A stretch of DNA of 32,000 nt, from positions 1,980,001 through 2,012,000 of the forward strand of contig NC_009954.1 of the NCBI RefSeq assembly GCF_000018305.1, given 5' to 3'. This DNA comes from Caldivirga maquilingensis IC-167 (GTDB lineage Archaea > Thermoproteota > Thermoprotei > Thermoproteales > Thermocladiaceae). Shown here one piece after another: positions 1-32,000 of the stretch (position 1 is the stretch's first letter; every line of letters starts with the position of its first letter). The notes under the pieces were generated by a model that saw only the letters and a list, made by a program, of their open reading frames with translations, was not told the DNA's origin and searched no databases. The position numbers and the translations under genes were made by a program.

Positions 1-25
1 TTATTGACTCCTGCATTGTAGTTAA

Positions 26-346
26 GTGACGTTAATGCTTAAAAGCGTATACGCTAACGGCTATTTGATCCATATGAACAAGTGGGTTGCAGTAGCACTA
101 ATGATCTTAATGTCAACGCTACCGGTGTTGAATGCGCAGGCCACGGGTCAATCATATAATTACCTAGGGGCAGGGTTAGCCTTCGGTCTAGCGGCGGGTG
201 GTGCAGGAATTGGTATGGGTATTGCAGGCGCAGCCATAGCCTCAGCATCAATTGAGAAGAGGGACCTCTTAATATTCTTCCTGGTCCTAGCCTTCGTGGA
301 GACCATAGCCCTCTACGGCTTTGTGGCACTAATACTGCTTAGGTAA
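26..346 (+). CDS. atpK: A/V-type ATP synthase proteolipid (c-ring) subunit K
   Basis: The protein is a two-helix hairpin with a Gly/Ala-rich helix (GAGLAFGLAAGGAGIGMGIAGAAIASA) and a carboxylate helix (FVETIALYGFVALILL). The ATG at 74 (MNKWVAVALMIL) is a more plausible start than 26. An oligo-T run lies downstream at 379-383. Confidence 0.85.
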   Translation: MTLMLKSVYANGYLIHMNKWVAVALMILMSTLPVLNAQATGQSYNYLGAGLAFGLAAGGAGIGMGIAGAAIASASIEKRDLLIFFLVLAFVETIALYGFVALILLR

Positions 347-400
347 GGTTAAAGCCCTTCATTGTAAAAATTAATACATTTTTGATTAACTTAATGAAAG

Positions 401-452
401 TCAGTGCGTGGAATTCTAATCACCAAGTCCTTTACCGTCCCCGTCTCATCAT
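401..452 (-). ncRNA. Candidate C/D box sRNA (52 nt)
   Basis: The minus strand reads ATGATGA-gacggggacggt-aaag-gacttgg-TGATTA-gaattccacgca-CTGA. The C box is canonical, both spacers are 12 nt, the D box is canonical, C' has one mismatch and D' is degenerate. The region is intergenic and no ORF covers it. Confidence 0.35.
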
Positions 453-563
453 TAATGGAGAACGCACCACCCGCGCGGCAGGCCGCCCTTAGGAAGGGGC
501 TGGGGGGCTATTGACTTAATTCCCCTGGTGCTTATAAGCGTTTCCTCACATTCACCATAAACG

Positions 564-570
564 TTTATTA
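564..570 (+). promoter_or_regulatory. TATA-like box for the 594 start (leaderless mRNA)
   Basis: TTTATTA is centred about 27 nt upstream of the ATG at 594. Confidence 0.35.
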
Positions 571-572
571 GC

Positions 573-1037
573 TTGCACCTCACTAGGTGTATTATGGAGA
601 AGAGGCTTAGGCTGCCTCCTAGGATTAAGGTGCTGGAGGCTCTTTCAGCTATTGCCGATGGGAGGGTTAGGAGGGAGGGGGATCATTACGTTATTGTGTC
701 CAGTGACGGGTCAAGGAGCTACACAGTGTACCTTGATGAGGCTAAGGGGTTGGTTTACAGTAATGATAATGGGACAGTCTATAGGGGTTACGTGGGTTAC
801 CCAATAATGGCGGTACTCATGATGCTTGGCTTACTAAGCTTCAGTAAGGAGCTTAGTGAGGGTTTAAGGGGGATTCCCTGGAGGGAATTGAATGAGAAGT
901 ACAAGAACTACAGCATGGTTATGGATATTATAAGGAGGAGGATTGGGGAGGATAAGTGGCCACTCTACGAGAAGTTCATTGACGAGGTCCTGGGTGAATT
1001 AAGGAAACTCAACCTGAGGCTAATGGATAAGAAGTAG
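573..1037 (+). CDS. Conserved-looking hypothetical protein with a possible degenerate SWIM-like core
   Basis: A 154-aa ORF with the genome's typical purine-rich codon pattern. The likely true start is the ATG at 594 (MEKRLRLPP). I recognise no catalytic motif. Confidence 0.7.
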   Translation: MHLTRCIMEKRLRLPPRIKVLEALSAIADGRVRREGDHYVIVSSDGSRSYTVYLDEAKGLVYSNDNGTVYRGYVGYPIMAVLMMLGLLSFSKELSEGLRGIPWRELNEKYKNYSMVMDIIRRRIGEDKWPLYEKFIDEVLGELRKLNLRLMDKK

Positions 1038-1059
1038 AATCATGCGTAAGGGGTTTCAT

Positions 1060-1728
1060 TCACGTAACCCCCACTGTCCTGCTTAAAACACCCCACTCAC
1101 CCAGTAACCCACTCAACTTGAATTCACTGATGCATGAGTCCTGGGGGTTAATGAATGACTCCACTGCGCAGTCCAGGTAATTCATGAAGGTTCCCACATC
1201 ACCGTTAACTAACCCTCCATTAACCATGGTGTTCCAATGATTAACGAAGGCCCTGAACCTCTCCTTAGCAGCCTTAGACCCAACAGCGTACTCACTCTCC
1301 TTAGTTAAGTCAACAATGGATCCATTACCCACCCCAGGGCAGTAGCCCACAGCCTTATCATAAAGCTCAAAGTGCAGTACCTCCCCACTCCAGTGGTATA
1401 TGAATGGGTAAAATCTGCATGTTAATGGTTTGAAGGAGTTTATACTACATATCATTTTACCATCCCTCCATTCATTGAATATGCATGAACCATCAATCCT
1501 CTTCCTAAGCACTAGGTAATACTGCCCATCCTTAAGCCTAATCCTAGGTGATTGCCAGTCCCCGGCAACATTAGCGTTGTATAGGGCTGTTACTTGACTT
1601 GGCTTAAGCTTAGTATTAATGAATATTTCAACCAAATCATCCAAAGTCACGGTTATCCAATACCTCCTACAGCATTCACCGCAAAGCGTGCATTTGAACC
1701 TTACCTTTGGTTGAGTGAATGATACCAT
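1060..1728 (-). CDS. YkgJ/UPF0153-type cysteine-cluster (putative Fe-S or Zn) protein
   Basis: The N-terminal CTLCGECC motif (CxxCxxCC) plus later Cys residues (CIF, CSIN, CRF, CPG) are typical of the YkgJ family. The gene lies 3 nt downstream of the preceding gene on the same strand. Confidence 0.65.
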   Translation of the reverse strand: MVSFTQPKVRFKCTLCGECCRRYWITVTLDDLVEIFINTKLKPSQVTALYNANVAGDWQSPRIRLKDGQYYLVLRKRIDGSCIFNEWRDGKMICSINSFKPLTCRFYPFIYHWSGEVLHFELYDKAVGYCPGVGNGSIVDLTKESEYAVGSKAAKERFRAFVNHWNTMVNGGLVNGDVGTFMNYLDCAVESFINPQDSCISEFKLSGLLGEWGVLSRTVGVT

Positions 1729-1731
1729 AAT

Positions 1732-2592
1732 TCACTTAACCATGAAGTACCTTAAACACCCATTACTCTGCCTCTTACCAATCACTAATACACCATCCTC
1801 ACTGGCATTCAACACGTAATCCTCCCCCTCCCCTCCAGTGCATTGGAGGCCTAGGAGCATTAATGATGGGGCCTCCTCGGATACAGCTGACTTAAGCCTA
1901 CTGGCCAAGGCCTTAACAGGCTCCATTAGGCTTAGGCTAAGCGGTAGGTCAACACCCACTGAGCCCTCATCAATCTCCACAACCTCAGCTGGCTCAAGGC
2001 CGAAGGATTCACTGAATGATTTAACTAAGTCACTGTGACTCTCCCTAAACTCCCTACAAGCCTTAGCCGCCTCCTTAACCAAATCCTCACCATTAACATT
2101 AACCCCACTGGTTAAGTTACCTGGCTTAACAATAACCCTCCTGGCGCAGTAAAGCTTCAAGTCACCCACCACGCCAGCCTCACTGAACCCAGAGACGAAG
2201 TATAGGGCACCATCCTCAACACCAGGCCCCTCCCCCTGGTAACTCACCGACTCCTGGGAAGGCATGCAGAGTAAGCCTAAACTAACAGTAAATGGGTAAG
2301 TGGAGCCCTCACTGGGATTAAGCCCAATAAACCTGATTAATGGGTTGAGAGACTCATTACCAGTACCCTTAGACTGGGAGCAAACGGACTCAAGAACAAT
2401 TAATCCACCTTCACTTAAATCAACATAACTAGTATTAAAACCGTAAGTATCCTTAAACAAGGTAAAGGCACCGGATAAATCCCTCACAATACCTTGAAAA
2501 GAACCCCTAACCTCATCATTAACAATTCTAAGAAGATCCTCCACAAGTTTAACCTTACTCCCACTATCATCCTTTTCTTCCATTACTACCAC
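1732..2592 (-). CDS. Hypothetical protein (286 aa), first gene of a two-gene operon with the YkgJ-like gene
   Basis: A long ORF with coding-type composition. No family was recognised. Confidence 0.65.
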   Translation of the reverse strand: MVVMEEKDDSGSKVKLVEDLLRIVNDEVRGSFQGIVRDLSGAFTLFKDTYGFNTSYVDLSEGGLIVLESVCSQSKGTGNESLNPLIRFIGLNPSEGSTYPFTVSLGLLCMPSQESVSYQGEGPGVEDGALYFVSGFSEAGVVGDLKLYCARRVIVKPGNLTSGVNVNGEDLVKEAAKACREFRESHSDLVKSFSESFGLEPAEVVEIDEGSVGVDLPLSLSLMEPVKALASRLKSAVSEEAPSLMLLGLQCTGGEGEDYVLNASEDGVLVIGKRQSNGCLRYFMVK

Positions 2593-2997
2593 GTGAGTAA
2601 CAAACCCACACTTATAAATGTTTACATCAAGATAACAACCAACGAAACAACTAGTAATAAATCAAAATCAGCCAATAGCCCGTCGATCACCAATCACACC
2701 TCTCAAAAAACATCATCAAAAATTAACCACTAACTCCCTGACTCTGGCTGCGTTCAGCAAAAAGCACTCTACGCCTATAATTACGCCAATTCCTTAACCT
2801 AGGAACAGGACTCCTCCTAGGCTTGGCGGGAATCTTAGGTGTCTGGCTCCTAACTTTACCTGCCTTGGTAAGGCTGCCGTGGCTTGGAATTGAAAATCAC
2901 CTCTAACCTATGGTATCCTACCTAGAGTTTTTAAGCTTTACCCCCACCAGGAATAATCTTGGGTTGCGTAAGGTTTATTTAGTTTAGTTTTGTTTTT

Positions 2998-3918
2998 TTG
3001 GTTGGGATGGGTCTTAGTCCTGAGGAGGTGAGGAGGTTTTTGAGGGCTTTGGATGAGGATGAGGAGTTTAGGCTTGCTGTTGCTGCTAAGCTTGGTATTA
3101 GTGATGTTAAGGCTTCTATTGATAGGCTTACTGAGATTGTTGGTGGTGTTGTTAATGTCATTAACTCAATGCTTAATATACTTAAGGACTCATTAAGTAA
3201 GCAGGATAAGGTACTGGAGGAGTTGAAGGCATTGAGGGAGGGTGAGAATAAGCTTTGGGAGGAGGTTAAGGCAATAAGAGAAACAGAGCAGAGGCATGAG
3301 GAGGAATTAAAGGCATTAAGGGAAGAGAATAATAAAATATGGGAAGAGATCAAAGCAATAAAAGAGGAGAATAATAAAATATGGCAAGAAATAAAGGCGT
3401 TAAGAGAAGTGGAACAAAGGCATGAAGAGGAATTAAAGGCATTAAGGAGGGACTTTAATGCATTTGTGGAGTTGGAGGAGAAGCGTTGGGAGGAGCAGTT
3501 TAAGTTTAACAAGTGGATTACGAATGCATTAATGGAGATAAGGGATTCGCTTGGTGGCTTGTACGAATACTACACTGCCAGTTGGATAAGGGAGTGGCTT
3601 AGGGCTAAGGGTTTTAATTGTGATGTTAGGGTTAACGTGACTTTACCAGTTGATGGGTCAAGGGAGGTGGATGCGTTATGCTATGATCCATTGGTGGTTG
3701 GTGAGGCTACTGTTAAGTTGACTTCCATTGAGGATGCTGATAGGGAGATTGAGAAGCTGATACTGAATATTAAGGCCGCTGAGAAGTTAACTGGGAGGAA
3801 GTTGTACGCTGCTGTTCTTGCAGTGGAGACTTTACCTAATGAGATTGCCCAGTACTTGAGAACTAAGACTAAGGAATTGGGGATAATTCTAGTGTTGGGG
3901 AGGGAATATACGTGGTGA
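2998..3918 (+). CDS. Coiled-coil protein with a C-terminal PD-(D/E)xK-like nuclease-fold domain
   Basis: The central region is heptad-rich (EELKALRE..NKIWEEIKAI repeats). The C-terminal segment REVDALCYDPLVVGEATVKL fits a D...ExK pattern. The ATG at 3007 (MGLSPEEVRRFL) is a likely start. Confidence 0.7.
   Translation: MVGMGLSPEEVRRFLRALDEDEEFRLAVAAKLGISDVKASIDRLTEIVGGVVNVINSMLNILKDSLSKQDKVLEELKALREGENKLWEEVKAIRETEQRHEEELKALREENNKIWEEIKAIKEENNKIWQEIKALREVEQRHEEELKALRRDFNAFVELEEKRWEEQFKFNKWITNALMEIRDSLGGLYEYYTASWIREWLRAKGFNCDVRVNVTLPVDGSREVDALCYDPLVVGEATVKLTSIEDADREIEKLILNIKAAEKLTGRKLYAAVLAVETLPNEIAQYLRTKTKELGIILVLGREYTW
3217..3450 (+). repeat. Intragenic tandem repeats encoding the coiled coil
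   Basis: GAGGAATTAAAGGCATTAAGG occurs twice and GAGAATAATAAAATATGG occurs twice. At protein level the ENNKIWEEIKAIK and EQRHEEELKALR modules are repeated (aa 74-151). Confidence 0.8.
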
Positions 3919-4035
3919 ATTGACCAATCTTCCCCACCCTAAATGGTGAGTCTTTCGGTTGTGAATGTGAGTTTTAATGAGTTTACGCAGTGTAGTGGAT
4001 TTAATGCTTAAAAATAAGCTAATGCCTTAGGATTA

Positions 4036-5856
4036 ATGGCTGATTTAAAGTTTTCAATATACATGACTGCACATGCTGCTAGAGATTTCCTTAATAATGA
4101 TGAATTATTCAAGAGATTCATTAATGTTGCCAAGTCACTTGGCGTTAGTAAGGTGTATGTTGAGAATTATAGGGATGGTCAATTACTAAGTGATGATGAG
4201 GTTGATGCAATGGTTAAGAGGCTTAGTGGGGATTTTGAGTTGGCTGGTGGTACGGCTATAGGGACTTGGGGTAGTGGTTGGTTTAGTTATGAGGATTATG
4301 GGTTTAAGGTGGCGTGTATAAGTGATGATAATAATAAGAGGCTAATAGCAGATGCAATGAGGCACCTGGCCGGTCACTTTAATGAGGTTCTTATTGATGA
4401 CTTCTGGGCTCAATGGTGCCATGGTGAACATGATGTTGAGTTATTCAACAGAATGCATGGCTTAGCCTTAAGTAGGGGTGAGTTAATGAGGGGTATTAGG
4501 AATAATGATAGGAGGATACTTGACCTATGGACAAACTACTCAGCCAGCGTACTGCTTGATGTTTCAGAGAACTTTGTTGTTAAACCTGCCAGGGAGGTTA
4601 ATAAGGGTATTAGGGTTAACCTTAAGGTTGCTGAATGGAGGGAGGACTTCCCACATAGGGGGTTGATCCTAAGTAAGCTTGCGCAATTATTCGACAGCAT
4701 CTACGTGGGTACGGAATCCAGGGAGGGTACTGAGCAGTATGGCTCCTTCCTAATAACTGAGTACGTTAGGGCAATAGTTGGTGATAAGCTTGGTGGTGTT
4801 TGGTTTGATACCTTTAATGGACTCTACAGTGGTTCATTAATAAGCCTAAGCATTTACCTTAAGCAACTATGGTTTAGTGCATTAACTAGTGTTAATGAAG
4901 TAGTGTTCTTCGACGCCTACTCCCTAACATTGGGGAATAGGGCTAAGTACATTGATGCGGTTAAGGCTGAGGAACCCATGCTTAAGTCAATGCACAGTAA
5001 TCAAACAGTTGATAAATTAGGCGTATTAATGCCGGGTATTCAGGTTAATGGTGCGGTGATTGATAGGTATGTGCACGATTACTTAGGGATGATTGGTGTA
5101 CCCTTAAGGCCAATTAACGTTAACAGTATTAAGAGGGGTGATTACGTTTTAATCACTGAGCATGCTGTTGGGTCGATTGATATTATTGAATTAGCAAGGA
5201 GGGGTGTTAACCTTATTGTTACCTCAGGGGCTGCTGAACTTATTGCCGAAGGGGCCTTGGGTTATGAGGGTTTTGAACTACTGGGCCTGGTTAGGGATAA
5301 TCCATTAATGAGCCCAGTAATAGATGCCCTATACCTCATTAGCGGTAACCACACTGCCTCCTACACGCATAGGAGGCCCGGCGCCTTCCCAATAGGCCCA
5401 ATACTGAATACTACTGATGTTAAGGTTCTGCTTGAGGCCAGTGATGGTGTGGGTAAGTACCCTGTGGTTTACGTTAATGAGTTTAATGGTGCTAAGGTTT
5501 ACGTTGTTAATTTAACCAAGTATCCACCGTACCTGAAGGATTACTACCCTGAATTAGCTAGGCGCATTATTAGGGATATTGCCTTCGAGTACGTTGGTGT
5601 AAGGGTTGATCCAGAGGCTTCAATGGCAAGTAACTTCTCACTAATACCATACGCCAATAAGCATCTTGTGATCTACAATATGAATGAACACCCAATTAAC
5701 GCCCTAGTAACTGTGGATGCCGCTAGGTTTAATGCATCCTCAGTGAGGGTGATTGAGGGTAGAGGTAATGTTAAGGATTTTGAGCTTGCTAACGGTAACC
5801 TTAGGGTTAGGGTAGGTATTGAGGGTGAATCACCATTAATGATTAAGTTAACTTAA
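4036..5856 (+). CDS. Large cytosolic hypothetical protein (606 aa), possibly with a glycoside-hydrolase-like multidomain architecture
   Basis: A long ORF with no signal peptide or TM segment. The functional guess rests only on alternating beta/alpha-like sequence character in the N-terminal half. Confidence 0.6.
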   Translation: MADLKFSIYMTAHAARDFLNNDELFKRFINVAKSLGVSKVYVENYRDGQLLSDDEVDAMVKRLSGDFELAGGTAIGTWGSGWFSYEDYGFKVACISDDNNKRLIADAMRHLAGHFNEVLIDDFWAQWCHGEHDVELFNRMHGLALSRGELMRGIRNNDRRILDLWTNYSASVLLDVSENFVVKPAREVNKGIRVNLKVAEWREDFPHRGLILSKLAQLFDSIYVGTESREGTEQYGSFLITEYVRAIVGDKLGGVWFDTFNGLYSGSLISLSIYLKQLWFSALTSVNEVVFFDAYSLTLGNRAKYIDAVKAEEPMLKSMHSNQTVDKLGVLMPGIQVNGAVIDRYVHDYLGMIGVPLRPINVNSIKRGDYVLITEHAVGSIDIIELARRGVNLIVTSGAAELIAEGALGYEGFELLGLVRDNPLMSPVIDALYLISGNHTASYTHRRPGAFPIGPILNTTDVKVLLEASDGVGKYPVVYVNEFNGAKVYVVNLTKYPPYLKDYYPELARRIIRDIAFEYVGVRVDPEASMASNFSLIPYANKHLVIYNMNEHPINALVTVDAARFNASSVRVIEGRGNVKDFELANGNLRVRVGIEGESPLMIKLT

Positions 5857-6811
5857 CCCTACCCATGTGATTAACAGCTAACGATGATGCAATCACTGAG
5901 GCGAAGTAAATTGATAATACATGTGGTGTAAGAGCTGTGGAAACATAGGTTACTGCTAATGCGGCTAGGTAAAGGTATCTCCTATGAAATGCTCCATTAA
6001 TTATTAGCGCCAGGACTGCGAAAACATACAACCCCAGTATTATTGACATTAATGGGACTGATGCTGGCGGTGCAAGTACCCCAAAGCCCATGGCGAACAC
6101 CATATCCATTATATGCTGCATGAAGAAGCTGTTCACTGTTAATTGGTAAAGGGGTAGTGAGATTGATGCTGAGGCAATAATAGCTAAGACGTACCCGGTA
6201 ATGCTCCATTTATTAACCTTAACTTCAATTAATGCCAATGCAGTTAGCGTTAATGCACCAATAATAATCAGTAACAGTGTTGGGTAGACTAATGCGGTTG
6301 ATGGAACCATGACTGGTATTAAGTAATACTCGGTTACTAGGTTAAGTATGTAGCTTACCAGTGAGGTTAATTGAAGAAGTATGACTGGGGCCAGTAGTGT
6401 TAATTCAATGGCTCTAAGTGATGTAATGGCAAGGATAATAGACATTATTGTTAAACCCCAAAGTATGATACTTAGTATTATCCAGGGCCATGTAAGGTAG
6501 TATGACGGGTATATGTAGCTTAACAATACCCCACCCCATAATGCGGTAATGATTACTATTAAGTAAAGTGTCTTAAGGGGTATCGGTACCTTAAATTCAT
6601 AAATTAGGAATGGTATTATTACTGATAAGGCAGCCACACTAAATGTTCCAGCAAGCCCCATTGTATTTAATACATTGGCTGGGGCTGGTGTGAATGGTAT
6701 TATGGGCTGTAGGAATTGCCTTAGAGCGAATTGGGCTATGAAGAATCCTAGGAAGATGGAGAGTAATGTATCGTAGTATTTAATGTTTAACTCACTCACC
6801 TTAATAATCAC
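5843..6811 (-). CDS. cbsB: Polytopic membrane protein, CbsB-like (cytochrome b558/566 subunit B)
   Basis: The 322-aa protein is almost entirely hydrophobic (about 9-10 TM segments). Its GTG start overlaps the stop of the upstream CbsA-like gene (GTGA overlap at 6808-6811). Size and gene order match the Sulfolobus cbsAB operon. Confidence 0.5.
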   Translation of the reverse strand: MIIKVSELNIKYYDTLLSIFLGFFIAQFALRQFLQPIIPFTPAPANVLNTMGLAGTFSVAALSVIIPFLIYEFKVPIPLKTLYLIVIITALWGGVLLSYIYPSYYLTWPWIILSIILWGLTIMSIILAITSLRAIELTLLAPVILLQLTSLVSYILNLVTEYYLIPVMVPSTALVYPTLLLIIIGALTLTALALIEVKVNKWSITGYVLAIIASASISLPLYQLTVNSFFMQHIMDMVFAMGFGVLAPPASVPLMSIILGLYVFAVLALIINGAFHRRYLYLAALAVTYVSTALTPHVLSIYFASVIASSLAVNHMGRVKLT

Positions 6812-8160
6812 CTATGCTTAATTGAGTAGAAGATTAAACCAATGGCCACTAAGGCAATCACAATACCCACAACTGCAACTATTATGACTGGGGCAGGTAT
6901 TGGTGGTGTAACGGATGGTGTTGATGTGGATATGGTTAATGGTATGAAGCTGGCTGATATGGACTTATCCCAACTGGTTTCACCAGCCTTACCCAACCAA
7001 ACCCCGAAGGCCACATCGTATGTTTGACCAGGTGTTAAGTTTACTGTATACGGCATTGGGGCTTTCAACGGCCTAACGAATTCCACAATCCAGTACCCAT
7101 CCTCATACTTGGCGCCGGCGTAGTTACTGAAGTAGCCTGGTTCAGGCCCTGTGGCATTCGGGTACCATATTCCACCATCTCCAATATCATATAGGCCAGT
7201 TTCATTGGTTAATAGGTCAATGAAGAAGCCGTGGGGACTTTGGGAGAAGACTGAGGCAGCGGCTTCATCAATACCGTTCTCCACATCCCATGTTACATTA
7301 GTGAAGTAGTTGAAGTTCTGACCCTCAGGGTAAGTGGCTCCACTTATCCACTCCCAAATGTCAGCCGCCCCTGAGCTTAATGAACCACCAGTGTACTGTA
7401 TTGTGCTGCTGCCTGTATAGGGTATCATTAATTGACCTAACTCACTCTTAACAACGAAGTTTGGGTGTCCTGCACCAATATTCATGCAGTCACTTGGACT
7501 TTGTTCACTACCCATGTACCACATTATAGCCACCCTATCAGGATAATAGTGACCTGAGGTTAAGTTAACGTAGTAACCGTAGAAGTATACCCCGTAATGC
7601 GGTGCGACATAAGCCAGTACATACTCCATTGGTCTTGGTGAACCCTTAATCACCGCGAAGCTTGAGTTAATCATGAAATACTTCTTACCAAACGTACTAG
7701 TCATTAGTTTAAGGAATGTTACGTTTAATGGACCATTGGGATTATAAACCATTGTCCAATGCCCAGGACCAGCTATGGCTGCTGGACCAACTAGGCTTGG
7801 GCCATATGGGTCAGGCCACTTCACGAGAATGAATATGTAGCTTCCATTCCACGCAGCCTTAACCATAATATAAGGCACCTCCCCGGAGGTGGGTACATTA
7901 GCCGGTATTGGGAGCATTTGAGTGGATAAATTGGGTACTAGGGATACGTTGAACCAAGGTATCTTACTCCAAAATGCTTCACTACCTGGATTCTGCAGGT
8001 TAGCGCTACCAACCACCTTATAAGCCATTATACCGGCTGGTGTTTGAGCTAGTGGGATTGGGTAAATCATGTAGATTAACCCAGCTGTAATAGCCACTGC
8101 AATTACTATAATCAGTTTTAGGGGTATTTTACCATTATTTAACACGCTTCCCTTACCCAT
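6808..8160 (-). CDS. cbsA: Extracellular glycoprotein anchored at both termini, CbsA-like (cytochrome b558/566 subunit A)
   Basis: The 450-aa protein has an N-terminal TM (LKLIIVIAVAITAGLIYMIY) and a C-terminal TM (VIIVAVVGIVIALVAIGLIFY). I count 10 N-x-S/T sequons and an Ser/Thr/Pro stalk before the C-terminal anchor. It lies next to a CbsB-like gene and is divergent from a Rieske/cytochrome b pair, as in the Sulfolobus cbsAB-soxLN locus. Confidence 0.5.
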   Translation of the reverse strand: MGKGSVLNNGKIPLKLIIVIAVAITAGLIYMIYPIPLAQTPAGIMAYKVVGSANLQNPGSEAFWSKIPWFNVSLVPNLSTQMLPIPANVPTSGEVPYIMVKAAWNGSYIFILVKWPDPYGPSLVGPAAIAGPGHWTMVYNPNGPLNVTFLKLMTSTFGKKYFMINSSFAVIKGSPRPMEYVLAYVAPHYGVYFYGYYVNLTSGHYYPDRVAIMWYMGSEQSPSDCMNIGAGHPNFVVKSELGQLMIPYTGSSTIQYTGGSLSSGAADIWEWISGATYPEGQNFNYFTNVTWDVENGIDEAAASVFSQSPHGFFIDLLTNETGLYDIGDGGIWYPNATGPEPGYFSNYAGAKYEDGYWIVEFVRPLKAPMPYTVNLTPGQTYDVAFGVWLGKAGETSWDKSISASFIPLTISTSTPSVTPPIPAPVIIVAVVGIVIALVAIGLIFYSIKHR

Positions 8161-8184
8161 GTACTAACTTTGGCTCGGCTCCGA

Positions 8185-8192
8185 TTTTTAAG
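8185..8192 (-). promoter_or_regulatory. TATA-like box for the cbsA-like gene
   Basis: The minus strand reads TTAAAAAT, centred about 28 nt upstream of the ATG at 8160. Confidence 0.35.
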
Positions 8193-8222
8193 CTTTACCT
8201 AATATTAAATACTATATTTACT

Positions 8223-8257
8223 TGGAATTAAACTAGAATAAATCTGGAATTAAACTA
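8223..8257. promoter_or_regulatory. Direct repeat TGGAATTAAACTA x2 in the divergent respiratory promoter region
   Basis: Exact 13-bp copies lie at 8223-8235 and 8245-8257, offset by 22 bp (two helical turns), between the two TATA-like boxes. Confidence 0.4.
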
Positions 8258-8282
8258 CACTTTACTTCCTACTTATTCATAG

Positions 8283-9083
8283 TTGAATATTTTTAAACCC
8301 CTAGGCTACAAGCTAATAATCATGAGTGGGGGTAATGTTAATGAGAGTAGGAGGAATTTCCTGAAGGCTATGGTTACAATTGCTGGGTTAAGTATTGTGG
8401 CTGGGGCGTTAAGGGGCCTTGAGGTGCTTATGCCTCCTGAAGTGAGTATAAGCGGCTTCCCTAGGCTTCTCCTCGTGGATGAGAATGGTAACCCAATTAA
8501 GGCTTCAAGCATACCGATTAATGGTAAGCAAATCGCCTTATTCCCCTACCCCCTTAGTAATGAGCCTAATATGTTGTTGGCTTTAGGTGACTCCTCCGGT
8601 AGTCCTGTGGAGGTTCCCCCGACTACTGTTGTTGTTCCTCAGACTGGTGCATCATATGAATTCCCAGGTGGTGTTGGGCCGAATAAGAATATAGTTGCCT
8701 ACAGTGCCCTTTGCCAGCACCTGGGCTGCACCTTCCCTGAATTAACCTTCTATCCACCTGGTGTTAAGGCTATTACCGTTAATGGACCCATGGATAAGGT
8801 TATTCACTGCTCCTGCCATGGTTCTACGTTTGATCCGTATAAGGGTGGTGCTGTGGTTACTGGGCCAACAGTAAGGCCTTTACCGGCTGTGGTTCTTGAA
8901 TGGGATTCAAACACTGATGAATTATACGCAGTGAAAATGATAGGACCAGTAATATACGGGCACCCAGGCTTCAACACACCCACAAACAACACAATAAACA
9001 ACCCAACAGGTGATTTAACAGGGGGATCACCAATAAGTGGTACAAGTACTGTGGTTAAGTATTACAGTAATCCAGCATCATGA
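8283..9083 (+). CDS. soxL: Rieske [2Fe-2S] protein with twin-arginine signal
   Basis: The cluster-binding boxes CQHLGC and CSCHGS are present, along with the Tat motif SRRNFLKAMVTIAG. The probable start is the ATG at 8322 (MSGGNV). The symbol is given only by analogy with the Sulfolobus cbsAB-soxLN locus. Confidence 0.85.
   Translation: MNIFKPLGYKLIIMSGGNVNESRRNFLKAMVTIAGLSIVAGALRGLEVLMPPEVSISGFPRLLLVDENGNPIKASSIPINGKQIALFPYPLSNEPNMLLALGDSSGSPVEVPPTTVVVPQTGASYEFPGGVGPNKNIVAYSALCQHLGCTFPELTFYPPGVKAITVNGPMDKVIHCSCHGSTFDPYKGGAVVTGPTVRPLPAVVLEWDSNTDELYAVKMIGPVIYGHPGFNTPTNNTINNPTGDLTGGSPISGTSTVVKYYSNPAS
8290..8297 (+). promoter_or_regulatory. TATA-like box for the Rieske gene
   Basis: TTTTTAAA is centred about 28 nt upstream of the ATG at 8322. 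Confidence 0.35.
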
Positions 9084-10509
9084 GGTGGTGGCTATGAGTA
9101 GTACTAGCTTCTGGGATAGGGTTGCGGAAATCTTTCACTTAAAGGATGTACCTTTCATGGGTGTTCCAGATTACATGTTCAGTATAGAGTATTGGTTGGG
9201 TGCTATAGCTACATCGGCCTTGGCTTGGCAGGCCTTAACGGGATTAGTACTATTACTGTATTACCAGCCTAGTAATGCGTATGATTCAACAATGGCCATA
9301 ATACATAATGTACCCTTCGGTTCAATAATACTCTCAAGCCACCTCTATGGGGCTTACGTAATGATACTTGCGGTGTACGTCCATGGGCTTGAAGTCTTCT
9401 TCAGGGGTGCTTATAAGAGGCCTAGGGGTGCTCAATGGGTTTTAGGTGTATTGCTCTTCGCCATGACTCTTGGTGCAGCCTTCGTTGGTTACTCATTAAC
9501 GGGTGATGTGCTTTCAGCGGATGCTGTCGGTGTTGGTAAGGGTATTTTAACGGCATTGGGCTTGTCTCAAGTAATACCAGTATTCTTCGGTAATGGTACT
9601 CAATTGGACTTGTTTACAAGATTCCTGGGTTGGCATATTATACTGGCATCAGCGTTAATACTGTTCTTCTTCATACACTTCTACCTGGCTGAGCAGAACG
9701 GCTTCATGCCTGACCCAAGGGAGACTAATTACAGGGCTCCTGCCTTATTGAGTAAGAATGATGCTAGGCTTAAGCCTTGGTGGCCTAGGAATTTCGTCTA
9801 CATGGTTAGCATAGTGTTGTTCACGTGGGGAATCATACTCGTAATTCCATCAATACTGGCTATACCGAGTATACTAGGCAGGATACCAATACTCTTCTCA
9901 CCCTACCCAGGTCCCTCACCAACAAGCCCACAGGCCAGTAGTGTGCCGGCTTATCCACCCTGGTTCTTCCTATTCATGTATAAGATGGCTGATATGCCCT
10001 TCGGCCTAAGTACCGATATTTTAATGGGCATATTCATACCACTTATCGTATTATTAATAGTACCATTACTGGATAGGAGTGATTTACTGCATCCATTGGA
10101 TAGACCATGGATAACCGCATTATTCATAACTGGGTTAACCTGGGTTATTGAGTTAAGCATATGGAGTGCTATTCAACCCGGTGTTCCAGTGGAGTTAACC
10201 TGGTTCGCATTAACAATAGTACCACCGGTTGTGATAGCCTTTGGTGGAGTTTACGCGGTTAGCAGGGTTTGGGTTAGGGTTAAGGCTAAACCCAGTGGTA
10301 ATGGTAAGGGGGCTGGCTTTAAATTGAGTAAGAATACCGCATTATCCCTAGGCTACGTAACATCACTGCTAGCCATAATAGCCATAGCAGTCTCCTTCAC
10401 CCTCAACCCAATATCCGATGGACCATACGTAGGCGTAATGTGGGGGACAGCCCTAATATCATTTGCAGCATCCCTATTAGCCTACTTCTACGTTGAGTAC
10501 ATTCAGTGA
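9037..10509 (+). CDS. soxN: Cytochrome b (bc-complex type), extended C-terminus
   Basis: Two H-x13-H heme-ligand pairs are present (SHLYGAYVMILAVYVHG and WHIILASALILFFFIHF) in a polytopic membrane protein. The probable start is the ATG at 9094 (MSSTSFWD), preceded by GAGGTGGTG just after the Rieske stop. The symbol is given by locus analogy. Confidence 0.85.
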   Translation: MVQVLWLSITVIQHHEVVAMSSTSFWDRVAEIFHLKDVPFMGVPDYMFSIEYWLGAIATSALAWQALTGLVLLLYYQPSNAYDSTMAIIHNVPFGSIILSSHLYGAYVMILAVYVHGLEVFFRGAYKRPRGAQWVLGVLLFAMTLGAAFVGYSLTGDVLSADAVGVGKGILTALGLSQVIPVFFGNGTQLDLFTRFLGWHIILASALILFFFIHFYLAEQNGFMPDPRETNYRAPALLSKNDARLKPWWPRNFVYMVSIVLFTWGIILVIPSILAIPSILGRIPILFSPYPGPSPTSPQASSVPAYPPWFFLFMYKMADMPFGLSTDILMGIFIPLIVLLIVPLLDRSDLLHPLDRPWITALFITGLTWVIELSIWSAIQPGVPVELTWFALTIVPPVVIAFGGVYAVSRVWVRVKAKPSGNGKGAGFKLSKNTALSLGYVTSLLAIIAIAVSFTLNPISDGPYVGVMWGTALISFAASLLAYFYVEYIQ

Positions 10510-10535
10510 TAATAGTCTTAAACCTCTATTAAGGG

Positions 10536-11306
10536 GTGTTATTAATGATGCTGAATAAGGTTAAGGTGTGGAATGAGGATGGGGTTGGGGTTATCGCCAT
10601 TGATAATGGGTTAGAGAATCCACTTGACTTAGACGCCTTAATTCAATTAATGACAGCGTTAACCACGGCTAATAGGGATGCTGGGGTTAATTGGGTGGCA
10701 TTAACAGCAACAGGGTCATCATTCTTCACAACGGGCATTGACTGGGATTCAGTGGGTGAGGATTATGATTCAGTTAGGGAACTGGTCAGGGTGATTAAGG
10801 CACTGGTATCCTTCATGGTAACCCTTGATAAACCCATAGTAACCATACTTAACGGCTCAGCCCTAGGCCTAGGCCTTGAATTAGCTGTCTTAAGTGACTT
10901 AACCATAGCCCCACCTGACGTTTACCTATGCTACCCGGAGGGGGCCATTGGCATACCCCCCGTCTTCTCAATGCCTAGGCTTCAACAAGCCTTACCCAGA
11001 ATGACCCTAGTAAAGTTACTCTCAGGTAACGCATTAAGTTCAAGTGAGGCTGAGAAATACGGTTTAATTCACCTTGTACCCAGGGGGAATTTACTTGGGG
11101 ATGCTAAGTCAATAATAAGGGGCATTAGGTTTAATTCCTTGGCTAGGAGAATAATGAATGAACCAGTGAGGGGGATTATTGATGAGGCTGAGGCAGTGCT
11201 GCTTGATGCATTAATGTCACGGTGCCTAACCCACTCCTCAAGGGAGGAGTTAATTAAGGTCACTAAGGAGGCTAAGGTTAAGTGTAGGAGCAGTTACTTA
11301 ACCTAA
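10536..11306 (+). CDS. Enoyl-CoA hydratase/isomerase (crotonase) family protein
   Basis: The pattern VGVIAIDNG...LNGSALGLGLELAVLSDLTIA matches the crotonase oxyanion-hole region. The ATG at 10545/10548 is a likely start. Confidence 0.8.
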   Translation: MLLMMLNKVKVWNEDGVGVIAIDNGLENPLDLDALIQLMTALTTANRDAGVNWVALTATGSSFFTTGIDWDSVGEDYDSVRELVRVIKALVSFMVTLDKPIVTILNGSALGLGLELAVLSDLTIAPPDVYLCYPEGAIGIPPVFSMPRLQQALPRMTLVKLLSGNALSSSEAEKYGLIHLVPRGNLLGDAKSIIRGIRFNSLARRIMNEPVRGIIDEAEAVLLDALMSRCLTHSSREELIKVTKEAKVKCRSSYLT

Positions 11307-11385
11307 TGAAGGTGAAACCCCTTGAAACCGAACTGGAACCAAGGCTGAAATTAGGCTGATGATTAATTATCCTTAAAAGGGATTA

Positions 11386-11922
11386 ATGCAAATACACTGT
11401 GGTATGAGACCTATTACTATTGCGGTAATAGTGGTTGTGATTGCAGTAGCCATTGCGGTGGGGTATGTTGCTGTTAAGTTAACTGGACCTGCATCTGTGT
11501 ATGTTTACATTAGTGATAAGCCAATGCAGGTGCAGCACCTTTACGTAACAGTATCATCAATAATGCTTCACAATGAGGTATCAGGCTCATGGTACACCTG
11601 CAGTAACGCATCAGTGAGGCTTGATTTAACACAGTTAACGTCAACATCACAGTTAGTGGCTAAGTGCAATCCACCTAATGGCACCTATAATTTAATCTTC
11701 CTGCAGGTATCCAGTGTTCAAGCGGTGGTTAATGGGCAGAATTACGATTGCACAGTACCCAGTGGCATAATTAAGGTTCCCCTTGAGCCTCAGCCAATTG
11801 CGGTTAATGGAACAAGCTATAGTATTAACGTTGACATGGGTATGGTTAATAACGTTAACTTAACCGGTAATGGTAAATGCATTGTTAAACCCGTTGTTAA
11901 GGCCACAATCACTAGGCATTGA
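11386..11922 (+). CDS. Membrane-anchored extracellular beta-rich protein (DUF4382-like)
   Basis: The protein has an N-terminal TM (ITIAVIVVVIAVAIAVGYVAV). The following pattern (VYISDKP...HLYVTVSSI...LDLTQL...GTYNLIFLQVSS...VPSGIIKV) resembles DUF4382 proteins. Confidence 0.5.
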   Translation: MQIHCGMRPITIAVIVVVIAVAIAVGYVAVKLTGPASVYVYISDKPMQVQHLYVTVSSIMLHNEVSGSWYTCSNASVRLDLTQLTSTSQLVAKCNPPNGTYNLIFLQVSSVQAVVNGQNYDCTVPSGIIKVPLEPQPIAVNGTSYSINVDMGMVNNVNLTGNGKCIVKPVVKATITRH

Positions 11923-11983
11923 GTACTCTAGGTTTAACTCAGTATGTTAAAATAAGGAAATCATGTGTTTAAGCTAATTAGCC

Positions 11984-12688
11984 TTACTTACGGACTTGAA
12001 TCACCGGGGCGTACTTTAATGCACTTCTATTAGCGGCCACGGCGCCTATGGTTAAGGGTACTAGGGTTAATTTACCCAGTATTAAGCCTAGCATGGTGCT
12101 TAATAATGCTGGTAACGGCATTACACCGTAGAAGGCTATCGGTACAAAGACTAAACTATCCACAGTCATACTGATTGGGTCTGATACACCAACCCTCTTG
12201 AACACATTACCCATAATCCTACTCACCAGATGAACGTCAAGGGATTCAGCGGTGAAGAACGCTGTAACACTAGCTACGGCTATTCTAGCTGATTCACCAA
12301 CAATACTTGCGAAGGCGTTCTGCATGCTCCAGAAGGGGGCTGGTGGGGCGTATATTGCTAGTTGAATGATTGCCCAAAGCCCGAGTTGAAGCAGTGCAGC
12401 AATCCTAACAACCCAGTAACCGGTTCTCCTACCGAATTTAAGGGTTAATACATCTAATGTGGCCACAGTGGCTGAGTAGGTTACTGTGCCGCTGGGTAGG
12501 TTGGCGTAGCCAATGTACATTATTTTACTGGCTAGGAACTGACTAACGGTTAGGAGCATTAGGTATGATGATATTGCTGAAGCCAATAACACATCATCAC
12601 CCCCCATTCTCCATGACACGTACATTATCACAGCCACCAACACATACACCACGGCTGCCTCAAGTAGGAAGTATAGTACAGGGTACAT
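11984..12688 (-). CDS. Polytopic membrane protein, VUT/YhhQ-like (queuosine-precursor transporter family)
   Basis: A 234-aa protein with about 6 TM segments. The segment PSGTVTYSATVATLDVLTLKFGRRTGYWVVRIA resembles the YhhQ/DUF165 core. The family call is tentative. Confidence 0.45.
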   Translation of the reverse strand: MYPVLYFLLEAAVVYVLVAVIMYVSWRMGGDDVLLASAISSYLMLLTVSQFLASKIMYIGYANLPSGTVTYSATVATLDVLTLKFGRRTGYWVVRIAALLQLGLWAIIQLAIYAPPAPFWSMQNAFASIVGESARIAVASVTAFFTAESLDVHLVSRIMGNVFKRVGVSDPISMTVDSLVFVPIAFYGVMPLPALLSTMLGLILGKLTLVPLTIGAVAANRSALKYAPVIQVRK

Positions 12689-12748
12689 TGAGCCCTGCCC
12701 TGTGGGGCAGGTTTATAAGCATACCTGTTCATTAATATTAAGGATGCG

Positions 12749-14293
12749 TCACCCAATAGCCCTCCTGACCTTAGCCATATCCAGTAGATACGCCTTAGCA
12801 TCATTAATGTAACTGTTATTGACGCTTTCAAGGAATAGCTTAGTGAGTAGTGCATGCTTCCTCTGTTCAAAGCCTGGTGACGACACCTTAACCCCTAATT
12901 CATCAATTGCCTTAATATCCTCAAGAACCATTGCAATAGTCTCCTTACTAACCCTCAATTCACTCTTCATACTTGGTAACTGCTCGATACACTCCATGCA
13001 TATGTATTGTGCAGCGTCGCTTAAGTCACTCCATAGGTTAACGTAATTCCCCTCCAATACACCCCACTGTCTCTCATTAAGCTTAAGTAATGTTGAGAGA
13101 CCTAGGATCTCAGGGGGTATGCCTATTGAGTATAAGGCTCCAACGAAGGCTATCGCCCTAGGTAACGTAACCCCCCTGAAACCCCTCCCGTAACCGAATA
13201 ACCCAATGTGCAGCCTCCTAGTTCTCCTTGGAGGTAGGAGTTGGGCAATGTAGTTTACTGCGTTTGCTAATCCCTCAACCTCAGCCTGATACCTATCAGT
13301 GTACTGCCTAATTATGGTTAAGGCTAATTCCTCCTCATCACTACTCAATATCACTGGTTCAGTGGGTTTTGAATTATTAATGAGGTTAATAGCATCCTTA
13401 GCATTATCCACCGGGTAATCGTACCTGAAGGCTGATTGAACAGTGAACGTGTACACCCCCGGGTACTCCTTGAGCGTGTTATTGACGTTACGTGGGTTGA
13501 AATTACCTCTGAAGGGGGTTGGGCCAACGCCTATTATTGGGTATATGCTTAAACCCAATGAGTTACCAATTGCGTACACCCTTGATAAGGCTATCTTAGC
13601 CAGTAGAACAGCTGGGATTAGGCCATAGTTCATTGCTGGGTCGGATCTGGCTATGAATACCCTAAGGTACTGGGGCTTAGCCACCTTAACGTAACCCTCT
13701 ATTATTGAGTCAATCCTCACTAGTGATTCCATATCCTCAACCAGTGGGATCACCTCAATGGTCTTCGGCTCAACCTCCCCAATAACGTCACTGACCTTAA
13801 GCCCATCATCAAGCTCAACACTGCATTTACCTGCTACAATCCTTTCATAGTACCTCAGCGTCATTATTAAGTCCCTTGAACTGGAGGTTAATGGGAAGAT
13901 GACTTCAAATATTGCCTTAACTGGCTTACCGTAGAAGACCCTGGCTAAATCATAGGCCATTGGTATTGTTTCAAGGGCCTCAGCGAAAATCTTCCTATCA
14001 GAGGCCTCAACATTAGGGTTAGGTAACCTGTAGGTTAGGTAAATATCCTCCCCAAGCACCTTATTAATGAAGAATCCCCCGTAATTCTCAAGGAGCTTCC
14101 TAACCACGTAAATATCCACGTCCTTACCCTCGAAGTCCCACATGGTTTCCTGACAATCGTAAATACTGTAATTCATGTAGGCTTCATAAACCTCATCATC
14201 ACCCTTAATGAAGTCGTTAACAACCCATTGAGGCACATTGGCGTAGTCAGGGTGCTGCGTACACATTGTCCTCGGTATAATCCTCACATCCAA
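12749..14293 (-). CDS. ppcA: Archaeal-type phosphoenolpyruvate carboxylase
   Basis: The N-terminus (M)DVRIIPRTMCTQHPD is the hallmark of the roughly 510-aa archaeal PEPC family. The tracked start is TTG at 14293; the GTG at 14287 would give MRIIPRTM. Confidence 0.9.
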   Translation of the reverse strand: MDVRIIPRTMCTQHPDYANVPQWVVNDFIKGDDEVYEAYMNYSIYDCQETMWDFEGKDVDIYVVRKLLENYGGFFINKVLGEDIYLTYRLPNPNVEASDRKIFAEALETIPMAYDLARVFYGKPVKAIFEVIFPLTSSSRDLIMTLRYYERIVAGKCSVELDDGLKVSDVIGEVEPKTIEVIPLVEDMESLVRIDSIIEGYVKVAKPQYLRVFIARSDPAMNYGLIPAVLLAKIALSRVYAIGNSLGLSIYPIIGVGPTPFRGNFNPRNVNNTLKEYPGVYTFTVQSAFRYDYPVDNAKDAINLINNSKPTEPVILSSDEEELALTIIRQYTDRYQAEVEGLANAVNYIAQLLPPRRTRRLHIGLFGYGRGFRGVTLPRAIAFVGALYSIGIPPEILGLSTLLKLNERQWGVLEGNYVNLWSDLSDAAQYICMECIEQLPSMKSELRVSKETIAMVLEDIKAIDELGVKVSSPGFEQRKHALLTKLFLESVNNSYINDAKAYLLDMAKVRRAIG

Positions 14294-14382
14294 GCCCCCT
14301 GCACCTAGCCTTATTAAGCTCAGTGGTTTAGGTATATAGGCAATTGATTAATACGGATACGCCTCAGTAGCCTATTGCTGCA

Positions 14383-15642
14383 TTAAGTCTCATTAAACTT
14401 CACTGATTCCCCATTAATTAACCCACTCATTGACTTAATGAACTCCTCCTCACTCATTGGTTCCCTTAAACGGCCCTCGTCGTAAAGCCTAACTACTGCC
14501 CTATAAACCCTCTCCACGGTCTCATCATTCTTACCGGCATTAACCCCAATACCCTTAAGCACATGCGCAATCCCAGACCTACCCGTGTATGGGCCTATTA
14601 GAATAGTCTCCCTCATACCGACCAGTGAGGGATCCATGGATAGGTAGGTTTCAGGGTCCTTGGATTGAGCATCAATGTGAATACCCGCAGCCGTGGCGTA
14701 GGCGTTACTACCCACTATTGGTTGATGCCTAGGTACACTATACCCCATGCCCTTAAAGTACTCCACGATCCTTGAAATAACCCTAGGCTCCATACCGTCG
14801 AAGGAGCCCTTAAGCCTACTGTACCAAACCACAAGGGCCTCAATGGGTACGTTACCCGCCCTCTCCCCAATACCCAGTAGTGTCCCATTATTAATCCCCG
14901 CCCCGTAAACCCAAGCAGCCACTGCGTTGGCTACAGCCATGTGGTAGTCCCCATGTCCATGAAACTCCAAGGCATTGCTGGGTATCTTGAGTAGGCTCCT
15001 CATTACCCATATTAACTTAGGTATACTGTAGGGTAGTGAGGCTGTGGGGTATGGTACACCCACGCCTGTTGTGTCAGGGAGCTTAATTACTAGGGATGCA
15101 CCGTACTTATCCCTAAGCCTAAGCAACTTATTAACGAAGGGTACTACGAATCCTAATACATCAGCCCTGGTTACATCCTCTAGACTGCATCTTAAGGCTA
15201 TGCCGCTCCTCATGGCCTCCTCAGCGGCTTCAAGGTACTTCTCAACCACCCTAGCCCTAGTGGTGTTGAACTTGGCCTTAATGTGGATGTCTGATATTGA
15301 CATTAACATAACCATTTCATCTAACCCACTCTCCTTAACCAACCTAACATCCTCAACCCTAGCCCTACCCCATCCAATAACCTTAGGGTACTTTAAGCCA
15401 AGGCCCTTAACAGCATTAACAATCCTCCTATCCCTCTCAGTGTATAGGAAGAACTCACTCCTACTCAACCTCCCACTACCGTTATCAAGCTCTGAGAGTA
15501 GTTTGAAAAGCCCCTTAACGTCACTTGGGCTGTATGCGTAGAAGGCCTGCTGCCCATCCCTGAAGGTTGTGTCGGTTATGTATAATTCACTTGGTGTATT
15601 CGGTTCAACGCTTATACCGTCGAAGATTAGTCTCGGGGGCAT
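14383..15642 (-). CDS. DRE-TIM (HMGL-like) acyl-CoA condensing enzyme, isopropylmalate/homocitrate/citramalate synthase family
   Basis: The motifs ITDTTFRDGQQA and FHGHGDYHMAVANAVAA (HxH metal site) are present. The substrate cannot be deduced from sequence by eye. Confidence 0.8.
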   Translation of the reverse strand: MPPRLIFDGISVEPNTPSELYITDTTFRDGQQAFYAYSPSDVKGLFKLLSELDNGSGRLSRSEFFLYTERDRRIVNAVKGLGLKYPKVIGWGRARVEDVRLVKESGLDEMVMLMSISDIHIKAKFNTTRARVVEKYLEAAEEAMRSGIALRCSLEDVTRADVLGFVVPFVNKLLRLRDKYGASLVIKLPDTTGVGVPYPTASLPYSIPKLIWVMRSLLKIPSNALEFHGHGDYHMAVANAVAAWVYGAGINNGTLLGIGERAGNVPIEALVVWYSRLKGSFDGMEPRVISRIVEYFKGMGYSVPRHQPIVGSNAYATAAGIHIDAQSKDPETYLSMDPSLVGMRETILIGPYTGRSGIAHVLKGIGVNAGKNDETVERVYRAVVRLYDEGRLREPMSEEEFIKSMSGLINGESVKFNET

Positions 15643-15868
15643 TGGCCAATTAGTGGGCCTATACTCAACCTCACTGTAGTCTAGGCCCTCCTCCCTTAGG
15701 ATTTTTAATAATCCATCCCGGGATTCCCTAACCCGTGCTTCAATAACAATCCCCGAAACGCTAAGCTACCTGGACTATATAAGCATTACGTACACTTCCA
15801 GAAGCCGTCGAGAAGCCTATATTCACTTTTAAGCGTAAAGCGAATTAAGGACGCTGAGCCTTAAACCC

Positions 15869-17008
15869 ATGCATCCGCTTCTTGAGGAGGTTCATGAATT
15901 ATTAAGGAGGAGTACAGTGGAGTTCGCGGAGGCTAGGGTTGAGCCATTGGCTAAGGCCATTGAGGTTAATGGTGAGTACCCAAGGCAACTAATGGGGGAG
16001 TTGGGTAAGCAGGGCTTACTTGCCCCCATGGCTCCACCAGAGTACGGTGGGGGTGGCTTAGACTTTAGGGGTGAGGTGATTATTATTGAGGAGGTTGCTA
16101 AGCACTCCCCAACCCTGGCAACATTAATGGAGGTTCAGGGAGCCTTAATAATTGATTCACTTTTAAGCCATGGTAGCCGGGAGGTGAGGGAGAGGTTCCT
16201 TGAGGGTTTAGTTAAGGGTGATTTAATAGCCTCCTTCGCCTTAACCGAACCCTGCTGCGGTAGTGATGCTGGGGCTATTGAGACAAGGGCTGTTAAGGAT
16301 GGGGGTGAGTGGGTTATTAATGGGCGTAAGGCATGGGTAACCAGCGGCCAATACGCCGACCTATACCTAGTCTTCGCCAGAACCGGTAGTATTGAGGAGA
16401 GGCATAGGGCTATTACAGCATTCCTAGTGCCTAGGGGTGGTTGCATTGAGGTTAACCCCATGGGTGTAATGGGGATTAGGGGCGGCGGCACCGCTGAGGT
16501 TTCCCTAAGGGACTGCAGGGTGCCTGATGAGTACAGGGTTGGGGAGGTTAATAGGGGTTTTTACTTAGCCATGGAGAAGCTTAACCTGGGTAGGACTTGT
16601 GTTGGGGCTATTGGCTTAGGTATAGCTGAGAGAGCCTTCACTGAGGCTTATGATTACGCTCAGGTTAGGCGAATCTACGGGGGTACGTTGGCTGAATTGG
16701 GTGTTATTCAAGGCTACCTAGCTCAAATGTATACTCAAGTTGAGGCGCTTAGGGGCTTAATCTACTTGACTGCCTACATGAGGGATAAGGGGTTGAGTGA
16801 ATTCACTAAGTATGCTCAAGCGGCTAAATACCTAGGATCAAGCACAGCGGTTAATGTTACTAGGACTGCAATACAGGTAATGGGGGCTGTTGGCTTATCC
16901 ACTGAATCACCATTAGAGTACCTTTACAGGGATGCCAAGGCCACTGAGGTTTACGAGGGATCCAATGAAGTTATCCTATACTCATTATTCAAAATGTTAA
17001 GGAAATAG
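15869..17008 (+). CDS. Acyl-CoA dehydrogenase
   Basis: The motifs ALTEPCCGSDAGAIETRA and YEGSNEV are present, and the 379-aa length is typical of ACADs. Confidence 0.9.
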   Translation: MHPLLEEVHELLRRSTVEFAEARVEPLAKAIEVNGEYPRQLMGELGKQGLLAPMAPPEYGGGGLDFRGEVIIIEEVAKHSPTLATLMEVQGALIIDSLLSHGSREVRERFLEGLVKGDLIASFALTEPCCGSDAGAIETRAVKDGGEWVINGRKAWVTSGQYADLYLVFARTGSIEERHRAITAFLVPRGGCIEVNPMGVMGIRGGGTAEVSLRDCRVPDEYRVGEVNRGFYLAMEKLNLGRTCVGAIGLGIAERAFTEAYDYAQVRRIYGGTLAELGVIQGYLAQMYTQVEALRGLIYLTAYMRDKGLSEFTKYAQAAKYLGSSTAVNVTRTAIQVMGAVGLSTESPLEYLYRDAKATEVYEGSNEVILYSLFKMLRK

Positions 17009-17052
17009 AAATAAGCTATATTTTAAATTATGATATTTTTATTACCCTTCGC

Positions 17053-17562
17053 TTAACTTATTGACTGAGCAGTTACAGTGAAGGGTATGTTTGAACCACT
17101 GGCTAAGTATATAGTACCATCATAAGATACGCCTGGAGTATATGAACCACTGCATGTGTAAACTAAGTAAGCTATTGTACCACCAGTAATGCCAACCATA
17201 TTGTTCGTGGGGGTAACCCCGGTGATAGTACTTGATAAACCACCAGAAGTTAAACCAGCGGCACTTGGAGCACTGGCTGAAGCTCCTTGGTAAGTGCAAG
17301 TATTACCATTGAGTGTTACACTGGCTATGTTCTGTGTGGTACCACCTGGATTACTTACATAAAGTACTAGATAGGCAGTACCAGTACTACTATCAATATA
17401 TAAGTCTTGGCTTATTGAGCTTAATGTCCCGGCATGTGCATTACTCCTGAATAAGCCGAAGGCCCATATTGCCACCGCCACGGCTAGTGCTATGGCTACT
17501 GCTATCAGTATTATTGTTGCTATTACGTTGGATATACCCCTCCTGTTAGTCATGCTTACCAA
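17053..17562 (-). CDS. Archaeal type IV pilin-like protein (class III signal peptide)
   Basis: The N-terminus NRRGISNVIATIILIAVAIALAVAVAIW matches the archaeal pilin/flagellin N-terminal domain. The remainder is Ser/Thr/Gly-rich and beta-like. Confidence 0.75.
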   Translation of the reverse strand: MVSMTNRRGISNVIATIILIAVAIALAVAVAIWAFGLFRSNAHAGTLSSISQDLYIDSSTGTAYLVLYVSNPGGTTQNIASVTLNGNTCTYQGASASAPSAAGLTSGGLSSTITGVTPTNNMVGITGGTIAYLVYTCSGSYTPGVSYDGTIYLASGSNIPFTVTAQSIS

Positions 17563-17725
17563 TAGTTATTTTAAGCGCTATATTTTTAAGTATTACTCTA
17601 AGCTTTATTCATGTCATATATAGATACTCAACTTTAATTACACTAATAATATAATGAATCATGCGTAGAAATCATCATTAAGCCTACCGCTAAATTAATT
17701 CTACATTAATTAATACGCAATGTGG

Positions 17726-18382
17726 CTAATTCACTGGTATTATGTATGTTAATCTCCCATTCCTATACACTAGGATAGCCCTCCCCCTCCACTGCACATT
17801 AGCAGCCTCCTCCCCCCTGTTCTTACTCTTATTGATCAGTAACTGGGTTAATTCCTCTAATTCACCTATTGTTGAGACCACCTTGATCATTGCCTTATCA
17901 CTCTCCCTACCCACCTTAACCCTAATGACTTGTCCATTCTTAAGCAGATTCACTGCAACCCTAGTTAAAGATGCTAAGGCCGCTGTGGCCTCATTAATAG
18001 GCCCCCTATCCACTACTGATGGTGCATTACCGCCATTGAGTAACCTAATCTCAATAACATCAGCACCACCCCTAACCCCCTTAACCCCTGCCTCAGCGGC
18101 CAGTAGGCCAATTACCCCAACCCCCTTCTCCTCCCTCCTACTCCTCATTAGGTCCTTTACCAGTGATGCCGTTAAGCCTGCCACGTAGCCTAGATCCATT
18201 ATTATTACGTAAACCCCCACTGAGGTTAAGGCTCCAAGAACCACGGCTAGGCCTAGGGCTAGTACGGCTACGGCTATTAGGAGTAGGGCTGATATAAGTA
18301 ATGGTGGCCTCTTAAGGCCTATTACTAGGGCTAGGGCCACGCCCATTGCAATTGATGCTAATTCGCCGAGTGGCAGTGGCAT
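17726..18382 (-). CDS. Hypothetical membrane protein with a soluble C-terminal domain
   Basis: The N-terminus contains 2-3 TM segments. No family was recognised. Confidence 0.6.
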   Translation of the reverse strand: MPLPLGELASIAMGVALALVIGLKRPPLLISALLLIAVAVLALGLAVVLGALTSVGVYVIIMDLGYVAGLTASLVKDLMRSRREEKGVGVIGLLAAEAGVKGVRGGADVIEIRLLNGGNAPSVVDRGPINEATAALASLTRVAVNLLKNGQVIRVKVGRESDKAMIKVVSTIGELEELTQLLINKSKNRGEEAANVQWRGRAILVYRNGRLTYIIPVN

Positions 18383-18406
18383 TACGTTAAGTTTCCTGGC
18401 TTATTA

Positions 18407-19042
18407 TTAAGCGTTAGCCCTTAGCATGCCTTGGAGTAGTCTATATAATTTAACCACTGCCCTAAGGGTTCTTATTGAGGATACCCTAAGCCCTAATTCA
18501 CTCCTTAATTCATTAATCCACCTACCGCACTCCCCTTCACTTAACCCAAGCCTACCGCATACGCAACTCCAGTCGCTGCATTGGGCTACGGCATCCATAA
18601 CCTCACCCACGCCTCTTTGATTACTCATTAATGCGGTTAATGCATCAGCAACCTCCTCAATTAACCCGTATATGGCTGATTCAACCGCTGTCCTTAATTC
18701 ATCAGGCTTAAGGACAATGGCCTCCTCAAGATCAATAACCCTAACCCCAAGCTCCTCGGCAAGGACCCTACTGGAGTCATTACTAAACCCCCTAGCCACA
18801 ATTAGGGGCTTAGCGTTAATTAACTTAGCATTAGTGTATGCCTGCCTAACCCCACTCACATCAACCTTACCTGACTTAACCTCAACGGAGTACTTATTAC
18901 CACACTCATCCTCAACTATTAAATCCACCTCACCAACCTCAACACCATTACTAGTAACCTTAACCCTCCTATCCATTACCCTGAACCCAAGCCTGCTAAG
19001 CAATTCAGCAACATAATCCTCAAACCTAACCCCACTACTCAC
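18407..19042 (-). CDS. PD-(D/E)xK nuclease-fold protein (HJR/Mrr/RecB-like) with a Cys-containing C-terminal helical domain
   Basis: FEDYVAELLSRLGFRV...GEVDLIVEDECGNKYSVEVKSGK gives the D...ExK core in an Hjc/Mrr-like context. Confidence 0.6.
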   Translation of the reverse strand: MSSGVRFEDYVAELLSRLGFRVMDRRVKVTSNGVEVGEVDLIVEDECGNKYSVEVKSGKVDVSGVRQAYTNAKLINAKPLIVARGFSNDSSRVLAEELGVRVIDLEEAIVLKPDELRTAVESAIYGLIEEVADALTALMSNQRGVGEVMDAVAQCSDWSCVCGRLGLSEGECGRWINELRSELGLRVSSIRTLRAVVKLYRLLQGMLRANA

Positions 19043-19404
19043 TACTACTCAACGGGACTCTGGTTGAAATACTTAACACCATGAAATCAACAACCAATAA
19101 TACTCATGCATCACTAATCATGGCACCCGCAGTATTAATTCACCTTACGGGGCAGATTATTGAAGGATTTAAGTTAAGAAAACACATATTTAAGAATCAA
19201 TATTATTGAAAATCCTTTGAAACCAACCCATCAATTAGCCCACACACCTTCCTTAAACCTTTAATTAACTCCCCCCATAACCTTAACCAGATACATGAAT
19301 CACTTAAATCAAATTACACACTCACCCTTATTCACCAACACCATTATTAAACACCCAGGCTTTAATCCCTTTAATCCCTGCTGAGTGATTTTAGGCTCCT
19401 TAAT

Positions 19405-19440
19405 TTTTGGAGCGCCAGAGTAGCAATAATATTAATACTG
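19405..19440 (+). repeat. 36-bp unit, copy A
   Basis: The sequence is TTTTGGAGCGCCAGAGTAGCAATAATATTAATACTG. It is 31/36 identical to copy D and 32/36 to the reverse complement of copy C. Confidence 0.9.
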
Positions 19441-19500
19441 AGTAATGTGGGGTGATTTATTAATGGTGTTGGTTCAGTGATGCTTACTTTCCCCTTAATT

Positions 19501-19558
19501 TTTTGGACTGCCAGAGTAGCGATAGTATTAATATTACCGTTACTCTGGCGCTCCAAAA
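19501..19558. repeat. 58-bp palindrome formed by two head-to-head overlapping 36-bp units (B + and B' -)
   Basis: The sequence is TTTTGGACTGCCAGAGTAGCGATAGTATT|AATATTACCGTTACTCTGGCGCTCCAAAA, centred at 19529/19530. By my count 24 of 29 arm positions are complementary. Confidence 0.9.
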
Positions 19559-19610
19559 CTCAATGAGGGTGAAAACCATAAAACTAATACGATTAAATAA
19601 TCATTGCACG

Positions 19611-19646
19611 CAGTATTAATATTATCGCTACTCTGGCTGTCCAAAC
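19611..19646 (-). repeat. 36-bp unit, copy C (inverted)
   Basis: The plus strand reads CAGTATTAATATTATCGCTACTCTGGCTGTCCAAAC. It lies 33 nt from the stop of the AbrB-like gene. Confidence 0.9.
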
Positions 19647-19678
19647 TTAATCACTCGCATTAGTGTTGCTGAGTCTGT

Positions 19679-20005
19679 TTAATTCTCGTTACCCTTCTTA
19701 ATAGTGTATTCCTGTGTTGTTGGTCTTAGCATTATGACTGTTACTTCATCATTATTGTTTAGGTTTAGTGCTTCTATGGTTCTTCTTGGTAGGGTTACGC
19801 CGTATCTTGTTGATGATAATCTCCTCAGGGTTGCTTCATAAATATGATATAATCCACCTTTAATCACTATTACTTGAGCCTTATCATCGAAGCCTAGGTA
19901 TCTGGCGAAGGATGGTATTGGTATGTATGAGTTCGTTGGCCCATATATCCTCACCCTAGTCCTAACCTCAATGCCCTGTAGTATTTTGAAGGATTCTATT
20001 GACAC
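19679..20005 (-). CDS. Tandem SpoVT/AbrB-like DNA-binding protein (108 aa)
   Basis: Two AbrB-type motifs occur in one chain: SYIPIPSFARYLGFDDKAQVIVIKGG and YGVTLPRRTIEALNLNNNDEVTVIML. The start is GTG, with a TATA-like TTATTA about 25 nt upstream. Confidence 0.6.
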   Translation of the reverse strand: MSIESFKILQGIEVRTRVRIYGPTNSYIPIPSFARYLGFDDKAQVIVIKGGLYHIYEATLRRLSSTRYGVTLPRRTIEALNLNNNDEVTVIMLRPTTQEYTIKKGNEN

Positions 20006-20048
20006 GTTTATCCGTCTGCGGGTTCCTAATAAGCTTTGCCTTATGTAT

Positions 20049-20062
20049 TCATTAATTAATGA
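20049..20062. promoter_or_regulatory. Perfect 14-bp palindrome TCATTAATTAATGA in the divergent promoter region
   Basis: The sequence is exactly self-complementary. It is followed by ATTAATATT, which matches the core of the 36-bp units. Confidence 0.4.
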
Positions 20063-20123
20063 TTAATATTGCTAAAATTCAACGTTTATTTTTACTTAAT
20101 TATTTATTTTATAATGAATAATC

Positions 20124-20131
20124 TTTATAAA
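20124..20131 (+). promoter_or_regulatory. TATA-like box for the 221-aa gene
   Basis: TTTATAAA is centred about 26 nt upstream of the ATG at 20154. Confidence 0.4.
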
Positions 20132-20153
20132 CCCCCTGAACCAGTGAGTAACC

Positions 20154-20819
20154 ATGTACGCAGTGGTGGGTAAGACTGCAGGCTACTCATCAAGAAGCTT
20201 TGAGGGGGAGTATAAGGGGCGGGATGACGTTAAGGATGTTCACGTAGTTAACTGGCCTAAATTGAGTAATGGGTTAATCAACTTCATTCTAAGTAATGAT
20301 GCGGATGACTTAATACTAATCTCCTTCGACATACCTGGTGGCGGGGATAGGGTTTACTCGAGGATTAAGGAAACAGCCACCTGGTTATTATCACCGAGAA
20401 TAGACAATACAACTTACCTAACCCCCAGTCATACTATTAAACTCATCCTACTGGGGCAAATACCGGAGGAAGCCAATACAGTGGAGTACCTCGTTAAACC
20501 AATTAACAATAATCAAGTTAACCTAATCCTCAGGGAAACCATGGAGACCCTAATTAAATACGCCAGAGCCCGCCTAATTAACCTAATGAACGCCAGGGGT
20601 AAAGCCGCCGCCTCGATAAGCAATGCATTAACATCATTAGCAGAGGCTACTCTAGCGTCGGCTAAGGAATGGACAAGGAGAAGCTTTGAATTAAACTTAA
20701 GCATGATTAATAACCTAGTGGAAACCATTAATGATGCTGTTGAATTCAAGCTCAGTAAAAACAAACCACAAATACAACGACCTAATCAAGGCATCACCCA
20801 TGCATGGTTTAAGGAATAG
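20154..20819 (+). CDS. Orphan protein (221 aa) with an alpha-helical C-terminal half
   Basis: A clean ORF with a leaderless-type promoter. I recognise no family. Confidence 0.6.
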   Translation: MYAVVGKTAGYSSRSFEGEYKGRDDVKDVHVVNWPKLSNGLINFILSNDADDLILISFDIPGGGDRVYSRIKETATWLLSPRIDNTTYLTPSHTIKLILLGQIPEEANTVEYLVKPINNNQVNLILRETMETLIKYARARLINLMNARGKAAASISNALTSLAEATLASAKEWTRRSFELNLSMINNLVETINDAVEFKLSKNKPQIQRPNQGITHAWFKE

Positions 20820-20908
20820 AAAATAAAGCAATACTTAAACTCCAGTTCATTAAAAATCCAAGTTGAATAATACTTAAGGAATACAGGCATCTACGTAAAA
20901 GTCATAAA

Positions 20909-20944
20909 TTTTGGGACGCCAGAGTAACGGTAATATTAATACTG
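20909..20944 (+). repeat. 36-bp unit, copy D
   Basis: The sequence is TTTTGGGACGCCAGAGTAACGGTAATATTAATACTG. It lies 89 nt after the stop of the 221-aa gene. Confidence 0.9.
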
Positions 20945-21006
20945 GAATGTACGGTTAATGCGATTACCTGCATTACTTAAGTGATGGTTTTCTTAACTTC
21001 ATTAGA

Positions 21007-21064
21007 ATTTGGACTGCTAGAGTCGAGGTAGTATTAATATTATCGCTACTCTGGCGCTCCAAAA
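21007..21064. repeat. 58-bp palindrome formed by units E (+, degenerate) and E' (-)
   Basis: The sequence is ATTTGGACTGCTAGAGTCGAGGTAGTATT|AATATTATCGCTACTCTGGCGCTCCAAAA, centred at 21035/21036. By my count 21 of 29 arm positions are complementary. Confidence 0.85.
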
Positions 21065-21196
21065 TTTATGATGCTTGGTGATTTTCCATGTATTCTTTGC
21101 TTGAGTGTGGGTTAAGTTTAATAGTTAATGTGGTGGGTCTGGGTGAGGGGTTGTCCCAGTGATAGTGGTCTGGAGCACTGATGTGGTGATGAGTGG

Positions 21197-21796
21197 TTAT
21201 TGGTTTTTGTCTTTATTGAGGAGTCTGTATGCTATTATTGTGCGTTGGATGGCTGTGGCTAGGGTTATTAGTGCGAATAGTCCCATGCCGTAGATTAGTA
21301 TGGTGTTGCTTCTAATTAGTGCGTAGATTAATGTTAATGCGAATAAGTATATTAGTCGTTCCGGTCTCTCGAAGAAGCCTACTCCAAGCATTCTTAAGCC
21401 GAGGGATTCAGCCCTAGCCCTCATGTAGCTTGTTAGTAATGAACCTACAACGGCTATGTAAGCCTCCAGCATTATGGTGGTGTTGAGTCCACTTAATACT
21501 GCAACAGCCATTATTATTGCTGAGTCCTCAAACCTATCTAGGGCTGAGTCTAGGAATGCGCCTGAATTAGTAACCATTTTATTGAATCTTGCTGATAACC
21601 CATCCACTGCATCGAAGAATCCTGAGGCTAGTATAACAATGGGTAGTAGTATTGGGTATTGTTTAATTAGGGCTATGGGTATTGATAATAATGATACCAG
21701 TAGGCCAATTACCGTTAATAGGTTTGGGTTCCTAGGTAGCATGGGTGCAATCCTCTCTAGGATATGCTCCAGCGTGCTCTTAATCCTACCAATCAT
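21197..21796 (-). CDS. CDP-alcohol phosphatidyltransferase (archaeal phospholipid head-group synthase family)
   Basis: The signature is exact: DAVDGLSARFNKMVTNSGAFLDSALD, i.e. DG(x2)AR(x8)G(x3)D(x3)D. The protein has multiple TM segments. Confidence 0.85.
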   Translation of the reverse strand: MIGRIKSTLEHILERIAPMLPRNPNLLTVIGLLVSLLSIPIALIKQYPILLPIVILASGFFDAVDGLSARFNKMVTNSGAFLDSALDRFEDSAIIMAVAVLSGLNTTIMLEAYIAVVGSLLTSYMRARAESLGLRMLGVGFFERPERLIYLFALTLIYALIRSNTILIYGMGLFALITLATAIQRTIIAYRLLNKDKNQ

Positions 21797-21837
21797 TACG
21801 CATTATGCTGGGGGATAAGTTAAAAGCTTAACCAAGG

Positions 21838-22194
21838 ATGGGTAATGTGGGTAAGGCGTTAAGCAGGTTCATTAGTAAGATAACTAAGGAGAACCTGTGG
21901 ATCTACGTGATTAATACTCTAGCTAATGGGCCTAAGACTGGTTACGAGATAGTTAAGGAGATTAAGGGTAGGTACATGATAAACGTAACCACGGTATCTG
22001 TTTACGTAGTCTTATACAAGATGGAGAGGGATGGTTTACTCGAGAGTTTTGATAAGGATGGTAAGAAGTACTATAGGGTTACTGAGGAGGGGTTGAGGGA
22101 GTATGGTGACGCCATTAAGGCCCTCGTTGATTTACTGTCTAGATTCAACTGCACCTTAAAGTGCAGTGGTGATGCTACTGGGGGAAGACCTTAA
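21838..22194 (+). CDS. PadR-family transcriptional regulator
   Basis: GPKTGYEIVKEIKGRY...VSVYVVLYKMERDGLLES...KKYYRVTEEG is a typical PadR winged helix. Confidence 0.8.
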   Translation: MGNVGKALSRFISKITKENLWIYVINTLANGPKTGYEIVKEIKGRYMINVTTVSVYVVLYKMERDGLLESFDKDGKKYYRVTEEGLREYGDAIKALVDLLSRFNCTLKCSGDATGGRP

Positions 22195-22639
22195 CATTAA
22201 TTTTAAGTTCCTTAAAGAGCTCTGAGGCTAACTTATCCATCAGTGACCTACCCTTAGGTGTGATGACTCTTCCAGCGCTAGTCCTCTCAATTAGGCCAGC
22301 GGCCTCAAGCTGATGCAGAATATTCCTAATCACAGCCCCACCCGCCTTAGCAGTCCTCTCACTCCTAGCCTTCGGCCCTATCTTAGCCCTGTAACTGAAT
22401 GATGACCTAAGACTCCCCAAGCCAACTGGACCATTTAAGTAAACCCTCCTCAACACTGCAGCCGCCCTAAAATACCACCAGTCATCATTCTGAGGCGGCC
22501 TATCCTTATTCCTACCAGTCTTAACGTAAATCGCCCACTGGGGAGGCTTAACCTGAGGTACATTATCCTTAAGGTACTTGGCAATCCTCTCCACCAGCTT
22601 ATCCTGCGGTACATCCTTAATGCTAACCATTCTATACAC
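22175..22639 (-). CDS. rps19e: 30S ribosomal protein eS19
   Basis: VKPPQWAIYVKTGRNKDRPPQNDDWWYFRAAAVLRRVYLNGPVG...GGAVIRNILHQLEAAGLI matches eS19. Confidence 0.9.
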   Translation of the reverse strand: MYRMVSIKDVPQDKLVERIAKYLKDNVPQVKPPQWAIYVKTGRNKDRPPQNDDWWYFRAAAVLRRVYLNGPVGLGSLRSSFSYRAKIGPKARSERTAKAGGAVIRNILHQLEAAGLIERTSAGRVITPKGRSLMDKLASELFKELKINVKVFPQ

Positions 22640-22732
22640 CGCTTAATGCAAACCTTTTAAAGATTTCCAACCTTAAAACACTCACTAATAATAGGGGTAT
22701 TTAAGGAAATAAGCCTAAGCATCCGGTGGCCA

Positions 22733-23197
22733 TTACCTCCTCCTACCGTACCTACCCATTACGTAGGCCTCAGCAATAACGTGACCATTCATAGCCCTCT
22801 TAACCTCACTGAGGCCTGCACCTGGCTTAAGGTTAAGCATTGAGTCTAAGGCGTAGAGCCTAAAGTAATACCTGTGGGGTGGGTGGGTTTTAGGTGGGCA
22901 TGGTCCACCGTAACCAATTCTACCGAAGTCATTAACACCCTGCATACCTATACCCTGAACCTCAGGTCTCTTGGGGATATTCTCAGGGAGTTCACTTAGG
23001 CTTGGTGGAATATTGTAAAGTATCCAGTGGGTGAAGGTTCCCATGGGTGCATCAGGGTCCTCCATTATTAACACGAAGCCCTTCACGTTGGGTGGGGGGT
23101 CGAACCACCTTAAGGCTGGTGAAACATCATCCCCATCACACGTGTATTTAACCGGGATAGTGTCCTCGTTCCTAAAGGCTGGGCTCTCAATCCTCAT
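22733..23197 (-). CDS. PEBP/YbhB-family (Raf kinase inhibitor-like) protein
   Basis: The motifs IMEDPDAP...FTHWILYNIP...GYGGPCPP...HRYYFRLYALD are present. Confidence 0.9.
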   Translation of the reverse strand: MRIESPAFRNEDTIPVKYTCDGDDVSPALRWFDPPPNVKGFVLIMEDPDAPMGTFTHWILYNIPPSLSELPENIPKRPEVQGIGMQGVNDFGRIGYGGPCPPKTHPPHRYYFRLYALDSMLNLKPGAGLSEVKRAMNGHVIAEAYVMGRYGRRR

Positions 23198-23247
23198 AAG
23201 CGTAGTGTAGGTGGTTGCTTTTATTATTTAACCCATTAAGTGGTTAA

Positions 23248-23904
23248 TCACTGGGCAGTTATGTTAACCTTAACTGGTGGACTCATTGTTAGCTTTAACT
23301 CAACCTCCTTAATCTTATCCCAACCATACTTCCTAGCCACCTCCTCAAGCACTGCTAATGCGTTTTCAGCGATCTTAGATGGATCCATATCCTCGGTACC
23401 AACCTTAACCATTATCTGGGGCTGATCCCTAAGCCTAACCCTAACACTCCTCCTATACCTATCTATAAGGGCCTTAACATCAGCATTGGGTGGGATTACG
23501 TCAGGCATCTTACCCCTAGGCCCCAGTATAGGCCCCATGGTCCTACCTATCTGAACCATTAAGTCCGGTGTAGCCAGGAAGAAGTCATACTGCTGAGCCA
23601 GCTTCCTAACACTCTTCTTATCACTGTACTTACCTAAATCATCCCTAGTTATCACTAAGTCGGCTCCAGCATCCCTAGCCGCTGTTATTGTGGCTCCACT
23701 GGCTATTACACATACCTTAGTCTGCTTACTCAATGGGTTAGGTAACGGGACTGTTACACTTATCCTGTTTTCAGGCTTCTTAACGTCAACATCCCTAAGC
23801 TTAATAATTAAGTCCACTGATTGATTAAACCTACGCCTCTTAGCCCTACTCTTAACATTCCTATAAGCCTCCTCAATAGGCCTAACGTAACTACTCATTA
23901 CCAA
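23248..23904 (-). CDS. rpl1: 50S ribosomal protein uL1
   Basis: The 218-aa protein contains RRFNQSVDLIIKLRDVD...VCVIASG...DFFLATPDLMVQIGRTMGPILGPRGKMP, as in uL1. Confidence 0.9.
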   Translation of the reverse strand: MVMSSYVRPIEEAYRNVKSRAKRRRFNQSVDLIIKLRDVDVKKPENRISVTVPLPNPLSKQTKVCVIASGATITAARDAGADLVITRDDLGKYSDKKSVRKLAQQYDFFLATPDLMVQIGRTMGPILGPRGKMPDVIPPNADVKALIDRYRRSVRVRLRDQPQIMVKVGTEDMDPSKIAENALAVLEEVARKYGWDKIKEVELKLTMSPPVKVNITAQ

Positions 23905-23941
23905 CCTAAAACAGGGTGGATTTATAAGATTTTATACTCAA

Positions 23942-24571
23942 TTAAGCCTTAACGGCATCCTCATTAATAATCCTCCTAGGTAACTCCCACTTAAGCCTCA
24001 ACGCCATGAACCTAAGGGTAATGGTGATGATCATTGATGCTAAGGCTGATGAAGCATCATTAACACCAATGAACCTAAGCAGAAAGTAAACCAGTGAACC
24101 AAGTATGGCTGCTGATGCGTAAAACTCCCTAGTCAATACAACCGGCACCTCATTAGCCAGGAGATCCCTAACCACACCACCTCCAACCGCCGTTATTGAA
24201 CCCACAAGCACCACTAACAGTGGATTATGGGAAATGGAGTAGGCTAAGGAGGCACCGGAGGCTGAGAAGGCTCCTAAACCCACTGCATCAGCATACATGA
24301 GTGGCTTACCAACGTTACTGAAGACCCTGTAGAAAATGAATGTGGCCAAGCCCGCTGAAATTGCGGTAAGGGGGTATGGTAGGTATGTTAAGTTCACTGG
24401 TGGGTAAATACCAAGCATAACATCAGATATAATACCCCCACCCAGGGCAGTGGTGAACCCAAGCACAATGACTCCCAGTAAATCCATACCCTTCCTAATA
24501 GCCTTCATTGAGCCTGATATGGCGAAGGCAACTATACCCACGTAGTTGGTTACCGTGAGCGCAATGTTCAT
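23942..24571 (-). CDS. UPF0126/TRIC-type membrane protein (YadS/YicG family)
   Basis: The protein has two internal repeats, each with Gly-rich motifs (AFAISGSMKAIRKGMDLLGV...TALGGGIISDVMLG and SASGASLA...TAVGGGVVRDLL). Confidence 0.75.
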   Translation of the reverse strand: MNIALTVTNYVGIVAFAISGSMKAIRKGMDLLGVIVLGFTTALGGGIISDVMLGIYPPVNLTYLPYPLTAISAGLATFIFYRVFSNVGKPLMYADAVGLGAFSASGASLAYSISHNPLLVVLVGSITAVGGGVVRDLLANEVPVVLTREFYASAAILGSLVYFLLRFIGVNDASSALASMIITITLRFMALRLKWELPRRIINEDAVKA

Positions 24572-24674
24572 TAAAGGTAATTAACCCGGTCCTTAATCAA
24601 TATTACTTCAAGATTAACCTTAACGCCTAGGGCTTAGAAATGCTTAAATATTCTTTAATGCATGGGTTTGATTA

Positions 24675-25232
24675 ATGAGGTATTGGTCTATAAGGGATGA
24701 GGATGTGATTGATTTAGTTAAGAGGAGGTATAACGTAACCATTAGCGCTGACCAGATAGCTAAGGCTAGGGGCTTTGAGTTTAGGATTAGTTGGAAGAAG
24801 GCTATTGAAACCGCCAGGGCCATTAGGTTCCTTACAATTAAGCAGGCTGAGGACTACATGGAGAAGGTTAAGGACTTAAAGGCCCCGATACCCATTAAGG
24901 AGTTCACTAGGAAGCAGGCTCACCATAATGTTCCCTGGGATGGTTGGCCAGTGGCTAAGTGGCCTGTTAAGGTAGCTGACTCCTTCCTCCAGGTTTTAAG
25001 AAACCTTGAGAGTAATGCAAGCTACAGGGGTTTAAACATTGATAACACAGTTATAGTTCATGCATCCGCAAGCAGGGGTATGAGGATTAGGAATTACATG
25101 CCCAGGGCCCTTGGTAGGGCTACCCCATGGTTCCAGGACACGGTTAACATTGAGCTTGTGGCTGTTGAATTACCCGCTGAATTAGTTCCCAAGAAGTTCA
25201 GTTGGGCTAGGGTTCTTAAAGCCATTAAATGA
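24675..25232 (+). CDS. rpl22: 50S ribosomal protein uL22
   Basis: ISWKKAIETARAIRFLTIKQAEDYMEKV...WPVKVADSFLQVLRNLESNA...PRALGRATPWFQDTVNIELV aligns with archaeal L22. A TATA-like sequence GCTTAAATATTC lies about 25 nt upstream. Confidence 0.85.
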   Translation: MRYWSIRDEDVIDLVKRRYNVTISADQIAKARGFEFRISWKKAIETARAIRFLTIKQAEDYMEKVKDLKAPIPIKEFTRKQAHHNVPWDGWPVAKWPVKVADSFLQVLRNLESNASYRGLNIDNTVIVHASASRGMRIRNYMPRALGRATPWFQDTVNIELVAVELPAELVPKKFSWARVLKAIK

Positions 25233-25381
25233 ATCAACCCAAAATTCAATTTAAGGAAGGGAATAGGATTAGTGAATCACCTAACCCCTTCCTCACCCTA
25301 ATGAGTAAGGTTTTTAAGGCCAATGAAAAAGAATTATTAATGCAGTATTCAAGCCTGGGTGTAATTTATGGCTTATTAACC

Positions 25382-26086
25382 TTACCTTGCAGTTGCGGCA
25401 ACCCTCTCCATTTCATCCCTCCTCCTGAGGGCGTAACTTGCTGGATCATTATTGGCTGCGGCAATTATCTCATTAGCTAAACACTCCTCTATTGGTCTTG
25501 GGTTATTGAAGGAGCATGCCCTAGCCCCCTCTGCAATCCACCTTATCGCTAAGTCAAGCCTCCTGGTTGGGCCAACATCAACTGAGACTGGGTAGGCTAT
25601 ACCACCGTATATGACCCTTGTAATCTCCTCCCTCGGCGCCACGTTAACCACAGCGTCAACAAATACCTGGACGGGATTCTTACCTGTGGCTACGTATATT
25701 ATGTCGAAGGCCGTCTTAAGTATCTTATATGCCTTCTGCTTCTTCCCAGCATTCCTCCCAGGCTTCATGAGTTGATTCATCATTCTCTCAATTATCGGTA
25801 TCATTGCCTTACCGAACTTCCTATTCTGGTACTTACCCTCAGTGTGGGGTAGTAGCATTGGTTTAAGGCACATGTACCTCCTTAGGCCTGGATCCCTAAT
25901 GACCACGTCATTCACGTTCCATTTACCGAAGAGTAGAATCGGGCTACCGTCAAGGGCCTTAATATCCCTTGGACACTCCTCAATTATCTCTATGCCAGGC
26001 GCCAACTCCTCAACCCTAGTGGTCTTAGATAACTGCTGAGCCACAGTGGGGTTCATGCGTTGGGTTTTTAAAACTCCCGCGGTCAT
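25382..26086 (-). CDS. rps7: 30S ribosomal protein uS7
   Basis: The motifs [18 protein letters not shown]...[17 protein letters not shown]...[18 protein letters not shown]...[11 protein letters not shown] are present. Confidence 0.9.
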
Positions 26087-26170
26087 TAAATTTAATTAAA
26101 TATCTTAAATTCTTAAAATAAATTGTGAAATCCATAGATAGGTTTTTAAACAAACCCTTGAAGGAGGTTT

Positions 26171-27136
26171 GTGAGTAAACTAAAGCTACTACTCATATCA
26201 GATCTCCATGGATCAGAGACAGCCTACAGGAAGTTAGCCAACGCTATTAAGTACTATAAGGTTGATGCAGTTGTGTTCGCAGGAGATCTGGCAGGCAAGG
26301 TCCTAGTACCCGTGATTAAGGTCGGTGACTCATACAGGATACCGTTGATTAATGAGGATAAGTTACTTAAGCCCAGTGAGGCTGAGGGTAAGATTAAGGA
26401 GTTAAGGGGTTCAGGTTACCATGTTAGGATAGTCACTGAGGAGGAGTATGAGAGGATGAGGAATGATAAGGATTACTTAAACAAAGTATTCAATGAAACC
26501 CTAACCAACGACATAGTGGAGTACCTCAACATAATTGATGAAAGGTATAGGCAGCAGGGAATTAAAATGTACATAATACCGGGTAACGATGACCCAGTTG
26601 ATGTGATTAACGGCGTTAATAGTAGGCAGTGGAGTAGTATAATTCCATTCGATGAGAATACCGTTAACCTAAACAGTCATGTGCTAGTTGGCTTAGGGTA
26701 CTCAAACATAACCCCATGGAGAACCCACAGGGAGTTGAGCGAAGAGGAGATGTATGAGAGGTTAAGTAAATTAATGAATAAGCTGGATAAGGGGGAGTAC
26801 TCAAGGACAATATTGGTAGTTCACGTACCACCATATGGTACAGTAATAGACCAAGCACCAATGCTAACCAGCGACTTTAAGGTTGTTAGGAGGGGTGGGG
26901 AGGCTGTTCTAACCCATGTTGGTAGTACGAGCGTTAAGAGGATTATTGAGGAGTATAAACCATTAATGAGCCTGCACGGCCACATCCATGAGTCTGGTGG
27001 TGTTGATGCCATTAAGGTTGATGGAGTTAAGATACCTGTCTTCAACGCCGGCAGTGAATACCAGTATGGTGTACTCAGGGGAATTATAATAAGCATTGAT
27101 GGTAGTAAGGTTAATTACATACCCGTAAGGGGTTAA
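26171..27136 (+). CDS. Calcineurin-like metallophosphoesterase
   Basis: The motifs SDLHGS, FAGDLAGK, IPGNDD, VVHVPPYG and LHGHIHES are present. The start is GTG, preceded by GGAGGT. Confidence 0.85.
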   Translation: MSKLKLLLISDLHGSETAYRKLANAIKYYKVDAVVFAGDLAGKVLVPVIKVGDSYRIPLINEDKLLKPSEAEGKIKELRGSGYHVRIVTEEEYERMRNDKDYLNKVFNETLTNDIVEYLNIIDERYRQQGIKMYIIPGNDDPVDVINGVNSRQWSSIIPFDENTVNLNSHVLVGLGYSNITPWRTHRELSEEEMYERLSKLMNKLDKGEYSRTILVVHVPPYGTVIDQAPMLTSDFKVVRRGGEAVLTHVGSTSVKRIIEEYKPLMSLHGHIHESGGVDAIKVDGVKIPVFNAGSEYQYGVLRGIIISIDGSKVNYIPVRG

Positions 27137-27295
27137 TTTAATCACAGTCATCAACAATGATAATGCCTGGAAGTTAATGGTAGACACATGCATTAAGACT
27201 GGGGGAATTAGATTAATCATTGAAAGATTTAGACGTGCGGGGTAGTGTTTATGCGTTAATAATCATTTATCTAAGGATCTGTGAATATTAGTGAA

Positions 27296-28393
27296 TTAGG
27301 TGGCGACTTTGATTACTGCATACCTGATCATTGGATCCTGAATCATGTAGTAATCACCATTCTTAATTACAAAGCCCATTTTAATCAAGTTATTTAAGTT
27401 CCTAGACAGGGTAGCGTTCGTAGGCCTCCTACCAACCTTAGCTGTTACGTATCTATTCACATCAACCCACCTGGCCCTACCCAGGGTGGCTATGGCCTCC
27501 ATTATATACTTGTAATACTGACTCCTATTGAATAACTCCTCAACCTCGCGCATAACCATCTTGGCACCCATCTCCTTAACCTCATAAATAGCATCAACAC
27601 CCCTATCCAGGTAGAGCTTACCGAAGTAAACAAGCCAACCCACTATGCCGTCCAATTCATCCACAGCCTTGACTATGATTGAGTCATCAACGGATACATT
27701 CAATTCCTTAAACCCACGCTTGAGGAATTCAATGGACTGATCCCTAGTGAAGGGCTTAAGTTCAATACTTAGGTAGTATCTACCGTAAAGCTCCGAGGAT
27801 GGGTCATCCATCCCCAGGAAGTCATGAAGGAGCCCAACCTCACTACCTGTTAGCACCAGTGTTATGTTACTAAGGTGATCGTAAGTATATGCTAGTATTG
27901 ATCTAAGACCAATAGTGGAGTATCTGAGGTACTGGGCTTCATCAAAAACAAGCACAATCCTCCTACCAAGGCTGTTAAGCGCCTCGAGAATACTAGTAAT
28001 AGTACCCCTAATCTCAGCCATGGAAAGTCTAACACCCACCGTACCCAGTGATAGGTTAATGCTGCTCAAGACCCCCCTAACCCTCTCACTAAGGCTCATT
28101 CTACTTAAGGCTATTCTCAACTCCTCGTATAATCTTTCACCTGGTATTTTCTTAGAAACCTCATCAAATAACTTCCTAACATCTATGAATACATAGTCAA
28201 TGCCCATGGAATTTAGTACGGAAAGTATGAGACTAGACTTACCAACCCTTCTTAAACCTAAAACCAGAACAAGCCTTTCATTAATTCCCATCCTAAACCT
28301 TTCAATCTCCATCTCCCTATCAAACAATTCACTAAGCGACGTCTTGGGCTCTGTGCTGAATAACATAGTATCACCCCAGATACTAAGTATCAC
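27296..28393 (-). CDS. Archaeal AAA ATPase (Arch_ATPase + DUF234-type winged-helix C-terminus)
   Basis: Walker A (GLRRVGKSSL) and Walker B (VLVFDEAQ) are present, with the family-typical opening FDREMEIERF. The likely start is the internal ATG at 28366 (MLFSTEP). Confidence 0.8.
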   Translation of the reverse strand: MILSIWGDTMLFSTEPKTSLSELFDREMEIERFRMGINERLVLVLGLRRVGKSSLILSVLNSMGIDYVFIDVRKLFDEVSKKIPGERLYEELRIALSRMSLSERVRGVLSSINLSLGTVGVRLSMAEIRGTITSILEALNSLGRRIVLVFDEAQYLRYSTIGLRSILAYTYDHLSNITLVLTGSEVGLLHDFLGMDDPSSELYGRYYLSIELKPFTRDQSIEFLKRGFKELNVSVDDSIIVKAVDELDGIVGWLVYFGKLYLDRGVDAIYEVKEMGAKMVMREVEELFNRSQYYKYIMEAIATLGRARWVDVNRYVTAKVGRRPTNATLSRNLNNLIKMGFVIKNGDYYMIQDPMIRYAVIKVAT

Positions 28394-28531
28394 CCCCGGT
28401 ACTTAAGCATTTAATGACTGAATTCCCAATGAATCAACAGAGCCACGAATTCAGGCTTCAAACTAGTCATGAAGACGTAAATAGGGAATTAATCTAGTAG
28501 GGGGCAGGATGGAATCGTTGCATTTTTAAGT

Positions 28532-29566
28532 TTACTTAATGGTTATTGTTCTCACTATCATAATTGCGAGCGGTATGTAGAATAATGGAGACGCCACGGC
28601 GCTAATAATCACTGGTACTATTGGTGATGCAGGGTTTGCCGCCTCTATTACTGATGCCGTGTATGCTAGGGCTGTAATAATGTACATTATTGGTGTTATC
28701 CAAGTACTGGTACTCACAGTCTTGTTTAACCTGTTTTGTAACGCCATTGATAATATGACTATTATGATTACTAGTATGAATAATGTCCTCACAATCATGG
28801 AGAGCAGCGTGAAGTAAACTAAGTCACCCACAGCACTTAAGAGTGCTGTGACTAGTATTAGGTAATCATTGATGGTTGGCCTATTCATTAACCTAGGTAA
28901 TATTAATAAAGTTACTACCACTGTCACTGCATAATTTACGTATACGGTAATAGTCTTTAGGTTCACTATCATGTAGGCTATGGTAGCCCCGGGGCCCTTA
29001 TAGGGTGATATTAAAAGCGCTACTATGGGTAATGTGGGTAAGTCTACCCAATCCCCCGGATTCAGTAGTAATGCCAGGAATAATGCCGCAATTAAGTACT
29101 TACTTATCCTATCCCTTATAGGTATTAGGGTTATTAATGCCATTAGTATGAACATTAGTGAATTCACACCCTCACTCAACACACCCACGGCATTGGCAAT
29201 TGGATTATTCACATACCAGTAACCCAACTGAACCTGAGGTACTATTAACAGTAATCCGCTTATTGACCCAAAGAGAACCTCCAGATACACCACATTCATC
29301 ATAGCCTCACTAAGAGTCACCATGATGGATCTACCCCAGGGATTACATGATTTAATAAACACCGATAGCGTGATTAACGGCGCCGTAAGGAGCGCCACCA
29401 GTGGGTTTACGAAGAATAAGGCGGTGGTTATTGAGGAGATGAGGGAGGCGTATATAATGCTGCATAGCCTTTCATTGGAAATCACGAATACGTATAATAC
29501 GGTTACACCCAACTCCAATACTACCACTGATGCTGTTACGATTTGAGGCAGTGGTGTTGAAATCAT
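28532..29566 (-). CDS. Polytopic membrane protein, last gene of the oxidase operon (function unknown)
   Basis: A 344-aa protein with about 9-10 TM segments and no histidine at all, which argues against heme binding. It starts 5 nt after the sulfocyanin-like gene's stop. Confidence 0.65.
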   Translation of the reverse strand: MISTPLPQIVTASVVVLELGVTVLYVFVISNERLCSIIYASLISSITTALFFVNPLVALLTAPLITLSVFIKSCNPWGRSIMVTLSEAMMNVVYLEVLFGSISGLLLIVPQVQLGYWYVNNPIANAVGVLSEGVNSLMFILMALITLIPIRDRISKYLIAALFLALLLNPGDWVDLPTLPIVALLISPYKGPGATIAYMIVNLKTITVYVNYAVTVVVTLLILPRLMNRPTINDYLILVTALLSAVGDLVYFTLLSMIVRTLFILVIIIVILSMALQNRLNKTVSTSTWITPIMYIITALAYTASVIEAANPASPIVPVIISAVASPLFYIPLAIMIVRTITIK

Positions 29567-29571
29567 GATGC

Positions 29572-30369
29572 TTATCCAAGCACAATGAACTTACCGTACA
29601 TTCCTGAGGCAGCGTGACCCGGCACGAAGCAAATGTACCAGTACACGCCTGGTGTTGTGGCATTAAACTCAATAACGTAACCACTAATACTACTTGAGGA
29701 TGCTGGTGTTAAGCCATTAACAAGTATTGATTGAGGCATCTGTGACCCTGGGAATGGTGGTGGATACTGGTCAGGTGTTATGGATGCTGAGTAGGGTGGC
29801 CCCTTGGATACTAAGCCAAAGCTATGCGGCAGGACACTAACATCAAGTACAGTTATCTTAACTGTAGCACCCTTGGGAACCACTATGGTTGGGTTAGTTA
29901 GGTTGAATACCTGGAATGAGAGGTAGTTGCTTGATGGACCAGCCAGAACCAGTATGTAGACTGTTGTTGAGTTAAACACTATAGTGTTATTAGATGATAT
30001 AACCTTAACATTAGGCGGCATGTAGGACTCCAGTTGAGTAACTTGACTCGGGCTTAACGTCACAGGCCCCACTGGGGTTGATTGAAAGAATTGAACGTAA
30101 GGATTAAGTGAAACAGTGGAGGTTGTTGTGCTCGTTGAGGTAACAGTGGTTGTTGAAGTTGTTAAAGTAGTAGTACTCGTAGTAGTGGTTACTGTGGTTG
30201 TTGATGTGCTACTGGATACTGTTACTGCAGTTGACTTATGGGGCATGTAGAGGTAAAGCATGGGTATTAGGCCAACTATCACGGCTACAACAGCCACAAG
30301 TATAATGTAAACCACGGTCCTACTTACACCAGGCCTGGGATTAAACATGATTAACCACCTATACCACAT
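29572..30369 (-). CDS. Membrane-anchored type 1 (blue) copper protein, sulfocyanin-like
   Basis: The protein has an N-terminal TM, a 42-aa Ser/Thr stalk and a cupredoxin domain. The candidate ligands are LPHSFG (His) and CFVPGHAASGM (Cys, His, Met). An alternative start at M8 (30348) would remove the 11-nt overlap with the upstream gene. Confidence 0.8.
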   Translation of the reverse strand: MWYRWLIMFNPRPGVSRTVVYIILVAVVAVIVGLIPMLYLYMPHKSTAVTVSSSTSTTTVTTTTSTTTLTTSTTTVTSTSTTTSTVSLNPYVQFFQSTPVGPVTLSPSQVTQLESYMPPNVKVISSNNTIVFNSTTVYILVLAGPSSNYLSFQVFNLTNPTIVVPKGATVKITVLDVSVLPHSFGLVSKGPPYSASITPDQYPPPFPGSQMPQSILVNGLTPASSSSISGYVIEFNATTPGVYWYICFVPGHAASGMYGKFIVLG

Positions 30370-31108
30370 TCACAGTGAATTGCGAGACCATGGCCCAATG
30401 ACCTGGACCACAGTACTCAAGGCACCTAACTATTATAGGTTCAGGAATATTGAACACATACGTGAACACTGACACGTAATCCGGTGACACCTGGTACTGG
30501 AAGAGTAGGTTACCGTTCTCATCATAGGCGCCGAAGTCATGATTAACATCAACAGAGGTCATGAGGAACACCACTGGCTTCCCAGCTGGAACAGTTAAAT
30601 TACTGGTGAACACTAGGCTACCATTGGGGGCTACTGTGTAGAAATGCCAATACCACTGCCCAGCAATCACCACAACAATCATAATCTTACCCTCATTCTG
30701 TAGAGGTAATAATTGCTGAATATCGCTCTGCAATGTGCTTGTACAGGCATTCTGATAATTACCCGGGGGTACTGTGGGGCATGCTGTCTTAAGGGCACTC
30801 ATATTAACCCCTAGACCAGCCAGTGTGTTGCCGGTTACCACCTGTGGTGTGTATTGGAAGGTTATTACATTAGGTATTATTAATGCTACTATTACTAAAA
30901 CAACCCAAATCTTCTCCAGCCTCTCTATCCTATGCCTATAGGCGGCGTACTCCTCATCACTCATATTCCTCTTAGCATTCCTAGCAACCCACACTATGAA
31001 GAATAGTGAAACTAAGAGTGCCGCAATGAATATACCGGCAATGGTATCTGGACCAAGCCCCACATTACCAGCGTATGTGGGTATAGTCATATCACCGATA
31101 ATCATCAC
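30359..31108 (-). CDS. Heme-copper oxidase subunit II (CuA), SoxH-like
   Basis: The CuA motif is VNHDFG...CLEYCGPGHWAM (H...CxExCxxxHxxM). The protein has two N-terminal TM segments. The likely start is the internal ATG at 31090 (MTIPTY), given a TATA-like element near 31114-31121. Confidence 0.85.
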   Translation of the reverse strand: MMIIGDMTIPTYAGNVGLGPDTIAGIFIAALLVSLFFIVWVARNAKRNMSDEEYAAYRHRIERLEKIWVVLVIVALIIPNVITFQYTPQVVTGNTLAGLGVNMSALKTACPTVPPGNYQNACTSTLQSDIQQLLPLQNEGKIMIVVVIAGQWYWHFYTVAPNGSLVFTSNLTVPAGKPVVFLMTSVDVNHDFGAYDENGNLLFQYQVSPDYVSVFTYVFNIPEPIIVRCLEYCGPGHWAMVSQFTVNVV

Positions 31109-31191
31109 ACTGCTTTAAGCCTTTTCCCGGTTTCCATACTGCAAGTAACAGACGTGTACGTGTTTTTAAGTAGACGCCATTAAATCACGAC

Positions 31192-32000
31192 ATGTCTATG
31201 GGTCAAGAAGTATCCAGCAGTATGGATCCTGAGACTAGGGCAGCTAGAGTATCACTTAAGTACTTATTCACATGGCTCGGTGTATTCCTTGCAGGTGGTT
31301 TACTTGGCTTAACCATGAGGAGTCAGCAAGCTAACTTGGTTAACGTTGGTGACTCAGCCTTCTACACTATGATGACTGTGCATGGTCAATTCATGTTCCT
31401 AGGCCTAGGCACCTTCGGTGCCTTTGGCCTAACCTGGTATGTGTTAGCTAAGGCGCTTAGGAGGGATCTTCACTACAGGTTCATTAACGTTATTTACTGG
31501 CTCCTAGTACTGGGGTTTGCATTAATAGGCATTAGTGGGCTTTACGGGAACTTTGGGGCTGGTTGGTACTTCCTATACCCCCTACCACTCTACTCTGTGC
31601 AAGACCAGTGGACTAATTGGAGTGTTGCAGCCTTCTCACTTGGGGAATTATTACTTGGATTAGCATTAATATTCTACTGTATTGAGGTCATAGCAGTCCT
31701 AGTTCAATGGGGTGGAGGCGGTGTTAGGTCATGGTCCTCCATTAAGAAGGGATTCATGGCTATGGCCAGGGGTATTGGACTTGATGGATTGGGTGTAGTT
31801 AAGGCTAATCCACATAGGCTTGACGCCTCAGTATTCCCATTAATAGCCAACGCCATTGATATGCTGGTTGCCACACCACCATTGGCAGCGCTACTACTGG
31901 TCATGTTCATTGGCTCCACCGTTAACCCTAACTTCGGCATTAACGTGGGGCTTGCCGATAACATGTTTTGGTTCTTCGGCCACCCAATAGTATACCAATT
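31192..32000 (+). CDS. Heme-copper oxidase subunit I, 5' part (runs off the window)
   Basis: This gene is absent from the ORF track because it has no stop in the window. My translation from the ATG at 31192 is MSMGQEVSS...TMMTVHGQFMFLG...GAGWYFLYPLP...NMFWFFGHPIVYQ. It contains the low-spin heme His helix and the WFFGHP(E/I)VY CuB/Tyr motif. A TATA-like GTTTTTAAG lies about 25 nt upstream. Confidence 0.9.
   Translation, partial: MSMGQEVSSSMDPETRAARVSLKYLFTWLGVFLAGGLLGLTMRSQQANLVNVGDSAFYTMMTVHGQFMFLGLGTFGAFGLTWYVLAKALRRDLHYRFINVIYWLLVLGFALIGISGLYGNFGAGWYFLYPLPLYSVQDQWTNWSVAAFSLGELLLGLALIFYCIEVIAVLVQWGGGGVRSWSSIKKGFMAMARGIGLDGLGVVKANPHRLDASVFPLIANAIDMLVATPPLAALLLVMFIGSTVNPNFGINVGLADNMFWFFGHPIVYQ

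Follow-up and report, generated by a model that had tools for sequence, protein, structure and literature searches.

Phased intergenic arrays of a long repeat unit in Caldivirga and its relatives: candidate binding sites for a predicted Cas2-fold protein

In a 32-kb window of the Caldivirga maquilingensis chromosome (the window being the whole stretch of DNA that was analyzed), a 36-bp unit occurs seven times. The copies form two blocks, one on either side of two divergently transcribed genes, and the rest of the window contains no further units. On balance, we propose that these units are cis-acting protein-binding sites, with the 221-aa protein of predicted Cas2-like fold as their most likely cognate, joined by an AbrB-fold protein in Caldivirga and Thermocladium. 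A wider proposal is offered tentatively, as one possibility: the arrays may be cis elements of a new chromosome-maintenance system (centromere-like or organizing sites, or non-Orc origins) restricted to the clade Caldivirga/Thermocladium/Vulcanisaeta, comprising a Cas2-fold DNA-binding protein and an AbrB-fold partner and originating from the capture of a mobile element.

The seven units had been listed in a first-pass annotation of the same DNA, and their positions and strands held under computational alignment (Table 1). Its pairwise counts, 31/36 for A against D and 32/36 for A against the reverse complement of C, are exact, and the identity of A, B, B', C, D, E and E' to its consensus amounts to 35, 31, 33, 33, 32, 26 and 35 of 36 positions, respectively. 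With up to three mismatches, a 32-mer consensus finds five copies in the window vs. none in 100 dinucleotide shuffles. The 14-mer core is found in six of the seven units and in one unrelated two-mismatch match at 10834 (0.67 expected). With a position weight matrix, the seven units reach 47–53 bits, while the best of 20 shuffled windows reaches 15.4 bits; the lone other match in the window, at 30876 (15.9 bits), is thus at chance level. B/B' (19501–19558) and E/E' (21007–21064) form 58-bp head-to-head pairs around TATTAATA, as had been described, with 48/58 and 42/58 self-complementary positions, respectively. On its upstream side, the core of unit A continues into a weak motif of the TCCTTAAT/TCATTGAG type. 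The right module consists of three units (+ + -), an arrangement also present in contexts g4 and g5 of Caldivirga sp. MU80 (see below), and no fourth, inverted unit follows E'. Since their identity of 58–60% compares with 54 ± 4% in shuffles, the spacers are barely alike; the shared islands noted earlier (GAAAACCAT, AATGT, AGTGATG) are present.

The cassette region has a GC content of 38% vs. 44% for the window. It lies, as had been read from the sequence, between a nuclease gene and a lipid-synthesis gene, which Pfam identifies as Mrr_cat-type (E 8e-8) and CDP-alcohol phosphatidyltransferase (E 4e-15), respectively. The arrays of the window are situated downstream of genes, including the interval between the convergent 3' ends (20819–21197), and not in promoters. 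Near the cassette, Pfam reveals no transposase, integrase, Cas1, Orc1/Cdc6 or ParA gene, which agrees with the first-pass annotation for these families.

Table 1. Repeat units, genes and promoter region of the C. maquilingensis window, and unit-type sites beside 221-aa family genes in related genomes.
Feature	Position or locus	Strand	Remarks
Unit A	19405–19440	+	Outer sense unit of the left module; 48.3 bits
Unit B	19501–19536	+	Left half of the head-to-head pair B/B'; 51.4 bits
Unit B'	19523–19558	-	Right half of B/B'; AT-rich centre TATTAATA common to B
Unit C	19611–19646	-	Outer inverted unit; completes the canonical four-unit module (+ + - -); 50.0 bits
108-aa protein gene	19679–20005	-	Single-chain AbrB-type (swapped-hairpin beta-barrel) protein, from the fold model
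Divergent promoter region	20006–20153	.	AT-rich; read from sequence
221-aa protein gene	20154–20819	+	Arm, core and bundle architecture
Unit D	20909–20944	+	Outer sense unit of the right module; 46.7 bits
Unit E	21007–21042	+	Left half of E/E'; most divergent copy; 48.8 bits
Unit E'	21029–21064	-	Right half of E/E'; 0 mismatches to the 32-mer consensus; 52.6 bits
Site by 221-aa family gene	L007/L008		Caldivirga MAG
Site by 221-aa family gene	L012/L014/L038		MU80-type Caldivirga
Sites by 221-aa family gene	L023 8993–9047, 9130–9185		Thermocladium modestius
Site by 221-aa family gene	L089 5883–5936		Vulcanisaeta distributa; single palindrome in promoter position

The same module was recovered from Caldivirga sp. 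MU80 and 61 metagenome contigs. Across loci, the unit follows the consensus TTTGGnnnGnnAGAGTnnnGrTAATATTAATA, with a motif length of 34–42 bp, and the canonical module runs from a unit over ~107 bp to a head-to-head pair and over another ~107 bp to an inverted unit. This + + - - module recurs across loci in strictly intergenic arrays of up to 12 sites, with spacers of 52–75 bp between units. The head-to-head core offset is 22 nt in 82 of the 83 pairs from all loci, and same-sense spacing shows a sharp peak at 105–111 bp (mode 107 bp; 88–98 bp in C. maquilingensis). MU80 contains five unit clusters on five contigs, and nearly all recovered contigs, metagenomic and genomic, can be assigned to one of these five contexts or to the cassette site of the C. 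maquilingensis type. There are thus about five chromosomal contexts, each found repeatedly, a count that comes from MU80 and the metagenome contigs and from loci retrieved through the unit motif itself. One holds the cassette, and at the other four (g2–g5) the module occurs without it. The genes flanking the five contexts share neither a functional theme nor an orientation, and modules sit at synteny breakpoints, g2 having alternative right flanks. Dispersed modules with weak spacer homology between different loci indicate that whole modules were once duplicated.

In Thermocladium and in every Caldivirga lineage, it is the largest array that adjoins the cassette, and a half-site TTTGG..G..AGAGT...G.T adjoins a 221-aa family gene in three Caldivirga lineages, Thermocladium and Vulcanisaeta (Table 1), a linkage that holds despite differing neighbor genes. 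A cassette of twofold symmetry with terminal inverted repeats, as originally described, is the correct anatomy of the window, but not a conserved feature: symmetric bracketing of the gene pair is seen in the C. maquilingensis-like lineage only, whereas L007/L067, the MU80-type lineage and Thermocladium have one-sided arrays. In metagenome contig L066, the E/E' pair also adjoins the CDP-alcohol transferase gene.

When the same module is compared between different populations, 30–33% of the columns are variable in the units of contexts g2 and g4, 66–69% in the spacers and 35% in the largely coding flanks; g3 and g5 are too uniform for a clear contrast between unit and spacer. This amounts to selective conservation of the units, which vary to much the same extent as the mostly coding DNA beside the modules, the spacers varying about twice as often. 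Within the unit, the conserved blocks (TTTGG / AGAGT / G.TAATATTAATA) start every ~10–11 nt and alternate with free positions.

The 221-aa protein, regarded as an orphan in the first-pass annotation, has relatives: its family comprises at least 35 representative sequence clusters. It is composed of a conserved N-terminal arm (residues 1–35), a Cas2/PaaX_M-like ferredoxin-fold core with an FDI motif (~residues 53–116) and a three-helix C-terminal bundle (119–202). Its AF2 model (pLDDT 75.5) matches the Cas2 structures 2ivy, 5zyf, 4es2 and 5h1o with a probability of 0.95–0.99 and a target TM-score of 0.49–0.59. An alignment of 33 family members contains a nearly invariant F58-D59-I60, the β1 '(F/Y)DI' acidic motif known from Cas2, as well as an invariant Asp, Lys and Tyr, and no conserved histidine or histidine pair. 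PF09827 weakly matches seven of these 33 members (best E 0.0099), and there are single weak family matches to PaaX_M, TIGR01573, VapD and the PADLOC Cas2 profile; the protein of the window has no profile match of its own, and the family has no Pfam or NCBIfam transposase match. The Cas2/VapD/PaaX_M-type βαββαβ core, with an acidic residue at the end of β1, is predicted from the fold, all sequence matches lying under the curated thresholds.

The 108-aa protein had been called AbrB-like, in agreement with its AF2 model (pLDDT 78.5), for which the top Foldseek matches are 2d9r (E 8e-4) and 2glw (PhS018), both with a probability of 1.0. The model matches PhS018 and PG0164, which are single-chain swapped-hairpin barrels, and according to it the protein is an internally duplicated single-chain AbrB/SpoVT-type barrel; its Pfam match to PF04014 (MazE/AbrB; E 1.3e-3) is under the cutoff. 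Identity amounts to 96% in a sister Caldivirga lineage and 70% in Thermocladium. The corresponding identity of the 221-aa protein is 71% vs. 96% for the AbrB-like protein, yet it is the 221-aa gene that tracks the sites more faithfully: Vulcanisaeta has a site and the 221-aa gene only, and the AbrB-like gene was not found there or at the distant loci with a 221-aa family gene. An array of binding sites for the encoded AbrB-like protein was one of the initial hypotheses; an array of binding sites for an encoded protein fits best, with the 221-aa protein as the more likely binder. The divergent promoter region contains a perfect 14-bp palindrome, TCATTAATTAATGA (20049–20062), and a TATA-like CTTTATAAACCCCC (20123–20136) ~28 nt upstream of the 221-aa ATG; the same motif also precedes the Vulcanisaeta homolog. 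Because the position weight matrix finds no unit in the Caldivirga promoter region, autoregulation through the units is not evident in this genus.

For the identity of the binding protein, its stoichiometry and its cellular role, we infer the following model. Cas2-type cores dimerize (Cas2, PaaX), and therefore a dimer of the 221-aa protein could sit on both half-sites of a head-to-head pair, across their common AT-rich centre. The same-sense units ~10 helical turns away could be bound by additional protomers. All sites would then be on one DNA face, and a looped or wrapped nucleoprotein complex, symmetric about the module centre, may be formed. Both the AbrB-type barrel and the Cas2/PaaX-like core, as modeled, are compatible with DNA binding and dimerization. 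An argument against this model is that cores of the Cas2 fold are not known as classical DNA binders with sequence specificity; PaaX relies on an additional winged-helix domain, which the 221-aa protein does not have. The ancestral state was probably a single palindromic operator upstream of the gene, autoregulatory, as in Vulcanisaeta, and in Caldivirga this site would have multiplied into phased arrays at the cassette and ~four other chromosomal loci. We weakly favor a chromosome-organizing or centromere-like role over that of an origin or a purely transcriptional one. As at a partition centromere, a repeat array adjoins the gene of the candidate binder, but a partition role is weakened because no motor NTPase (ParA, ParM, TubZ, SegA) is encoded in the window neighborhood or at the related loci.

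The family occurs in mobile elements. At L085 and L088, a conserved inverted repeat of 41–59 nt, different from the unit, brackets distant 221-aa relatives, and at L090 there are matching repeat fragments only, at both gene ends. L085 contains an integrase together with a tRNA-Thr and consecutive hypothetical genes. L086 is a 10.6-kb contig of 33x coverage with hypothetical genes and an RHH gene. Given this occurrence in integrase-bearing islands and on a contig of plasmid or virus type, the system was probably captured from a mobile element, in which it would have served maintenance or regulation. The low GC content of the cassette region is in line with such an ancestry. Viral, plasmid and IMG/VR matches were not obtained.

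Archaeal origins generally have inverted recognition elements around an AT-rich centre, and crenarchaea possess two to four origins, some of them derived from mobile elements with an adjoining initiator gene (PMC4010727). The modules might accordingly be replication origins, or a captured extrachromosomal origin and its copies, with a non-Orc initiator encoded in the cassette, as in the analogous cases of oriC3/WhiP in Sulfolobus and of iteron plasmids. The inverted units around an AT-rich centre resemble the general archaeal layout, and multiple, partly captured origins have a crenarchaeal precedent (PMC4010727); there are ~five dispersed intergenic loci, the largest array adjoins a gene of mobile-element ancestry, and the use of a single site in direct as well as inverted copies is reminiscent of iterons with an operator. 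We nevertheless consider this reading unlikely. The unit, compared by eye, is unlike the ORB/mini-ORB consensus, and Pfam detects no orc1/cdc6, whiP, mcm or other replication gene at any of the five contexts. An AT-rich centre of ~16–18 bp is short for an unwinding element, Vulcanisaeta has one palindrome only, in promoter position, and the local G+T skew has a polarity opposite to that expected of an origin, a short-range signal that is, however, not mutational. One initiator for five origins would also deviate from the known pattern of one origin, one initiator.

Ranking behind the origin, and likewise improbable, is the possibility that a foldback-type element (MITE- or REPIN-like) left the modules behind as relics or as non-autonomous copies, with the Cas2-fold protein as the enzyme and the cassette as an autonomous or domesticated copy, in the manner of REP/RAYT. 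The bracketing of the gene pair in C. maquilingensis by the unit and of the relatives at L085 and L088 by a different repeat, the matching repeat fragments at L090, the dispersal of modules with weak spacer homology and their position at synteny breakpoints agree with it, as does an 8-bp direct repeat at the module ends of g3; the invariant Asp, Lys and Tyr are suggestive of an enzyme, and the family is present in mobile elements. Yet, only ~five sites per genome were detected, which recur across samples with few singletons, and a target duplication is missing in five of the six inspected module sets (g2–g5 and both window blocks). Conserved cores with drifting spacers are the opposite of neutral decay, spacing is held at 105–111 bp, and neither a conserved histidine nor a transposase signature (HUH, DDE or other) is present. 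The array is one-sided relative to the cassette in most lineages, and viral, plasmid or IMG/VR matches are lacking. The foldback element entertained in the first-pass annotation thus lacks support, and so does its alternative of a high-copy, genome-wide MITE: MU80 has five loci with poorly similar module spacers instead of dispersed near-identical copies. The REP/RAYT class proper, defined by an HUH/Y1 transposase, was rejected for a family with no histidine pair, no transposase match and a Cas2 fold.

We give a lower probability again to a toxin-antitoxin-like or ordinary regulator pair (a VapD/Cas2-like RNase with an AbrB/MazE-like antitoxin-repressor), whose units would be the operators of the pair and of a small regulon. 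Antitoxin repressors typically have an AbrB/MazE fold, VapD and Cas2 matches exist below threshold, the Vulcanisaeta palindrome lies in a promoter region and such modules are common on mobile elements. The genes are, however, divergent and not in an operon, and conservation is much higher in the AbrB-like protein (96%) than in the 221-aa partner (71%), while the AbrB-like gene is missing at many loci with the partner. The Caldivirga arrays lie downstream of genes and not in promoters, with no unit in the cassette promoter; operators do not resemble arrays in which as many as 12 long sites are phased at ~107 bp, and the flanks of the five contexts have no common theme or orientation. A type II toxin-antitoxin system in the strict sense, a co-transcribed pair with an operator in its own promoter, was rejected.

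Hairpin RNAs had also been proposed. Among 51 distinct pairs, the palindrome arms pair at 84.6% vs. 87.9% in shuffled arms, all 500 shuffles being higher, covariation between the arms is likewise below that of shuffled arms, and variable arm positions are mostly unpaired (32–41/51). The window and eight related loci contain no Rfam family at gathering score, the matches by E-value scoring far too low (for instance 36.9 bits where 249 are required). Structured RNAs, be they small hairpin RNAs or the products of a CRISPR-like array, and cruciform or terminator hairpins are hence very improbable, although the 58-bp pairs can fold, every unit holds a TATA-like stretch, a Cas2-fold gene adjoins 36-bp repeats and there are weak generic matches to miRNA-precursor models. 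The units are not intrinsic terminators because T-runs precede the stems instead of following them, and a CRISPR array is ruled out by the two orientations, the head-to-head pairs, the homology of spacers between modules and the absence of cas1 and of a leader.

Chromosome segregation and organization are poorly understood in Thermoproteales; in Pyrobaculum calidifontis, only one of the four mapped origins could be placed on a precise sequence (PMC4009838). The system described here is small, sharply defined and directly testable, with one long motif, ~five loci per genome and two tractable folds. If the Cas2-fold protein is the binder, a Cas2-like domain would serve in sequence-specific DNA recognition outside CRISPR adaptation, and another mobile-element module would have been fixed in an archaeal chromosome. 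If the arrays belong to a maintenance system, the arrays and their proteins would be, for Archaea, a replicator/initiator or centromere/adaptor pair of a new class. The most conservative reading is a lineage-specific DNA-binding protein with few elaborate sites, for which a selected, mirror-symmetric and phased layout would still be unusual.

We know of no described system that looks like these phased arrays with a Cas2-fold/AbrB-fold gene pair. Iterons measure 17–22 bp, are ~22 bp apart and are bound by winged-helix Rep proteins. As in iteron plasmids, one site occurs as direct repeats and as a head-to-head pair with an AT-rich centre, adjoining a gene of mobile-element origin, but here the spacing is ~107 bp, the protein has a predicted Cas2 fold and five chromosomal loci are involved. 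In the SegB and ParB/parS systems, a small binder likewise has its best-site cluster at its own gene and distant palindromic sites, the binder here being a candidate; SegB sites lie upstream of segAB and at 32–49 positions genome-wide (PMC12284271). The SegB motif is, however, a 13-bp palindrome (TCTAGA-S-TCTAGA), mostly intragenic and scattered, vs. 34–42 bp in intergenic, phased and symmetric arrays at ~five loci, and SegB is an RHH protein encoded with the ParA-like SegA, whereas the candidates here are Cas2- and AbrB-like with no ParA-type ATPase. Archaeal ORB origins (Orc1/Cdc6; oriC3/WhiP capture) share opposed elements, an AT-rich centre and multiple loci (PMC4010727), yet the units have no ORB/mini-ORB likeness by eye, no orc1/cdc6 or whiP neighbor and a very short AT-rich centre. 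REP/RAYT systems (REPtron, REPIN) are similar in the single-copy gene flanked by inverted repeats, the inverted intergenic doublets elsewhere and the co-variation of repeat and protein between lineages. RAYTs, however, belong to the HUH/Y1 transposases, and their REPs, which carry GTAG/CGTC tags and arms that form hairpins, are present in tens to hundreds of copies (PMC3733652). The 221-aa family lacks an HUH motif, the loci number only ~five, and hairpins are not selected for. At the protein level, the succession of a ferredoxin-fold domain and a helical domain in the 221-aa model resembles the middle and C-terminal domains of PaaX; it differs from PaaX in having no winged helix and from Cas2 in having no cas1/CRISPR context, and carries a distinct conserved N-terminal arm.

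The seven units and the two-gene cassette lying between them form a real and statistically unambiguous feature. A search of the window returned every unit at the coordinates and on the strand given in the first-pass annotation, along with both 58-bp head-to-head pairs, the shared islands within the spacers and the identities proposed there (computed as 31/36 for A/D and 32/36 for A against the reverse complement of C). The left block consists of four units (+ + - -) and the right block of three (+ + -). A 32-mer of the unit, with up to three mismatches, matches the window five times versus 0 in 100 shuffles, and the units reach 47-53 bits with a weight matrix versus a shuffled-window maximum of 15.4 bits; the units thus far exceed chance. 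Pattern and weight-matrix scans gave no further copy elsewhere in the 32-kb window. The spacers are near-random (58-60% identity vs 54 ± 4% for shuffles), and the cassette region has a G+C content of 38% vs 44% for the window. Logan short-read assemblies of C. maquilingensis runs (L001-L003, L005, L006) break exactly at the units into unit-bounded contigs of 1.2-2.1 kb, so that draft assemblies usually leave the cassette by itself on a very small contig. ORFs starting inside units, such as a 61-aa one ('MERQSNGNINTIATLAVQK...'), arise as a side effect of the repeats and do not warrant gene annotation. Upstream of the 221-aa gene, the distance from the TATA-like motif to the ATG suggests a leaderless mRNA.

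Coordinates of features in the window and in related loci or contigs from genomes and metagenomes (L numbers)
Feature	Locus	Position	Strand
Perfect 14-bp palindrome TCATTAATTAATGA, divergent promoter region	window	20049-20062	
TATA-like CTTTATAAACCCCC, ~28 nt ahead of 221-aa gene ATG	window	20123-20136	
Same TATA motif, ahead of Vulcanisaeta 221-aa homolog	L089	6034-6049	
G+T-rich same-sense spacers (examples)	window	19441-19500; 20945-21006	
ORF beginning within unit	window	19371-19556	-
ORF beginning within unit	L038	30-329	
ORF beginning within unit	L040	37-...	
Insertion (~2.7 kb) in cassette-linked array	L038	330-3110	
ClpP/SDH-type serine-protease-like ORF in insertion	L038	1178-2161	-
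Coiled-coil family member	window	2998-3918	+
Coiled-coil family member	L014	653-1627	
Coiled-coil family member	L038	3400-4563	
Coiled-coil family member	L016	5784-6719	
Coiled-coil family member	L045	5105-5935	
Coiled-coil family member (C-terminal relic)	L007	8902-8967	
8-bp direct repeats GGCTGGTT around g3 module	L016	~6859-6866; 7258-7265	
8-bp direct repeats GGTTGGTT around g3 module	L045	same positions as L016	
Four-unit module	L080	5144-5533	
tRNA-His	L080	3167-3246	+
tRNA-His	L080	9828-9907	-
Promoter-like repeat (~60 nt, AAAGCTTAAATACCTCCCACC...)	L086	5902-5963; 6548-6617; 7082-7151; 7752-7821; 8397-8425	

The 221-aa protein, initially regarded as an orphan, belongs to a family of 35 representative clusters recovered by profile search, whose members are 170-260 aa long. 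K21, D28, Y68 and Y88 are invariant in the family alignment, and the nearly invariant residues include G6, T8, S13, F58, D59, C80, D84, S86, T87 and P116. Like the model of its partner, the AF2 model (pLDDT 75.5) was built on a shallow alignment of 4-6 sequences; it shows an alpha/beta domain and, after it, three long helices. Among PDB structures it agrees best with the Cas2 proteins 2ivy, 5zyf, 4es2, 5h1o and 3exc (probability 0.89-0.99), and less well with PaaX (0.69) and VapD (0.25). The 'LxSFDI' strand and following helix correspond to the beta1-alpha1 motif of Cas2. Pfam CRISPR_Cas2 is weakly matched by 7/33 members, and PaaX_M, TIGR01573, VapD and PADLOC Cas2 by single members each; all Cas2-like sequence scores fall below curated cut-offs and the protein belongs with Cas2 at the fold and superfamily level only. 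The sole Pfam match of the 108-aa protein is a sub-threshold one to MazE/AbrB. Its model (pLDDT 78.5) has 2d9r and PhS018 (2glw) as top Foldseek matches, both with probability 1.0. PhS018 is a swapped-hairpin barrel formed by one internally duplicated chain, and with the same fold assigned to the 108-aa protein the label "AbrB-like" is right.

Further Caldivirga lineages and Thermocladium also carry the gene pair, though among other neighbors. Conservation of the 108-aa protein is striking: in one Caldivirga lineage it is 96% identical where its 221-aa partner is just 71% identical, and its identity with the Thermocladium protein is 70%. The location of the sites varies. A Caldivirga MAG (L007/L008, L058, L067) has five units, including two head-to-head pairs, solely downstream of the AbrB-like gene and with PaREP1 genes on the opposite side, while MU80-type Caldivirga (L012, L014, L038 and others) carry up to 12 units past a coiled-coil gene adjoining the AbrB-like gene. 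In Thermocladium modestius, two 52-bp palindromes directly downstream of the 221-aa homolog share the half-site TTTGGAnnGnnAGAnnCGAGAT with Caldivirga but differ in the center. In Vulcanisaeta distributa a single palindrome with a recognizably homologous half-site lies upstream of the homolog; no AbrB-like gene occurs within 12 kb, the 159-aa neighbor not being AbrB-like. In distant relatives, the gene lies between copies of a conserved inverted repeat of its own, 41-59 nt long (L085, L088), or has matching repeat fragments at both ends (L090). Across these arrangements, the invariant association is therefore that of the site with the Cas2-fold gene, and the core logic of this system is conserved in three genera. 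The twofold-symmetric bracketing described at first is thus present in the window but lineage-specific, as arrays elsewhere are placed otherwise (e.g., on one side in L007/L008). On metagenome contig L066, the window's right-hand pair adjoins the CDP-alcohol transferase gene. In some populations (L038, L075, L065, L026, L028, L069) an insertion splits the cassette-linked array, which is uninterrupted in MU80.

Scanning a degenerate 32-nt unit pattern across genomes, one per species, yielded matches in Caldivirga only, apart from three single chance matches in bacteria. Caldivirga sp. MU80 has five unit clusters on five contigs, with the cassette in just one. The same pattern recovered 61 metagenome contigs and, with the arrays masked, all but a few fall into the five MU80-type contexts or the C. 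maquilingensis-type cassette site; since loci were retrieved through the unit motif, sites without units are invisible here, and copy numbers derive from MU80 and metagenomes. Besides the cassette array with up to 12 units (g1), the contexts are four units between a 1008-aa protein with a small membrane protein and a beta-helix or 234-aa protein (g2), 5-6 units between a Na+/H+ exchanger with a coiled-coil gene and an aldehyde ferredoxin oxidoreductase (g3), three units between LSm with a cytidylyltransferase and a membrane protein (g4), and 3-4 units between a glycosyltransferase and a radical-SAM enzyme (g5). The orientation of adjacent genes follows no rule. The canonical module reads unit, ~107 bp, head-to-head pair, ~107 bp, inverted unit. 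Head-to-head pairs are offset by 22 nt in 82/83 cases, and same-sense units most often lie 105-111 bp apart, or nearly ten helical turns (88-98 bp in C. maquilingensis).

Several observations concern the module surroundings. The right flank of g2 is population-dependent (L054/L041 versus L027/L046/L047/L080), with a 417-aa beta-helix protein in some populations and, in others, 1.3 kb of non-coding DNA and then a 234-aa pilin-like gene. The module-adjacent 128-aa gene is only 76-80% identical where the neighboring 1008-aa protein is mostly 97-98% identical; modules therefore mark breakpoints of synteny or hot spots of divergence. On L080, the two flanks of the module are mutually reverse-complementary over 60 bp or more, and there are two tRNA-His genes in inverted orientation; either the assembly folded back artificially at the palindrome or a large inverted duplication truly exists. 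A coiled-coil family with 14-aa (42-bp) periodic repeats immediately adjoins the arrays in g1 and g3, and its relic abuts the array of L007; the window paralog is 16 kb off, without units nearby. Its N-terminus matches PADLOC model C3a181 (E 1.5e-16), and by eye its C-terminal 'YEFDIY...VGEAKV' domain looks PD-(D/E)XK-like. The 211-aa nuclease has no significant similarity to this array-adjacent family.

Between populations, 30-33% of unit columns vary in the same module (g2, g4) versus 66-69% of spacer columns and ~35% of flank columns, the flanks being largely coding and g3 and g5 too uniform for a clear contrast. Within the unit, the blocks TTTGG, AGAGT and G.TAATATTAATA start every ~10-11 nt and alternate with freely varying positions, which as a sequence pattern is that expected of a protein contacting one DNA face. 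Spacers keep a faint homology between modules, and their unit-sense strand is consistently enriched in G+T (among 100 distinct spacers, GC skew is +0.26 and positive in 93%), so whole modules share common ancestry with only the cores held. With G+T-rich same-sense spacers, the skew flips at each module center. Weakly conserved spacer sub-motifs are GGCATyrTTGrrGTTGAT right after the unit and GGGGyGTG ~50 nt in.

We propose that the units are most likely binding sites of the cassette-encoded Cas2-fold protein, a prediction in which the AbrB-fold protein would assist in Caldivirga and Thermocladium. A dimer would occupy the head-to-head pair, and the in-phase units on either side would take up further protomers, yielding a symmetric complex of higher order. 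The lone promoter-proximal palindrome of Vulcanisaeta suggests an ancestral autoregulatory operator, which in Caldivirga would later have expanded into arrays at the cassette and four other loci. The 221-aa family itself occurs in an island with tRNA-Thr and an integrase (L085) and on a high-coverage contig with hypothetical genes and an RHH gene (L086). Both settings suggest descent from a mobile element, with which the low G+C content of the cassette region agrees. L086 is plasmid- or virus-like, with two convergent paralogs of the family and the promoter-like repeat ahead of several genes.

As to the cellular role of such binding arrays, we weakly prefer a centromere-like or organizing function, by analogy with SegB or ParB. 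Alternatively, the arrays may be replication origins, against which stands the lack of replication genes next to modules; partition and transposition genes are likewise absent among the genes flanking g1-g5. They may also represent a domesticated mobile element. Apart from the distant island L085, modules show no tRNA linkage. The unit pattern has 0 matches in IMG/VR, where two family members have no relatives; tblastn searches with three members matched neither the phages of INPHARED nor the plasmids of PLSDB, and PHROGs and PADLOC scans gave nothing significant beyond one weak Cas2 match. A high-copy MITE, named in the first-pass annotation as the refuting case, conflicts with the small number of recurring contexts (about five), the lack of a transposase and flanks resembling target-site duplications in g3 alone; both copies of this 8-bp repeat differ between populations in the same way. 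The suggestion of hairpin RNAs does not hold either. Arms of head-to-head pairs match at 84.6% versus 87.9% for randomly re-paired arms (500/500 shuffles higher), and in 51 distinct pairs covariation is below the shuffled level with variable positions mostly non-complementary. Hairpin or cruciform formation is thus not under selection; if anything, perfect palindromy is avoided. At gathering score, Rfam gave no family in the window and only tRNAs in eight related loci, E-value mode adding only miRNA-hairpin models far below threshold. A CRISPR array was rejected, given units in both orientations, spacers homologous between modules and the absence of cas1.

For the predicted binding sites, we found no description in the accessible literature on Caldivirga origins or repeats or on a Cas2-like/AbrB pairing. 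That the arrays belong to a chromosome-maintenance element of a kind new to archaea is an idea we hold to be possible but rather improbable. The units are not SegB sites, whose motif (PMC12284271) differs from the Caldivirga unit and resembles it in AGAGTC alone; both the architecture of the arrays and their candidate binder are unusual.
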